This document shows positions 1-64,000 of a stretch of DNA of 64,000 nt, piece after piece (the first letter of the stretch is position 1; the number at the start of each line of letters is the position of its first letter). Source of the DNA: Spirochaetia bacterium. Lineage in GTDB: Bacteria > Spirochaetota > Spirochaetia > SZUA-6 > Bin103. Under the pieces are notes generated by a model. The model did no database searches. It saw only the letters and a list, made by a program, of their open reading frames with translations, and was not told the DNA's origin. Both the position numbers and the translations under genes were made by a program. Location: positions 6,048,001 to 6,112,000 of the forward strand of contig CBDBDQ010000005.1 in assembly GCA_965203905.1 (NCBI GenBank), in the 5' to 3' direction.

Positions 1-7
1 ACCGGCC

Positions 8-1261
8 TCAGTGCCCCGCCGGTGCCGGTTGCGCGGGCTGTGGCGCCGGCGTCGGCCGCGGGATGCCGAACGCGGTCACGGCGGTGGCCACCGCGATCAC
101 GGCGGCCAGCAGGAACACCATCTCGTAGCCCGATGCCTTCCAGATGATGCCGCCCAGGAACGGCACCGTCATGGAGAAGACGTGGTCGATGGTCACCCCC
201 ATCGACAGGGTGGTGGAGAGCTCGTCGCGGTTGGCGCACAGCTTGCCCACATACACCGCGCGCGCGGCGCCGACGAAGAACAGGATGTGGTCCAGCACGT
301 AGGTGGCGCCGATCACGATCAGGCCGATGGCCGGCGGGAAGAGCTGGGCGCCGTAGCCGTACATCAGGCACACCCCGCACAGCAGCACCGCATCCGCGGT
401 GAGGATGGTGCGCGGCCCGAACTGGTCGATCAGGCGGCCGATCAGCGGCATCGCCACCAGGTTGGTGACGGCCGTCGCCACCCACAACACCGCGATGGTC
501 TGCACCGGCTGTTCGTAGATCACCACCAGCACCCACACGGCGAAGGTGATGAACACCTGCTTGCGCACCCCGAACAGCGCGCTGAGGGCGTAGTAGCGGG
601 CGAACTTGCGCTTCACCACGAAGCGCCGCCGCCGCATCCGCTTCTGCGGCTGGCCGCGCACCGCCAGCCGCGTCAGCACCATCGAGGCGAGGAACAGGCC
701 GGCCGCGAGCGCGAAGAAGAAGCCGAAGTCGAGGTCGGTGATGGCGCGCAGGCCCCACACGCAGCCGGCCATGGCCAGCCCGGCCAGGGTCTTCCAGAAG
801 CCGATCCTGCCCAGCCGGCTGCCGGCCGTCGCCAGGTCGCCGTGGTCCACCACGATGGCGCGCTCGATCAGCATGCCCATGTGCTGGCCGGCCGAGTAGA
901 GCATCACGAAGATGATCAGCGGCATGCCCGGGCCGATGCCGGCGATGCCGTCTGCCAGCGGCCGCGCCGGGAGCAGCGCCAGGCCGATCACGCCCACCGC
1001 TCCCACCACCGCCGCCAGCGAGAACAGGCGCCGCTCCGAGAGGGTGCCCAGCAGCACCACGTAGAACACCATCGCGAAGCCCTGCGACTCGCGCGGAAAC
1101 TCCAGGAAACCGCGGAACCACTCGCCGATCTCGTAGCGCTCCCGGAGGAAGTTGGGGAAGTTGATCTCGACGGTGGTGGTGGCGGCGGCGAACGCGGCGA
1201 ACGCCGCCACCAGCAGCAGGTAGGCGCGCACCGCGTCGGGCCGCGCGCGAAGGGCTCGCAT
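8..1261 (-). CDS. MFS transporter
   Basis: About 12 hydrophobic segments and the motif A-like GRLIDQFGPR. Start moved to the ATG at 1261, which has GGAGG upstream. Confidence 0.85.
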   Translation of the reverse strand: MRALRARPDAVRAYLLLVAAFAAFAAATTTVEINFPNFLRERYEIGEWFRGFLEFPRESQGFAMVFYVVLLGTLSERRLFSLAAVVGAVGVIGLALLPARPLADGIAGIGPGMPLIIFVMLYSAGQHMGMLIERAIVVDHGDLATAGSRLGRIGFWKTLAGLAMAGCVWGLRAITDLDFGFFFALAAGLFLASMVLTRLAVRGQPQKRMRRRRFVVKRKFARYYALSALFGVRKQVFITFAVWVLVVIYEQPVQTIAVLWVATAVTNLVAMPLIGRLIDQFGPRTILTADAVLLCGVCLMYGYGAQLFPPAIGLIVIGATYVLDHILFFVGAARAVYVGKLCANRDELSTTLSMGVTIDHVFSMTVPFLGGIIWKASGYEMVFLLAAVIAVATAVTAFGIPRPTPAPQPAQPAPAGH

Positions 1262-1341
1262 GCGACGCCTCCAGCATGGCACCAACGCCACTTCTGCGCC
1301 ATCCCCTTGACGGAGACCATGCCCCTACCGGAGCGTAGGCG

Positions 1342-2304
1342 GTGATGAAAGTGCTCGTTCCCGGCGACGACCCGCCGCAGATCCAGGATTCAGGCCATCT
1401 CGACCGACTGCGGGCGCGCCCCGAGATCGACGAGGTGCAGGTCTGCCGCGACCGTCCCGGCAGCCTGGAAGCGCTGGTCGAGCGGGCCACGGGGGCGCAG
1501 CTCGTGATCAACTCGCGCGGCACGGTGCGCTGGCCGGAGGAGGTATTGCGGCGGCTGCCGGAGCTGCGTCTCATCGCCACCTGCTCCATCGGCACCGACA
1601 TGATCGACCTGGCCGCGGCTCGGCACTGCGGCGTGGTGGTGAGCAACCAGCCGGGGCGCACGGCGCCGGTGGTGGCCGAGCACGCCCTCGGGCTGATGCT
1701 GGCGCTGGCCAAGCACGCCGCCTTCCACACGGCGCAGATCCGCGCCGGCCGCTGGCCGCGGGTGGAGGGCGTCTACCTGCGCGGCAAGGTGCTGGGCATC
1801 GTCGGCAGCGGCGACATCGGCGCCGAGACGGCGCGGCTGGGCAACGCCCTCGGCATGCGGGTGGTGGCGTGGACCTTCAACCCGTCGCCCGAGCGGGCGG
1901 CGCAACTCGGCGTGCGCTACGTGGCGCTGGAGGAGCTGCTGGCCGGCAGCGACGTGGTGAGCCTGCACCTGCGCCTGAGCGCCGAATCACAGGGCCTGAT
2001 CGGCGCCCCGCAACTTGCCCTGATGAAGCCCGGGGCAATGCTGATCAACACCGCCCGCGGCGGGCTGGTGGACGGCGCGGCACTGGCAGACGCGCTCGAC
2101 CGGGGTGCCCTGTTCGGGGCGGGGCTCGACGTGTTCGAATCGGAGCCGCCGCCGCCCGACGATCCGCTGCTGCGCTGCGAGCGCGTGGTGCTGACCCCGC
2201 ACGCCGCCGACATGACACCCGAGGGCGTGGAGCTGCTCAACGAGGGCGCCGTCGACAACGTCATCGCCTTCCTCGACGGCACGCCGCGCAACGTCGTCAC
2301 CTGA
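1342..2304 (+). CDS. D-isomer-specific 2-hydroxyacid dehydrogenase (SerA/GhrB-like)
   Basis: GIVGSGDIG Rossmann motif, INTARG, LDVF and catalytic TPH. Confidence 0.9.
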   Translation: MMKVLVPGDDPPQIQDSGHLDRLRARPEIDEVQVCRDRPGSLEALVERATGAQLVINSRGTVRWPEEVLRRLPELRLIATCSIGTDMIDLAAARHCGVVVSNQPGRTAPVVAEHALGLMLALAKHAAFHTAQIRAGRWPRVEGVYLRGKVLGIVGSGDIGAETARLGNALGMRVVAWTFNPSPERAAQLGVRYVALEELLAGSDVVSLHLRLSAESQGLIGAPQLALMKPGAMLINTARGGLVDGAALADALDRGALFGAGLDVFESEPPPPDDPLLRCERVVLTPHAADMTPEGVELLNEGAVDNVIAFLDGTPRNVVT

Positions 2305-2325
2305 CCGGCCGGAAGGAGCCGCACC

Positions 2326-2371
2326 CTCAGCGCGTCGAGAGGACGAACTCCAGCACCTCCGGCCGCACCTC
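2326..2371 (-). repeat. 46-bp imperfect direct repeat, left copy; an orphan duplicate of the GH2 gene 3' end (EVRPEVLEFVLSTR*)
   Basis: 42/46 identical to 4395-4440 by direct comparison. Confidence 0.95.
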
Positions 2372-2487
2372 GGGGAGGAATCCTTCTATTTGTACGAACA
2401 GAATAGTAGGGGGCGCGCGTAACGAACCCAATCCATGGTCTCCGAAGATGGCCTCATTTCGAGACACTCGCCACCAATTCGAAGTCA

Positions 2488-2874
2488 TTATGTAGGAGTA
2501 GGAAACACCGTCGCGCTACGGGCGAATCTTCTGCGCATGCTCTTCGTCTTCTTCCCTTCAATGTCACTATGCGCCGGTCGATCCGGTAGTATTGGCGTAA
2601 ATCGCAGAATCTGTCCATGCGACCAATATGTATCGGCGAGAACAGATGCTACTTTTTGGTCGGGTCCTGACCACTGTGGCCATTCACGAGCTGTGGATAC
2701 AGGTGTAGACTTGGCGCCCCAGTTCGAGGACATGGCTAACCCATCGGAGTCGTTGCTGAATGCGGCTGATGATACCGTTCCGTTGCCCTTGTCGTGTTCT
2801 GGATTGATGGCGCGATAAAAATGGTCTGTACCAGCTGGTGGTGTCGGAAACCCACGGTGCTTAACTGATTGCAT
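2488..2874 (-). CDS. Small hypothetical protein, putative ADP-ribosyltransferase-fold toxin
   Basis: 128-aa ORF in the low-GC region with the pattern FYRAI...VSSAAF...AMSSNW...P..P.RPAHSDI. The fold is inferred. Confidence 0.55.
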   Translation of the reverse strand: MQSVKHRGFPTPPAGTDHFYRAINPEHDKGNGTVSSAAFSNDSDGLAMSSNWGAKSTPVSTAREWPQWSGPDQKVASVLADTYWSHGQILRFTPILPDRPAHSDIEGKKTKSMRRRFARSATVFPTPT

Positions 2875-3338
2875 ATTTCTTCTTTGAAGAGACAGATAAC
2901 CTCTTGAATTCCTACGATTCCCTCATCTATCGTATCCCCAGAGTCGGGATGACTAATGAGATACTCTAGAGGAGATCCGCTAGTGGGTATGCTCACTAGA
3001 AAGTCTCTGCAATGGAGAGAGTCCCACTCCAACTCGACCCCACCGGAAGACAGAGGTGATATGAACGCCAGCCGCACTAGATGGTGTGAACATGAAGCCA
3101 AGCTACAGAGGAGCTCTGCACAAACCTCGAGGGACATCTGGGACATTCGAACTGAGCCGTCGCCATTCCAGCCGTCCTTCAGACCGGCCAGATGCACCAA
3201 TCTATCGGCTGCAGCCGGCACTGACCGGCGAAGTGAGGTTAAATCAGACGTAACCACGGGGTCCACCATGCGGTTTCGTTCGTCTCCCCACCAAGCGGTA
3301 GTCGTGGCAAAAAAATGTCGGGGCAGTGTGTCAGACAT
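2736..3338 (-). CDS. Hypothetical protein with LxxLxxGWNGDG...ISPxxxGGVELEW motif
   Basis: 200-aa ORF whose start overlaps the upstream gene's end by 8 nt and whose end overlaps the downstream ORF by 139 nt. Confidence 0.6.
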   Translation of the reverse strand: MSDTLPRHFFATTTAWWGDERNRMVDPVVTSDLTSLRRSVPAAADRLVHLAGLKDGWNGDGSVRMSQMSLEVCAELLCSLASCSHHLVRLAFISPLSSGGVELEWDSLHCRDFLVSIPTSGSPLEYLISHPDSGDTIDEGIVGIQEVICLFKEEICNQLSTVGFRHHQLVQTIFIAPSIQNTTRATERYHQPHSATTPMG

Positions 3339-3978
3339 GGAAAGTTTCTATGAAAGCTCTCGCGTCATGTATGATCTTATAGAAGCCATCAAGGATTTCA
3401 TCCTTGGATGGCTCACCAGTCTTCTCGACATGGAGATTAATGTTCAAGTATGCTCGCCTGATTTGTTCGTTCATAAACCGGGGTTCAATGGAGAGATTTC
3501 GAACTACGCCGGCACGGTCCAAAAACGTGATGCGAGCAGACCCGCCTACAATACGCCAGTCATCGACCTCAGGAAACCCAGAGAATGCTTTGGCTGCGAT
3601 GTAATTGAAAGCAGAAACGTCGCCTGTTGAGAAAGAAAACTCAGCGTTAAATCCGTGTGCCATCGCGTTCGCTAGAGGTTTCTCTGTGTATTCCAATACT
3701 TGGTGAACTATTTCCGCCAGGGCAGGTATTCCATCATCGCGCGGATACTCCTGGAGAACGGTGCTCCTGCGTGGTGTCAGGTCGATGTGGATCCGGTCCC
3801 GATCCAGGCTAACGCGTTTTCCAGGTCCGCCCGAAACATCATTGATGTTACTCCAACGGTACTCGTAGAAGTTTCTTCCAAAACGGTCAATCGACTCGAC
3901 CGAGTCGAGTAGCTCTACTCCCAAGATGACGAAATTGATCGAGATGAGTTCAGTTTTGGGCACGGACATACTTTTCAC
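3331..3978 (-). CDS. Hypothetical protein, TIGR04255-like
   Basis: 215-aa ORF with an alternating beta pattern and AHGFNAEF / LSIEP / YLNINLH motifs, directly downstream of a sigma70 promoter. The family call is from recall. Confidence 0.6.
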   Translation of the reverse strand: MKSMSVPKTELISINFVILGVELLDSVESIDRFGRNFYEYRWSNINDVSGGPGKRVSLDRDRIHIDLTPRRSTVLQEYPRDDGIPALAEIVHQVLEYTEKPLANAMAHGFNAEFSFSTGDVSAFNYIAAKAFSGFPEVDDWRIVGGSARITFLDRAGVVRNLSIEPRFMNEQIRRAYLNINLHVEKTGEPSKDEILDGFYKIIHDARAFIETFHV

Positions 3979-3998
3979 ATCCCACTCTTACTGTACTA

Positions 3999-4027
3999 AT
4001 GCTACGTGACACCTTCAAGATGGTCAA
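3999..4027 (-). promoter_or_regulatory. Sigma70-type promoter of the islet operon
   Basis: TTGACC (4027-4022), 17-nt spacer, TAGCAT (4004-3999); 20 nt upstream of the GTG at 3978. Confidence 0.65.
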
Positions 4028-4394
4028 CACTTGGTGACATCATATTCATCCTTTGTTGGCGACCATACCGACGCCGGAGAGCTTGGTGGGCGAGCCGAGG
4101 TAGCGCGGGTGACTAGGTCGTCGTTGAGGTAGTAGTCCGGGGCGCGCCCAGCTCGCTGGTTCCGCACTGGTAGCGGGCGGCGAATCGTACCGCCCGGTGG
4201 GCGGGCACCGAGAACCAGATCGGTCGAGCGCTCCGCGAGTGACAAAGACCGGACTCGACGCCGAGCCGGTGCTGTAGTACGAAGGGACCTCACAGTCAGG
4301 TGTCGACCGGCAGCTCCTGTGTATAGGCGATCCGTCGGGAGATGCCCGTCGAGTGGCCTGGCGGAGAGACAGCGTGCCGTCGGCGAACAGCTCG

Positions 4395-4440
4395 CTCAGC
4401 GCGTCGAAAGGATGAATTCCAGCACCTCGGGCCGCACCTC
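4395..4440 (-). repeat. 46-bp imperfect direct repeat, right copy; the functional 3' end of the GH2 gene (EVRPEVLEFILSTR*)
   Basis: 42/46 identical to 2326-2371. Confidence 0.95.
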
Positions 4441-7164
4441 CACGGCGGGCCGGAACCGCTCCGACGCCGCGTAGCTCAGCAGGCTGTAGCGGAGCTGGCG
4501 CGCCACGATGCGGCGTTCCAGGTGGCTGTCCACGTCCAGCGTGCACACCAGCAGCCGGCCGCGGCCCACCGCGGCCTCGAACAGGACCGCCTCCCGGTTG
4601 TTGCGCAGCGGCTGGTCGATCACCTGGATGATCGGCGCCAGCTCGGCCGGCAGGTCGTTGAGCACCACCGCCCGAGCCGGGCTCAGGACGCCGTTGCCGC
4701 GGAACAGCTCCTCCTCGGTGTATTCCACCTCCTCGACGATGCTCAGCAGCTCCCACCAATGCCAGTTGGAGTGGTTGTCGGTCGGGAAGTGCGCCAGGGA
4801 GGGGTGCGCGGTGTCGATCACCAGGCCGCTGGACATCGGCTGGTTGGAGACCCAGAACGGGCTCCAGAAGACATTGGCGAAGCGGATCGGCTCGGCGTTC
4901 AGCAGCCGGCGCGCGAACAGCATCACCGTGGCGCCGTCCACCAGCTGTCGCCTGAGATTCTCGGTCCACTCATGGGCCACGACCAGCCCGTCCGGCTGCG
5001 GCATCTCGAGCGTCTCCGGGAACACCCACAGGGGCCAGTCGTTGGCCACCGCGGTGTCGCGGAGCGCCACCTCGAAGGAGAACTTCTGCGGGCTGGCGGC
5101 GGACGCCAGCGGCGCCGTCACCTCGCCGAGCGGCGTCAGTGCGCCCTGCGCCACGGCGGCCGGCTCCAGGTCACCCGCGGCAAGCGCCCTGCCGGCGGTA
5201 TCCCGGATCGTCCAACCGGCCGCGGCGCCGGCGATCGGGCCCGGCCCGTAGTTCGCCACCTCGACATCGGCGCTGAAGCTCTCGGCACTGGTCCAGACGT
5301 AGCGCGGGAAGCGCGCCAGCAGGACCACCGGCTGGCAGAAGCGGCGCCACGCGTCCGGCGCGATGATCCCCTTGGAATCCCAGAAGCTGTCGAGGATCCC
5401 GACCGTGGCCGATCCCTGACCGGGATAGTCGTGGATGTCCAGGAGCTGGAAGCCGCCGTAGCCGGGCGTTCGCAGCGCGCGCTCGATCTCCTCCCGGTAG
5501 AGCAGCGCGGACAGCGCACCCGATGCCTGCACGAAGGTCGGCGCCAGGTCCAGCATGCCGCGCCGGTCGAGCGACTCGCGGAACAGCTCGAAGCTGCGCG
5601 CCCGCAGGTTGCCGCGGTACTTCGGCAGCTCCGCGAAGTTCGGGTACACCCACCACTGGCCGAGCTCGTGGGTCACCACGGGCATGTCGTAGGGAGCGAA
5701 CAGGTCGCGGTAGTCGCCGTCGGTCCGCGGCCGCTCGGTGAAAAAGAAGGATTTGCCACGGTTTTCGGCGAAGTCGCGACCGAAGGGAGTGACCCAGAAC
5801 TGGTCGCCGTCGTAGGGACGTTTCACCACGAAGTCGTTGCTCACGGTCGCGTACAGGCGCCGGGGATCCGCCTGCCGCGCCCCCGAGATGAGGCGATGGC
5901 CCGGCCGGTCGGGGGAGATCTCGTTGCCCATGGTCATCAGGCAGAACGAGGGGTGGTTGCCGTAGCAGGCGAGGATGCGGGCCAGCTCCTGCTTGCGCCA
6001 GGCGTCGTCGAACGCGGTGCGCGGGGGGTGGGTCCTGCCGGCTTCGGAGAACTCGACCATCTCCGGCTGCAGCAGGATCCCCTCCTCGTCCGCCGCGATG
6101 AACGCCGCCTCCGGCGGCGTCCACGAATGGAAGCGCCAGTGGTTGAGCCCGTAACTCTTGCCGATGCGATAGATGCGCCGCCACGACTCCACGTCCATGT
6201 CCGGATACCCGGTCACCGGCGCGTTGCCGCCGTCGTGGGTGCCGCGCAGGAACACCACGCGCCCGTTGAGCAGGAACTGCGTGCCCCGAGTCCCCATCTC
6301 CCGCAACCCGAAGGTAACCTGGCGCCGGTCCCGCGAAGCGACCGGTGCGGTACTCTCGAGGGTCACCTCCAAGCGGTACAGGTTGGGGGAGAACTCGTCC
6401 CACAACTTCGCGTCGCTGCCCAGGGACAGCTCGGTCACGATGGCAGGCTGGTGGATGCCCCCCGCCGCGAAAGACGATTGCGCGCTGACCGGAGCTGCGT
6501 CGGGTGAGTCCTTGGGCCGGACGTTGCAGCTCAGGGTCCCCGCGGCGGTCCCACCCGCGTCGTTGCCGATCTTCGACACGACACGGATGCTGCGCTCCGC
6601 CACGTTCGGGTACACCTGGACATCGGCAAGATGTACCGGATCGCGGCAGGACAGCTCGATCCTTCCGATCACGCCGTTCCACACCGTCTGGGTGTGCTCG
6701 GTGTAGGCGTGGTTGCGGAACCGTTTCGGCGTGCCGCGCGGCGTACTGTCCACCATCAGGGTCAGGCGGTGAGCACCGGGGCTCGCCCAGCGGGTGAGGT
6801 CGTAGACCTGCGGGGTGAGGAGGCTGTCGCGATACCCCACCCGTTCTTCGTCCAGCCACAGCTCGGTCTCCCACAGGCACCGCTCCAGGAACAGCAGGAC
6901 ACTTTTTCCAGCCCACTGCCGCGGTATCTCGATCTCCTTCTGGTACCAGGCCTGGCCTTCGAATACGTGCGTCCGGGTGAGGTAGGTCACTTCCCGCGCA
7001 TCGTTCTCGCGTCCGTAGCCGGCGTCGTCGGTGGACCCGGGAAGGGCGATCGAATCCGACAGGGCGCCGCCGAACCAGCGTTCCGCAACCCCCCGGCGCT
7101 CCGGGTCGAGCCGGAACCCCCAGGTACCGGCCAGCGACAAGGTCGTCGCATCGTCTTGCATCAT
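4396..7164 (-). CDS. Glycoside hydrolase family 2 (beta-galactosidase/glucuronidase-like), 922 aa
   Basis: LSLAGTWGF sugar-binding domain, LNHWRFHSW, NHPSF..MGNE (acid/base) and VVTHELGQ (nucleophile). The true start is the ATGA overlap at 7164; the 1794-aa track ORF is over-extended. Confidence 0.9.
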   Translation of the reverse strand: MMQDDATTLSLAGTWGFRLDPERRGVAERWFGGALSDSIALPGSTDDAGYGRENDAREVTYLTRTHVFEGQAWYQKEIEIPRQWAGKSVLLFLERCLWETELWLDEERVGYRDSLLTPQVYDLTRWASPGAHRLTLMVDSTPRGTPKRFRNHAYTEHTQTVWNGVIGRIELSCRDPVHLADVQVYPNVAERSIRVVSKIGNDAGGTAAGTLSCNVRPKDSPDAAPVSAQSSFAAGGIHQPAIVTELSLGSDAKLWDEFSPNLYRLEVTLESTAPVASRDRRQVTFGLREMGTRGTQFLLNGRVVFLRGTHDGGNAPVTGYPDMDVESWRRIYRIGKSYGLNHWRFHSWTPPEAAFIAADEEGILLQPEMVEFSEAGRTHPPRTAFDDAWRKQELARILACYGNHPSFCLMTMGNEISPDRPGHRLISGARQADPRRLYATVSNDFVVKRPYDGDQFWVTPFGRDFAENRGKSFFFTERPRTDGDYRDLFAPYDMPVVTHELGQWWVYPNFAELPKYRGNLRARSFELFRESLDRRGMLDLAPTFVQASGALSALLYREEIERALRTPGYGGFQLLDIHDYPGQGSATVGILDSFWDSKGIIAPDAWRRFCQPVVLLARFPRYVWTSAESFSADVEVANYGPGPIAGAAAGWTIRDTAGRALAAGDLEPAAVAQGALTPLGEVTAPLASAASPQKFSFEVALRDTAVANDWPLWVFPETLEMPQPDGLVVAHEWTENLRRQLVDGATVMLFARRLLNAEPIRFANVFWSPFWVSNQPMSSGLVIDTAHPSLAHFPTDNHSNWHWWELLSIVEEVEYTEEELFRGNGVLSPARAVVLNDLPAELAPIIQVIDQPLRNNREAVLFEAAVGRGRLLVCTLDVDSHLERRIVARQLRYSLLSYAASERFRPAVEVRPEVLEFILSTR

Positions 7165-10100
7165 GATGCCATCCCCACGGTGAGCTCGGTCACGCTGCGC
7201 GAGCCAAAGGACACCTCCACGCTCTGCCATCCCTCCGCCGCCGCGACCGCCGCTTCGCTCCCGCCGACGGCAACCGAGGCGATCCTGCCTTCCAGCGCGT
7301 GCAGCTTGACCGCCGCCGACCCATGGCCGTGCAGCACCGCGGTGACGCTGCCGCCCGCCACCGCCACCTCCTCCAGGTGCACCTTGTCGTCCTCCACCAG
7401 CAGCGCCAGGGCCCCGCACCGGGTGACCGCGCTGATCCTGCCCTCGCGCACCGCCAACTCGACCCAGGCGTCCCCCAGCCGCAGCCGGCACGCCTTCTCG
7501 TTGTCCGCGGCGGTCCAGTCGGTGTTCAGCAGGTGGATCGTCTGCACGCCGCCATCCTCCTCCCGGACGGTGTAGTACACGTCGCCGCTCACGTCCTCCA
7601 GCTCCACCGGCCACGGGATGGTCTGCGCCAGCGCCCGCACCAGCGGCTTCACGAACGGCACCAGGCGCGAGTTGCCGGGGTACTCGTGCGTGCACAGCAG
7701 GTACGCCTCCCCCTCCCCCACCCGGTGGCGCACCAGCACGGGTGCGCCGGTGGCGAGGTCGGTCGCCAGCACCTCGGCGCCGGCCAGCTCCACCTCGGCC
7801 AGGTCCACCAGCGGATGCTGGGGCACCACCGGTGGCGGCGTCGAGGTCGTGGACACCTGGAAGAAGCCGCCCACCGGGTTGTGGGAGACTGCGGGATTCC
7901 CCTGGATCCGGCCAAGACGCGGCCCGCGGCCCTTCACGGCGACGCCGAACAGGTCGCGGAAGTCGCCGTCCCGGACCAGGTTCAGAGGCTCCAGGTCCTC
8001 GACCAGGAAGCGGCGCGACTCGTTGCCGGTGGCGTGCGGCACGCTCATGAACAGCCGTCCGCCCTGCTCCACGTAGGCGCGCAGGCTCCCGTACTGCGCC
8101 TCGTCCATCGTGTTCCAGCCCAGCAGCAGCAGCAGCTTGTATTGCGCCAGGATCTCCCCGGGCGCGTCGATCGGTGCCAATTCGATCTCGCCGAGCGGTG
8201 TGCCGCAGTACCAGCGGCGCAGGATTTCCGGGGTCTGCTCCAGGTTGGGAAGCCAGACCCCGGGGAAGAACAGGTCCAGGTAGCGCAGGCCGTACTCCGG
8301 GGTGAGGGGCCGCCACTCCGGTCCCATGGCGCCGAAGTTGCGCCACACCACCGCCGGGGCGTTGTCCTGGCCGAGCGGATCGGTGCGCGAGATGCCGTCG
8401 GTCACGTCGCAGGCGTAGCGGCCGATCAGGCAGGCCTGCCTCACGCTCAGCGTGCCGCGCCGCGGGTGGGAACCCGCGTAGCGGTAGAACTCCTTCAGAA
8501 TCTGCTGGCGCATCCGCGGGATGTAGTCGCCGCGGCCGTACACCCGGCAGTGCTGGGTGCGGTACAGGTTCTCCTCGTCGTTGACCTGCACGGCGCCGGC
8601 CACGTAGGCCAACTGCAGCGACAGCCGCCACATTCTCAGGTGATAGCGCCGTTCGGGAACCACGTGGCCCCCCTCCGCCTGGTAGGTGCCCCAGAGCCGT
8701 CGATAGGCGCGCGCCGCGCCCCGCGCGTCGGCCACCAGCAGTGTGTTGTGGCTCTTGTTGAACTGGCTCAGGGTCCAGGCCATGCCCGCCTCGCAGGCGT
8801 AGGCGTGGATGCCGGAGCTGCTGATCAGGGCCAGGTTCGGCATCTGCGGGTCGGCTTCGTGTACCCACGCCACGAGTCCCCGCTGGTAGGCCATGTAGTT
8901 CTCGTACGCGGTGCGCATCGTGCGCCGCTCCGCGGAGATATTGCTCGGCAGCCGCTCCGGCATCACCGCGTAGCCCCAGAGAAAGCCGTCGTACTCGCTC
9001 CAGTAGTAGCCGCTGAACAGCGGCCCCAGGATGTCGCGCTGCTCCTTGGCCCAGTGCCGATCGAACTGGCTCGCGGCCTGCATGCTCAAGCCGAGGCGCT
9101 TGCAGCAGGCCGCGATGGCGAGCCCCCGCGCATGCACGTGGCAGCCCCGGAACACCAGTATGTTCCCCAACTGGTTGTCGCTGAAATGTTGCAGCACTTC
9201 TTCCAGGTAGCCGGGGATCTCCTTGCACATCATGCCGTCTTCGAACCCCACCAGCATCGGGTGCGGTTCCGCGCGGCTGGCGACCACCTGCTCGATACGA
9301 CCCTCGCAGCGGGCGGCGGCCGAAGCGAAGGCGACGACCGCGTCGGCCAGGGGCTCCTCCGCCTTGAGCCTGAGCCGATGGCGGCCCGCGCCCAGCGGCT
9401 CGGGAATCGGGTCCAGCAGGATGACGCCCCGTGGCAGGTGGGCCTGCACCTGCCGCTGCTCGCTGCGGCACAGGAGCTCGATCTCGAACTCGCTGCCGCG
9501 CACCACCCACGCCGGGCATACCGTCACTTCGAGATCCTCCAGCCGGCGTTCCTCGAAGTACACGCGGGCGATCATCAGGTGGTGTTGCGAATCGAGGTTG
9601 GTGATGCGCAGCCGGTTGACTCCGGGCGCCAGCCGCTGCACCGGCAGCACCACCTCCAGCTCCTCGATCGTCGGTACCCAGACGTGCCAGAAGGTCTGCG
9701 TCCCGCGGGCGACCTCGCTGCCGTTGAGCTCGATCGCGTACGGGAGATCCTCGATGATCGTGTCCGTTCCGGGGTTCCACCTGCCTGCGCGCGCATCAAC
9801 CCGATCCGGCGTCTCGCCGGGGATGACCACGGTTGACGCCCACCGGATCACGGCCGCGATGGCCGCGCGCCCGTCCCGCATCGACTCCTGCCGGCGGAAG
9901 GAACGCGGGACGTTCACCTCCACGCCGCGGCCGGGAAGCGCCCACGCCCAGTCGATCCGGAAGCAGCGGTGCACCGGGCCCCGGAAGCTGGGCGCCTCGG
10001 CCAGGTCGCGCCAGCGGCCGTCGGCCGCCGTGAGCTGCCGCAGGTCGCGCGCATCGTCGAGGTTGGGGTCGTCGTCGTCGAAGAACGCCGACAGGTTCAC

Positions 10101-10472
10101 GTTGCTGTAGCGCGCCCCCACGTGGGTGGTGATGATCCGCTCGCGGCGCAGCCGGCGCAGGGTGAAGCGCAGGCTGGCGGTGCGGGTGACGATTTCGAGC
10201 TCGCTGTTCAGGTCGCCTTCGACCTCCAGGACCACTCCCCCCATGCGGTTCTGGACGGTGTCCTGCTGCCAGTACCAGCGCGGCTCGTCCAGGGGAGCCA
10301 GTGCGATCCGCTGGTCCCCGTAGGACGCGCGCACGTGCATATACCAGGAGCGGACGATCCTGCCGCCGCGCACCCTGGCCGCACCGTCCCAGCAGTACTC
10401 CTGGTGCTGCCACGGATAGGGGGCGTAGAACATCAGGTAGCCCCACTGCACCCGTACTCGATGCAGCGCCAT
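7161..10472 (-). CDS. Large hypothetical protein (1103 aa), probable uncharacterised glycoside hydrolase
   Basis: TGATG coupling at 10472. Protein-like composition starts at MALHRVRVQW. A C-terminal GH42-trimerisation-like segment (LAQYKLLLLLGWNTM...YVEQGGRLF) is present, and the gene lies between two GH genes. Confidence 0.75.
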   Translation of the reverse strand: MALHRVRVQWGYLMFYAPYPWQHQEYCWDGAARVRGGRIVRSWYMHVRASYGDQRIALAPLDEPRWYWQQDTVQNRMGGVVLEVEGDLNSELEIVTRTASLRFTLRRLRRERIITTHVGARYSNVNLSAFFDDDDPNLDDARDLRQLTAADGRWRDLAEAPSFRGPVHRCFRIDWAWALPGRGVEVNVPRSFRRQESMRDGRAAIAAVIRWASTVVIPGETPDRVDARAGRWNPGTDTIIEDLPYAIELNGSEVARGTQTFWHVWVPTIEELEVVLPVQRLAPGVNRLRITNLDSQHHLMIARVYFEERRLEDLEVTVCPAWVVRGSEFEIELLCRSEQRQVQAHLPRGVILLDPIPEPLGAGRHRLRLKAEEPLADAVVAFASAAARCEGRIEQVVASRAEPHPMLVGFEDGMMCKEIPGYLEEVLQHFSDNQLGNILVFRGCHVHARGLAIAACCKRLGLSMQAASQFDRHWAKEQRDILGPLFSGYYWSEYDGFLWGYAVMPERLPSNISAERRTMRTAYENYMAYQRGLVAWVHEADPQMPNLALISSSGIHAYACEAGMAWTLSQFNKSHNTLLVADARGAARAYRRLWGTYQAEGGHVVPERRYHLRMWRLSLQLAYVAGAVQVNDEENLYRTQHCRVYGRGDYIPRMRQQILKEFYRYAGSHPRRGTLSVRQACLIGRYACDVTDGISRTDPLGQDNAPAVVWRNFGAMGPEWRPLTPEYGLRYLDLFFPGVWLPNLEQTPEILRRWYCGTPLGEIELAPIDAPGEILAQYKLLLLLGWNTMDEAQYGSLRAYVEQGGRLFMSVPHATGNESRRFLVEDLEPLNLVRDGDFRDLFGVAVKGRGPRLGRIQGNPAVSHNPVGGFFQVSTTSTPPPVVPQHPLVDLAEVELAGAEVLATDLATGAPVLVRHRVGEGEAYLLCTHEYPGNSRLVPFVKPLVRALAQTIPWPVELEDVSGDVYYTVREEDGGVQTIHLLNTDWTAADNEKACRLRLGDAWVELAVREGRISAVTRCGALALLVEDDKVHLEEVAVAGGSVTAVLHGHGSAAVKLHALEGRIASVAVGGSEAAVAAAEGWQSVEVSFGSRSVTELTVGMAS

Positions 10473-13400
10473 CACGACGCCTCCTGCGCTCTGGCGGCGT
10501 CGAAGAGCTCGATGCGTACCGGCCCGAGGAGTCCCGACGGGGACACCTGGCCCGGCTTGTCGCGGCGCCCCGCTTCGGCCCAGAACATGTGGTTGGACAG
10601 CAGGTTGGAGGCGATCACCCGCACGTCGTTCCTTCCCGCTACCACGTAGCGCGTGATGTCGAAGGAGTAGGGGGGCCAGATCCGCGCCCCGACCGGGCGC
10701 GCGTTGATCCACAGCTCGGCCGACTCCTTCACCTCGCCGAGGTCCAGGATCACCTTCCTGCCGGCGGGGTCCGGCAACTCCACTTCCTTGTCGTACTGGG
10801 CGAACCCGCTGTACCACCACAGCCCGTGGTCGACCCAGGAGCCCGGCTCGACCTGTTGCGGCCGGCAGCGGAACTCGAACGCGCCCGTGATGCCGTACTG
10901 GTCCGCCGTCGAGCGGCACTCGACCGCCAGCACGCCCGGCTTCCCTCCCCGATGGGGGATGTCGAGCCAGCCCGATTCCATCTCGGTGCGTTCCGTCGCC
11001 ACCCGCAGCCGGATGCCGTCGACGTACAGCACGTATTGGCAGTTGATCGGAATGGGGAGCTTGATGGCATCCGCACCCGGCGGAATGACGGTGCGGAAGA
11101 TGCGGCTCCCGTACCAGTCGTCGTAGAGCAGGGGCCGGCGCGCGCAGTGCACCAGGTCCCAGCCCGAATCGTCGAAGTCGGGCTGCGGGAACTGCTCCCA
11201 GACCTCCGGTTCGAAGCGCATGGGGTCCTCGTCGTAGATCTGGGTGGTCCGAAACACCGGTACCGCAACGATGGCGGGCACGTGGCCGTAGGCCCGGAGA
11301 TTGGGGTCCTCGCCCGGCAGCGGCTTGAACAGCCAGGTACCCGTGACCGGCAGCGTGGCGGCCGGCTCGCCGGTGGTTTCCAAAGGCAGGGCGGGCAACC
11401 CGTCGTCCACGTGTTCTCCAAGCAGAATGTAGGGGGCCGCGTAGGGGCCGAGCCGCAGCGTGACCGCGGTGCCGTTGCCCTCCCGCTTCCATTCGCCGCG
11501 GAAGGCCTCGCCGGTTTCGCTGTTCCAGATCGCAACCCGCCCGGTCGCCCGCAGCCTCAGCGTCACCGTCATCTCGGTGGGCCGGGTGTTGCAGACCAGG
11601 TACACCTCGGTGGTGCTTCCGGAAGGGTCCGTGATCCTGCGGTGGCAGGCGTCGATCGCCTCCGCGTCGCCGCCGGTCACCACGATGTCGGGCTCGATCA
11701 GGCGGCGCAGCAACGCGACCAGCGCGTCTGCATCCGCCACCGTGTGCGCCCGCGAGCGCAGGTCCCGCACCGCGGCAGTGAGGCCGGCGTCGTCCCTGCC
11801 CCGCTCCATCGAGATCGAGGGCCAGCGGCCGACCGCCACCAGGATGCCGCCGGCATCCACCAGCTCGCGGAATCTCGCCACGTCGGAGCCGCGGATGGTG
11901 TTCATCGGCGGCACCACCAGGCAGCGGAACCGCTCCCCGGCGATGGCGAGCGTGCCGTCCCCAATCGCTGCTTCCGCCAGCCCCTGCGAGTCGATCACGT
12001 CGTGGTCGAGCTGGTTCCGCATCAGCGTGTCGATGATCGCGTTGAACACGATCGGATCATCCGGAGTCCCCGCGCCCTTGGGGTAATAGACGCCGCTGGC
12101 GTGGGCCTGGGGAAGACCGAGGCCCCTGCCGCCGCGGGCGTCGCCCCACCACGACACCAGGGGATAGAACACGGCGATGTCGGCCACGTGCACGCCCTGC
12201 CGGTTGATCCAGTTCTGCCGCGCCGTCATGTCGGCCAGCCGGCGGTAGTACTTCCAGAACGGGTTCTGGAAGAAGAAGCTCGGCGGGCATTCGCTCTTGG
12301 CGCTCTCCACGGACTGGAAGAACGCGTGCGGGATGGTGTGGGTCACGCCCGCCACCGCCAGTTGGTTGTACGCCAGCCTGGTGTCCCTCAGCGTTGCCGC
12401 CCAACCGTCCATGCCGCCGATCGACTCGCACACCAGCACGCGCTTTCCCGAGATGTGGGAAACACCTTGCGCGAGCTTGATCTCGCTGTAGTTCTTGTAG
12501 CCCCCCAGGCTGTCGGTCCCCGGCCACTGCTGCCGCCGCAGCAGGCGGTAGGGATCCGCGGCCCAGGTCCAGCGGTGGATCTCCTCGAACGCGTGTCCGG
12601 TCAGGGCAATGCCGTGGGCATCGCACCAGTCGGCGAGCTGGCCGATGAAGCTCTCGGCGAACAGGTGCGCCACCACGTCCCAGTAGTCGCAGCGCACTTT
12701 TTCAGTAGTGGCGCCGGCGTCGTAGAACAGGTGCTGCAGGTTGGCGACGATGTCGTAACCCTTCAGACGCTCGAACTCCTGCGGAAAGCGATCGGTCCAG
12801 GTGAAGCAACCGGCCGAGAACGGCCCCGACTCGTCGTAGAAGATCGACTTGATGGTGGTGCCGAAGTAGTGCCCGAACCGCTTCGCGTATTGCTCGTGCG
12901 TGTACTCGATGAAGCGCCGCGTCGGCTCCGGGGCGAGATAGTCGATCAGGCCCCCGCAGCCGGGCGCGATGGGCGACGGGTGGCTGCTGCGCACGGTGAA
13001 CAGGACGATCGCCTCGAATTTTCCCGCGGGCACATCGACCACTACCTCGGCTGCTTCGGGAGCGGGGACCGGCAGATCCGTTGCCGCCTGAAAATCCAGC
13101 GTGTCGTCCTCCGTCAGCGGCACCAGCAGGACCCTCAGGTAGTCCTCGCGCTCGCTGAAGTTGGTCAGCATGTCGATCCGCAGCGGCCGGTCGTCGCAGT
13201 CGTCGAAGGTCACCCGCGCCGGTCCGGTCACGGTCCGTGCCCGGATGCTGATGCCCAGGCTGCGATACGGGACGTGCGCCGTGACCCGGCCCCCGGCGGG
13301 ACCGCTGGACCAGTTGAACTCGTCGTACAGGTGGATCGTGAAGCCGGTCTCGCTCGCCTTACGCAGCAACTGCTCCATGGCGGCCCAGAAGCGGTCGCTG

Positions 13401-13588
13401 AGGTAGTCGCGGCGGTCCATCCCGTACCTGGGATGGGGCATGGCCTGCAGCACGCCCTGACTGGCCATCTCCTCGATCTGCCGGGCCCACTCGTGGCCGT
13501 CGACCTCTCCGTTCAGAAACCAGAACGGAATCTGGGTGCAAGAATTCGGTGGGGTCCGGAACCCCCGGTAGAGCTGGTCGAGATTCAT
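10472..13588 (-). CDS. Glycoside hydrolase family 106-like (alpha-L-rhamnosidase-like), 1038 aa
   Basis: FRTPP...PFWFLNG, HLYDEFNWSSG, SIFYDE and C-terminal PSGLLGPV; start set at the ATG at 13588. Confidence 0.8.
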   Translation of the reverse strand: MNLDQLYRGFRTPPNSCTQIPFWFLNGEVDGHEWARQIEEMASQGVLQAMPHPRYGMDRRDYLSDRFWAAMEQLLRKASETGFTIHLYDEFNWSSGPAGGRVTAHVPYRSLGISIRARTVTGPARVTFDDCDDRPLRIDMLTNFSEREDYLRVLLVPLTEDDTLDFQAATDLPVPAPEAAEVVVDVPAGKFEAIVLFTVRSSHPSPIAPGCGGLIDYLAPEPTRRFIEYTHEQYAKRFGHYFGTTIKSIFYDESGPFSAGCFTWTDRFPQEFERLKGYDIVANLQHLFYDAGATTEKVRCDYWDVVAHLFAESFIGQLADWCDAHGIALTGHAFEEIHRWTWAADPYRLLRRQQWPGTDSLGGYKNYSEIKLAQGVSHISGKRVLVCESIGGMDGWAATLRDTRLAYNQLAVAGVTHTIPHAFFQSVESAKSECPPSFFFQNPFWKYYRRLADMTARQNWINRQGVHVADIAVFYPLVSWWGDARGGRGLGLPQAHASGVYYPKGAGTPDDPIVFNAIIDTLMRNQLDHDVIDSQGLAEAAIGDGTLAIAGERFRCLVVPPMNTIRGSDVARFRELVDAGGILVAVGRWPSISMERGRDDAGLTAAVRDLRSRAHTVADADALVALLRRLIEPDIVVTGGDAEAIDACHRRITDPSGSTTEVYLVCNTRPTEMTVTLRLRATGRVAIWNSETGEAFRGEWKREGNGTAVTLRLGPYAAPYILLGEHVDDGLPALPLETTGEPAATLPVTGTWLFKPLPGEDPNLRAYGHVPAIVAVPVFRTTQIYDEDPMRFEPEVWEQFPQPDFDDSGWDLVHCARRPLLYDDWYGSRIFRTVIPPGADAIKLPIPINCQYVLYVDGIRLRVATERTEMESGWLDIPHRGGKPGVLAVECRSTADQYGITGAFEFRCRPQQVEPGSWVDHGLWWYSGFAQYDKEVELPDPAGRKVILDLGEVKESAELWINARPVGARIWPPYSFDITRYVVAGRNDVRVIASNLLSNHMFWAEAGRRDKPGQVSPSGLLGPVRIELFDAARAQEAS

Positions 13589-13593
13589 GGTTT

Positions 13594-14484
13594 CTAAGCC
13601 TTGATCGCGCCGATCATCAGTCCCTTGACGAAGTACCGCTGCATGTAGGGGTACACGAACAGCACCGGCAGCGTTACTACCATGGTGATGGTCATCTGAA
13701 TGCTCCTGGGGCTGATCTGTTTCCTCTGATCTTCCATGATCAGCGCGGTAATGTCGGAGGTGGATATGCTGGAAGCGGTCTGCAGGAACTCCCACAGCAG
13801 GAACTGCAACGTGCGCAGGTTCCGCTCCGGCACGTACAGCAGGTTGTCCCACCATGAGTTCCACTGGCCGACCGCGCCGAAGACGGCGATCGTGGCCAGG
13901 ATCGGCAGCGACAGGGGGAACACTATCCTCACGTATATGGTGAGGTAGTTGGCACCGTCGATCTTGGCCGAGTCTTCGAGCGCCGTCGGCAACTGCTCGA
14001 TGAAGGTCTTCACCAGGATGACGTTGAACACCGCCACGATGCCCGGCACGATGTAGACGAAGAAGTTGTTGTAGAGTCCGATCCGGCGCATCAACAGGTA
14101 CACGGCTATGAGGCCGCCGCTGAAGTACATCGTGAGGATGAAGAAGCGGTAGACGAGCCTTCTCAGAGGCATCTCCCGGCAGGTCAGCAGGTATCCCAGG
14201 AAGCCTGAGCAGAACACCATCAAGCCGGTCTGAATGACGGTTCTGGCTACCGATATCAGCGCCGCCCGGCCGATCCCGGGGAGCTGCAGCACGCGCTCGT
14301 AGTTGCGTCCGGTCACCGCCACCGGCGCCAGCGTCAGGCCGGCGCCGGCGAGCGCCGAATCACTGATCGAGTAGATGAAGATGTAGTACAGCGGGTAGCA
14401 GCAGATGATCGCGTAGAGCAGCAGAACGGTGTAGTTCACGGCATTCGCCAGGAGCGTCTTCCACGACCGCTGTCCCAGGTACAT
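13594..14484 (-). CDS. Carbohydrate ABC transporter permease (LplC-like)
   Basis: EAA motif LEDSAKIDGA, WNSW, and YPYMQRYFVKGLMIGAIKA. Confidence 0.92.
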   Translation of the reverse strand: MYLGQRSWKTLLANAVNYTVLLLYAIICCYPLYYIFIYSISDSALAGAGLTLAPVAVTGRNYERVLQLPGIGRAALISVARTVIQTGLMVFCSGFLGYLLTCREMPLRRLVYRFFILTMYFSGGLIAVYLLMRRIGLYNNFFVYIVPGIVAVFNVILVKTFIEQLPTALEDSAKIDGANYLTIYVRIVFPLSLPILATIAVFGAVGQWNSWWDNLLYVPERNLRTLQFLLWEFLQTASSISTSDITALIMEDQRKQISPRSIQMTITMVVTLPVLFVYPYMQRYFVKGLMIGAIKA

Positions 14485-14493
14485 CGCCTCTCC

Positions 14494-15399
14494 CTAGAAA
14501 ATCTTGTGTCCCTGGGCGAACTTGGAGAGGTGGTTCGCGGTGAACAGGAGAATCACCGAGACCACGCTCTTGAAGATCCCCACCGTGAGGCTGAAGGAGT
14601 ACTGCTGATACACGATGCCCAACCGGTAGGTGTACAGGTCGATGGTCTCGAGCCGGTCGATCACCAGCGGGTTCTGGTACACGAATATCTTCTCCAGGTC
14701 GGAGCTGATGAGCCCGCTGATGGACAGCAGCAGCAGCACGAAGTAGGCGGGCAGGACGCCGGGCAGCGTGACGTGCACGATGCGCCGCCAGGCGCCGCCG
14801 CCATCCATCGCCACCGCCTCGTACAGCTCCTGATCGATGGCGGTAATCGCGGCCAGGTAGACGATCGACCCCCAGCCCAGCGACTTCCACACTCCCAGGG
14901 CGGTCTGGAAGTACCACGTCGCGTCCCGGTTGCTCAGCAGGCGGATCGGTTGCAACCCCGCCCGCTCCAGCAACAGGTTGAGCATGCCGTCGTTCCCGAT
15001 CATCGAAAAGGACAGCGAGAACACGATCACCCAACTCACGAAATGGGGGAACGTCGAAACCGTCTGGACGCTCCTCCTGAACCATGCGATGCGAACCTCG
15101 GAGAGCAGGATCGCGAACACCACCGGCAGTGGCGTAGCCAGTAGTTGCAGCACGCTCATGGCCACCGTGTTGAGCATGATGCGCGGAAAGTCGAAGCCGC
15201 CGAACATCGCCCGGTAGTAGTAGAGTCCGACAAATTCCGAGCGCCACACGGGGCGTCCCGGAACGAATTTGAAGACCGAGTAGAGCCAGCCCCACAGCGG
15301 CAGGTAGGAAAAGATGAGGACGTAAACTACGAACGGGATGACCAGAAACAGCAGGCCGAGGTCGTACCGCTTCCCGTTCCTGATGAATCTCAGCGTCAT
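14494..15399 (-). CDS. Carbohydrate ABC transporter permease (LplB-like)
   Basis: PHFVSWVIV and YLAAITAIDQELYEA.AMDG. Confidence 0.92.
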   Translation of the reverse strand: MTLRFIRNGKRYDLGLLFLVIPFVVYVLIFSYLPLWGWLYSVFKFVPGRPVWRSEFVGLYYYRAMFGGFDFPRIMLNTVAMSVLQLLATPLPVVFAILLSEVRIAWFRRSVQTVSTFPHFVSWVIVFSLSFSMIGNDGMLNLLLERAGLQPIRLLSNRDATWYFQTALGVWKSLGWGSIVYLAAITAIDQELYEAVAMDGGGAWRRIVHVTLPGVLPAYFVLLLLSISGLISSDLEKIFVYQNPLVIDRLETIDLYTYRLGIVYQQYSFSLTVGIFKSVVSVILLFTANHLSKFAQGHKIF

Positions 15400-15415
15400 G
15401 TGACCGCACCGAGCA

Positions 15416-15459
15416 CAGACGGCAGCATGTTTCGCACTGCAATCATCTGCTGCCGTCTG
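15416..15459 (-). terminator. Intercistronic stem-loop after the SBP gene (mRNA stabiliser or weak terminator)
   Basis: Perfect 12-bp inverted repeat CAGACGGCAGCA / TGCTGCCGTCTG with no U-tract. Confidence 0.55.
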
Positions 15460-15484
15460 CCCCGGTGGCTACCGCGTCAACTCC

Positions 15485-17181
15485 TTACAGCGGCGGCTTC
15501 GGCCCCATTTCGGTCTTCAGCCGATTGTAGTTCGACACGTACCAGTCACGAATCTGGTCGTAGCCGGCGTTCTTGATGTCGGCAATCAACTGATCCCGTC
15601 CGGCGCGAAACTCGGCATCGTTGGCGGCCAGCACGATCTGCGGCACGCGCCGCTCCACGAGCGTGTTGACTTCGCTGTCGATGCGCCTCATCTCGTCCGA
15701 CATCAGGGGCATGTTGTAGATCACCCGGTAGTCGAGGTTGGCGGCGGTAGCGATCGTTCCTGCCGCCATGTAATTGTTCCAATGCCCCTCCGGGTTCTGC
15801 ACCCCGTAGTACTGCGCATAGTCGAGGTCGGTCGCGTTGAGCAGCTTGGCGACCGCTTCGTCGGTGTTGAACAACTGCACCGGCTGGCCATCGGAATGCA
15901 TGTATCCCTGGGTGTTGGCCCCCCAGCCGAGCATGTCGATACCGGTCGCCGACCAGTCTTCGCCACCGGCCGCTCGGAGGTCCAGGGTCATTTGCCTGAC
16001 GCTCCCCTTGCCGTCGACGAAGTCCCAGTGGATGCCCTCCACGCCAGTGGACAGGGTGCGCATGCCGTGCTCGCTGAAACCCCAGTCGAACAGCCGCATC
16101 ACCGCCTCGATCTTGTCCTGGGCCTTGGCCGAGATGGTGCGGAAGTTGGCCGACCCGAAGCGCAGGTCCTGGCCGCCCCAGATGCCGCCGCCCTCGATGG
16201 GAACGGCCACCAGGCCTCTCCCCTCCTTGGCGTGAATCGCGTCCCAGGCGCGGGCGAAGCCGCCGGCCCGAATGGTCATGCCGACGTACTGGCCCTTGGC
16301 CATCTTGGCGGCGAGCTCCGAACGCTCCCTGGCGATCAGCGTATCGGGATCGAGAATGCCGGCCTGGTTCTGCTTGTAGTAGAACTCGGCCATTCTCCAC
16401 AACGGAGAATCGGTATTGTAGTAGTTCTCCACCGGGTCGGTGGTCCGGTTGTCGAGCACGATGCCCCAGGTTTCCGTGTTCTGGTAGCCGTACCAGGCCG
16501 ACATCGGGATGGTCAGTCCCCACAGGTTGGACACCCTGCCGCCGATGCCGTACACGCGCAGACCCTCGTCGGTCTGCGGATTGATCCTCACCATCTCCGC
16601 CGCGGCCGCCACGATGTCGTCGATGGTGGTGAGCTTCGGCGTGCCGATCTCCTTGTACAGGTCCCAGCGGAAACAGAGCTGCAGCGAGGGATACTGCCCG
16701 AAGATGACCGGGTCGTTGACCATCAACTCGCCCGGAAGTCCATAGAAGAGACCGTTCTCGTCGGCCCAGTTCTCGGCCACGAACGGCAACGCCAGTGCCG
16801 CGGTCTTCTTGATGTTGGGACCGTACTGCTCGATCAGGTCATTGAGGGGCAGAATGTACCCCGCTTCCTGCAGCGGAGCTCTCTCGAAGGCCTCGATGAT
16901 GAACATGTCCGGCAGGTCACCCGACGCCAGCCTCACGGCCTTCTCGTCGCCGCTCCTCCAGCCATCCCGCACGTACTTCACGCCCAGGGTGTCCTGGATG
17001 TACTGCGAGACGGGATTGTCCGGGTAGTCGTTCCACTTCCAGTTTCCGAACCCCCCGGTAACTTCGACGAGCGCCCCGCTGTCGGCCCCCGTTTCTTCCC
17101 TGCGGGAGACGCCTGAAGCTGGGTTGCCACCAGCAACGCAGCGCAAACGACCAGTCCTCGGAACAAGGCACTGTTAACCAT
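15485..17181 (-). pseudogene. Sugar ABC solute-binding protein with a 1-nt frameshift near 17100 (real or sequencing error)
   Basis: GAGGAGGAG plus the ATG at 17181 give the signal peptide MVNSALFRGLVVCAALLVATQLQA. The body (LASGDLPD, RWDLYKEIG) is in another frame. The span is 1697 nt, i.e. 3n-1. Confidence 0.8.
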
Positions 17182-17216
17182 GTGCTCCTCCTCGGGGGCC
17201 TTACCGCTCCCCTTGA

Positions 17217-17261
17217 GACAAGTTAGCTTGTCACCATAGACCGGCGGCCCGCTGCCGTCAA
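17217..17261 (-). promoter_or_regulatory. Sigma70 promoter plus palindromic operator for the sugar ABC/GH sub-operon
   Basis: TTGACG (17261-17256), 17-nt spacer, TATGGT (17238-17233), immediately followed by GACAAG-N4-CTTGTC (17217-17232). Confidence 0.75.
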
Positions 17262-17293
17262 GGAAGAAACCGGGGAACCGCAAGCATCGGGGT

Positions 17294-20200
17294 TCACGGT
17301 GTGGCCGTTGCCGCCTGGCAGACAAAGCGATATTTCCCCGAGCCCACGTCGAGCGCGACCCGGCCGTCCTCCATCCGGACGGAGCGGATCGCCTCCACCT
17401 CGGAAACGGGCTTGCCGCCCTCGGTCACCGCATCCGCGTTGTCAGCGGGCAGGTACACGGTGGCCCGCGTATTGGCCGGGATCTGCACGTCCAGGTGGAA
17501 ATTCCTCTGGTCGACCACCTTCCACTCGCTGGTGATCGTTCCGCGAATCGAGTCGTAGCTCGCCTTGAGCCAGGTGAGACCGCCGCACGGGCGCGGCCGG
17601 ATCGCGAAACGCCGGTAGCCGGGATGGTCCGCGTCAGGATTGATGCCGGCGAGCTCGCGCCAGACCCACTCGCCTACCGAGCCGAAACCGAAATGGTTCA
17701 ACGAGTTCATTTGGGGATCCCGGTGGCCGCCCCAGGGCTCGCGGCCCGCGACGAAGGCATCCCACCGCTCCCAGATCGTGGTGGCATTCTGGTCGACCAT
17801 GTATCCCCACGAGGGCACGGTCCGCAGGTTCAGCAGCCGCCACGCCTCCTCGTGGCGGCCGTTGCGCGTCAACTCCAGCAGCATGCGATGGGTGGCGTGG
17901 ATGCCGGTCGACGGATGGCCGCGGTAGCGGTCGATCGCCGCCAGCAGGTGCCGCGTTGCCGGCGCCCGCAACACCTCGTCGAGCAGCCCGAAGTGCAGCG
18001 CCAGGGCATAGCCGCCCTGCGTATCGCCGCGCACGCGGCCATCCGCGGCCACGAACTCACGGTTGAACGCGGCCTTGATCCGTTCCGCGAGCACGCCATG
18101 CTCCCTGGCGTCGTCGGTGCGGCCAAGCACGCCGGCCATCCTCGCCACGATCGCCGTGGAGTGGGCAAAGAAAGCGGTAGCGAACAATTCCTTGGGCACG
18201 GCGCTGATGCCGCGCGGGTAGTCGGGCAGCTCGGTCATGTCGCCGTTCAGCCAGTCACCCTGGTCTCCTCCCCGGCAATTCCTCCAGATCAGATCCGGGT
18301 TGTTGGCGCGCACGAACTCGATCCACCGCTTGCAGGACTCGAAGTGTTGTTCCAGCAACCTGGTGTCCGCGTAGTTCAGATAAGCGCGCCAGGGCACGAT
18401 GGTGCCGGCATCGCTCCAGGCGGGAGAGAACTCGGTATTGGCCCACTGCAGCCAGGACGGCTCCCGGGGGTGCGGCGCGATGACGGGGAAACGCCCATCC
18501 TGGAGCTGCGAGTCGCGGATGTCGCGCACCCACTTGGTGAGGAAGCCCGCCAGGTCCATAGTGAAGATCGCCGCCTGCGAGAAGGACTGAAAGTCACCCA
18601 GGAAGCCCATGCGCTCGTCACGCTGCGGGCAGTCGGTGGGCACGCTCATCAGGTTCCCCCGCAGACCCCACTCCACGCAGCCCATGACCGCATTCACCAG
18701 GTCGTTGGAGCAGGCGAAGGTGCCGGCGTCCGGCGCCGCGGAGTGGAACACCCGGCCGACCAATGCGTCCTCGGCCGGTGCCGCGGGCAGTCCGGTCAGC
18801 TCGACGTAGCGGAACCCGTGGTAGGTGAAGTGAGGTTCCACCACGGCCTCGCCGCCGCGCCAGCGATACTCGTCGCGCTGCGCAGCTTTACGCAGGTTGG
18901 CGGTGTAGAGGGTGCCGTCCTCGTTGAGCGTCTCGGCGTGACGCAGGGCGATCAGGGTTCCCGCCGGCGCTTTCGCCCTGAGGCGGCACCAGCCCACCAT
19001 GTTCTGACCCATGTCGTACACGTAGACGCCCGCGGCGGGCTCGGTCATGCGTACCGGCCGCACCTCCCTGACCACGCGGATCGGCTCGTTGCACTGCGCC
19101 ACGAGCCGGGTTCGCGGCGCCCCGTCCGGGTGTGGCAGAACCGCGACCGGTGACCAGCCGGCGGAGGCGAAACCGGGCTGGTCCCAGCCCGGCATCTCCC
19201 TGGTGGCGTCGTACGCTTCGCCGTAGTAGATGCCGGCGCGGCGGATGGGGCCGTCGTTCGTCGCCCGCCACGAGGAGTCGCTCACCACGGTTTGCCTGGA
19301 CCCGTCGCGCAACTCCAGGTCCAGCCGCAGCAGCAGGCAGCAGCGGGCCGGTCGCCGCACCCAGGTAGCGCCAATCGGCCCCGTCCACCACCCGCCGCTC
19401 AACTGTGCGCCCACGGTATTTGCTCCGGCCCGGATCAGGTCCGTGACATCGAACGTCTGGTACTGGAGGCGTGTGCCGTACAGGGTCCACTCCGGTGCCA
19501 GTAGACGATCGCCGACCCGGCCGCCGTTGATCCGCAATTCGAACAGGCCCAACCCGGTGACGGACACCGAGGCATGCTCGACCGCTGCGCCGACGGCAAA
19601 CTCCTTGCGCACCATCGTCGCCGGCTGGTCCCACGGGTCGGCCGCGCTGCTCTCCGGCGGCGCCGGATCGGCTGTGAGGTTGGCCCGCGACCAGCCGCCC
19701 ATCTCCACGGAGTCGGCAGCCGTCACGGATGCCTGGCGTGCCACGTCGCGTGAACCGGAGAGCACCTCGAGCCGAGCCAGCGCGAAGCCGAAATTGGCCC
19801 TGCCCCGACCGGCCAGCCGAGTGACGGTAAGGCGAAGGTAACGGGTGCGCACGGCCGCGAAGCGATAGTCCTGTGCCTCTCTCTCGGGGTTCGGCAGGTC
19901 GGCATCGGTCCGGTCGACCACGGTCACACGGTCGGAGAGGTCAGCCCTGCGCGCCGTCTCGAGCGTGAACCGAACCGGGAACAGGTAGCCGGACCACTCC
20001 GGTTCCCAGACGCAGTTGTATTCCGGTTCGCCCGGCTGCGTGACCCGTGGAGCAGCGGGATGGAGTCGCACGGCGTCGATCTCCAGCTCGTCGCCAAGAT
20101 CCACCGTCAGCGACTTCGGGGTGTTCGGCGAAGGTGAGAGAGTGGTCAGAAACCCGTAGCGCGGGGCGGATGGTGCGGGCCGTGCCCGGTCGCCATGGGC

Positions 20201-20581
20201 GATCCACCGGGCGTCGCCCCAGTCCGCCGGCGCCAGCAGGCCCATGCTCCAGGTTGCAGCGCTGCTCCACGGCGACGGACGCCCCGTCTTGTCCCACACG
20301 CGCACCTTCCAGTGGCAGCGCGCCCGACTGGCGAGCGGCCTGCCGGCGTACTCCACGTGCAGCGTGGCATCCGAGCGTACTTCGCCGCTGTCCCACAGAT
20401 CGCCGTCATCCGCAGCCAGCTTGTGCGGCGTCGACGCCACCAGCACCCGATAGGCGGTCTGCACCTGCGCGCGCTCCCCGGAACGCACGATCCAACTCAG
20501 CCGCGGCCGCGCCACGTCGATGCCCAACGGATCGACCAGGTACTCGCAGCGCAGTCGTTCGGGCACCAATCCCACACTCAC
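17294..20581 (-). CDS. Alpha-L-rhamnosidase GH78 with an inserted discoidin/F5-8-type domain, ~1095 aa
   Basis: LRCEYLVDPLGID..RPRLSW, FTYHGFRY, PTDCPQRDERMG, ATTIWERWD and MNSLNH; GTG start at 20581. Confidence 0.92.
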   Translation of the reverse strand: MSVGLVPERLRCEYLVDPLGIDVARPRLSWIVRSGERAQVQTAYRVLVASTPHKLAADDGDLWDSGEVRSDATLHVEYAGRPLASRARCHWKVRVWDKTGRPSPWSSAATWSMGLLAPADWGDARWIAHGDRARPAPSAPRYGFLTTLSPSPNTPKSLTVDLGDELEIDAVRLHPAAPRVTQPGEPEYNCVWEPEWSGYLFPVRFTLETARRADLSDRVTVVDRTDADLPNPEREAQDYRFAAVRTRYLRLTVTRLAGRGRANFGFALARLEVLSGSRDVARQASVTAADSVEMGGWSRANLTADPAPPESSAADPWDQPATMVRKEFAVGAAVEHASVSVTGLGLFELRINGGRVGDRLLAPEWTLYGTRLQYQTFDVTDLIRAGANTVGAQLSGGWWTGPIGATWVRRPARCCLLLRLDLELRDGSRQTVVSDSSWRATNDGPIRRAGIYYGEAYDATREMPGWDQPGFASAGWSPVAVLPHPDGAPRTRLVAQCNEPIRVVREVRPVRMTEPAAGVYVYDMGQNMVGWCRLRAKAPAGTLIALRHAETLNEDGTLYTANLRKAAQRDEYRWRGGEAVVEPHFTYHGFRYVELTGLPAAPAEDALVGRVFHSAAPDAGTFACSNDLVNAVMGCVEWGLRGNLMSVPTDCPQRDERMGFLGDFQSFSQAAIFTMDLAGFLTKWVRDIRDSQLQDGRFPVIAPHPREPSWLQWANTEFSPAWSDAGTIVPWRAYLNYADTRLLEQHFESCKRWIEFVRANNPDLIWRNCRGGDQGDWLNGDMTELPDYPRGISAVPKELFATAFFAHSTAIVARMAGVLGRTDDAREHGVLAERIKAAFNREFVAADGRVRGDTQGGYALALHFGLLDEVLRAPATRHLLAAIDRYRGHPSTGIHATHRMLLELTRNGRHEEAWRLLNLRTVPSWGYMVDQNATTIWERWDAFVAGREPWGGHRDPQMNSLNHFGFGSVGEWVWRELAGINPDADHPGYRRFAIRPRPCGGLTWLKASYDSIRGTITSEWKVVDQRNFHLDVQIPANTRATVYLPADNADAVTEGGKPVSEVEAIRSVRMEDGRVALDVGSGKYRFVCQAATATP

Positions 20582-20586
20582 GTCGC

Positions 20587-22815
20587 TTACCCCGGCTCGA
20601 CGCTGATGGCAAACACTCCCTGGATCGACTCTTCGTCCTGGAGTCTCCAGCGTATCCGGCGCAGCAGGCGCGGTCTCTCGAAGCGCTTCTCCCAGAGGTC
20701 GATGCGCAGGATCTCGTAGGAAGGGTGCAGGATCGCCTCGATGGCACCGCGGGTGAACGGTGCGCGGGGATCGGACCTCCACCACCTGCAGATGACGTTG
20801 CCCCGGAGGATGTGCTCGCCATGCCTGAGCGGCTCGGCCACGGTGCCGTCTTCGAACTCGAGCCGGTATTCGGAGGCCGGCTGCCCAAGCGTGCGCGGCG
20901 CAAGTGCCGCTCCGGTGTGCACGGAGAACAGGCCGGAGCCCGGATAGCCGGCGCGGAAGTCGACGTGTCCAAGCACGGCGATCGCCTGCACCCTCCGGTT
21001 GACCGGGATGACGGCCTCCTCCCGTCCGCGGCCGATGAGCAGCGGTGACGCCGGATGTTCCGGGTGCCGTGGCGTGAACTCGATGCCATCGACGAGGAGC
21101 GGCCCCAGGACGGGGGCTCTCACGCCGTGCACCGCTCGCGCCTGCTCGATCTCCCGCTCCAGCGCCGCCTGGTCCCCCGTGATCTGTTCCAGATCCACAC
21201 TCTCCCAGGTCTCCGCCCTCCGCGGCCCGGGCAGCAGGACGCGCGGCTGTCCCGCCTCCCGCACGGGAGGATGATCGGTCTCGAAGCACATCAGTGAAAG
21301 CGCCAGCAGGTCCTGCCTGGGCTTCCCCTCCCGGTCGATCAACCCCTCTATCGTCCAGCCGTCGATGGTTGCCGGTTCCGCGCGCGTGAGTTCCGGGTAG
21401 TCCTGCCAGACCCAGAAGCAGGACCCGGCGACCCGTGCCGAGGGCCCCTCCCGTGCGTGGCGGGCGAACGTCGCGCACAGCTCGGCGAGGGTGCGCGGGT
21501 TGCCCTGCCCCACACGGCCTCCCCACTCGGTGATCACGAGCGGGAGCTCGGGGTACGACTCCATGATCCTCAGGTACGCGTTCGGGTCGCTGTCGTAGCG
21601 GTTGATCCCGTACAGCGAGAGACCGCCGGCCGCGACCATCTCCTTCACCTTGTCGACCGCCCCCGAGCAGTCGGCCATCCCGATCGGCCGGTCGCCGGGA
21701 TCCAGCTCCCGGATCGCGTCCGCGATGCGCCTGGCATACGCCGGGTCGGGATTGCACTCGTTGTAGATGAGCCACGCGAACACGGAGGGGCAGTTGCGGT
21801 CACGGAGCACCGTCCGGCGCATCGATTCGATCGCTGCTGAGGCGATCCGCTCGTCGGAGAGGTCCATGAAGCAGGCGCCGGGCTCCTCGCTCACCAGCAG
21901 GCCGAGGCGGGCGGCGATCCGGGACACCGCGGCGGCCGGCGGCGCATGCACCAGCCGGACGAAGTTGAAACCGGCGTGCTTGATCAGGGCAAGGTCGCGC
22001 TCGACCGCGGCCTGCGGCGGGCTGAACGCGTGGGAAGCCAGGAACTCGTGCCGGCAGACGCCCTTGAGCACCAGGCGCTTGCCGTTCAGGAAGAAGTCCC
22101 TGCCGCGAATCTCGAGGCGGCGGAAGCCGACGGTCTCCGCCGCGACGTCGCCGTCGGCAGCGCCGCCGCGGGCGCTCACGCTCAGCCGATAGAGGTGGGG
22201 GGACTCCGGCGACCACAACCGGGGCTCGTGCACCTCGAACTCGATCGCCTGGCCGGCGCCGGCGGAGGCCCCGGCGACCCGCAGCCCGGTCGCGACGTCC
22301 TCCAGCAACGCCTCGACCGTGGTTCCCGGCGCAGCGCCGTCGAAGGCGACCGCTACGCTGCAGGCCGCCGTGACGAAATCCTGCGACAGCTCGTAGTGGA
22401 ACTGCAGGCTGGAAATGAACGCCGCGGGACGGCGCTCGATGGAGATGCCCCTGATCAGCCCGGCATCCATCCGCCTTCCGGGAGTGAGGCCGAACGGCAC
22501 CGCCGTGTCCCGTACCCGCGCCAGCAGATGATTCGACTGTTTCAGAATGCCGGGAGGAATCTCGAAACGGTAGGGGACCCAGGGGCCGGCACGGCCGACG
22601 GGCTCCCCGTTCAAGCTGAACTCGGCTTCCGCGAGCACTCCCTCGGTGCACAGGAAATGACGCCAGGAGGCGCCATCGTCCGCGGGGTTCCAGCGGAATT
22701 CCCGCTCCAGCGTGCACTCGCCCAGCGGCTCGTAGGAGCCCGGCACCGCGACGGAGTCGATGCACCGGGTACCGACCGAGCGCTGCCACCGCCCGCCGAG
22801 TTGAATCTCAACCAT
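20587..22815 (-). CDS. Glycoside hydrolase family 2 (TIM-barrel), 742 aa
   Basis: LWSPESPHLY, LKGVCRHE, NFVRLVH, RDRNCPSVFAWLIYNE and VITEWG. Confidence 0.9.
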   Translation of the reverse strand: MVEIQLGGRWQRSVGTRCIDSVAVPGSYEPLGECTLEREFRWNPADDGASWRHFLCTEGVLAEAEFSLNGEPVGRAGPWVPYRFEIPPGILKQSNHLLARVRDTAVPFGLTPGRRMDAGLIRGISIERRPAAFISSLQFHYELSQDFVTAACSVAVAFDGAAPGTTVEALLEDVATGLRVAGASAGAGQAIEFEVHEPRLWSPESPHLYRLSVSARGGAADGDVAAETVGFRRLEIRGRDFFLNGKRLVLKGVCRHEFLASHAFSPPQAAVERDLALIKHAGFNFVRLVHAPPAAAVSRIAARLGLLVSEEPGACFMDLSDERIASAAIESMRRTVLRDRNCPSVFAWLIYNECNPDPAYARRIADAIRELDPGDRPIGMADCSGAVDKVKEMVAAGGLSLYGINRYDSDPNAYLRIMESYPELPLVITEWGGRVGQGNPRTLAELCATFARHAREGPSARVAGSCFWVWQDYPELTRAEPATIDGWTIEGLIDREGKPRQDLLALSLMCFETDHPPVREAGQPRVLLPGPRRAETWESVDLEQITGDQAALEREIEQARAVHGVRAPVLGPLLVDGIEFTPRHPEHPASPLLIGRGREEAVIPVNRRVQAIAVLGHVDFRAGYPGSGLFSVHTGAALAPRTLGQPASEYRLEFEDGTVAEPLRHGEHILRGNVICRWWRSDPRAPFTRGAIEAILHPSYEILRIDLWEKRFERPRLLRRIRWRLQDEESIQGVFAISVEPG

Positions 22816-23437
22816 GCGCCCACAGCACCGCTTGAGCGAGCATGCGCAGGAACAGCGGCATCGCAAAATCGGTCTGACTGCCCAGCGAGGTGTAGAATAC
22901 CCGTCCGCCGTGATGCGTTCGCGTCCAGGCCACCGGCTCGACGTGGTCTTCCGAATAGCCGGTCATGAGCAAGAACGTATCGTCGGCGATCGGCGTATTT
23001 CGGTAGAGATGCGAGTCCGATTCGAAGGCCATGATTCCCCGCAGTACTTCGTGGTCCACTGCCTGCTGTTCGATTTCTACCCGGGTTTTCGGTCCGTGGC
23101 CGTAATGATGGTTGTAATTGCCGCCGAGCACTTGCTGGTCGAAATCGAGCCAGTTCTGGTAGGCGTGACTGGCCGTTCGAACGCCCACGATCGGGCGGCC
23201 CTGGTCGCAATACCGTTTGAACCGTTCGAGCTCGGCACCTGATTCGTTGAGTCGCTGGGTATGTACCAGCAGGACGTCTGCATCTTCGACCGCAGCAAGG
23301 CTTGGATGATCGTCCCTGTCCTGGTAACTGATCAGGTACGACTCGACATCGTGATTCTGTTTCAGATAGTCCTTGAAGATCGTCAGTGTTCGGTCCGAGT
23401 CATACTCGAACGAGCCGGAAATCATGACCAGATTCAT
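22808..23437 (-). CDS. ThuA (trehalose-utilisation)-like domain protein
   Basis: VGVRTASHA, LGGNYNHH and EPVAWTR...GGRVFYTSLG; GGAGGA Shine-Dalgarno (SD) sequence. Confidence 0.85.
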   Translation of the reverse strand: MNLVMISGSFEYDSDRTLTIFKDYLKQNHDVESYLISYQDRDDHPSLAAVEDADVLLVHTQRLNESGAELERFKRYCDQGRPIVGVRTASHAYQNWLDFDQQVLGGNYNHHYGHGPKTRVEIEQQAVDHEVLRGIMAFESDSHLYRNTPIADDTFLLMTGYSEDHVEPVAWTRTHHGGRVFYTSLGSQTDFAMPLFLRMLAQAVLWAHG

Positions 23438-23519
23438 TGTGATATCCTCCCTCCCCGGTAGCGGGGCGCCTTCGAGCGGCCTCACGCATCCCCCCGCGAG
23501 CCGCCCGCAGGCAGCGGCT

Positions 23520-24503
23520 TCAGGTTCCCGCGAGCAGAGCCTGGGCGAGAATCGTCTCGCACACCTCCATGGTCTTCACCGTGTCCCGGAACGGCGAGGA
23601 GGTCACCTCCGTGCCGCTCTTCAGCGAATCGATGAATTCCCGGTTCTTGGCACGGAAGCCGCCGAAGACGTAGTTCTGATCGCTGCCCGCGACCTCGAAG
23701 GCGTGGAACTCCTTGCCGTCGTAGTCGCCATCGGCGTAGAGGTACCCCCTGGCCTCGAGGTCCGCCTCCGCGTAGATCGTCGGGGCATGCATCTGCACGC
23801 GGAAGATGCGCCGGCCCGAGGCCCACGAGTTGATCACGTAGCAGCTCGCGCCGTTGTCGAAGCGCAGCGTGACCCCGATCCAGTTGATGTCCGGCACGTC
23901 GATCCGCTTGCAGTGCGACTCCACGGCCGTCACCTCGCCGCCGCAGATCCAGCGCGCGGTATCCACGGCGTGGGTGCAGTCGTCCATCATGTGGTCGCGG
24001 GGACCGAGGACCGGCTCGATGGCGCACTTGTAGAACTCCACCAACGCGTGGATGATCGGCCCCCGCTCCAGGCACGCCTCCCGCAAGTGGCGCAGCAGGG
24101 GGGCCGACCGGCGCTGGTGGCTGACCTGGGTGATGCAGCCGTTCTCCTGCGCCAGGTATGCCAGCGACCGCGCCTGGTGGATCGTGAGCCCCAGCGGCTT
24201 CTCGATGTAGAGGTTCAGCTTCTGCTCCAGGCACCAGCTCCAGATGTCGTACATCAGGTGCGGCTGGCCGATCACGTACACGCCATCCGGTTTCACCTGC
24301 TGCAGCATCTGCCGGTAGTCGTCGAACCGGCGCTCGCGGGAGATGCCGAAGTCGTCCCCGATGGCGTGCAGGAGGTCGGGCACCAGGTCGCAGATCCCGA
24401 CGATCTCCACGTCGTCGAACGATCGCAGCGACGGATGATGCACGGCGCGCGCCATGCCGCCGCAGCCCACGACCGCTACCGAAACCTTGCTCTGGGCACT
24501 CAT
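23520..24503 (-). CDS. Gfo/Idh/MocA family oxidoreductase
   Basis: VAVVGCGG, IEKP and DxxxH; ATGA overlap with the upstream gene. Confidence 0.9.
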   Translation of the reverse strand: MSAQSKVSVAVVGCGGMARAVHHPSLRSFDDVEIVGICDLVPDLLHAIGDDFGISRERRFDDYRQMLQQVKPDGVYVIGQPHLMYDIWSWCLEQKLNLYIEKPLGLTIHQARSLAYLAQENGCITQVSHQRRSAPLLRHLREACLERGPIIHALVEFYKCAIEPVLGPRDHMMDDCTHAVDTARWICGGEVTAVESHCKRIDVPDINWIGVTLRFDNGASCYVINSWASGRRIFRVQMHAPTIYAEADLEARGYLYADGDYDGKEFHAFEVAGSDQNYVFGGFRAKNREFIDSLKSGTEVTSSPFRDTVKTMEVCETILAQALLAGT

Positions 24504-25357
24504 TTGGACCACTCTTCGTACACGAACGGCTCGGAGACACTCTGCTCGGTCATCAGGTAGCTGATGTAGGCCATGTCATAGCGCAGGTTCGGCAGCACGG
24601 CGTTTCCCATATATTGCCCTCCGGTGGCTTCATCCGTGTACTCCGCAACCAGGCACAGGTCCTTGCGGTAGTCGCGTTTGCGGAGTTCCTCCAGCGTCGC
24701 ACGCCAGGAATAGCCCGCATGCTGGGCCGAGGTCCAATAGATTTCCCAGGTGGGCTCGACCTCGTTGACCCCGTTGGTGCGGAGATGCGAGGCGCTCTTC
24801 ATATTGATCAGGCACAGGTGGGACCAAGTGATGTCGATGGCCATCTCCGGCGGCTCGCCGTCCACCGCGCAGTGCCCGGGATCGAGCACCGCGCTCACCA
24901 CCGCGGGGTCGTAGTTCTCGATCAGGTGCATGATGCCGATGGCGCTGCCCACGCACCAGTCGCAGTGGTTCTGCACGCCGATGCTCACCCCGTGCCGCTC
25001 CAGCGCCGGCACCAGGGCGTCGTACCCGGCGCGGACGCGCGCCTCGTTCTCGAAGTAGCTGCCGTGCTCGCGCTGGATGCCGACGCACACCCGGATGACG
25101 TGGCACCCCGCCGCGGCGCAGGCCTCGATGGTGCGCTCGTCCGTGGGCCCGGCGACGCTGCCGATCGCCACCCCCTGGTCGCCCAGGATCCTGGCCGCTT
25201 CCGGCAGGCCCCTGGCGACGTTCTCGGGGGTGACCTGGTAGCCCGGCCGCACCGGCAACTCCACGCCGTCGAACCCAAGCCCCTTCACCAGTTTCCCCAG
25301 GGCTTCGAGACTGAGCTCCGGCCACGGCTTGGAGAACACCGTCAGTCGGTTGTTCAT
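24500..25357 (-). CDS. Sugar phosphate isomerase/epimerase (xylose-isomerase-like TIM barrel)
   Basis: GFDGVELPVRPG, QNH and LDPGH; GAGGAG SD. Confidence 0.85.
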   Translation of the reverse strand: MNNRLTVFSKPWPELSLEALGKLVKGLGFDGVELPVRPGYQVTPENVARGLPEAARILGDQGVAIGSVAGPTDERTIEACAAAGCHVIRVCVGIQREHGSYFENEARVRAGYDALVPALERHGVSIGVQNHCDWCVGSAIGIMHLIENYDPAVVSAVLDPGHCAVDGEPPEMAIDITWSHLCLINMKSASHLRTNGVNEVEPTWEIYWTSAQHAGYSWRATLEELRKRDYRKDLCLVAEYTDEATGGQYMGNAVLPNLRYDMAYISYLMTEQSVSEPFVYEEWSK

Positions 25358-25376
25358 GGCACCACTCCTCAAGGGA

Positions 25377-25431
25377 TCGGTCTAACCGAACCCAATTCCT
25401 GACGATGTTCCTGTCCACCGTTGGCTGTCAA
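25377..25431 (-). promoter_or_regulatory. Probable promoter and operator at the head of the glycan locus
   Basis: Consensus TTGACA (25431-25426) with a weak -10 (CATCGT at 18 nt); palindrome TCGGT-CTA-ACCGA at 25377-25389. Confidence 0.45.
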
Positions 25432-25449
25432 CCAACACGCGAACTGAAC

Positions 25450-26316
25450 TCACGGGTTGCTGGTTCGCTGCGGACTGTGCTCCCACTGCGCCACGACCTG
25501 CTCCCAACTCGGAATCCGGCTCGGGTCCCGCGCGCTGCGGACCGCGTGGCGCATGCCGTGGAACCACAGGTGATCTCCGATCGGAGTGCCCCCCGGGCTG
25601 AAGCGGAAGTCGATCGACCAGCGGACGGTGGCTGCGCCGCCGATAGTGGAGCGATGGAACAGGTGATTGTGAAAGATCACGAAGTCGCCGCGGTCCATGG
25701 ACATGGTGACGGCCTCCCGCCCCGCCGCCGGATCGTGCTGCGGCGTACTGCCGCCCGAGGGGTGGTCGCGGTTGCCATGCTCCTGGATCGGGAGAAGATG
25801 GGTGCCGGGGAGGAACTCCATGGCCCCGTTTGTGCGGTCCACCGGCACCAGCGCCACCCACACCGTGGGCCAGTGGTACTGCTCCGTATCCTTCATGTAG
25901 CCCGAGTCCTGGTGCCACGGAAGACCGGACACTTCCTCCGCCGGCAGCTTGGGGCGAAGCAGCCAGTCGCCGCTGACCTGCACCTCCGGGCCGATCAGCG
26001 ACTCCACCACGTCCACGATCGCCGGATGCGTCCACAGGGCGTAGAGCTCGCGGCCGAACACGCACGCGTGCCAGGTGGTGTGTTCCTCCGGTCCGCCCTG
26101 TTCCTGCCGCAGCCGGTACCAGCGGGTGGTAAACGGTTGGTCGGCAAACAGATCGGTGACTTCTCCCCGTGCGTACATCGCCCGCGCGCGCCGGTCGACC
26201 TCCGCCTCCAGGACCCCGATGAAGGAGTCGAGGACGGCCTGGGGAAGCGCATCCCGTACCACCAGATATCCCTGCGCCGCATAGTTCCTGCACTGTTCCC
26301 CGGTCAGATGAGCCAC
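25450..26316 (-). CDS. Phytanoyl-CoA dioxygenase (PhyH) family 2OG-Fe(II) dioxygenase
   Basis: WHQD, TVWVAL, NGAMEFLPGTH and LFHRS facial-triad motifs; start approximate. Confidence 0.88.
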   Translation of the reverse strand: MAHLTGEQCRNYAAQGYLVVRDALPQAVLDSFIGVLEAEVDRRARAMYARGEVTDLFADQPFTTRWYRLRQEQGGPEEHTTWHACVFGRELYALWTHPAIVDVVESLIGPEVQVSGDWLLRPKLPAEEVSGLPWHQDSGYMKDTEQYHWPTVWVALVPVDRTNGAMEFLPGTHLLPIQEHGNRDHPSGGSTPQHDPAAGREAVTMSMDRGDFVIFHNHLFHRSTIGGAATVRWSIDFRFSPGGTPIGDHLWFHGMRHAVRSARDPSRIPSWEQVVAQWEHSPQRTSNP

Positions 26317-26547
26317 GCGCGTCCACCAACGCAACAGTAGCGCTCCCGATCACCGGCCGCAACCCTCCGGCCGCGATCCGCCGGCCATGCCGACCGTCGA
26401 ACGCCTAGGTAGCTGCTTGAGGCTACAACTACTTGAAGCTAGAAACAAGCGCCGCAACCGAGTATTGCCGGCGTGGTGCTGCCTGCGCCGCTTGCACCGG
26501 CGCCGGGATTGCCGGCAGCATTGCCCATGGGGAGGACGCTAAGGACC

Positions 26548-27321
26548 GTGGCGGACAGGCTCAAGGACAAGGTGGCGCTGGTTACCGGCGCCGGCTCCGG
26601 CATCGGTGCGACGACGGCGACCCTGTTCGCGCGGGAAGGCGCCGCCGTGGCGCTGGCCGACCTGCGGCCGGAACCGGTGCGGGAGCGAGCCGCGGGGATT
26701 TCCGCCGGCGGCGCCGCGGCGTTGGCACTGGCCGGCGACGTGGCGTGCAGCGCGGACGCCGAGCGGCTGGTGGCGGCGACCGTCGAGCGCTTCGGCGGCC
26801 TCGACATCCTGGTCAACTGCGCCGGGGTTACGCCCCGCTACGCGCCCGAGGACTGGGACTTCGAGCAGACCTGGGACTGGGTGCTGAGCGTCAACCTCAA
26901 GGGCACCTACCTGATGTCACGCTACGCCACTGCCGCGATGCGGCGTCGCGGCGGCGGGGCGGTGGTCAACCTGTCGTCGATCTACGGGCTGGTGGGACGG
27001 CCGGCGTTCTTCGGCACCGGGCACGACCCGTACCCGCCCAGCAAGGGGGCGATCGTGACGCTCACCAGGGACATGGCAAACTCCTTCGGCGCCGACGGCA
27101 TCCGCGTCAACGCGCTGTGTCCCGGGTTCATCTACACCCACATGACGCGCACGCTCACCGAGGACCCGGAGTGGCTGCGCCAGATGCTGGCGATGGAACC
27201 GCTGGGACGCCTGGGACAGCCGGAGGAGGTGGCCAAGGCGGCGCTGTTCCTGGCCTCCGACGATGCCTCCTTCATCACCGGCGTGGCGCTCCCGGTCGAC
27301 GGCGGCTACACCTCGCAGTAG
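26548..27321 (+). CDS. SDR family oxidoreductase
   Basis: TGAGSGIG, NCAG, YPPSK and VDGGY; GTG start after AAGGA. Confidence 0.92.
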   Translation: MADRLKDKVALVTGAGSGIGATTATLFAREGAAVALADLRPEPVRERAAGISAGGAAALALAGDVACSADAERLVAATVERFGGLDILVNCAGVTPRYAPEDWDFEQTWDWVLSVNLKGTYLMSRYATAAMRRRGGGAVVNLSSIYGLVGRPAFFGTGHDPYPPSKGAIVTLTRDMANSFGADGIRVNALCPGFIYTHMTRTLTEDPEWLRQMLAMEPLGRLGQPEEVAKAALFLASDDASFITGVALPVDGGYTSQ

Positions 27322-27349
27322 CGGCCGGGAAGCGGCCGGCTGCCGACCG

Positions 27350-28468
27350 CTACAGTCCGGGACCGCGCCCGCTGACCGGCCACAGGTCCACCACCACCTC
27401 GCCGCGGATGCACACCAGCCAGTCGTGCAGGTTCACGGTTGGGTCGCAGTGCGGCGGGATCAGGCGCAGCTTGGCGCCGATTTCCGGCACCCGCTCCGCC
27501 CCGGTTGCGTCCACCTTCGAGTGCTCGTCCGACGCGCCCTGCACGACCAGCCCCTCCCAGCCGCTTCCGGCCGGCGCCGCCACCCGTGGCACGCCGCTCT
27601 CGGCGCTGTACCCCTTGAGGCCGGCGTCCAGGATCACCGCCTCGGGGCGCGGCGCGCTCATCACCTGGCTCCACAGGAACAGGCTGTGCTCGAAGCCGAC
27701 GTCGCAGTCGCCGTAGCCCACGTCCATCACCACGTAGGAGCCGGCCTGGATCTCGGTGAATGCGCCACCCTCGGCGTCGTAGCGGCAGGTGCCGCTGCCG
27801 CTGCCCGATACCGTGGGGCACTCCAGGCCGGCCGCGGCCAGCGCCGCCACGGTCTGGTTCACGATCGCGGCCACCTCCTGCGCCGCCTGCCGGCGCTGCT
27901 CCGGCCGCTCCAGGTGCTGGGCCGATCCGTGGTACGCCTGCAGCCCCTGGAAACGCAGGTTGGGCGCCGCGTCCACCTTCCTGGCCAGCTCCACCGTCGG
28001 CGCACCGGGTTCCACGCCGCAGCGCCCCATGCCCACCTCGATCTCCACCAGCACCGCCAGCTCCACCCCGGCGGCCGTGGCCGCGGCGCTCAGCTCCGCC
28101 ACGTTGCGCGCCTGGTCCACGCACACCCCGATCCGGGCCCGGCGCGCCAGCGCCGCCAGCCGTCGCTGCTTGGCCGGATCCACCACCTGGTTCGACAGCA
28201 GCACGTCGCTCACCCCGCCGTCGACCAGCGCCACCGCCTCGTTCACCTTCTGGCAGCACACGCCGACGGCACCGTGGGCGATCTGCAGCCGCGCCAGGTT
28301 GGGACACTTGTGGCTCTTGGCGTGGGGCCGCGGCACGGCCCGCGTGCCGGCGGTCATCTCCTGCAGCTTGACGATGTTGCGCTCGGCGACGTCCAGGTCC
28401 AACAGCAACGCCGGCGTCTCCACTTCAGCTACGGCGTCGCCGATGCGCGCCGGTGGGTAGCTCATCAC
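27350..28468 (-). CDS. DSD1-family PLP enzyme (D-threonine aldolase / 3-hydroxy-D-aspartate aldolase-like)
   Basis: TPALLLD, RPHAKSHK, EIQAGSY and HCDPTVNLHD. Confidence 0.88.
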   Translation of the reverse strand: MMSYPPARIGDAVAEVETPALLLDLDVAERNIVKLQEMTAGTRAVPRPHAKSHKCPNLARLQIAHGAVGVCCQKVNEAVALVDGGVSDVLLSNQVVDPAKQRRLAALARRARIGVCVDQARNVAELSAAATAAGVELAVLVEIEVGMGRCGVEPGAPTVELARKVDAAPNLRFQGLQAYHGSAQHLERPEQRRQAAQEVAAIVNQTVAALAAAGLECPTVSGSGSGTCRYDAEGGAFTEIQAGSYVVMDVGYGDCDVGFEHSLFLWSQVMSAPRPEAVILDAGLKGYSAESGVPRVAAPAGSGWEGLVVQGASDEHSKVDATGAERVPEIGAKLRLIPPHCDPTVNLHDWLVCIRGEVVVDLWPVSGRGPGL

Positions 28469-28539
28469 AACCCGAGTATAGCAGCCGGCGGCAGTTGGAG
28501 CGCCAACGTGGCCCTGGTGCCCCCTTCGTGTCTATTCCG

Positions 28540-30312
28540 CTACACCACTGTGTCGCAATACACCATCTCCCAGCCGTGGAACACCACCGCCAGGCCCGTG
28601 AACCGCACCACCGGGAACTGCCGCGCCAGGCGCTCGTCCGCCAGGTAGCGCTCCAACTGAGCGCTCGCCGCGGCGGCCACCGCCGCCACTCGTCCCGGCT
28701 CCACCGACTCGCTCCGGCTCAGGTACTTGAGCTCGATCAGATAGCCGCGCCGCAGGTGCGGATAGCGCGCCACCAGCGGCTCCAGGGCAATGTCCGCGTG
28801 CCCCTTTCCCAGCTCCGCCTCCGAGCGGAACACGTAGTAGTCTGCGACGCTCAAGTAGGCGGCCAGGAATCCCAGCGCCCCGGCACGGGGCGCCATGACC
28901 TTCTCCCCGCCGATGTAATCCCGTATCCCCGTCTGCGCCGCGATCGCCTCGCTCAGGTACTCCAGCACCGGCCGCCACTCGCCCTCGTTGGCCATCCGCA
29001 GCATCAGTTGCTGGAACCGGTGCAAGTTGACCCTGAACACCCCCACGTCCTTGTAGCCGTCGCGCAGGTAGCCGTACATCAGCCGCTTCACCGTCTGATT
29101 CGGGATCGCCAGCGTCGGCGTCACCCCCTGCACCTCGCGGATGCTCAGCAGCCCGAAGTAGTGCAGCAGCGACAGGAAGTTCTGCGGCTCGGCGATCTCG
29201 TGCTGCGGAAAGCCGGGCTGGATGTCGCTGTCCACCCGCTCCTCACCGATGACGTCGCGCAGCAGGTCGAAGTTGCCGTTGAGCTGCCGCCCCACCACCA
29301 GCAGGTGGCGCAGCTTGCCGTAGTCGATGCGCACGTTGGTGTCGATCAGGTACTTCGGCACGCGTCGGTTCGGGATCGATTGGTCCAGGTAGTAGAGCAC
29401 CATGTCGGTGTTGTAGAGATCGGTCTCGGCCTCTTCCGCGAACCGGTAGCCGTTGTACCACTCGCCCATGATGCCCATGGCGGTGTCGACGCCCTGATTG
29501 AACACGCCGCAATCCCGGTACGTCTCGACCAGGCGCCGCACCTCCGGCTCGGTGAAGCCGACCATCTCGTTGAAGTCGGGGTGCAGGCTGATGTTCTTGC
29601 CGATGTTGAAGCCGCTGGTGACGTCGTCCATGGTCACCGGCGACACCCCGGTGATGAACAGGCGATCGATGCCGCCCCCGGTGCGGTCGGTACCGCCCTT
29701 GAGAGTGGCGAAAAAGTTGCGGTAGAAGCCGCCACCGTGGGTGAACGAGTGATACGCTTCCGCACCGTGGTGCGCCAGCACCGTGTTGGCGAAGTTGTCG
29801 TACTCGTCGATCAGGACGTACAGCGGAATGTCATGGTCGCCCGTATACCGGAACAACTCGGCTAGCTTGGTGGCGATGGACGGCGGCGCCAGGATGTCCT
29901 GCACCGCCGCTTCGGGGAACAGATCGGGATGCCGCCGCAGCGTCCCCCGGAGCTCTATGAAGCAGTAGGTCTCGAACTCCCGCTCCAGGGTTTGCAGCTT
30001 GTCATCGACCATCGAGAAGTTGAAGCGCAGGGTGACGTAGCGGCTCTGTTCCCCAGTCGGCTGGTGCCCGATCTCGGTGCCGGCGAAGGTAGCGTCGAAG
30101 TCATCCGCCCAGAAGCGGTCGTAGTAGTTCTCCAGCAGCGACACCCACAGGGTCTTGCCGAAGCGGCGCGGGCGGATCAGAAACGCGTAGCGCTCCTCCT
30201 CCAGGCGCCGCAGGAAGCGGGTCTTGTCGACGTACAGCCAGCGGTTCAGGCGGATGCGCTGGAAGTCGGCCTCGCCGTAAGGAATGCGCGGGTGAGCGGG
30301 CACCGTGTCCAT
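28540..30312 (-). CDS. AAA-ATPase-like protein with C-terminal PD-(D/E)XK nuclease domain
   Basis: IPYG, YVDKT, RPRRFGKT, LIDEYD, WYNGY and SE...G.ADI...LIELK. Confidence 0.9.
   Translation of the reverse strand: MDTVPAHPRIPYGEADFQRIRLNRWLYVDKTRFLRRLEEERYAFLIRPRRFGKTLWVSLLENYYDRFWADDFDATFAGTEIGHQPTGEQSRYVTLRFNFSMVDDKLQTLEREFETYCFIELRGTLRRHPDLFPEAAVQDILAPPSIATKLAELFRYTGDHDIPLYVLIDEYDNFANTVLAHHGAEAYHSFTHGGGFYRNFFATLKGGTDRTGGGIDRLFITGVSPVTMDDVTSGFNIGKNISLHPDFNEMVGFTEPEVRRLVETYRDCGVFNQGVDTAMGIMGEWYNGYRFAEEAETDLYNTDMVLYYLDQSIPNRRVPKYLIDTNVRIDYGKLRHLLVVGRQLNGNFDLLRDVIGEERVDSDIQPGFPQHEIAEPQNFLSLLHYFGLLSIREVQGVTPTLAIPNQTVKRLMYGYLRDGYKDVGVFRVNLHRFQQLMLRMANEGEWRPVLEYLSEAIAAQTGIRDYIGGEKVMAPRAGALGFLAAYLSVADYYVFRSEAELGKGHADIALEPLVARYPHLRRGYLIELKYLSRSESVEPGRVAAVAAAASAQLERYLADERLARQFPVVRFTGLAVVFHGWEMVYCDTVV
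28875..28893. repeat. Perfect mini-hairpin inside the CDS (GCGCCCCG-GCA-CGGGGCGC)
   Basis: 8-bp stem and 3-nt loop; encodes APRAGA in frame. Confidence 0.7.
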
Positions 30313-30628
30313 TGCCGTGTCGATTGCCGGGCAGTTACCGTGCGTGACTGGTCCGAAAATGGCGGCCACCGCGGCTTGCCCTTCCGTGTCACGGAGTGAC
30401 CGTACTGACTCTATCGCTTTCGCGCCGACCCCTCAACGCTCGTTCGAGCTCGCTCGCACCTGCGATCCCGGGAGCGCTGGCGGTCACGCAGTGCGCCACC
30501 GGTTCGCTGCGGCGCGAACCGCCCGGCTGTCGGTCAGGTCCGGTGGCGAATTGGCGTTCAGTGCGCGGTCCTGCGCGCGTCGCACTCGCTCGTCGACCAC
30601 GCGAGGGTGGCCTGATATGGTGGTGTGC

Positions 30629-31855
30629 GTGGAGGAGTGGCAACCGTCGATACCGAGCGCGCTGCCGCGGGAGCTCGGCTTTGCGGCGGACCTGGGCGAC
30701 CGGATCGGCGCCGCGGTACAGGGGTTCGTCGACGGCCGGCAGCTTGCCGGGGCGGTGGTGGTGGTAGCCCGGCGCGGGGCGCTGGCCCATCTCGAGGCGT
30801 GCGGCATGGCCGACATCGGGGCCGGCAGGATAATGCGCGCGGACACCATCTTCCGCATCTACTCGATGACCAAGGCGGTGGGCAGCGTGGCGGTGATGAT
30901 GCTGTACGACGAGGGCAGGCTGCAGCTCGACGTCCCCGCCGCGGAGTACCTGCCCTCGCTGCAGGGACTCATGGTGGCGCCCGGCGCGGCCGCCGGAGAC
31001 TCCGCTCCGGTCCCTGCCCGCCGCGACATCAAGGTCCGCGACCTGCTGTGCCACACCGCCGGCATGCCCGGCCCCCTGGTCATCGACCGGGTGCTCCAGG
31101 ACAACGGCCTGCCGCCCATAGGGCGCTGCAGCCTGCAACAGATCGTCGACCACCTGGGCCAGGTGCCGCTGCTCCACCAGCCGGGCACGGAGTGGCGCTA
31201 CAGCTTCGCGGCGGACGTGCTGGGACGGCTGGTGGAAGTGGTGTCCGGCCTCCCGTTCGACCGCTTCCTGGCCGAGCGCATCTTCCAGCCGCTGGGCATG
31301 CGGGACACCGCATTTTTTTGTCCCCCGGAGCGGGCCCATCGTCTCGCGGCCATGTACGGACCCGATCCGAGTGGCGGGCTGCGAGAGGTCGACTCCCCGC
31401 AGGGCGGCACCGTTACCCCGTTCAGCTTCCTGGAGCCGCCGCCTTTCCTCTCCAACGGCGGCGGTCTGGTCGCCACCGGCGGCGACTACCTGCGCTTCTG
31501 CCTGATGCTGGCGGGTGGCGGCGCCTTCGGCGGCGTGCGGCTGCTGCAGCCCGAAACCGTGGCCATGATGACCCGCAACCACCTCCCGCCCGAGCTGATC
31601 CCGATCCGCAAGCAGCCGCAGGAGCGCTACGACGGGCTCGGATTCGGGCTCGGCGTCTCGGTCCGGGTGCAGCCGTCCGCCTTCGTGCCGGCGGCGCAGG
31701 TCGGCGAGTACGGCTGGATCGGCGGCGCCAGCACCGAGTTCTGGATCTCCCCGGCGAGTGACCTGACCGTCATCGTCCTGACCCAGTGCATGCCCTTCTC
31801 CCCGCTCAGCCGGGTGATCAAGGGGATCGTCTACGAAGCCCTGGAGCAGGAGTAA
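30629..31855 (+). CDS. Serine hydrolase (beta-lactamase class C / EstB-like)
   Basis: YSMTK (SxxK), LLCHTAG, PGTEWRYS and YGWIGG; start inferred from TATGGT 7 nt upstream. Confidence 0.88.
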   Translation: MEEWQPSIPSALPRELGFAADLGDRIGAAVQGFVDGRQLAGAVVVVARRGALAHLEACGMADIGAGRIMRADTIFRIYSMTKAVGSVAVMMLYDEGRLQLDVPAAEYLPSLQGLMVAPGAAAGDSAPVPARRDIKVRDLLCHTAGMPGPLVIDRVLQDNGLPPIGRCSLQQIVDHLGQVPLLHQPGTEWRYSFAADVLGRLVEVVSGLPFDRFLAERIFQPLGMRDTAFFCPPERAHRLAAMYGPDPSGGLREVDSPQGGTVTPFSFLEPPPFLSNGGGLVATGGDYLRFCLMLAGGGAFGGVRLLQPETVAMMTRNHLPPELIPIRKQPQERYDGLGFGLGVSVRVQPSAFVPAAQVGEYGWIGGASTEFWISPASDLTVIVLTQCMPFSPLSRVIKGIVYEALEQE

Positions 31856-31863
31856 CACCGATC

Positions 31864-33420
31864 ATGCCGCAGCGTGCAGCCGAGCGTCCCAACATCGTGC
31901 TGATCATGGCCGACGACCTGGGCTTCAGCGACCTCGGCTGTTACGGTGGCGAGATCGCCACCCCGAACCTGGACCGGCTGGCCGCCGGCGGACTGCGCTT
32001 CACCCACTTCTACAACAACGCCGTGTGCGTCGCCACCCGCGCCTCGCTGCTCACCGGCAAGTACTGCCACAAGGTGGGCCTGGGACACCTCGGGGGCCGC
32101 CTGTGCGCCGGCCGCAACAACGTCACCTTCGCCGAGTTGCTGCGCGACGACGGCTACCGCACCCTGATGTCCGGCAAGTGGCACAGCGGCCACGGCCCGG
32201 GCGAGTTGCCGGTGCAGCGCGGCTTCGACCGTTACTGGGGGCTGGTCGACGGCGGCAGCAACTACTTCAACCCCGGCCTGCGGCGGCCCGGCGAGCCGGA
32301 GCCGGTGCACAAGGCTCCCGGCGACTGCCGCTTCTGGGGCGACGACGAACGCCTGATCAAGCCGTTCACCCCGGAGGATCCCGACTTCTATATCACCGAT
32401 TCCTTCAGTGAGCGCGCGGTGGCGTTTCTCGACCGCTACGGGGCCGACGAGCGGCCGTTCCTGCTGTACCTGGCCTACACCGCCCCCCACTTCCCGCTGC
32501 ACGCCCCACCCGACGACATCGCCCGCTACCAGGGCCGCTACCTGACCGGCTGGGACGAGGTGCGGCGGCGGCGCTACCGGCGCCTGCTCGAACTGGGCCT
32601 CGTGCAGCCGCACTGGGGAATCTCCGAACGAGACGCGATCTGCGAGAGCTGGGAGCAGGCTGAGAACAAACCGCGCTGGGACCGCAAGATGGCGGTCTAC
32701 GCGGCGATGGTGGAGCGCATGGACCGCGGCATCGGCCGCGTGCTCGACAAGCTGCGGGAGCTGGACGCGGAGGAGAACACCCTGGTGCTGTTCCTGTCCG
32801 ACAACGGCGGTTGCGGCGAGCACATCGACAACACGCCGGATCGCGATCCGGGCAGCGTGGACACCTACACCACCGTCGACGCGCCGTGGGCCAATGCCAG
32901 CAACACCCCGTTCCGCAAGTACAAGGTGTTCGACCACGAGGGCGGCATTGCGACCCCGCTGATCGCCTCCTGGCCGCGCGTCATCCGCCCCGGCACCATC
33001 ACCCACCAGATCGGCCACGTCATCGACTTCCTGCCCACCTTCGCGGAGCTGGCCGGAGCGGCCTACCCGACCCGCTTCGGCGGCCAGCCGGTCACTCCGT
33101 CCGACGGCAGGAGCCTGGCCCCGATTCTGCGCGGCGAGCGGCGCGAGCCCCATCCCGCCCTGTTCTGGGAGTTGAGAGGCTGCCGGGCAGTGCGCCGCGG
33201 CCGCTGGAAGGCGGTGAGCCTGGGGCCCGAGCGCTGGCACACCGGCCACCGGATACCCCCCGGCTGCGACGGCTGGGAGCTGTACGACATGGAGTCGGAC
33301 CGCTGCGAGCTCCACGACCGGGCGCGCGAGCACCCCGGCATCGTGCAGGAGCTGGACCGGGTCTGGCACGACTGGTTCGCGGCCTGCCGCGACGAGAAAG
33401 AGCGCGCAACAGCCGGATGA
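31864..33420 (+). CDS. Arylsulfatase (Cys-type)
   Basis: PNIVLIMADDLG, CVATRASLLTG, GKWH, APHFP and SDNG. Confidence 0.93.
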   Translation: MPQRAAERPNIVLIMADDLGFSDLGCYGGEIATPNLDRLAAGGLRFTHFYNNAVCVATRASLLTGKYCHKVGLGHLGGRLCAGRNNVTFAELLRDDGYRTLMSGKWHSGHGPGELPVQRGFDRYWGLVDGGSNYFNPGLRRPGEPEPVHKAPGDCRFWGDDERLIKPFTPEDPDFYITDSFSERAVAFLDRYGADERPFLLYLAYTAPHFPLHAPPDDIARYQGRYLTGWDEVRRRRYRRLLELGLVQPHWGISERDAICESWEQAENKPRWDRKMAVYAAMVERMDRGIGRVLDKLRELDAEENTLVLFLSDNGGCGEHIDNTPDRDPGSVDTYTTVDAPWANASNTPFRKYKVFDHEGGIATPLIASWPRVIRPGTITHQIGHVIDFLPTFAELAGAAYPTRFGGQPVTPSDGRSLAPILRGERREPHPALFWELRGCRAVRRGRWKAVSLGPERWHTGHRIPPGCDGWELYDMESDRCELHDRAREHPGIVQELDRVWHDWFAACRDEKERATAG

Positions 33421-33427
33421 ACCGGGG

Positions 33428-35038
33428 TCATTCCAGTGGTTCCGGCTGCAGCACCAGGGTCTGATTCGGCGCCAGGTCGCGGCGCTCCGTGACGCGGCCG
33501 TCGGCCCAGGTGACGCGCAGCAGGTCGACCGTGGCGGCGGCTCCCAGCCCGAAGTGGGCGGACAGCTCGGGGACCCCGCTGTAGGTGCTGCCGCCGTGGA
33601 TGACGCGGTACTGCCAGCGGCCGCCGGCCTGCAGCGCTACCCGGGTGCCGAAGCCGTGCGGCGCCAGGTGCGGCGCGCCGCGGGTATCGGCGAACACCCG
33701 CAGCCAGTTGGTCCCCGGACCTGACAGGTCGTTGCGGTAGAGGCTGACCGGCCCCTGCTGGTTCACGAACAGCAGGTCCTGGTCGCCGTCGTTGTCGTAG
33801 TCGAAGTGCATCAGGCCACGGCCCTGCTTGCGGTGCACCAGGCCCACCTCGAAGGTGGCGTGATGGAAGCTGAGGCCGCCGCGGTTGAGGAACACGTGGC
33901 TGGGCTCGCTGATCCACTCCAGCATGCCCTCCGGGTTGGGCTTCTCCCAGCCGTTGGTAGCCACCAGGTCGAGCAGGCCGTCGTGGTCCAGGTCCACCGC
34001 CACGGCACCCCAGCCCCAGCCGCCGTTGTTCACCCCGGCGGCTTCCGAACGCTCGCGGTAGCGGTGCCCCCCCTGGTTGACGTACAGCATGTTGCCGTTG
34101 TCCTTGCTCACCGAGCCGCCGTCGGCGTAGACCGAGGTGAGGTACCAGTCGAGCAGGCCGTCGTTGTCGAGGTCGCCGATGGCGCTGCCCATGCCATTGG
34201 CCGCGCGGTCGGTGCCGGACGCCTCCGTGGCGTCGACGAACGCGCCGGGGGCGTCGTGACTGCCGGCGCCGCCGTTGCGCAGGTAGCGGCTGGTGCCGAA
34301 GTCGGCCGCGATCAGCAGCTCCGGGTAGCGGTCGCCGTCCATGTCCACGAATGCCGGCGCGAAGGCCCAGATCGCGAGGTCGGCGGCGATGGTCGCGGTG
34401 GCGTCGGCGAAGCGCGGCGGCTCGCGGCCGAGGTTGCGATAGAGCCGGTTGCCCTGCGGCTCGGCGTAGGCGGTGACGAACAGGTCGAGGTCGCCGTCGC
34501 GGTCGTAGTCGCCGAAGGCGGCACCCATGGCGTCGGGCCAGTCGATGAGCGGTCCGGCCACCCCGGCGTCGGCGGCGACGTCGCGGAACACCGGTACCCC
34601 GTCGTCCTCCGCGGTCCCGGCGTTGTGATACAGGCGGTGCTGCCTGATCCGCGTTGGTCCGTCCGCCGGCCCCAGGCTGGTCACGAACAGGTCCAGCCAG
34701 CCGTTGCGGTCGTAGTCGCCCACCGCCGCCGCGATGCCGCGGTGGTACGCCGCCAGGCCGGCCGCCGCGGCGTGGTCGCTGAAGGTGCCGTCGCCGTTGT
34801 TCAGGTACAGCGCATCCGGCGCCCCCCCGCCGCCCAGCAGGAACAGGTCCTGCCAGCCGTCGCGATTGAAGTCCCCCACCGTGGCGCCGCCGGTCATGTT
34901 GGCGAAGGGGAATGCCAGCGGCTCGCGCGGCGCCACCAGGCCCGCGCCCACGGTCGCCTCCTGAAACGCAAGCTCGGCCCACGCGCCGGCGGCCGCGAGG
35001 CCCAGAACCAGGCCCAGCCGCGCGGCCCGCCGGGTCAC
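33428..35038 (-). CDS. Secreted CRTAC1 / FG-GAP-repeat protein with ASPIC/UnbV domain
   Basis: Signal peptide, about 7 DxDxDGxxDL repeats and C-terminal HFGLG; GTGA overlap with the permease stop. Confidence 0.9.
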   Translation of the reverse strand: MTRRAARLGLVLGLAAAGAWAELAFQEATVGAGLVAPREPLAFPFANMTGGATVGDFNRDGWQDLFLLGGGGAPDALYLNNGDGTFSDHAAAAGLAAYHRGIAAAVGDYDRNGWLDLFVTSLGPADGPTRIRQHRLYHNAGTAEDDGVPVFRDVAADAGVAGPLIDWPDAMGAAFGDYDRDGDLDLFVTAYAEPQGNRLYRNLGREPPRFADATATIAADLAIWAFAPAFVDMDGDRYPELLIAADFGTSRYLRNGGAGSHDAPGAFVDATEASGTDRAANGMGSAIGDLDNDGLLDWYLTSVYADGGSVSKDNGNMLYVNQGGHRYRERSEAAGVNNGGWGWGAVAVDLDHDGLLDLVATNGWEKPNPEGMLEWISEPSHVFLNRGGLSFHHATFEVGLVHRKQGRGLMHFDYDNDGDQDLLFVNQQGPVSLYRNDLSGPGTNWLRVFADTRGAPHLAPHGFGTRVALQAGGRWQYRVIHGGSTYSGVPELSAHFGLGAAATVDLLRVTWADGRVTERRDLAPNQTLVLQPEPLE

Positions 35039-36162
35039 TGCTGCTTGTAGGGATCGGCCGCGTCGCGCAGTCCGTCGCCCAGGAAGTTGAACGCCATCAC
35101 GGTGGCGATCACGAACAGGCCGGGGATCATGAACCACGGGAACACCACCACGCTGCGCACGTTCTGTGCCCGCTGCAGCAGCACTCCCCAGCTCACCGCC
35201 GGCGCCCGCAGTCCCAGGCCGAGGAAGCTCAGCGCGGTCTCGGCGAGCACGATCTCGGGAATCGCCAGGGTCAGGTGCACGATCAGGTAGCTGGCGAACG
35301 ACGGCAGCATGTGGCGCGCGATGATCGCCCCCTCGCGCATGCCCGCGATGCGCGCCGCCATGGTGAAGTCATGCTCGCGCAGCTCCAGCAGCTTGCCACG
35401 CACCACCCGCGCCAGCGAGCCCCAGCGTACCAGGGAGAGGATGACGACGATCCCGAAGTACACCTGCAGCACCGACCACTCGCGTGGCAGGGCGGCGGCC
35501 AGCGCCATCCACAGCGGGATGGTGGGGATCGAGATGATGAACTCGATCACGCGCTGGATGAAGGTATCGACTCCGCCGCCGAAAAACCCCGAGATACCGC
35601 CCAGGGTGAGGCCGATGGCGAAGGAGAGCAACACCCCCACCAGCCCGATGGAGAGGGAGATGCGCGCGGCGCAGATGGTGCGCGAGAACAGGTCGCGCCC
35701 CAGGCTCTCGGTGCCGAACAGGAAGACCCCGGCCGGTCGCTCGACGCCGAACAGGCGGACGTTGGACCGAACCAGGCCGAGCACCTTGTACTCCTCGCCC
35801 GGGATGAACAGCCGGATCGGATAGCGCACGTCGGTGAGCTCGGTGAAAGTGGACTCGAAGGTCTCCAGGTCCAGCGACGCCTCGGTCTGGTACACGTAGG
35901 GCCGTACCAGGCGGCCCTCGTGCAGGAAGCGGATGCGCGACGGCGGATGGTTCTGCAGGCCCTGGAACCGCTCGGTGATGCCGTACGGCGTCACGAACTC
36001 GCAGAACAGCGCCATCAGGTAGAACAACGCCAGCACCGCCCCACCCGCGATCGCCATGTGGTGGCGGCGGAACTTCTGCCACATGAGGGTCCACTGTGAG
36101 GCCAGGTAGTAGCGCTCCTGCGCCGCGTCCAGCCGCTCGCCGCGATAGGTCGCGTCGGACAC
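35035..36162 (-). CDS. Peptide/nickel-type ABC permease (OppC/DppC-like)
   Basis: FGTESLGRDLFSR, LARVVRG and ETALSFLGLG. Confidence 0.92.
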   Translation of the reverse strand: MSDATYRGERLDAAQERYYLASQWTLMWQKFRRHHMAIAGGAVLALFYLMALFCEFVTPYGITERFQGLQNHPPSRIRFLHEGRLVRPYVYQTEASLDLETFESTFTELTDVRYPIRLFIPGEEYKVLGLVRSNVRLFGVERPAGVFLFGTESLGRDLFSRTICAARISLSIGLVGVLLSFAIGLTLGGISGFFGGGVDTFIQRVIEFIISIPTIPLWMALAAALPREWSVLQVYFGIVVILSLVRWGSLARVVRGKLLELREHDFTMAARIAGMREGAIIARHMLPSFASYLIVHLTLAIPEIVLAETALSFLGLGLRAPAVSWGVLLQRAQNVRSVVVFPWFMIPGLFVIATVMAFNFLGDGLRDAADPYKQQ

Positions 36163-36166
36163 GACG

Positions 36167-37159
36167 TCAGCTCGTCTGCGCGGAGAGGCGGATCCGCGGG
36201 TCGACCATCACCAGCACGAGGTCCGACAGCAGGGTTCCTATGACGGTGAGGAAGTTCAGGAACAGCAGCAGCGACGACGCCAGGAACATGTCCTGGAACT
36301 GCAGCGCCGTGAACAGCATCGGGCCCACCGTGGGCAGGCCGATCACCAGCGAGGTGATGATCTCGCCGGACACGATCACCGGCAGCAGCCAGCCGATGGT
36401 GCTAATGATCGGGTTGATGGCCACCCGCACCGGGTACTTGAACAGCAGGCTGCCCTCGCGCACTCCCTTGGCGCGCGCCGTGATCACGTACTGCTTCTCC
36501 AGCTCGTCCAGCAGGGTGGCGCGCATCACGCGGATGATGCCGGCGGTGCCCGCGGTGCCGACGATGACGATCGGCAGCGGCAGATGCTTCAGCAGGTCCC
36601 ACACCTTGGCCACGCTCCACGACGCCTTCATGTACTCCGGCGAGAACAGTCCCCCCGGACTCATGCCCAGGGCCAGCAGCGCCATCATCAGGATCAGGGC
36701 GAGCAGGAAATTGGGCGTGGCCAGGCCGATGAAGCCCATGAACGAGAAGAAGTAGTCGCCGATCCTGTACTGGTGGGTGGCGGAGTAGATGCCGATCGGT
36801 ATCGCCATCACGAAGGTGAAGATCAGCGTCGATCCCGACACCAGGGCGGTGAGCGCCAGGCGCTCGCCGATTACCTCCGACACGCGCCGGTTGAGCAGGA
36901 ACGAGAAGCCGAAGTTGCCCTGCAGCACGTTGGAGAACCAGCGCCAGTACTGCACGTAGATCGGCTGATCCAGCCCGTAGTTCTTGCGCATGCCGTCCAG
37001 CATCGCCTGATCCGCCGCCTCGCCGGTCTCGGTAAGCCGGCGGGCGATCGACGAAACCAGGTCACCGGGCGGGAGCTGGATGATGATGAAGGAGACCACG
37101 GTCAGCACCCACAGCAGCAGGATCATGTAGAGGATGCGCCGGATCAGGTATTGGGTCAT
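36167..37159 (-). CDS. Peptide/nickel-type ABC permease (OppB/DppB-like)
   Basis: LPPGD, YGLDQP and YVITARAKG. Confidence 0.92.
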   Translation of the reverse strand: MTQYLIRRILYMILLLWVLTVVSFIIIQLPPGDLVSSIARRLTETGEAADQAMLDGMRKNYGLDQPIYVQYWRWFSNVLQGNFGFSFLLNRRVSEVIGERLALTALVSGSTLIFTFVMAIPIGIYSATHQYRIGDYFFSFMGFIGLATPNFLLALILMMALLALGMSPGGLFSPEYMKASWSVAKVWDLLKHLPLPIVIVGTAGTAGIIRVMRATLLDELEKQYVITARAKGVREGSLLFKYPVRVAINPIISTIGWLLPVIVSGEIITSLVIGLPTVGPMLFTALQFQDMFLASSLLLFLNFLTVIGTLLSDLVLVMVDPRIRLSAQTS

Positions 37160-37167
37160 GTGCGGCC

Positions 37168-37213
37168 AAAAAAGGGGGCCGGCACGGGAAGCGCTTCCAC
37201 GCGGCCGACCCCC
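37168..37213 (-). terminator. Intrinsic terminator-like hairpin between the SBP and permease genes
   Basis: GGGGGTCGGC...CCGGCCCCC stem followed by TTTTTT on the minus strand. Confidence 0.75.
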
Positions 37214-37232
37214 TGATCTGCGAAACTACCGT

Positions 37233-39314
37233 CTATTCCTTGATGAACCAGGTATCGATGGCGTAGGTGTTCACCAGACCCAGCACGGTCACTCCCTGCT
37301 CGTAGTCGCGCGGCACGTTGGCGAGCCGGTCCGCGAACGCCATCACCCGCGGCTTGGGGCTGACCGTGGCCACATGCCACAGGTTCTTCGCGTTCAGCGT
37401 GAGCAGCTCGTTGGCCAGCTTCTCGTATCCGGCGCTGCCGTACTCCGCCACCTGCAGCTCGCGCACCACCTCGAACAGGCGCAGCATGTCCGGGTCGTCC
37501 GGCTTCTCGCCGTCGGCACCGTTGCTGTCGTACCAGATGCGCCACGGCGCCGAGGTGGAGGCGCAGCAGTGAATCCAGTGCCAGGCGGGCATCAGCCGCA
37601 CCGGGTAGTTGATGCGCGCGGTGATCTCCGCACCGCCGCCGCCGGGCCAGAAGGAGGAGTCGATCTCGTTGGCCAGCGCGCGCTCGTGCTGCAACTCCTC
37701 CGGCGTGTACTTCTGGGTCATGTTCACGCCGATCTCCGCCCAGTAGCTGCTGATCAGCTCCATGCCGTCCTCGTAGGAGGCGTCCCAGCCGGCCGGCCAG
37801 GAGCCCTCGAAGCCCAGCACCTTGCCGTCGGGGCGCAGCCGCCACTTGCGGTCGCCGTCCCACTCCAGGCCCATCTCGTCGAGCAGCGCGTTGGCGCGGT
37901 CCAGGTCGCGGTCGCGGAAGTCCTCGTTCATCCACGCCTCGTAGCCGGTCCAGTGGGTCGGAGCGTTGAGCACCACCGGCTTGAACTGGCCGAAGAACAG
38001 GGTGTCGCTCATGTCCTGGCGATCGATCGCCAGCGACAGCGCCTGGCGGAAGCGGACGTCGTTGAAGATCTCGCGCAGCACCGGGTCCTTGTGGGTGTAG
38101 TTCAGCACGTAGCCGAACTCGGTGGCGCTGCTGCCGTTCTCCATCAGCACGATCTGGTAGCCGCCCGAGTCCTCGTTGCGCTTGTACACCGGCAGATCCG
38201 GCAGGTTGAGCCCGGCGGTGAAGTCCAGCTCGCCGGCCATCAGCTTGACCGGAACCTGCTCCTCCGGCTTCGGGAACATCGGCACCAGCACCTGGTCCAC
38301 GTAGGGGAGCTGGTTGCCGGCGGTGTCCACCTTCCAGTAGTAGGGGTTGCGCTGCCACAGCTCCGAGTCGGGAGACTCCTCCGCCAGCTTCCACGGATCC
38401 AGCACCGGCATCGGGATGTCGTTGGCCGACAGGGTCACCGGCCGGGTGCCGCCGCCGTCGCGCTCCGCGGAGCGGTCGTTGAACGACTGCGACCAGCTCT
38501 CGTAGCCGCCCTCGCGCGCCAGTTCCTCGGCGTTTTCGCCGAAGTCGATGTGGTACTTGGCCAGGTAATGCTCCGGGTGGAACGGCCGCGTGGCCATCAT
38601 CCGCAGCGGCGCCGTGGCATAGGCATCGGGCCAGGTGTAGGCCACCGTGTACTGGTCGACCTTCTCGATGGTGGGCAGGCTGCCGCGCCAGATGACGTTG
38701 CGGGAGCGGATGCGCGAGAACACGCGGTCGTCGCCGCCCACCGCCTGCATCCAGAACACGAAGTCGTCGGCGTCGAACAGCTCGCCGTCCGACCACTTCA
38801 TGCCCGGCCGCAGGTGCAGGGTGAAGGTGCGGTCGCCGTTGGACTGCTCCCAGCCGATGATCAGGTTGGGAAAGATCTGGCTGATGTCCGGGTTGTAGGC
38901 GGTGAGGAGCTGCGACGAGCCTTCCACGATGGCGCCGGGGGCCGCCTCGCGACCGTCGCCGTTGCTGTTGAAGGTGCCGCCGTAGCGTCCGATCTCGTCC
39001 ACCGGCCGGATCACCGCGGGATCGGGCGGCAGCCGCTGGTCCAGCGGCGGCAGGTCGCCGGAGGCAACCAGGGCCGCCAGGGCGGGAGCCTCGCTGAAGC
39101 TGTCGATGGTCTTGCCGGTCGCCGCGGTGTAGGCGGTCACCGTCGGCCAGATGTGGTCGCGATACGGCTCGCCCTCGGTGGCCATGCCGGCGCTGGCCGC
39201 ACCCGCACCGGCCGCGCCTCCCGTGCCCTCGCCTTCGCCGCCCGCGAACAGTGGCGTGGTGCTCAGCAGGGCAGCCAGCGCGGCGCCCGCCAGAAGTCTC
39301 GATAGTTGTTTCAC
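37233..39314 (-). CDS. ABC transporter substrate-binding protein, family 5
   Basis: Signal peptide ending PLFAGGEGE, then EAPAL...GDLPPLDQRLP, LRPGMKWSDG and RNPYYWKVD..GNQLPY; GTG start with AAGGAGGAGG SD. Confidence 0.92.
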   Translation of the reverse strand: MKQLSRLLAGAALAALLSTTPLFAGGEGEGTGGAAGAGAASAGMATEGEPYRDHIWPTVTAYTAATGKTIDSFSEAPALAALVASGDLPPLDQRLPPDPAVIRPVDEIGRYGGTFNSNGDGREAAPGAIVEGSSQLLTAYNPDISQIFPNLIIGWEQSNGDRTFTLHLRPGMKWSDGELFDADDFVFWMQAVGGDDRVFSRIRSRNVIWRGSLPTIEKVDQYTVAYTWPDAYATAPLRMMATRPFHPEHYLAKYHIDFGENAEELAREGGYESWSQSFNDRSAERDGGGTRPVTLSANDIPMPVLDPWKLAEESPDSELWQRNPYYWKVDTAGNQLPYVDQVLVPMFPKPEEQVPVKLMAGELDFTAGLNLPDLPVYKRNEDSGGYQIVLMENGSSATEFGYVLNYTHKDPVLREIFNDVRFRQALSLAIDRQDMSDTLFFGQFKPVVLNAPTHWTGYEAWMNEDFRDRDLDRANALLDEMGLEWDGDRKWRLRPDGKVLGFEGSWPAGWDASYEDGMELISSYWAEIGVNMTQKYTPEELQHERALANEIDSSFWPGGGGAEITARINYPVRLMPAWHWIHCCASTSAPWRIWYDSNGADGEKPDDPDMLRLFEVVRELQVAEYGSAGYEKLANELLTLNAKNLWHVATVSPKPRVMAFADRLANVPRDYEQGVTVLGLVNTYAIDTWFIKE

Positions 39315-39477
39315 TGTGAGGTTCCTCCTCCTTGAGGGATGGCACCAGATAGCACGTACGCCGCCGAACTGCAACCGCGAGGGCGCCGGTCCGGACGCCC
39401 GCGGGCCCAGGTGCGAGCGCGGAAGGTAGCGCCTCGCAACGGCGCCGGACCTCGATCGCGTCCCCGGACCGCTACTG

Positions 39478-39870
39478 CTATTCCGATTCCCCCTGCTTCT
39501 CGTATAACGCCCGGATGAAGCGCCGGGCGCTGTCACCGTGCATGCGGCCGATGGAACAGGCGCCATCGAGAATCACCCCGTCCTGGATGATCAGCTCCGG
39601 GGTGGAAAGATCGCCCATCACCCGGGCCGTGGACAGCAGCAGCACCCGGCTCTCGGCGGTGATGTTGCCGAGCACCACACCCTCCACCACCACGATGTTG
39701 GCGAAGATGTCGGTCTTGACCTTGCCCGCCGGCCCCACGTAGAGCTGCTCCACCTCCAACAGCGGCCCCACGAAGCGGCCATCGATACGGAGGTTGCCGT
39801 TGATCGCACAACGCCCCTCGAACGTCGTATTCTCGCCAATGGTCGTGTTGGCGGCGAAGTTGACACGCAC
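39478..39870 (-). CDS. Bactofilin (polymer-forming cytoskeletal protein)
   Basis: TTIGENTTFEG...LRIDG...VVEG...GVILDG beta-helix pattern. Confidence 0.88.
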   Translation of the reverse strand: MRVNFAANTTIGENTTFEGRCAINGNLRIDGRFVGPLLEVEQLYVGPAGKVKTDIFANIVVVEGVVLGNITAESRVLLLSTARVMGDLSTPELIIQDGVILDGACSIGRMHGDSARRFIRALYEKQGESE

Positions 39871-39884
39871 CGGGCCGTAGGCTA

Positions 39885-40904
39885 TTACGAATCGTCCGCC
39901 GTTGGCGACCGCTCGGCCGGCGGCTCCGGCGGTTCGACGCTCGCTGCATCGATCGCTGCCGCGCGCACGCCGTCATAGAGCCCCGCGGCGGCGTTCGGCA
40001 GGGGCGCGGCCAGCCCCCATACCACGCGCGCCGGGACCACGGTGCGAGCTCCCGCGGGAGCCTCGATGCCGGCAACGATGGCAGGCAGCCCCGGATCGTC
40101 CACCGACACCAGTACGGTAGCCTCGTATCCGCGACGGTTCCCCCAGTTGCTGACCACCGCGAGCCGGTCGCCGACGGCCAGCGTCCGGAGCGCCTCACCG
40201 GTCAGTTCGCCGGCCTGCAGAAACACCACGCCGGCACCGGCGCTGGCGGCAGCCTCCAGGCTGTTGCGCAGGCCGGCGCTGCCGCGCTCCACGGCGAAGG
40301 GGTGCTCGCTGACCCGGTCCTCAGCTCCACCGGCGGCCAGACCGGCGCGAAACGCCGCCACGGCGGCCGCCCCCGACCCGGTGGCGGCAACCACTGCGAG
40401 CCGTATCGCCGGCTGGTCCGCCAAGTACGCCGCCACCAGGCGACCGGCGCGCTCAAGTGCCGCGCTGCGATCGAACGCGACCTCGGTAACGTTGGCCGGC
40501 GGCTGCGGGAGCGAAGCGTCGCTGGCGCCGGTCCAGGCAAGCTGCACGAAACGGATCCCGGGATGAGCCGCGGCCAGCACCCCAGCCTCGGACGAGAGCA
40601 ATGGGGTCAGCACCACCCCCGCGTAGCGCGCGGCGGCGAGTTGCGCCTCCAACTCCGCCCGCGGCTCGTCCGCGGTGAGCTCCAGCACCTGCAGGCGGCG
40701 GCCGTCGGCCAGTATCGTCCCGCGCAGCTCGGACTCCAGGGTCGGATAGGCCGCCGTGACGGCGTGCCAGAAGGGCGGCTCCACCGCTACCAGGTAGGTG
40801 TGCTCCGGGCGCGTGCGGCCGCACCCAGCGGCCAGCACCAGCAGCGCGAGGGCGGGGCCGGCCAGCCGTTGCCAGCGCCACCTCCGGGCGTTAGCCGCGG
40901 CCGT
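39885..40904 (-). CDS. Lipoprotein, periplasmic-binding-protein (BMP-like) fold
   Basis: Lipobox LAAGC and VAFDRSAALERAG; the best SD points to an ACG codon at 40904. Confidence 0.65.
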   Translation of the reverse strand, partial: TAAANARRWRWQRLAGPALALLVLAAGCGRTRPEHTYLVAVEPPFWHAVTAAYPTLESELRGTILADGRRLQVLELTADEPRAELEAQLAAARYAGVVLTPLLSSEAGVLAAAHPGIRFVQLAWTGASDASLPQPPANVTEVAFDRSAALERAGRLVAAYLADQPAIRLAVVAATGSGAAAVAAFRAGLAAGGAEDRVSEHPFAVERGSAGLRNSLEAAASAGAGVVFLQAGELTGEALRTLAVGDRLAVVSNWGNRRGYEATVLVSVDDPGLPAIVAGIEAPAGARTVVPARVVWGLAAPLPNAAAGLYDGVRAAAIDAASVEPPEPPAERSPTADDS

Positions 40905-41637
40905 CGGAAGCCTCCTTCGGGTAGCGGCGGAGCAGCGGCAGCAGGGTGGCGAGGAACGCCAGCGCGCTGCCGGCCGCAGCAAGGTCCGGACGCCGGATCA
41001 CGTCACCGTAGGCGATGGCAGCGGTCGCCAGGGGAAGCACCAGGATGGGCAGCGCCGCCAGAGCACGCCACCAGACCCGGGCCCCGGTGGCGGCCGCCAG
41101 CAGCAGCGCCACGGCGTTCATCAGCGCCAGCCGCAGCAACGGCAACAGCACCAGGCGGTAGAAGCTCGGATCGGCGTAGTGGGTGAGCTGCTCCAGGATC
41201 GCGAGCATGCTGAAATAGCCTCCCAGCGTGACCAGCAGGAACGGCAGCTCGGCGCGCCGGCGGGCGCGGACGCGCGGCCGAGGTTCGCGCTCGCGGCGCG
41301 CCCTTCGCGCGCGCTGCAACAACCCGGAACGGCGGTTGCGGGGGTTGCGGTTGCGGACGTTGCGGTAGCGCCTCAGCCCCAGGGTGACCGCCAGCGCCGC
41401 CAGCAGCGGCGCTGCATGATCCGCCGCCAACAGCCGCAGGTAGAGCAGCTGCGGCTCGTACCGCGGCGGGAATGCCCGCGCCACCATGTTCAGCAGGGGG
41501 AACAGCAGCAGCGCCAGCAGCGCGGCGCCGGCGAACCAGGGCAGCAGCGCCGTGCGGTGGCCGGATTCGGGCGCCACACCGCGCGCCGCCAGCGCCACCA
41601 CGAACAGCGGCGTCGCCAGGTAGGCAAACAGCGTCAT
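40891..41637 (-). CDS. Hypothetical integral membrane protein
   Basis: About 7 hydrophobic segments with an Arg-rich loop; ATG 25 nt after the guaA stop. Confidence 0.75.
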   Translation of the reverse strand: MTLFAYLATPLFVVALAARGVAPESGHRTALLPWFAGAALLALLLFPLLNMVARAFPPRYEPQLLYLRLLAADHAAPLLAALAVTLGLRRYRNVRNRNPRNRRSGLLQRARRARREREPRPRVRARRRAELPFLLVTLGGYFSMLAILEQLTHYADPSFYRLVLLPLLRLALMNAVALLLAAATGARVWWRALAALPILVLPLATAAIAYGDVIRRPDLAAAGSALAFLATLLPLLRRYPKEASDGRG

Positions 41638-41662
41638 GGAGCTGCCCGATGCGGGGCGCCGC

Positions 41663-43225
41663 CTACTCCCACTCCACCGTAGCCGGCGGCTTGCTGGATA
41701 CGTCGTACACCACCCGGCCGACGCCCGTGACCTCATTGGTGATGCGCGCCGAGACCGCCAGCAGCGCCTCCATCTCGAACCGATACACCTCCGCGGTCAT
41801 GAAATCGTCGCTCACCACGGCGCGCAGTGCCACCACCTCACCGTAATTGCGGCGGTCGCCCGTCACTCCGACGGAGCGCACCGGGAGCAGCACCGCGAAG
41901 GCCTGCGTCACCTGCCGGTACAGGTCACGACGCTGCAGTTCCTCCAGGTAGATCGCATCGACGGCGCGCAGCAAGTCGCACCGTTCCCGGGTCACCTCGC
42001 CCAGGATTCGCACCGCCAGCCCGGGGCCGGGGAACGGATGGCGCTGGAGCACCCGCGGCGGGACTCCGAGGACCTGCCCGAGGCGCCGTACCTCATCCTT
42101 GTAGAGTGTCGCCAGCGGCTCCAGCAACAGCCCGCCGGCGCGCCGCTCCACGACCAGCGGGGCGGCCACGTTGTGATGCGACTTGATCACCTCCGCCTTG
42201 TCGCCGACGCCGCTCCCGGATTCGATCAGATCGGTGTACAGGGTCCCCTGGGCGAGAAAGCCGTGCCTCAGGTCCTCCGGCACCGCGCCCCGCTGGACCT
42301 CGATGAACAGGTCGCCGATGATGCGCCGCTTCCGTTCCGGCTCCGTTACCCCTGCCAGCGCCGCGTAGAAGCGGGCGGCCGCGTCGATCACCTGTACGTG
42401 GACGGCGCCGAGCTGCTGCAACGTGGCCCGCACCTCGGCGGTTTCGCGCAGCCGCATCAGCCCGGTGTCGACGTAGAGCAGGTGCACCTGCGGCGCCGGC
42501 AATGCGCGCAGCAGTAGCGCCGCGACCACGGTGGAGTCCACTCCCCCGGAAATCATCAGAACCACCGGACTGGAACCCACCGTGCGGCGCAGCTCGGCGA
42601 CGGCGCGGCGCTCGAACGACTCCAGGTCCCACGACCTGCACGCGCCGCAGATCGCCGTCGCGAAGTTGTCCAGCAACTGGCGCCCGCACTCGGTGTGGGT
42701 AACCTCGGGGTGAAACTGCAGCCCGAAGACCGGATTCGGCGAGGCCTCCGGCAACGACTCCACGGCCGCCACGGCACCATGCTGCGAGACCGCGATCTGG
42801 CGGAAACCGGGCGCGATGTGCTCGACGGCGTCGCCGTGGCTCATCCAGGAGCGGAACGAGGCCGGTATGCCGCTGAACAGCGTGGAGTCGGTCACGCGAT
42901 CGACCCGCGCCTGGCCATATTCGCGAACGTGGATGTGCGAAACCGATCCGCCGCCGCGCTGCATGAGGTGCTGCATCCCGTAGCAGATGCCCAGCACCGG
43001 GACGCCGCTCTGCAGCACGGCCGGATCCGGCGTCGGCGCGGCTGCGTCGTACACCGACGCGGGCGATCCCGACAGGACGATGCCGCGCACCTCCTCGCGG
43101 CGCTCCACCTCGCTCAGCCTCACGTCGCCGGGCAGCACGCGACTGAAGACGCCGCACTCGCGGATCCGGCGGGCGATGAGCTGGCAGGTCTGGCCACCGA
43201 AGTCCAGCACCAGAATGGTGTCCAC
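41663..43225 (-). CDS. guaA: GMP synthase (glutamine-hydrolysing)
   Basis: LDFGGQ, GICYGMQ, QFHPEV, SGGVDS, IKSHHN and KPPATVEWE. Confidence 0.97.
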   Translation of the reverse strand: MDTILVLDFGGQTCQLIARRIRECGVFSRVLPGDVRLSEVERREEVRGIVLSGSPASVYDAAAPTPDPAVLQSGVPVLGICYGMQHLMQRGGGSVSHIHVREYGQARVDRVTDSTLFSGIPASFRSWMSHGDAVEHIAPGFRQIAVSQHGAVAAVESLPEASPNPVFGLQFHPEVTHTECGRQLLDNFATAICGACRSWDLESFERRAVAELRRTVGSSPVVLMISGGVDSTVVAALLLRALPAPQVHLLYVDTGLMRLRETAEVRATLQQLGAVHVQVIDAAARFYAALAGVTEPERKRRIIGDLFIEVQRGAVPEDLRHGFLAQGTLYTDLIESGSGVGDKAEVIKSHHNVAAPLVVERRAGGLLLEPLATLYKDEVRRLGQVLGVPPRVLQRHPFPGPGLAVRILGEVTRERCDLLRAVDAIYLEELQRRDLYRQVTQAFAVLLPVRSVGVTGDRRNYGEVVALRAVVSDDFMTAEVYRFEMEALLAVSARITNEVTGVGRVVYDVSSKPPATVEWE

Positions 43226-43232
43226 GGCCAAC

Positions 43233-44690
43233 TCAGTTCCCGGCAGCCGGACCGACCGGTTCCGCCGCCAACCGCTGCATCGCCTCGCGGTAGCGGGCCG
43301 CCGCGGCACGCGCCTTCTCGCGCGCCCTTCCCACGTAGTGTTCCGGCGCGGAGAAGAACTCCTGCGCTCCGGTCCCGCAACGCGCCCGCACCGCCCGCTC
43401 CAGTCGCTCCCAGACGGTCGGGTCCGCGCGCGCCGCTTCCAGCAGCGACGTCCCGCGCTGCTCGCAGGCCAGGGTCAGGCGGCGCACCCGTTCATGGGCG
43501 CCGGCATCGCCGGCGGCGGCCAGCAGCACGTACGCCGCCTCCGCCAGCACCAGGTCCGACGTGCTCTCGCGCAGCCGGGTACGCATCCGTTCGCGGTCCA
43601 CCTGCAAGCCGGCCACCACGCGCAACATGCGGTTGGCCGCCGCCGTGAGCCCGGCGATGAACTCCGGCACGAAGCGGGCGGAGGCGGAATTGGTCAGGTC
43701 CCGCTGGTGTTCCGACACCTGGTCCATGAAGAAGGTCATGACCCGCGGCGCAAACGCCTTCCACAGGCTTTTCACGTGCTCGCAGTTCCACGGGTTGCGC
43801 TTCTGGGGCATGGTGGAAGATCCGACCTGCCGGCTGCCGAACGGCTCGCGCACTTCGTCGATCTCCGACCGTTGCAGATTGCGCAGGTCGTCGGCCAGAT
43901 TGGCCACGATCCCGAATGCGGTGTTGAGTTCCAGCAGCACGCTCAAAAGGTACTCCGGTTCCACAATCTGGGTGGAGCTCTCGGATGGCCGCAGCCCGAG
44001 CCCGGCGAGCACCTCGCGCTCCAGCTCCTCCGGATCGTCCACCAGCAGCGTGGTGGCGTTGTAGGCGCCGACCGCGCCCGACAGCTTGCCGCGCAGGTCG
44101 TCGCTACGCTGCCGGAGCCGGATGATCGACTTGCCGAGCCGGGCTACGTATTCGGCCATGGCGAAGCCGAAGGTCACCGGCACCGCGTACTGGCCGTGGG
44201 TGCGCCCAACCTGCGGGCTGTCCGCCTCCCGTTCGGCCAGCTCGATCAGCGCCTCCTCGAGGCGGATCAGCAACGGCACCACCACGCGGCACAAGGCGTC
44301 CCGGTAGCGCAACGCGGTGGCGGTGTCGGTGACGTCGTAAGAGGTGGCCCCGACGTGCACCAGGTGGCGCACCTCTTCCGGGAGCGCGCGCTGCAGCACG
44401 TTGACCAGCGCTCGCACATTGTGATCCGTGGTGCGTTCCTCGGCTGCCACCGCGGCGGCGGTAACGCCCTCCGCGGCAACCTGGATTCGCCGCTCCAGGT
44501 CGGCGTCCAGCGCTCTCCCCGGAAGCCGGCGCAGCAACTCGGTGAGGAGGGCGAGCTCTACGCGGACGCCGTAGCGTACGCCCGCCTCCTCGCCCAGGTA
44601 GCCGGCCAACTCCTCGAACAGGTCACGGTTGGCGGCCCAGTAGCGGTGGTCCAGCGGGGAAATGAAGCGGAATCTGTCCCGCGTCTCCAT
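43233..44690 (-). CDS. purB: Adenylosuccinate lyase
   Basis: ISPLDHRY, GRTHGQ and fumarate-lyase signature GSSTMPQKRNP; adjacent to guaA. Confidence 0.93.
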   Translation of the reverse strand: METRDRFRFISPLDHRYWAANRDLFEELAGYLGEEAGVRYGVRVELALLTELLRRLPGRALDADLERRIQVAAEGVTAAAVAAEERTTDHNVRALVNVLQRALPEEVRHLVHVGATSYDVTDTATALRYRDALCRVVVPLLIRLEEALIELAEREADSPQVGRTHGQYAVPVTFGFAMAEYVARLGKSIIRLRQRSDDLRGKLSGAVGAYNATTLLVDDPEELEREVLAGLGLRPSESSTQIVEPEYLLSVLLELNTAFGIVANLADDLRNLQRSEIDEVREPFGSRQVGSSTMPQKRNPWNCEHVKSLWKAFAPRVMTFFMDQVSEHQRDLTNSASARFVPEFIAGLTAAANRMLRVVAGLQVDRERMRTRLRESTSDLVLAEAAYVLLAAAGDAGAHERVRRLTLACEQRGTSLLEAARADPTVWERLERAVRARCGTGAQEFFSAPEHYVGRAREKARAAAARYREAMQRLAAEPVGPAAGN

Positions 44691-44783
44691 GCGGCAGTCT
44701 ATGAGTTGGTCCACTTCTCGACAAGCTCATCTCCGGCGCCGGAGACGATTGGCGCGCGCCGAATGGACGCGTACGCTCGTGTC

Positions 44784-45341
44784 ATGTCAGCCAAGGCCCG
44801 GGAACTGTTCAGCGCCTATCGCAGCGGCCACGTGCCGTCTGGCGGCGGCTACGTCGTATCCTCCTTCATGATCGACGGGGCCGCCTACGTGCGCTACGAA
44901 ATCGTGGCCTACCGGAGGGCGCGCAACCTGGTTCTGTCGCGGGAAGGTCTCACGTTCGCCGCCGACGCCAGCAGGATCTTCGTGCTGGTCGAGCCGGATG
45001 GCTATCCCGAACGGGCGACCGAGCCGTTCCAGCGCGACACGCGCCACCGGATCCCCCACCGCTTCGCGGAACTGGCCACGGCGACGGTCCGGAACCACTC
45101 CCGAATCATGGTGAGCAGAGACCCGGTCATCGTCTCGTCCCAGTTCACCGTCGCCGCTCCCGCGGGCATCGACTTCGTGTTTCTGTTCCTTCCCCGGCAC
45201 GACGCCGTGGACACGATCCACGGGTTCATGACCGCGACTCTGCAACAGGAGTGCCTGGTCCCGGACGCGGGCGCGCGCCGGGCCGGCCTGCTGATCCGGT
45301 CGTGCCTCGCCCGCTGCAGCGTCGGCCGCCGCCCTTGGTAA
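44784..45341 (+). CDS. Hypothetical protein
   Basis: Protein-like 185-aa tail of the track ORF 42987-45341, divergent from purB, with TACGCT 6 nt upstream. Confidence 0.7.
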   Translation: MSAKARELFSAYRSGHVPSGGGYVVSSFMIDGAAYVRYEIVAYRRARNLVLSREGLTFAADASRIFVLVEPDGYPERATEPFQRDTRHRIPHRFAELATATVRNHSRIMVSRDPVIVSSQFTVAAPAGIDFVFLFLPRHDAVDTIHGFMTATLQQECLVPDAGARRAGLLIRSCLARCSVGRRPW

Positions 45342-45459
45342 CGCCCCGGCTGCATTCCCGGTGCGACACCGGGTTCCACCACGGGCTTGCGCCAGTAGTC
45401 GAGCCGCTGCCGGTTGTGCCAAGCTGTGCGAATCTGCGCCAGGACCTTGCCTCTGCACC

Positions 45460-47097
45460 ATGAATCGGTTTGAGCACCACTCTCTGACCGCCGGACATGG
45501 CACCCTCCTGCTCCGTGCCGGTGCCGGCATTGCGATCGCGGCACTGGTCATCGGCTGCGGTGCCCGCGCTGCGGACGGCAGCGGGCGCACCCCGGCGCCG
45601 CGAGCGTCCGCGCTGCTGGAGGCAACGGCCCCGGCTACCGACGAGGCACTGGCGCTCGCGGCGCCAGGCGCCGAGCCACGGGCACCGTTGCGGCCGGACG
45701 AGACGCTGATTCGCACCTTCACGGTCAATCTCGATGCCGACGACGCCGACGAGCAGGTAATCGCCGTCCACGTGGCTCCTGCCGCCGCAGACACCTTGTC
45801 CGAACCGCCGATCAAGGTGGCGGTGCTGGACTACGACGCCGGTGCCGCCACCTACGTGCGCTCCTGGGAAGCGTTCACCCAGGCGGGCGCGACACGCACC
45901 TTCGACCTGACGCTGCAGGACTTGCTCGGTGACATCCGCGTAGAGATCGTCGCCCGCGGGTTCAACGCGGCCGGCGAACGAACGCTGGATGCGTATCGGC
46001 AGGGGCCGGACGCCGGCACCGTTCTGCGCTACGAGCCCATCATTGCGGTGACCGCCCGCGGCACCATCGAGCTGGCCGAGCCGGAACGGGCGGAACGGCA
46101 GATGCTGCGCGGGAACCGCGGTCTCCCGGTCGCCATCATCACCCACGCCGAGGATCCGGATGCCGCCGACGCTACCGCCGTGGTCCGTACCACGTACCGC
46201 TGGGACGCCGCCACCGGCCGCTACCAGGCCGCACCCCCCGAGCGAGTGCCCGGCAGCCCCGCGGTTCAGGACCGCCTGCGTGAGCTGTTCGCCAGCGACG
46301 GCACTGCGGAATTCGAAACCTATCTTGCCGGCCCGTGGTACCGGCTGGTGCAGCCGGATCCGAGCGATTCGCTGATCAGCCGGATGGAGATCATCCACTT
46401 CGAGCCGGAGCAGGAGCGCATCACCCTGTTCGACGGCGACGTACAGGAGATCTACGTCTGGGACGTCTCGCATCGTCTGCTGGCAGCGCGCCTCGGCATC
46501 TGGGTGCACAATGAACTGGTGCCCTCGATCGAGCGCACGATCAACGTGGAGGCCGTGACCGCCGACGAAATCCGGGTGGTCATGAAGGGCGACGACCGCG
46601 ACCACTACTTCGACGGCAACTACCGTAAGCTGGATGACCAGGCCCGCACCAGGCTGGCAGACGGCGGCCTGGTGCGGCCCGGATTGGTCGAGCTCAACCT
46701 CGCCGGTCCGTATCGGGACAGCACGGGGCAGTCGATCGATTTCGCACCACCTCACTTTACCTGGCAGACCGCCAACCAACGCGTGTCCGGAACTTACACC
46801 GCCTACTCGGTGGGTCAACTGGTGATCGTGTTCAAGGTGATGTCGCCGGCCGGCGTAACGCGCGAGCTGCGTACGTACACGGTCGACTACCGGGAACGGC
46901 GCCGCGGCGAACAACTGCTGAGGTCACTCGTCCTGCGCCCGGCGAGACTGGCGATTACCGGCGTCACCGGAGTCGGTGCGGCGGCACTGCACTTCGAGCA
47001 GCTCGAGACCCTGGACGATGTGGCCGCGCCGGACCCTGATGCCGCCGCGGCGGCACGCGCCATCGTCATCACCCCGGCGCCCGCGAACGAGCGCTGA
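45460..47097 (+). CDS. Pallilysin-related adhesin-like lipoprotein
   Basis: Lipobox LVIGC, NLDADDADEQVI, FETYLAGPWY and QEIYVW; family recalled from spirochaete proteins. Confidence 0.7.
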   Translation: MNRFEHHSLTAGHGTLLLRAGAGIAIAALVIGCGARAADGSGRTPAPRASALLEATAPATDEALALAAPGAEPRAPLRPDETLIRTFTVNLDADDADEQVIAVHVAPAAADTLSEPPIKVAVLDYDAGAATYVRSWEAFTQAGATRTFDLTLQDLLGDIRVEIVARGFNAAGERTLDAYRQGPDAGTVLRYEPIIAVTARGTIELAEPERAERQMLRGNRGLPVAIITHAEDPDAADATAVVRTTYRWDAATGRYQAAPPERVPGSPAVQDRLRELFASDGTAEFETYLAGPWYRLVQPDPSDSLISRMEIIHFEPEQERITLFDGDVQEIYVWDVSHRLLAARLGIWVHNELVPSIERTINVEAVTADEIRVVMKGDDRDHYFDGNYRKLDDQARTRLADGGLVRPGLVELNLAGPYRDSTGQSIDFAPPHFTWQTANQRVSGTYTAYSVGQLVIVFKVMSPAGVTRELRTYTVDYRERRRGEQLLRSLVLRPARLAITGVTGVGAAALHFEQLETLDDVAAPDPDAAAAARAIVITPAPANER

Positions 47098-47134
47098 CGC
47101 CTTCGCCGAGGCGTGAGGCGGCGGTTTCGGGGCG

Positions 47135-49021
47135 TTACCGCGAGGGAGGTGGCGGCGGCAGGTAAGCGACGTCGTCGCGCCGCGCAAGGATGCCGGTGTA
47201 TCCGAGATCGCTGAGGCGGGCCAGCAACTGTGCGGCCTTGGTCCGGGTCATGTTTCCGCCCACGGCCACCCGATGGACGATGCTGCCGTCGGCGCCGCGG
47301 TAGGAGCGCGCCAACGCCGCGAACCCGGCCTCGGTGAGCTCGTGCTCCAGCTCCAGGGCATTGTCCGGATCGCGGTAGGCTCCGGTCTGCACGATGAACG
47401 CCGCGGGATCCGGCTGCGACGAGACCCGCACCTGGGGGCTGCCCGGCTTCGCGGCGGACGGTCCCGGCGTCGCGGCGGGCCGTGCCGGCGTCGCGGCGGG
47501 CCGTGCCGGCGGCCGGGGTTTGGCGGACGCTCCCAGCAAGGCCGAAAGACGCTCGGAGATCGTTTCCGCATCGCTGCCCGTGGCGACGGGCGCGGGGCGC
47601 GTGGGCTGCGACGAGACCCGCACCGGCTCGTTGGCAGCGGTACCTGCCATGTCCGGTACCACGACGCGAGCTGCGCCAGCTTGAGCCGGTACCGGCGTCG
47701 CCGTGGACCCGGTGGCTCCCTGCGCGGGCGACGAGACCACCACGACCCGCTTCGCCGCGGGCGCCGCCACGGCAGCGGCCGGCACCGTCTCGGGCACAGT
47801 CGCCACGGCTGGCGCCGGCCTGGGCTCCGGCGGCGCTACCCTCGCCACGGACTCCGTGCTCGGCGTCTCCACGGTCACCGCGGGCGCCGGCTCCGCGGCC
47901 GGCGCCACTTCCACCGCCGCCGGCTTCGCCGCCGGCGCCATCACGACCGGCGCGGGCGGGGGCTCCGGCGCAACCACCACGGCGGCCGGCTTTGCGGCCG
48001 CAGATGTCACCTCCACCGCCGGCGCCACCATCAGGTCGGTGATCGGCTTCGCCGCGGGCGGTACCGCGCGCGCCGCCGGCTCTGCCACCGGCGCGGTCTC
48101 GCGCATCGCGGCCGGCGCGGGCGGCGTCGTCGGCGTCACACCTCGCTCCGCCGGCCGCGCCAACAACATGGCCGCCGGTGGCGGGCACGGCGGTAGACAG
48201 GTGGCAACGAGAGAGCCGAGCAGCATCGCGGGCGATGGAAATGCCACCACCCGTGGCAGTCCGGCTCCTGCGTTGAGCTCGGCGGCAGCGAGGGCGTACT
48301 CGGGGCTCCGCGGGTAGCGGCTGCGCATCTGCTCCAGGATTGCCGCCGCCTCGTCGGCGCGCCCATTGGCCGCCAGCAACGACACCAGCCCATACCCGGC
48401 CACGGCCCCGGCGGCGCCGCCGTCGCCCTGCGTGCCGGAGCCGTGGAACGCGGCGCGCAGAGAAGGCTCCAGCCCCGATTGACCGAGGCCCTCACCGGAG
48501 CGCGCCAGACCGGCGTGGACGATCGGCATGCCCTCGGGGGCGGTGTCCAGCGTCACCTCGCCCAACTCCAGCAACAACGCCGCGCGGCGTTTCGAGGCGT
48601 CGGGGATGCCGGGCAGCTCCAGCGCCTGCAGCGCCTGCACCACCCCACCGCTCAGTTCCGCCAAATCAGCCGGAGCGGCGCGCAGCACGGCGATCTGATC
48701 GCTGGCCAGGCGGCCCCGGTAGCGCTCCACTACCGCATCCACCGTGGGCTGCCGTGGCGCCGCGGTTACCACCTTCAACAAGACCGGGAACATGCGCGGG
48801 TCGTCGGGGTGGTCCGCCAGCCAGGTGTCCAACAACGCCAGGGCCGCCTCCAGCTTGCCGCCGCCGGCCAGATTGGCCGCGGCGTCGCCCGGGGGCTGAG
48901 CCGCTGCGGCGGATGCCACCCCCAGGGCCGCAATCGCGACCACGACGCCCGCGACCGCCAGCGATCGCAGTGCCTGGCACCATCGCGCTCCGCACCCGCC
49001 AGTGCCACCCCGTGGGCTCAA
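47135..49021 (-). CDS. Secreted SPOR-domain protein with helical N-terminus and long Pro/Ala linker
   Basis: C-terminal FIVQTGAYRDPDNA...HRVAVG and a YPRSPEY motif; TTG start overlapping the upstream TGA. Confidence 0.8.
   Translation of the reverse strand: MSPRGGTGGCGARWCQALRSLAVAGVVVAIAALGVASAAAAQPPGDAAANLAGGGKLEAALALLDTWLADHPDDPRMFPVLLKVVTAAPRQPTVDAVVERYRGRLASDQIAVLRAAPADLAELSGGVVQALQALELPGIPDASKRRAALLLELGEVTLDTAPEGMPIVHAGLARSGEGLGQSGLEPSLRAAFHGSGTQGDGGAAGAVAGYGLVSLLAANGRADEAAAILEQMRSRYPRSPEYALAAAELNAGAGLPRVVAFPSPAMLLGSLVATCLPPCPPPAAMLLARPAERGVTPTTPPAPAAMRETAPVAEPAARAVPPAAKPITDLMVAPAVEVTSAAAKPAAVVVAPEPPPAPVVMAPAAKPAAVEVAPAAEPAPAVTVETPSTESVARVAPPEPRPAPAVATVPETVPAAAVAAPAAKRVVVVSSPAQGATGSTATPVPAQAGAARVVVPDMAGTAANEPVRVSSQPTRPAPVATGSDAETISERLSALLGASAKPRPPARPAATPARPAATPGPSAAKPGSPQVRVSSQPDPAAFIVQTGAYRDPDNALELEHELTEAGFAALARSYRGADGSIVHRVAVGGNMTRTKAAQLLARLSDLGYTGILARRDDVAYLPPPPPSR
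47464..47511. repeat. 21-bp tandem repeat (2.3 copies) in the SPOR-protein linker
   Basis: CCGGCGTCGCGGCGGGCCGTG twice, then CCGGCG; encodes PARPAAT. Confidence 0.85.
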
Positions 49022-49440
49022 TCCTGCGCCTCTTTGCGCCGCCGCCCTCCGAACCACCGCCGTCGGGCCTTGCCGCCGGGCGGCTCGTCGCGCTGTTCCA
49101 CACGGTCCTCTCCGTCACCTTCCGCCGGCGACTCGGGCGTCGCCGCCGCGTCGTCGGTGCGGGGAGCGTCCTCCGCCGCCGTTGCAGCGCCGAGCTGCGG
49201 CGCGGGAGGGAGCGCCCGCGGCGCGGCCCGGTGACGCGGCAAGGTGAGCAGCACCGCCAGCACCGCCCCGAGCGTGAACGCGATGAGGCTGGTCAGGAAT
49301 ACCGGGACGGCGGCAAAGGTATGGAAGCCGAACGAGACGTCCGAACGATGGTCGAGATTCAGCGCCGAATAGGCGGTGACAACGATCAGGAGGCCGATGA
49401 ATCCGAACACCCTCCACGGCACTGGCTGGCGCTGTTTCAC
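49018..49440 (-). CDS. Small membrane protein, LapA/DUF1049-like
   Basis: Two TM segments separated by NLDHRSDVSFGF...VPVFL. Confidence 0.7.
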   Translation of the reverse strand: MKQRQPVPWRVFGFIGLLIVVTAYSALNLDHRSDVSFGFHTFAAVPVFLTSLIAFTLGAVLAVLLTLPRHRAAPRALPPAPQLGAATAAEDAPRTDDAAATPESPAEGDGEDRVEQRDEPPGGKARRRWFGGRRRKEAQD

Positions 49441-49488
49441 GGATTGATTATCGGCAGGTTTCGCGCGTCACCCGCGCTCGCCGCGGTG

Positions 49489-49713
49489 CTACATCCTGCG
49501 CCGCAGGTTGCGAATGAACTGGTAGACGTTGTATCCGCCCAGGCCGAGCAGCGCGACGCCGCCGAGCTTCAGCAGAGTGCTTCCCAGCCCACCGACCACG
49601 GGGATCAGGTTCACCAGGGCAGCCACCACGAACAGTCCGATCCCACCGGCAATGCCGCCCACGGCGCGTACTCCCTGCTGGGTAACTTTCTCTCTTGGTA
49701 CCAGATCACTCAC
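49489..49713 (-). CDS. Small Gly-rich membrane protein (74 aa)
   Basis: GTG start after GAGGGG; two hydrophobic segments. Confidence 0.65.
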   Translation of the reverse strand: MSDLVPREKVTQQGVRAVGGIAGGIGLFVVAALVNLIPVVGGLGSTLLKLGGVALLGLGGYNVYQFIRNLRRRM

Positions 49714-49882
49714 AGGTTCCCCCTCGTCATCCGCGCTTAAGGTAGTAGTCCGTCCTCGTCGATGTCCACTTGCGGCATTTCCCCATCCGCGCGGCGCCGC
49801 AACGCAGCTCCCGAACTTGCAGTGACGGCCCGGAATCGGTATGGTGTGGCAAGGTAAACCACGGATGCGAGGGTCCACCTGA

Positions 49883-50320
49883 ATGGCAGCCAAGCAAGTC
49901 GCCGCCAACTGCATCATCGGTGCGGGTTCGATCTTCCACGGGCGACTCGCCGTGAGCGGCTCGCTCCACATCGAAGGCAAGTTTCAGGGAGACATCTATA
50001 CCGACGGCGACGTCGTGGTGGGTCCAACCGGCCAGGCGAAAACCGACATCGCCACCCGCAAGGTGGTGGTTGCCGGTACCTTCATCGGCAATATCAACGC
50101 TTCCGAAGAAGTGTACGTGATGCAGAGCGGCAAGGTGCTCGGCAGCATCACCACCCCCAAACTCACCCTGGAGCCGGGAGTGGTAACCAGTGGTAACGTC
50201 ACCATTACCTCCGACCAGCCGGACACCGTGGTCGATACGGTGACCAGCGCTTACGGTGCCGACGCGGAAGAGGCGTTCTCCGGCAATGGCCGGCCGCTCC
50301 GCACCGACGAGGCTGGATGA
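49883..50320 (+). CDS. Bactofilin (polymer-forming cytoskeletal protein)
   Basis: IIGAGSIFHG...LHIEGKFQG...VVAG...GNI. Confidence 0.9.
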   Translation: MAAKQVAANCIIGAGSIFHGRLAVSGSLHIEGKFQGDIYTDGDVVVGPTGQAKTDIATRKVVVAGTFIGNINASEEVYVMQSGKVLGSITTPKLTLEPGVVTSGNVTITSDQPDTVVDTVTSAYGADAEEAFSGNGRPLRTDEAG

Positions 50321-51141
50321 GTCGACGCGGTCGCTCGGTGACCGGGAAGCGAACCAAAGCCGATGCACCGGCCGCGCCCGGCGGCCATGGATTCCGCGGC
50401 CGGAGTCTCAAGAGCGGCCACGACATCGGCCGCATTCGGGAGGCGGCCGCGCTCCTCAGGGAGACGCTCGGCATGTTGCGCGGCCACGTCGGACCGGGGG
50501 TGAGCACGCGCCACCTCAATGACCTGGCCGCCGACCATCTCGCCGCGCGCGGCGCACGCCCATCGTTCTTCGGCTACATGGACTATCCCGCCGCGATGTG
50601 CATCTCGATCAATGACGAGGTGATCCACGGCATCCCCGGCAGACGCCGTCTGCGCGACGGCGACATCGTCGGACTCGATCTCGGAGTGGAGATCGACGGC
50701 TACTTCGCCGACGCGGCCCTGACCGTGCCCGTCGGCCGCATCCCCGCCGAGTTGCAGCGCCTGCTGGAAACCACGCGGGAGTGTCTCCGCCTCGGCATCG
50801 CCCAGGCGGTGGCGGGCAACCGGGTCAGCGACGTATCGCGCGCCATCTACCACCACGCCAGGAACGCCGGCTATGGCGTCGTGCGTCAGTTCTGCGGCCA
50901 CGGCCTCGGCTTCGCCGTGCACGAGGAGCCTCAGGTCCCCAACTATCCGGGTTCCGGGGAAAACCCGCGCCTCAAGCCGGGCATGGTGCTTGCCGTGGAA
51001 CCGATGCTCAACGCGGGAACCGGAGAGATCTCCGTGCTGGCGGACGGCTGGACCGTCGTGACCGGCGACGGCCGGCCCTCGGCCCACTTCGAGCATACGA
51101 TCGCCATCTTCAAGGACCGTACGGAAGTCCTTACCGCCTGA
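50317..51141 (+). CDS. map: Methionine aminopeptidase type I
   Basis: SINDEVIHGIP, DLG...D, GHGLG..VHEEP, AVEPM and SAHFEHT. Confidence 0.96.
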   Translation: MSRRGRSVTGKRTKADAPAAPGGHGFRGRSLKSGHDIGRIREAAALLRETLGMLRGHVGPGVSTRHLNDLAADHLAARGARPSFFGYMDYPAAMCISINDEVIHGIPGRRRLRDGDIVGLDLGVEIDGYFADAALTVPVGRIPAELQRLLETTRECLRLGIAQAVAGNRVSDVSRAIYHHARNAGYGVVRQFCGHGLGFAVHEEPQVPNYPGSGENPRLKPGMVLAVEPMLNAGTGEISVLADGWTVVTGDGRPSAHFEHTIAIFKDRTEVLTA

Positions 51142-51171
51142 CGGGTCGAGTCGCCACGGCCTCGGTCCAAC

Positions 51172-52320
51172 TTACTCCCAGTTCCAGGTGCCGAAATTGC
51201 CGTCCACCTTGTCGACGTCGAGGCTGGAGAGCCCGGCAACGGCCGCGCCGGCAAAGACGATCCTGCTGCGACGCCCGCCGTCGAAATACTCGAACTGCGC
51301 GAATCCCGTGATGTGGGCCTCGTAGAGCTGGCTGGTAATGCGCGGCCCGCGTTCCGCCCGATCGGCTGCTCCATCCTGGAACTGGTAGAAACCGAAACCC
51401 CTGGTTCCGATCAGGATGGTGTCTGCGATTTGTGTGAACAGGGTGAGCGGCACGGCGTCCGCGTCGTCCATGGGAGGTTCGATCCGCGCCGAATCCCAAC
51501 TCTCGCCGTCCTCGGAAGAGTGAATCCGACCGCTCTCGTCGGCCACGTACAATCGATCGCCGGCGTCGTTGCGCCACACCCCGCGCAGCCGGCCGGAGCC
51601 GTCAGGCTGCGCGGCCGCGGGTTCCACGTCGTTCAGCACGCTTCCTCGAAGCAGCCGGTCGCCAACCGTCACCCAATACTCACCGAACGCGTGGGTGGCA
51701 TCGAAGGGATGTCCGGACACGTCCTGCAAGACCTCCAACGGTTCGAAGTTCGAGCAGCCCCGGACCGACCAGTACACCCGATACGCCGTCGCATCTTCCT
51801 GCGGCTGGGTAACGGCCAGAATCTCCGTCTCGTCGCCGGTGCCCGGAATCGTGAATACGCGCAGCACCTGCTCGGTGTCGGGCACTCCGGAGGCTCGACC
51901 CCAGGCGGGCGATTCGCCCGCCTGGGCGTAGTACACGCCGCGCACGGTGCCCGCGCACAGCGTGTCACCGGCGGTCGCAAGCCCGACGACCAGCAACTGC
52001 GCCAGCTCGGCGCCGGACCCGTCCCGCGACGGGCGGGTCACCGGCTGCCAGTTGTCTCCCGCGTGCGTTCGGCGCCACATGCCCCCGGCGGCGACGTAGA
52101 AGTGGTTGCCCGCCGACACGACCGCCGTGACCGTCGCCTCGTCGGGCAGGTTGCGGTTGCTGCGCGGGGATTCGGTCGCCAGAGTGTAGAGGATACCCGG
52201 GCCGTCGCAGCTCGCAATTGCCGCCAATACGGCGGCGGTGGCAAGAGCGCGAGCTGTTCCGAGCGGTATCCTGGTCCGCCACCGTCCGCCGCGCCTCGTC
52301 GGCACCCGCTCGCGGTCCAT
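51172..52320 (-). CDS. Hypothetical lipoprotein, probable beta-propeller
   Basis: Lipobox IASC and repeated beta-strand/Trp motifs; TGATG coupling to the upstream gene. Confidence 0.7.
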   Translation of the reverse strand: MDRERVPTRRGGRWRTRIPLGTARALATAAVLAAIASCDGPGILYTLATESPRSNRNLPDEATVTAVVSAGNHFYVAAGGMWRRTHAGDNWQPVTRPSRDGSGAELAQLLVVGLATAGDTLCAGTVRGVYYAQAGESPAWGRASGVPDTEQVLRVFTIPGTGDETEILAVTQPQEDATAYRVYWSVRGCSNFEPLEVLQDVSGHPFDATHAFGEYWVTVGDRLLRGSVLNDVEPAAAQPDGSGRLRGVWRNDAGDRLYVADESGRIHSSEDGESWDSARIEPPMDDADAVPLTLFTQIADTILIGTRGFGFYQFQDGAADRAERGPRITSQLYEAHITGFAQFEYFDGGRRSRIVFAGAAVAGLSSLDVDKVDGNFGTWNWE

Positions 52321-52979
52321 CAGAAGTGATATACCGCGGTGGCGGTAGCGGTGACGAAGTTGCCGAACAGGTGCGGGCTGTCGTTCCCCCCGCCCCATGG
52401 CGGCTCCCAGGTGAACCAGTACTCGGCGGTAACCCCGAACGACCAGTCTGAGGTAGCCCGCCACAGGAACGAGGCGCCGGGCTGCAAGGTAAAGGCGACG
52501 CTGGTCTGGTCCGCCAGTCGCATGACCATGGCGCCCAGTCCCAGCATCAAGGGGATCTCCATCTGTGGCGTACTGATCACGTAGCCGCCGCGGGCGAGAA
52601 TCGGTACCAGGTACAGCAGCGCGGCGTTGTTGGTGATCGCCAACGCCCCGCTCACCTCCATGCCGATGGTGAATGACGGATCCAGGTAGGCGTTCCAGTT
52701 CACGGCGGCCGTCCCCATGAACGAAAGGTTGGGCGAGAGTACCTGCTGGCTTTCCCGCTGATGAGTTTCCACGGGAGCGGTAGCGAGCAGCAACAGCGGC
52801 AGCCCCACGCCCACCCGCATGGACAACGTGTTGTCGCCCAGGTTGTAGCGCGGGATCGCGACCTCCACCTCCGGTTCCGATTCCTGTGACAAGAGTGCCG
52901 GCGGATACAGCGCCATCAGGCCCAGCAGGGACAACGCCAAGACGGTACCGCGCCGGAACCGCCGGGAGAGATACGACAC
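52320..52979 (-). CDS. Outer-membrane beta-barrel, TP0733-like
   Basis: Signal peptide, alternating amphipathic strands and C-terminal YHF. Confidence 0.75.
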   Translation of the reverse strand: MSYLSRRFRRGTVLALSLLGLMALYPPALLSQESEPEVEVAIPRYNLGDNTLSMRVGVGLPLLLLATAPVETHQRESQQVLSPNLSFMGTAAVNWNAYLDPSFTIGMEVSGALAITNNAALLYLVPILARGGYVISTPQMEIPLMLGLGAMVMRLADQTSVAFTLQPGASFLWRATSDWSFGVTAEYWFTWEPPWGGGNDSPHLFGNFVTATATAVYHF

Positions 52980-53041
52980 TGCGGCTAACCTACTACAGGG
53001 CGGCCGGCGGAGCCAAGCGTCCGAGCGCTCGGCGCGCTCCG

Positions 53042-53470
53042 CTAGCGTCCCTGCCGGGCCACGGTCTTTCGCACGCTGTCGAGGACCCCGTTCACGAACC
53101 GGTACGAGTCGTCATTGCCGAACTGCTTGGCCACCGCGACGCTCTCGTCGATGGTCACCTCGGCCGGTATGTCCGGCTGCCACAGCAGACAGTAGACGCC
53201 GAGCCGGAGCACCGAAAGATCCACCCGCGCCAGGCGATCGAGCTCCCAGTGCTCCAGATGGCGGTCGATCATGGTGTCGACCGCGGCCAGGTTCTCGATA
53301 CAGCCGGCGACCAGCAGGGAGGCGAACTGGAGCGTACCGCGCGGCAACTGCCGGCGCCGCTGCGGTTCGATCCACGAGTAGTCGGTCAGCTCCGCTGGCG
53401 GAGGGCGCGCGATCTCGTAGCGGTACAGGGTCTGCACGGCGATTACCCGTCCGTCGTGCCGCAATCCCAT
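53042..53470 (-). CDS. nusB: Transcription antitermination factor NusB
   Basis: WELDRLARVDLSVLRL, IDESVAVAKQF and FVNGVLD. Confidence 0.95.
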   Translation of the reverse strand: MGLRHDGRVIAVQTLYRYEIARPPPAELTDYSWIEPQRRRQLPRGTLQFASLLVAGCIENLAAVDTMIDRHLEHWELDRLARVDLSVLRLGVYCLLWQPDIPAEVTIDESVAVAKQFGNDDSYRFVNGVLDSVRKTVARQGR

Positions 53471-53483
53471 GGTTCGACAGTCG

Positions 53484-54551
53484 TTACCAGCGGAGGTTGG
53501 CGTCGAAGACACGCACTTCGGCCTGTCCTCGCAGCTCCTCGAGGGTGGCAAGCAGGGCATCCTGGTACGCCTGCGCCTGGACGCTGTTGGCCAGCAGTAC
53601 GCGGATCCGGTCGCGGACGCGGCTGTTGGACAGGGGATTCACCGGATCGTCGAGCCCCAGGATCTTGGCGTCGACCCTGTCCGTGACCTGGATGATGTGA
53701 AAGCCGACGTTGGAGCGCAAAACGCCGCTGATCTCGCCGACGTCCATGGTAAACGGAGCCTCGAAGAATTCCGGACCCAGAAGCTGGCTGGTAGCACGGT
53801 CGTCGCGCCGCAAATAGGTGCCGAAGGTGCCGCCGGCGTCGCGTGAACCGGCGTCCTCGGAGTACTCGCTTACCATGGCACCGAATCCGGCGCCGTTCTG
53901 CAGCTCGCGGTGGACCCGTTCCGCACGCTCCCGCACCGCCAGGCGTGCTGCGGCATCGGCGAGCTGACGGGTGTCGAAGTAGATGTGCTTGAACTGGACC
54001 ATGTCCGGCTGCACGAACACCGTGGTCTTGTTCGCCTCGTAGAACTCCAGCACGTCGGCATCCGTCGGCAGCGGAACGCTGCGCAGCTCGTCGCCGCGCA
54101 CCCGCGCGACGTAGCGCTGCTGGATCAACGCCTTGCGGAGCTGTTCCTGGTACTCCTGCCACGACAGACCGGTCTGGCTGACCAGTGACTGGTATTCGGT
54201 GAGTGTCAGCGGGCGCCCGAGGTTGAGACGCCAGCTCTCCTGCTGCCGGAGCTGGTCGATGCGTTCCGCCACGTCGTCGGCGGTCACCTCGATGCGAGCC
54301 TCCGCGGCGGCCTGCTCGAACAGCTTCTCGCCGACCAACAGGTCAAGAATGGAGGTCCGCTGCTGCTCCGGCACCGGCTGGCCGGTGCGCGCCTCCAGCA
54401 CCTCCAGCTGGGTACGGAGCTGGCGCACGCTGACCACGTCCAGCTTGTGCAGACGCACGGTGGCCGCCGGGCGGTCGATGGCCTGGGCCATGACCGCGGC
54501 AGGCGCCAGGATGGCAAGAATCAGAGTAAGGGCTGTCGTGCGTGCGACCAC
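53484..54551 (-). CDS. SurA/PrsA-like parvulin peptidyl-prolyl isomerase
   Basis: Signal peptide, KHI, YSED...GG and GFHII; AGGAGG SD. Confidence 0.88.
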   Translation of the reverse strand: MVARTTALTLILAILAPAAVMAQAIDRPAATVRLHKLDVVSVRQLRTQLEVLEARTGQPVPEQQRTSILDLLVGEKLFEQAAAEARIEVTADDVAERIDQLRQQESWRLNLGRPLTLTEYQSLVSQTGLSWQEYQEQLRKALIQQRYVARVRGDELRSVPLPTDADVLEFYEANKTTVFVQPDMVQFKHIYFDTRQLADAAARLAVRERAERVHRELQNGAGFGAMVSEYSEDAGSRDAGGTFGTYLRRDDRATSQLLGPEFFEAPFTMDVGEISGVLRSNVGFHIIQVTDRVDAKILGLDDPVNPLSNSRVRDRIRVLLANSVQAQAYQDALLATLEELRGQAEVRVFDANLRW

Positions 54552-54743
54552 TGCACCTCCTGTTCGCTGCCCAGAATATACTACGCCCCGCAATGTCCAG
54601 CGGCCGCGAATGTCGATTTCTTCGGCAGGGCGGACTGCCAGCGCCCCCGAAACCATCGCCCGTCGGCGTCGCTGTCGGCCCAGCCCCGTCTCCCGTACGG
54701 AGTCCTGTCGGAGCTGCGGCTGACGCGCCCGTCCGACCGACTC

Positions 54744-55547
54744 TTAGCGGAAGGAAGCCGCCAGATCGCTGAAGCCGATCTTCTCCTTCAGCTTCTTTAC
54801 GCCGGCCAGCTTGTGGTCCAGCTCCAGGCCCCTGCGGAGATGATCGGCGGCGCGCTCGTTGGCACCGCTGCTGGAATAGATCTCGGCGATCTTCTTGTGA
54901 AAGAACGCCGACTCCTTGCGTGAGATGTTGAGATCGATCAGGTCCTGAATGTGCGCGATTACCGCCGCCGCCGGCAGCAGCGGCACCATCTTGAAGCAGG
55001 TCAGGATCCGCAATCGGTCCACCACCTCCTCGATGAAATGATGGAAGTACGGCCGCTCGCGTTCGTGCAGGTAGAGACGCCGGTACAGGTCCACGGCGCG
55101 GATCAGGTCACCGCGTCGTTCGAACGCCTCCGCCAACAGGAAGGAGCAATCCATGAAGTCGGCGTGAGACATGTACTGGCGCAGGTCGATGTGCGATATC
55201 AGGAGCTGCTCGTACGTCTCCAGGGCCTCCTCGTCGTGGGAGTGCAGCAGATCGTAGAAGATCAGCCTGGTCTGGCTGACGTAGTCCGTGCGCCGCCGGC
55301 GCAGGAACTCGCGATAGTCGAAGGTGACGGTTCGGAACAGGCTGGCATGGGTACGATCGTAGTTGACGCGGCGCTGCGGGTCACTGAGCACCTCGTAGGC
55401 GTCGATCAGCGAACGCATCCGCTCCTCGGAGCCCGACGAGGCGGTGTCGGGATGAAGCTCTTTGGCGCGGCGGCGGAAGGACCGTTTGATCTCGACCGCG
55501 CTGGCCCGGGGAGAGACGCCGAGGGTCTGGTAGTAGTTCGGAGACAA
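54744..55547 (-). CDS. DnaJ-domain protein with TPR-like C-terminus
   Basis: NYYQTLGV, HPD motif and AYEVLSDP..R..YD; TTG start after GGAGGG. Confidence 0.88.
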   Translation of the reverse strand: MSPNYYQTLGVSPRASAVEIKRSFRRRAKELHPDTASSGSEERMRSLIDAYEVLSDPQRRVNYDRTHASLFRTVTFDYREFLRRRRTDYVSQTRLIFYDLLHSHDEEALETYEQLLISHIDLRQYMSHADFMDCSFLLAEAFERRGDLIRAVDLYRRLYLHERERPYFHHFIEEVVDRLRILTCFKMVPLLPAAAVIAHIQDLIDLNISRKESAFFHKKIAEIYSSSGANERAADHLRRGLELDHKLAGVKKLKEKIGFSDLAASFR

Positions 55548-55744
55548 AGTATCCCTCCGCCTCGCCGACGACCACCCCCTCCCTGGCAACCACGACGGAC
55601 CTGCCCGACAGTAACCCCTGCCGAACACCGGGTGCGACTGTAGATGAACGCTCCTGCCGTGTCAACCATCCACGCGGGGCGGCGGCCGGCGCCGGGGAGT
55701 TGCCGGGCGCTGCGTCTCGTGGTACTAGGGGGACAACTGCCGCG

Positions 55745-56518
55745 ATGCTTGGATTCCTGGTCAAGAAGGCGTTCTTCGATACCTGGGACAACCTGTTCCG
55801 GGTACTGCTCCTCAACATCGGCTTCTACGCGCCGGTCGCTCTGCTGGTGTACGCGCCACTGATCACCCCGGTTCTGCCCCTCACGCTGCTGCTCCAGGTC
55901 GTGGCGCTGGGACTGTTCTGCATCTACACCGGGGGAGCCAGTGCGGTAGCCAGCGCCATCGCCGACTATCAGTCGCCCGACTTCGCGATGTTCTGGCAGG
56001 CAATCCAGGACACGTATCCGACGACGCTGCTGTTCGCCCTGGTGAACAGCGTCTACTTCGTCATCCTCTCGGTGGCGTTTCGGGTGTACGCGGTGGTCGA
56101 CCAGCAGCTGCTCGGCTTCCTCGGCCAGGTGATTCTGCTATGGGTTACCGTGGGCTGGGTGCTGGCGGCGCAGTTCTTCTTTCCGATCCAGTCGCGCCTG
56201 GAGCGCAACCCTCGCAAGATGGTCCGCAAGATGCTGCTGCTGTTCTTTGACAACACCGGCTTCATGATCTTTCTCGCGTGCGGTGCCCTGGTGGTGGTGG
56301 CTGCATCGGTGTTCACCGGCGGCATCCTGCCGGGACTTGGCGCCGTCCTGGTGTGGCACAACGTCGCTCTCAAGTTGCGACTCTACAAGTACGACCATCT
56401 GGAGCAGCACCCGGAGTCGAACCGCAAGCAGATTCCCTGGGACGCGCTGCTGGTGGACGACCGGGATCGGGTAGGGAAGCGCACGCTGCGCGGAATGATC
56501 TTCCCGTGGAAGGAATAG
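55745..56518 (+). CDS. Conserved hypothetical membrane protein
   Basis: Multiple TM segments; MLGFLVKKAFFDTWDN...IFPWKE. Confidence 0.8.
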   Translation: MLGFLVKKAFFDTWDNLFRVLLLNIGFYAPVALLVYAPLITPVLPLTLLLQVVALGLFCIYTGGASAVASAIADYQSPDFAMFWQAIQDTYPTTLLFALVNSVYFVILSVAFRVYAVVDQQLLGFLGQVILLWVTVGWVLAAQFFFPIQSRLERNPRKMVRKMLLLFFDNTGFMIFLACGALVVVAASVFTGGILPGLGAVLVWHNVALKLRLYKYDHLEQHPESNRKQIPWDALLVDDRDRVGKRTLRGMIFPWKE

Positions 56519-56552
56519 CGGCCCGTGCAGGACTGGCAGCCGGTGGCGGCTG

Positions 56553-56966
56553 TTACGAGATGTGCAGGCGCCGGCCTACCTCTGCGGCCTCCACGTCGGA
56601 GTTCAGGACGCCGGAGTTCTTGAGGAACATCCCCTCCCCCTCCATCGCCTTCATGAGCCGCTGCAACGCCCGGTTCGAACTCAGGGTGGACTTGGACACG
56701 AACGCGTAACAGCGTTTTCCGGAGATCATCCCGGCGCCCTTCAGGTAGCGCGTCACGACCTCCGGGAGCTTGCCGGTAAAGGTGGTAATCGACTCCCCAC
56801 CGACGGCAATGTACTGGTAGATGGTCAACTTGCTGTTTACATCGTGGCCACCGTCGATCACGTCCACCTGGTGGCCCTGCTCCTGGATGCCTTTGGCCAG
56901 CGCCTGTGCCAGGCCCAGCAGGCGCTTGCGACTCTTGCCTTCGAAAAACACTACCGCGGTTCGCAT
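56553..56966 (-). CDS. Flavodoxin-like hypothetical protein
   Basis: Alpha/beta pattern LAQALAKGI...GHQVDVI; TATACT and GGAG upstream. Confidence 0.75.
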   Translation of the reverse strand: MRTAVVFFEGKSRKRLLGLAQALAKGIQEQGHQVDVIDGGHDVNSKLTIYQYIAVGGESITTFTGKLPEVVTRYLKGAGMISGKRCYAFVSKSTLSSNRALQRLMKAMEGEGMFLKNSGVLNSDVEAAEVGRRLHIS

Positions 56967-56973
56967 ACTCGGG

Positions 56974-58329
56974 GTGCTCCAGTATAGGAAGCCGTCAAAA
57001 CACCGGTCAACGGCGGCCGCCGGTGCGGCTCGACGGCGACCGCGAGGCGGCCGTCCGGCACTGGCGGTTGCCCTGCTCGCCAGCCTCACGCTGGCCGCGA
57101 CCTGCCCCACCGCGCCCTCGCCCGAGGTCACGCCCGACAGCATCGTCCTGGTGGACTCGGCCGCGCCCTACTACTCGCTGCAGGTGAGTGCCGATCGCAC
57201 GCAGTGGATCGCGGTGTTCGCCGACGCTACCGACCTGACCCTGAAGCTGGTGCGCGGCCCGCTGGCGCAGCCGGAGGCGGGCGTCAGCTCCACGACCACC
57301 ATCGACCGCATCGACGTGCCGCCGGGGATCAACCCCTATTTCGGCCGCCACGCGTTCTTCGAGCACGCCGGTGTCGAGCATCTGTTCTACAGCGATCAGG
57401 AACTGGCCGACGCACGGGTCACCAAGTGGGTGTACCGGGCGGCGGCCAGCGAAGACCCCTGGACCGTAGACCTGCTGCCCGAGGCGATACTGCCGATTGC
57501 CGCGTTGGCAGCGACCGAAGAGTCGTCCGCGCAACCACAGTTCACCCTGTATGGAGTCGTGGACGCACCTCTGGAGGATCCGGACGCGGCCGTCGTCGCC
57601 TACGGCGTGCGCCCCGACGCCGTCACCGAGCCGTCGGCGACGGCCGTGGGCGAGAGGCGGCTGGTCGTCAGCGGTGTGGCGCAGGCGCAGGTGGACGGCG
57701 TTGCGGGTCCCCTGGTGAGCCGGTATGGCTGCTCCGGTCGCAACGGATTCGCCGCCCAGGACGCTGCCGGCCTGCTGCTGGTGGAGGACACCGGCGAGCC
57801 GCGTCGGGTCGCGCTGCGGAGTCTCACGGGGGCAGCCGGACCAACCGCCATCGGCTGCGGCTCGCAGGGGATGCTGATCGTGTACGCGCGCGACGAGCCG
57901 CGGGCCATGCGCACCAGTTCCGGACCCGCGCTCCAGGCGCACGAGGTGGTGGCGATGCGCGTGGACCGCAGGGGCGCGGTCGGCGCCGAGATCAAGGTCA
58001 CCCTGGCGCGTGACGTAAACGTGCTGGCGGTGTTCCCGGAGCCGCCGGCGGCCGACTCGGACACGCCGGCCCTGTCGGTACTGTTCTCGGAGCTGGCCCT
58101 GGACCCTGCGGGCGAAGCCGAGTACCGCCTGTCGCTGGTGACCCCGGAAGAGGACGGGTACGGGAAGCGCGTGCTGGTGCGCGGCGCGCAGCCGGTGCAG
58201 GACCTGCGCGCCCTCCGCGTCGGCGGCGAACTGATCGTCGCGTTCCGGCGCGCCCGCGAGTTGCGCCTGCTGCGCACCCCCATCGCCATGCACCCCGGCG
58301 GCGATCCACAGAGCGGGGGAAGCTGGTAG
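56974..58329 (+). CDS. Hypothetical exported protein or lipoprotein
   Basis: Long ORF with host-like codon use and a signal-like segment ending LAATC; start uncertain. Confidence 0.65.
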   Translation: MLQYRKPSKHRSTAAAGAARRRPRGGRPALAVALLASLTLAATCPTAPSPEVTPDSIVLVDSAAPYYSLQVSADRTQWIAVFADATDLTLKLVRGPLAQPEAGVSSTTTIDRIDVPPGINPYFGRHAFFEHAGVEHLFYSDQELADARVTKWVYRAAASEDPWTVDLLPEAILPIAALAATEESSAQPQFTLYGVVDAPLEDPDAAVVAYGVRPDAVTEPSATAVGERRLVVSGVAQAQVDGVAGPLVSRYGCSGRNGFAAQDAAGLLLVEDTGEPRRVALRSLTGAAGPTAIGCGSQGMLIVYARDEPRAMRTSSGPALQAHEVVAMRVDRRGAVGAEIKVTLARDVNVLAVFPEPPAADSDTPALSVLFSELALDPAGEAEYRLSLVTPEEDGYGKRVLVRGAQPVQDLRALRVGGELIVAFRRARELRLLRTPIAMHPGGDPQSGGSW

Positions 58330-58358
58330 GGGACGACGACGAAGTAGACGGTACAGTG

Positions 58359-58847
58359 TCAGCGGCCGCTGCGGCCGTGGTGCCGGCGGGCGACCGCCAG
58401 GCGCGTGGCCGACTGACGCAGGGCGTCATGGGCATGGCCCAGCTCGACTCCGGTCGGGCCCCGCTCCAGGGTCTCCAGGGCGCGGCGATGCGCCGCTTCC
58501 GCCAGCTCCAGATCGATCTCGGCGGCGTGCTCGGCACGGTCCGCGAGCACCACCACGTGGTCGGGCAACACCTGCATCAGGCCGCCGCCGATCGCCACGT
58601 AACGATCCTGCTCCCCTTCTGCCCGGATCACCAGCTCGCCATGCTCCAGGGCGGTCAGCATCGGCTGGTGGAGCGGCAGAATGCCGACCTCGCCGTCCGC
58701 ACCCGGTGCTGTCACCATGTTCACCTCGGCGTCGAACAACTGCCGTTCGATGGTGAGGATCTCGAGCCGCAGGCGCCCGGCCGCCGGACCGCCTCCAGCC
58801 TCGCGTTCGGAGGCCCGCGGAGTCACGGACTGACCGTGCTGGCTCAC
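58359..58847 (-). CDS. atpC: F1 ATP synthase epsilon subunit
   Basis: GEVGILPLHQP and VVLADRAE..AEID. Confidence 0.93.
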   Translation of the reverse strand: MSQHGQSVTPRASEREAGGGPAAGRLRLEILTIERQLFDAEVNMVTAPGADGEVGILPLHQPMLTALEHGELVIRAEGEQDRYVAIGGGLMQVLPDHVVVLADRAEHAAEIDLELAEAAHRRALETLERGPTGVELGHAHDALRQSATRLAVARRHHGRSGR

Positions 58848-58848
58848 G

Positions 58849-60288
<1,440 letters not shown>

Positions 60289-60306
60289 TCACTCTCTCCC
60301 GCGCGC

Positions 60307-61239
60307 TCAGCGCGCCGCCGCCAGCGCCTCGGCGCCGCCGGCGATGTCCAGCATCTCCTCGGTGATCGACTGCTGGCGCACCTTGTTGTAGGTCATGGTC
60401 AGGTCCTTGAGCAGATCGTTGGCGTTCTCGGTGGCGTTGCGCATCGCCACCATGCGCGCGGCATGCTCGCTGGCCAGCGACTCCACCACCGCCTGGTAGA
60501 TCTGCAGCTCCACGAAGCGGCGCACCACCTGCTCCAGCAAGTCCTCCGCCGCCGACTCGTAGCTGAAGCCGCCGGCCAGCGGCGGCGGGGTAGCGCGCAG
60601 ATAGCGGCCCATGACCGGCGTGCGCTCGCCGCGCGGCGGTTCCTCGTCCAGCTCCAGCGGGTGCAGTGGCAGCAGCCGCCGCACCTGCGGCTCCTGGCGC
60701 AGCACGTTCAGAAAGTCGGTGTAGGCGATGTACACCGCGTCGCTGGCGCCGCTCAGAAAGCCATCCGTCGCGCTGCGGGCGATCGGTGCCACGTCCATCT
60801 CGCCGGGCCGGTCGGGCAGGTCGCCGAACTCGGCATCGATCACGAACCCGGCGCGCAGCATCGAATCGCGCCCCTTGCGACCGACGGTGATCAGCCGCAG
60901 CTCAGGGCCGCTCTGACGCTCCAGGAAGCCGCGCGCGGCGCGGATCACGGAGCCGTTGTAGGCCCCCGCCAGCCCACGGTCACCCGAGATCAGGATCAGC
61001 ACCACGGAGCGTACCGGATCGCGTTCCGTCAGCAGCGGCGCCGGGACGTCGCCCACCGCCTGCTGGGCGGCAAGGTGGGTAAGCAGCTCCCAGGCCTTGG
61101 CCGCGTAGGGGCGCGAGGCGGTCACCTGCTCCTGGGCCCGCCGCATGCGCGAGGCGGCCACCATCTCCATCGCGCGGGTGACCTGTGACAGGTTGCGGAT
61201 GCTGCGAATGCGGTTGCGCAGCTCACGGACCGACGCCAC
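60307..61239 (-). CDS. atpG: F1 ATP synthase gamma subunit
   Basis: DRGLAGAYN, SEHAARMVAM and RQQSITEE. Confidence 0.97.
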   Translation of the reverse strand: MASVRELRNRIRSIRNLSQVTRAMEMVAASRMRRAQEQVTASRPYAAKAWELLTHLAAQQAVGDVPAPLLTERDPVRSVVLILISGDRGLAGAYNGSVIRAARGFLERQSGPELRLITVGRKGRDSMLRAGFVIDAEFGDLPDRPGEMDVAPIARSATDGFLSGASDAVYIAYTDFLNVLRQEPQVRRLLPLHPLELDEEPPRGERTPVMGRYLRATPPPLAGGFSYESAAEDLLEQVVRRFVELQIYQAVVESLASEHAARMVAMRNATENANDLLKDLTMTYNKVRQQSITEEMLDIAGGAEALAAAR

Positions 61240-61259
61240 GCTCCGTGCCTATTCGGGCC

Positions 61260-62789
61260 TCAGGCCCGCTCCTCCGTTACCTCGTAGCCCGCCTGCCGGG
61301 TGTATCCGGCGACTGCCTCGGACAGGCTCGCGTCAAGCTCCTCGGTGAGCTCCAACTGCGAATCGATGCCGCGAATGATGGCCGGCTGGGTGCCGGCGAT
61401 GTGCTTGACAAGGCCGTCGACGTAGCCGCCGATGGCACTGGCCGGTACCTGGCGGGCGAAGCCGCGGGTCAGGGCGAAGACTCCAATCACCTGGTGCGCC
61501 AACTCCTGCGGCTGGTACTGCGGCTGCTTGAGCAGCTCGGTAAGGCGCTGACCGCGCTCCAGTTGACCGCGCGTGGTCTGGTCCAGGTCGGAGCCGAACT
61601 GGGCGAACGCCGCCAGCGCGTAGTACTGGGCCAACTCCAGGCGCAGTTGTCCGGCGACCTGCTTCATCGCCTTGGTCTGGGCGTCGCCGCCTACCCGCGA
61701 GACCGACAGGCCCACGTTCACCGCCGGCCGCTGGCCGGCGTAGAACAGGTCCGACTCCAGGTAGATCTGGCCGTCGGTGATGGAGATGACGTTGGTGGGG
61801 ATGTAGGCGCTGACGTCGCCGGCCAGGGTCTCGATGATCGGCAGCGCGGTGAGCGATCCGTCGCCGCGCTCCGGAGACAGCCTCGCGGCCCGCTCCAGCA
61901 GCCGCGAGTGCAGGTAGAACACGTCGCCGGGATACGCTTCGCGCCCCGGCGGCCGGCGCAGCAGCAGGGATATCTGGCGGTAGGCCCAGGCGTGCTTGCT
62001 GAGGTCGTCGTAGACCACCAGCACGTCCTTGCCCTGCTCCATGAAGTACTCGCCGATGGCGCAGCCGGCATACGGGGCTACGTACTGCTGCGGCGCCGAA
62101 TCGGCGGCCCCTGCCACCACCACCACGGTGTGCTCCATGGCGTCGTGCTCGCGCAGCGTGGCTACCACCTGGGCGACCTGACCCTGGCGCTGGCCGATCG
62201 CCACGTAGACGCAGATCAGGTCCTTGCCCTTCTGGTTGATGATGGTGTCGACCGCCAGCGCCGTCTTGCCGGTCTGGCGGTCGCCGATCACGAGCTGGCG
62301 CTGGCCGCGGCCGATGGGGGTCATCGAGTCGATCGCCTTGATCCCGGTCTGCACCGGGGTATCGACGTTCACCCGTTCCACCACGCCCGGCGCGACCCGC
62401 TCGATCGGCATCGTGGCGGTGGTGCGGATCGAGCCCTGGCCATCCACCGGCGCGCCGTTGGCATCCACCACCCTGCCGATCATCGCATCGCCGACGGGAA
62501 TCGAGGCGATGCGGCCGGTGCTCTTGACCAGCGCACCCTCTTCGATGTGGGCGTACTCGCCGACGATGACGGCCCCCACCTCGTCCGGTTCCAGGTTGAG
62601 GGCGATGCCCTGGACTCCGCCGGGGAACTCCAGCAGCTCGGTGGCCATCACCCGGGACAGGCCGCCGATGCGGGCGATGCCGTCGCCCACGGAAAGCACC
62701 GTGCCGACCTCGCTGGCCTCCAGCGGCGCCTCGAAGCCCTCGATGCGCCGGCGAATCTCATCGGTGATACGGTCGAGCTTGAAGTCCAT
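61260..62789 (-). CDS. atpA: F1 ATP synthase alpha subunit
   Basis: GDRQTGKT and [21 protein letters not shown]. Confidence 0.98.
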
Positions 62790-62791
62790 GG

Positions 62792-63310
62792 TCAGTTTCC
62801 TCGCACCAGGGCACTGTCGATGGCCTGCAGCCTGGTGCGCACGCTACCGTCCACCACCTGGTCGCCGAGGCGCACCACGGCGCCGCCCACGATGCTCGCA
62901 TCCACGTCGAAGGACACGCTCAGGTCGGCGCCGTGGGTCTGCTGGAGATTGGCGACGAAACGCTGCCGCTCCTCGGCATCCAGGGCGTAGGCCGTGGTGA
63001 CAATCGCCATGCGCGCCTGCGGTCCGCCGCTGGCCATCGCCCCCATCCAGTCGACGATGGCCGGCAACTGCCCCAGGTCGCCGCGCTCCAGCAGCGTGAA
63101 CAGGAAGTTGCTGCAGCCTTCACCGGCGGTATTCGGCAGCAATTCCTGAAGGCGACTCTGGCGGGAGCTGAAAGCAGCCGAACGGTCGCTGAGCTGGGCC
63201 AGAAGGTCCGGTTCCCGCTCCAATTGCCCGCGGAGGCCGCGCAGCGTGCTCAACCAGGGTTCAGCCGCGCTCGCGAACGCCGCCAGTGCGTAGTTGCGCG
63301 CGTCCGTCAC
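62792..63310 (-). CDS. atpH: F1 ATP synthase delta subunit
   Basis: ARNYALA and [21 protein letters not shown]; operon position. Confidence 0.93.
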
Positions 63311-63807
63311 TTGCCGTCCTCGGTGCCCAACTCACGGACGAACTGGTCCACCAGGCGCCGCTGGGCGGCCTGGTCAAGGGCTGCTCCCACTACCTTGCGG
63401 GAGATGGCCAACGCAAGCTCGGCGGTCTGCTGCTGCAGCTCCGCCGCCACCTGCCGGCGCTCCTGCTCGATCTCCTCGAGGGCCCGCGCCTTGATCTCCG
63501 CGGCGTCCTGCTCGGCGGCCTGCAGCACCTCGTGGCGTACGTGCTCCGCCTGCTGCGCCAGCTTGGCGGCTTCCGCCTGGGCCGCGCCGCGCGCTTCCTC
63601 CAGCTCGCGCTCGAACCGGGCGCGTTGCTCCGCGGCCTCCGCGGAGGCGCGTTCGGCGGCGTCGAGCCCCTCGGCGATACGCTGCTTGCGCCCTTCCAGC
63701 ATCTGCTTGACCGGCTTGTACAGCAGCAGGCGCAACAGCAGCACCAGGATTACGAAGTTGATGGCGTAGGCGATCAACCCGCCCAGAGAGATGCCGAGAG
63801 CTTCCAC
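63307..63807 (-). CDS. atpF: Fo ATP synthase b subunit
   Basis: N-terminal TM INFVIL...LYKPV followed by a long coiled coil. Confidence 0.94.
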   Translation of the reverse strand: MEALGISLGGLIAYAINFVILVLLLRLLLYKPVKQMLEGRKQRIAEGLDAAERASAEAAEQRARFERELEEARGAAQAEAAKLAQQAEHVRHEVLQAAEQDAAEIKARALEEIEQERRQVAAELQQQTAELALAISRKVVGAALDQAAQRRLVDQFVRELGTEDGK

Positions 63808-63821
63808 GGTAGCCTCAAGAA

Positions 63822-64000
<179 letters not shown>

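Follow-up and report, generated by a model that had tools for sequence, protein, structure and literature searches.

A low-GC three-gene insert in a Spirochaetia genome with a PDC-M32-type core and a predicted minimal ADP-ribosyltransferase-fold protein

Organisation of the insert and its borders

The window, i.e., the whole 64,000-nucleotide stretch of Spirochaetia DNA that was analysed, carries at 2488..4027 three minus-strand open reading frames, located at 3331..3978 (215 aa), 2736..3338 (200 aa) and 2488..2874 (128 aa) and referred to below as genes A, B and C. The GC profile of the window lies at 0.49-0.54 across about 2400-4000, whereas the flanks reach 0.67-0.75; the three-gene cassette is an islet of about 50% GC within a genome of about 70% GC, that is, a small foreign insert. 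The genes are translationally coupled through overlapping start and stop codons. In particular, the ATG of B overlaps the stop codon of A (ATGTCTGA), and B and C share 139 nt, with the last ~45 codons of B running over C. The three overlapping frames of foreign composition described in the first-pass annotation are thus all present. As to the length of A, its frame is open from a GTG at 3978 (215 aa), but its homologues begin at the ATG at 3969 (MSV...) and M4 is invariant in alignment A3, so that A is probably a protein of 212 aa encoded at 3331..3969 rather than one of 215 aa. The locus is flanked by a GH2 hydrolase gene on one side and a 2-hydroxyacid dehydrogenase gene on the other, and it is not a defence island.

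A putative promoter-like site on the minus strand precedes A at 3999..4027, with TTGACC at 4027-4022, a 17-nt spacer and TAGCAT at 4004-3999 (9 of 12 matches). Since a scan of 2200-4600 returned 3 promoter-like sites against 1.1 ± 1.1 in shuffles, the match is weak taken alone. The earlier proposal that the cassette has a promoter of its own is nonetheless consistent with the conservation of the site, as both hexamers are identical in L002, the closest cassette, in which the spacer differs and the similarity ends ~35 nt upstream. Downstream of C, a conserved 25-nt block (GTTACGCGC.CC.CC.ACTATTCTG; 2399..2423, minus strand) lies ~65 nt past the stop codon in the window and ~270 nt past it in L002. 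This block occurs once in the window, with 0 copies expected by chance, and once each in the genomes G000 and G001, only behind cassettes of the A-B-C type. As for non-coding RNA, a search across 2200-4600 gave 0 Rfam matches at E ≤ 1.

A direct repeat of 56 nt borders the insert on both sides, its copies at 2316-2371 and 4385-4440 being 86% identical. The proximal copy (4385..4440) is the true 3' end, with the stop codon, of the GH2 gene at 4396..7170, the product of which is complete, aligning to residue 922 of the 924 of 8u01_A. The distal copy (2316..2371) is an orphan that duplicates the end of the GH2 gene together with its stop codon, as seen in a three-way alignment with the orthologue from G003. 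Between the proximal copy and the promoter lies a spacer of ~357 nt and intermediate GC (4028..4384) that is without counterpart in L002. Comparable flanking direct repeats were found at none of the other eight cassette loci.

The selection acting on the three genes was evaluated against L002, a 79%-identical cassette of a same-genus genome, at a dS of 0.55-1.05. The dN/dS ratio is 0.20 for A, 0.21 for B outside the overlap (residues 1-154), and 0.16 for C outside the overlap. Within the B/C overlap it is 0.10 in the frame of C and 1.34 in the frame of B, which marks the last ~45 residues of B as an unconstrained read-on. By these ratios, A, B and C appear to be under purifying selection apart from the tail of B.

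Models of the proteins encoded by C and A

The AF2 model of the 128-aa product of C (2488..2874, minus strand) has a pLDDT of 94.6 and a pTM of 0.88. In a VIA search of 48,161 chains, 12 chains reached Z ≥ 5, and the best 50 rows were all ART-type folds with Z from 8.9 to 3.5, comprising ARTs, PARPs, Tpt1/KptA, RES, DarT and ART-like toxins. The best matches were KptA (9ld3_A; Z 8.9, rmsd 2.9, 94 aligned) and AvrPphF ORF2 (Z 7.8), the latter being one of several entries of the list, together with Tse2, CC0527, 6b, Tne2, SPN, CopC and VPA0770, that we take to be ART-like. The Foldseek search was led by RES, KptA/Tpt1, diphtheria toxin, cholera toxin and ParT, the best only at E 0.1, with no match at E ≤ 0.001. 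As Foldseek stays below significance and a single VIA row lies above Z 8, which VIA flags as possibly a common arrangement, the case for an ART fold rests on the homogeneity of the VIA list. The split beta-sheet fold of the ART superfamily is thus supported for C at the level of the model, in line with the ART-like character initially suspected from the letters.

That suspicion had started from an R...S...H pattern, which proved to coincide with invariant or near-invariant columns of the C family, a group of 428 representative proteins. Indeed, in an alignment of 86 sequences S49 (codon 2730-2728) and H102 (2571-2569) are invariant, and R21 (2814-2812) is kept at 90% or more. In the model, R21 is part of the strand formed by residues 18-23 and S49 of that formed by residues 47-52, and H102 opens the strand of residues 102-106. 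The NAD+-site triads of ARTs are described as residing on strands 1, 2 and 5 and as being of the H-H-h, H-Y-[EDQ] or R-S-E type (PMC9503650). The first two positions of C fit R-S-E, whereas the third is His and not Glu, Gln or Asp, so that ART activity of C cannot be assumed.

At the level of sequence, neither C nor its 86 relatives matched the Pfam ART/RES families, and 0 of the 86 relatives fell into any Pfam family at E ≤ 0.01. An assignment of C as a RES-domain toxin was rejected upon the lack of a match to the Pfam RES model, the likeness to RES being one of structure only (9r35_A at Z 4.4 and MbcT at Z 3.7 in VIA). A deaminase was likewise discarded, as the DddA-like match, the only one of C in Pfam at E ≤ 1, had an E of 0.22 and 11.8 bits against a cut-off of 25. 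The ESM Atlas returned 30 unnamed clusters, up to 0.94, and DUF6098 as the nearest named one at 0.92, a match flagged as often due to chance.

The model of A (pLDDT 89.5, pTM 0.86) shows the secondary structure E-H-E-E-E-E-H followed by E-H-E-E-E-H. Among the 50 Foldseek matches listed at E ≤ 0.001, TBPs lead with E 9e-6 to 1e-4 and a TM of only 0.35-0.39, and the VIA fold search places the TBP chain 1mp9_B at Z 8.4 (rmsd 4.9, 149 aligned); the McsB/arginine-kinase domain, RepDE and AdoMetDC are also matched in these searches. As modelled, A is a TBP-like pseudo-dimer of two alpha/beta halves, a resemblance of fold only, without sequence relation to TBP. No match to A was found in Pfam, NCBIfam (hmmscan at E ≤ 1), PADLOC or PHROG. 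The first-pass annotation had likened A to TIGR04255-type proteins and suggested a SecB-like chaperone. The former assignment was abandoned, since the hmmscan of NCBIfam, TIGR04255 included, returned 0 families at E ≤ 1, and the latter finds no support, given the TBP-like model and the lack of any SecB chain among the best 50 VIA rows.

Relatives of A are few. A word-indexed protein search retained 7 of 202 candidates, with identities of 72-94%, and a scan of the genome collection yielded 1 locus. Pattern matches in viral_contigs (18) and metagenome_contigs (26) gave 0 confirmed relatives, and in a sample of the phylum A was present in 1 of 401 genomes, namely G000. Across the collections searched, A was found only in the bacterial family of the window itself.

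Gene B, its pairing with C and the PDC-M32 family

Gene B (2736..3338, minus strand) is a 200-aa frame containing a conserved domain at about residues 35-158 (2865..3236, minus strand) with the motifs DGWNGDG (W57) and SSGGVELEW (G99, E104, W105). In alignment A7 of this domain W57, G99 and W105 are invariant, and E104 is kept at 90% or more. The domain had no Pfam match, and thus no Xre/DUF2384 or macrodomain was detected. It is instead common to the C-terminus of PDC-M32A. PDC-M32 is a 'phage defence candidate' of PADLOC composed of two genes, M32A of ~375 aa and M32B of ~125-143 aa, and owes its definition to its occurrence within BREX, DISARM or type I RM loci (10.1101/2024.01.29.577857). 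B matches the PDC-M32A models PDLC04576 (E 2.1e-7, profile positions 253-322 of 375), PDLC04575 (E 3.2e-4) and PDLC04574 (E 1.1e-3), always within profile positions ~253-333 of 375, and the N-terminal two thirds of PDC-M32A are missing from it.

The window's C gave no match to the PADLOC models at E ≤ 1 and is linked to M32B via profiles only. Indeed, a 4-sequence profile of C aligned to 11 canonical M32B proteins in hhalign with a probability of 89.8% (E 1.8e-6, 104 columns), and R, S and H are invariant also in these 11 proteins, in columns aligned to those of C. In addition, 48 of the 86 proteins retrieved by the C profile match PDC-M32B (PDLC04579), and in the sister cassette L011 the C protein matches PDC-M32B at 1.8e-29 and the B protein PDC-M32A at 5e-25. 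The B-C pair of the window is an M32A-type gene directly upstream of an M32B-type gene on the same strand, as in PDC-M32. On sequence grounds, the B-C core appears to be catalogued already as the PADLOC candidate PDC-M32, the novelty being confined to its combination with A in a three-gene form, which qualifies the initial statement that no characterised system has this triad: the core is listed as a candidate, and the novelty holds for the form with A. PADLOC would probably not call the locus of the window, since its models miss the C protein found there.

B and C are predicted to bind directly, in line with the initial proposal that the middle protein would be the antitoxin or adaptor. The complex of B (residues 30-160) with C scored an ipSAE of 0.85 in each of 3 runs against 0.01 for the best of 3 controls. 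In a benchmark that is rough here, as our own alignments were used, 116 of 157 solved complexes attain this mark, as do 2 of 215 mismatched pairs. The contact agreement between runs was at least 96%, and the partner pLDDT at least 87. The predicted interface uses conserved motifs of both proteins and includes residues 50, 53, 57-62, 92-97, 102, 104 and 106 of B, so that the conserved domain would provide the C-binding surface. The pairing also agrees with the strict adjacency of B and C in sister loci: each of the 12 distinct PDC-M32B loci present in the family's 24 genomes has a PDC-M32A-domain match directly upstream. A canonical PDC-M32 pair is carried by the genome of the window as well, and also by a Rhodococcus plasmid. 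By tblastn, the C protein of L011 retrieved 2 Rhodococcus records among plasmids and no match among phages, and the C protein of the window had no match among plasmids.

Sister loci differ in what occupies the position of A, which can be a weakly fn3-like gene, a YbjN/T3SS-chaperone-like gene or the fused ~250-aa N-terminal region of M32A. They suggest an arrangement in which a variable module is combined with a common adaptor and a mini-ART effector. A itself was rejected as a split-off M32A N-terminus, with hhalign probabilities of 0.1% against one M32A and 0.2% against a 4-sequence profile. Among the A-type loci, 4 of 9 have profile-supported B and C. At L013 and L017 the third genes have no C-family match (0.1-0.2 bits), at L012 and L016 the matches of both partners are weak or absent, with 12-15 bits for the third genes, and L014 consists of A alone.

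Clear defence genes are present in 2 of the 8 A-type neighbourhoods examined. L002 lies between genes for DprA/SLOG and a RecQ-like helicase on one side and ResIII and AAA_21 genes on the other, and at L011 the genes for HsdM and an ApeA-type HEPN protein are 2-5 kb away.

A candidate defence or toxin-antitoxin module and its alternatives

Several known systems resemble the cassette in part. It shares with PDC-M32 the homology of C to M32B, the C-terminal ~120-residue domain of M32A in B, and gene order and overlap, but the ~250 N-terminal residues of M32A have no counterpart in B, which is preceded by the separate gene A instead. RES-Xre/MbcTA, ParST and DarTG likewise combine a small effector of the ART superfamily with an adjacent binding protein, the binding being predicted in the cassette, and RES, MbcT, ParT and DarT structures are among the VIA matches of C at Z 3.6-5.2. 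However, C has no sequence match to Pfam ART/RES, its triad is R-S-H and not R-E-S or H-Y-E, and the cassette has a third gene. CmdTAC consists of an ART toxin, an antitoxin and a SecB-like chaperone, and had been cited in the first-pass annotation as an established anti-phage system. It has three genes, an ART-fold effector and a neutralising partner, as predicted here. The cassette departs from it in the order of the genes and in the model of A, which is TBP-like, and none of the searches run revealed homology between the components of the two. Finally, C is matched best in structure by the NAD+-binding lobe of KptA/Tpt1 (9ld3_A at Z 8.9, Tpt1 chains at Z 5.0-6.2). C aligns only to chain residues 86-180 and is without the N-terminal RNA-binding lobe, which in KptA/Tpt1 carries most of the catalytic Arg-His-Arg-Arg tetrad.

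The preferred reading, to which we assign a probability of roughly 60%, is that the insert is a three-gene member of PDC-M32 and a candidate defence or toxin-antitoxin module, with C as the effector, B as the neutraliser and A as an exchangeable sensor. According to the models, C would be a minimal NAD+-binding enzyme of the ART fold, with Arg on strand 1, Ser on strand 2 and His at the beginning of strand 5, the site of the catalytic glutamate in R-S-E enzymes. It may work as a toxic effector that ADP-ribosylates a macromolecule or consumes NAD+. B would be the cognate neutraliser or adaptor of C, its domain (DGW..G.G, GG.E.EW) clamping the conserved loop just after the Arg strand together with the C-terminal helix of C. 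A could be the sensor or regulator that decides the release of C, e.g., upon phage infection, and it is regarded as exchangeable because its slot is filled elsewhere by a fused N-terminal domain or by other small genes.

A broader and rather doubtful extension is that the PDC-M32B/C proteins form an unrecognised clade of minimal (~125 aa) ART-fold enzymes with an Arg-Ser-His active site, inhibited by a clamp and wired to interchangeable recognition modules (TBP-like, fn3-like, YbjN-like, or a fused N-terminal domain). If this were true, it would describe a plug-and-play architecture of immune sensors and effectors and an unusual use of NAD+, such as histidine-assisted transfer to phosphates or bases of nucleic acids, and phage DNA or a phage protein could be what the TBP-like A senses.

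The same genes could also be a selfish addiction module that acts by post-segregational killing without a role in phage defence, A being a transcriptional or stability regulator of B-C. This is unlikely, yet several features are in its favour: the small low-GC islets are scattered singly among housekeeping genes, genomes contain several copies along with degraded ones (four loci with the B domain in G000, instances of orphan B domains, and a locus with an internal TAG), the order, overlap and predicted tight binding of B and C are typical of type II toxin-antitoxin pairs, and 6 of the 8 A-type neighbourhoods are without clear defence genes. Conversely, PDC-M32 was picked out for its embedding in defence systems, L002 and L011 adjoin defence genes, and the exchange of first modules is a trait typical of sensing more than of addiction alone. 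Addiction and defence are not mutually exclusive. That the insert is a decaying remnant without current function is very improbable: the unconstrained 45-codon tail of B and the retention of A alone at L014 would fit decay, whereas the three frames are intact with dN/dS of 0.10-0.21 against a copy at dS 0.55-1.05, and the promoter hexamers and the translational coupling are conserved.

A different chemistry would apply if C were a non-toxic, NAD+-dependent processing enzyme, acting in a KptA/Tpt1- or RES-like manner on phosphate termini or ADP-ribose derivatives, with B and A as substrate adaptors, for instance in RNA repair or in countering another system. The KptA/Tpt1 NAD+ lobe as best structural match (Z 8.9; Foldseek TM 0.46-0.47), the missing catalytic glutamate and the ADP-ribosylglycohydrolase gene directly upstream of the L012 cassette all point in this direction. 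So does the description of KptA and RES ARTs as attacking NAD+ with phosphate, and of the H-H-h clade as serving RNA repair and the making of soluble ADPr derivatives (PMC9503650). Nevertheless, C is too small to include the N-terminal RNA-binding lobe of KptA and aligns only to its residues 86-180, and its first two positions are Arg and Ser as in the R-S-E clade, not His-His; moreover, mobility, low GC, defence-embedded relatives and the predicted tight partner are better accounted for by a conflict module, and the processing enzyme is accordingly held to be quite improbable.

PDC-M32 is one of 145 candidate defence systems. In the literature searched, no mechanism and no enzymatic or toxicity data for any of its members were found, and full text named it only in a PADLOC listing for S. 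meliloti prophages. 'PDC-M' and 'ADP-ribosyl' are absent from the main text of the defining study, whose supplementary tables may describe M32 (10.1101/2024.01.29.577857). A divergent branch of the family escapes the present PADLOC models. The analysis offers a testable mechanism for PDC-M32, in which the small subunit would be a mini-ART with three named residues, the C-terminal domain of M32A the predicted clamp, and the part before the clamp domain exchangeable, here a separate TBP-like protein. If confirmed, this would define a new ART clade of minimal size in which His occupies the catalytic position, and provide a further example of modular sensor swapping in bacterial immunity.

A compact unit within a low-GC insert

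The three minus-strand open reading frames reported in the first-pass annotation were found by the ORF listing in the expected arrangement, namely gene A at 3331..3978, gene B at 2736..3338 and gene C at 2488..2874, in a segment with a GC content of 0.49-0.54 (about 2400-4000) versus 0.67-0.75 in the surrounding genome region. The stop codon of A overlaps the start of B (ATGTCTGA), and since the homologues of A start at the equivalent of the ATG at 3969, A is probably 212 aa long. Upstream of A lies a sigma-70-like site, TTGACC-17-TAGCAT (4027..3999, minus strand), and the promoter scan of 2200-4600 gave three sites vs 1.1 +/- 1.1 in shuffles. The proposed promoter is thus present, yet weak when judged by its pattern alone; weight is added by L002, a same-genus cassette whose A is 79% identical to that of the window. 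In the alignment of the two cassettes both hexamers are intact and the spacer differs, and similarity starts around 35 nt upstream of the -35 hexamer and stops just past the stop codon of C, which delimits a conserved unit of about 1.57 kb comprising the promoter and the three genes. The same comparison gave dN/dS values of 0.20 for A, 0.21 for B residues 1-154, 0.10 for C residues 1-46 and 0.16 for C residues 47-128. The tail of B reaches 1.34 in its own frame vs 0.10 for C residues 1-46, indicating that the C frame is the selected one in the 139-nt B/C overlap. Elsewhere, both in sister cassettes and in PDC-M32A, the large gene of a PADLOC candidate system, B stops at the position corresponding to residue ~158.

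The insert, about 2.07 kb, is enclosed by a 56-nt direct repeat with 86% identity between copies. The proximal copy (4385-4440) constitutes the true 3' terminus of a GH2 glycoside hydrolase gene, whose product is intact, matching 8u01_A through residue 922 of 924 (E 1.8e-173), and the distal copy (2316-2371) repeats the last ~14 GH2 codons and the stop as an orphan duplicate; the next gene after the insert encodes a D-2-hydroxyacid dehydrogenase. The GH2 orthologue in a related genome (G003, 90% identical) is a mosaic of variants from both copies, which fits a target duplication followed by divergence. The third positions of the proximal copy have a lower GC content. A 1794-aa ORF spanning the GH2 gene (4396-9780) is for the most part an artefact of frames staying open at high GC; only its last ~924 residues (4396-7170) are covered by the GH2 match. 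No integrase or transposase was found within the insert, nor a comparable flanking repeat at the other eight loci examined. Downstream of C, a 25-nt block (window 2399-2423; L002 7761-7785) is unique in each of the two genomes, where it occurs only behind this cassette type and at differing distances from the C stop codon; it may mark the end of the cassette or serve in recombination or regulation.

Gene C as a small ART-fold protein

C itself has no significant match in Pfam, NCBIfam or PADLOC. A profile built from four close sequences (A2), searched against 1.84 billion representative proteins, retrieved 428 proteins with E values of 0.001 or lower, among them 56 at 1e-10 or lower and 3 at 1e-30 or lower. 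Almost all are stand-alone proteins of 110-150 aa. For the alignment, 84 of the 150 matches listed were picked by eye for near-full coverage, with fragments, a few long proteins and some others unsystematically omitted, and joined to the proteins of the window and of L015, another A locus. Within this set of 86, every sequence has S49 and H102, and R21, F39, V50, P94 and G107 are conserved at 90% or more. No member matches any Pfam family at E <= 0.01, and the family profile has no PDB sequence match at E <= 1.

The AlphaFold2 model of C based on this alignment is confident (pLDDT 94.6, pTM 0.88). Foldseek found no PDB match at E <= 0.001, its top rows being a RES toxin (E 0.1), KptA/Tpt1 (TM 0.46-0.47, rmsd 4.3-4.4), diphtheria and cholera toxins, ParT and TreTu. 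VIA, an independent structure search of 48,161 chains, scored 120 chains at Z 2 or above, of which 12 reached Z 5 and one reached Z 8. The NAD+ lobe of KptA comes first (9ld3_A, chain residues 86-180; Z 8.9, rmsd 2.9, 94 residues), followed by AvrPphF ORF2 (Z 7.8), Tpt1 (Z 6.2), TreX (Z 5.7) and, at Z 5.1-5.4, Scabin, diphtheria toxin, Tse2 and DarT. A lone Z value close to 8 may reflect a common arrangement, and the assignment therefore relies on the uniformity of the best 50 rows, all of which are ART-superfamily or ART-like folds (among which we take AvrPphF ORF2 and Tse2 to belong). On these models, an ART-superfamily fold for C, as the first-pass annotation had suspected, is well supported. 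ART clades are described as H-H-h, H-Y-[EDQ] and R-S-E (PMC9503650). In the model, R21 lies on strand one, S49 on strand two, and H102 opens the strand that bears the catalytic Glu in R-S-E enzymes; conservation and strand positions together indicate that the R...S...H pattern read from the single sequence is real and represents a family signature.

Kinship with PDC-M32 and a predicted B-C complex

PADLOC models of PDC-M32B, the small gene of the candidate system, match many C-family proteins (PDLC04579 48/86, PDLC04578 19/86, PDLC04580 1/86), and B of the window matches PDC-M32A at profile positions ~253-322 of 375 (E 2.1e-7). The sister cassette L011 scores better for both B (5e-25) and C (1.8e-29), and the canonical Rhodococcus plasmid pair, a 377-aa gene overlapped by one of 143 aa, reaches 558 and 139 bits. 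Profile-profile comparison of window-type C with 11 canonical M32B proteins aligned R, S and H over 104 columns (probability 89.8%, E 1.8e-6). By these sequence comparisons, the cassette is a well supported relative of PDC-M32. PDC-M32 is among 145 'phage defence candidates', none of them tested, which were drawn from genes lying inside BREX, DISARM and type I RM loci (10.1101/2024.01.29.577857). The sole further mention found in full texts is a PADLOC listing for Sinorhizobium prophages (PMC12429752), and no statement of an ART fold for M32B was found in the literature searched, which covered the main text of the preprint. The two canonical proteins also match PHROGs without assigned function (phrog_30544 and phrog_31579). 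The triad, for which the first-pass annotation named no characterised counterpart, is in part familiar: its core B-C pair is catalogued and uncharacterised, while the separate TBP-like first gene and a divergent branch missed by the PADLOC models are new.

The B domain spans ~120 residues, with W57, G99 and W105 invariant and E104 nearly so in 27 sequences, and no covering Pfam family was found. Of the 24 genomes in the bacterial family, 9 have PDLC04579 matches and 11 have PDLC04574 matches; an M32A-domain match lies immediately upstream in 12 of 12 distinct M32B loci, and eight further M32A-domain places lack an M32B match by the PDLC04579 model. Complex prediction for B(30-160) with C gave 0.85 in three of three runs (best control 0.01), a mark attained by 116 of 157 solved complexes and by 2 of 215 mismatched pairs; since our own alignments were used, these counts apply only approximately. 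Contacts agree by at least 96% between runs, with partner pLDDT of at least 87, and place the B motifs DGWNGDG and SSGGVELEW against C residues 24-43 (a conserved loop and short helix after the Arg strand), 67 and 111-119. The prediction supports binding of C by B, in line with the partner role originally proposed, and from the modelled interface we infer that binding would block the active site of C.

An exchangeable first gene, genomic context and overall reading

A has no family match in Pfam, NCBIfam, PADLOC or PHROG. Its AlphaFold2 model (10-sequence alignment; pLDDT 89.5, pTM 0.86) consists of two strand-helix-strands-helix halves. TATA-binding proteins come first among the 50 Foldseek PDB matches listed at E <= 0.001 (E 9e-6, with TM only 0.35-0.39 and rmsd 9-10), along with RepDE, McsB and AdoMetDC; VIA gave TBP at Z 8.4 (rmsd 4.9, 149 aligned), then McsB/arginine-kinase domains at Z 6.3-7.3. 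The modelled A is a TBP-like pseudo-dimer, by fold only. The TIGR04255-type or SecB-like identity initially suggested is not supported, A having no NCBIfam match at E <= 1 and no SecB chain standing among the best 50 VIA rows. The best viral structural match, an unnamed 202-aa protein (BFVD A0A515MGR4; E 6e-9, TM 0.66/0.70), far exceeds the TBP matches, and A-like proteins may exist in viruses. A occurs in 7 of 61 relatives' genomes, all of one family (6/23 own-family genomes besides that of the window, 0/37 in seven other families of the order), with nine loci spread over 7 of the 24 family genomes; of 401 genomes sampled from the phylum, one carries it, that of the window.

All nine A loci are low-GC islets, and in eight A is followed by two same-strand genes (200-356 aa and 128-165 aa) whose stops and starts mostly overlap or abut. 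These two genes clearly belong to the B and C families in the window, L002, L015 and L011; L013 and L017 have the B domain, followed by a third gene without a C-family match, matches to B/C are weak or absent in L012 and L016, and L014 holds A alone. At other loci of the bacterial family, M32B is paired with 'short' B-domain proteins of 130-250 aa, which often stand behind other small genes: a ~120-145-aa family precedes them in five loci (one member with an fn3 match below threshold, E 5.5e-4, 20.5 bits vs a cut-off of 25), and in L047, a low-GC islet without a C gene, a YbjN/T3SS-chaperone-like gene (877-1308; 30.5 bits vs a cut-off of 22) lies directly before the B-domain gene. 'Long' M32A proteins carry instead a fused N-terminal region of ~250 aa, with no similarity found to A. 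The shared core consists of the B domain and C, and the preceding part is exchangeable.

A scan of 55 ORFs neighbouring the A loci found DprA/SLOG and RecQ-like helicase genes on one side of L002 and ResIII and AAA_21 genes on the other, and HsdM and an ApeA-type HEPN gene 2-5 kb from L011. In L012 the cassette lies ~450 nt downstream of an ADP-ribosylglycohydrolase gene with host-like GC (5304-6359; Pfam ADP_ribosyl_GH, E 7e-70), which may be a coincidence or a functional tie to ADP-ribosylation. The remaining loci, the window included, have metabolic or transposase neighbours. In one same-genus genome, G001:C1:4478571-4529470 (L013, L002/L003, L014) holds three divergent A-type cassettes within about 50 kb, with A proteins 31-79% identical; its RecQ-like/DprA, ResIII, AAA_21 and Phd/YefM genes make it a likely defence island. 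The genome of the window has four B-domain loci, the window cassette counted, the others being a canonical long PDC-M32 pair (G000:C5:5889472-5890958; L035/L044), a short B-domain and M32B pair with a 121-aa gene in front (G000:C5:5370678-5371402; L040) and an orphan B-domain gene (G000:C5:4404544-4404900; L057). In L043 (G022:C1:5063009-5064494) a canonical PDC-M32 has an in-frame TAG in M32A and an M32B match in two pieces, apparently a decaying copy.

For the window cassette, a decaying remnant is argued against by the dN/dS of 0.10-0.21 in A, B residues 1-154 and C. The cassette might also be a purely selfish addiction module, or C a non-toxic NAD+-dependent processing enzyme served by adaptors. 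The best explanation is a tripartite toxin-antitoxin-like module, probably of the abortive-infection type. Its homology and folds are well supported; we infer its toxicity, its chemistry, the role of A and phage defence: C would be a mini-ART effector, B its clamp or adaptor, and A an exchangeable sensor or regulator.
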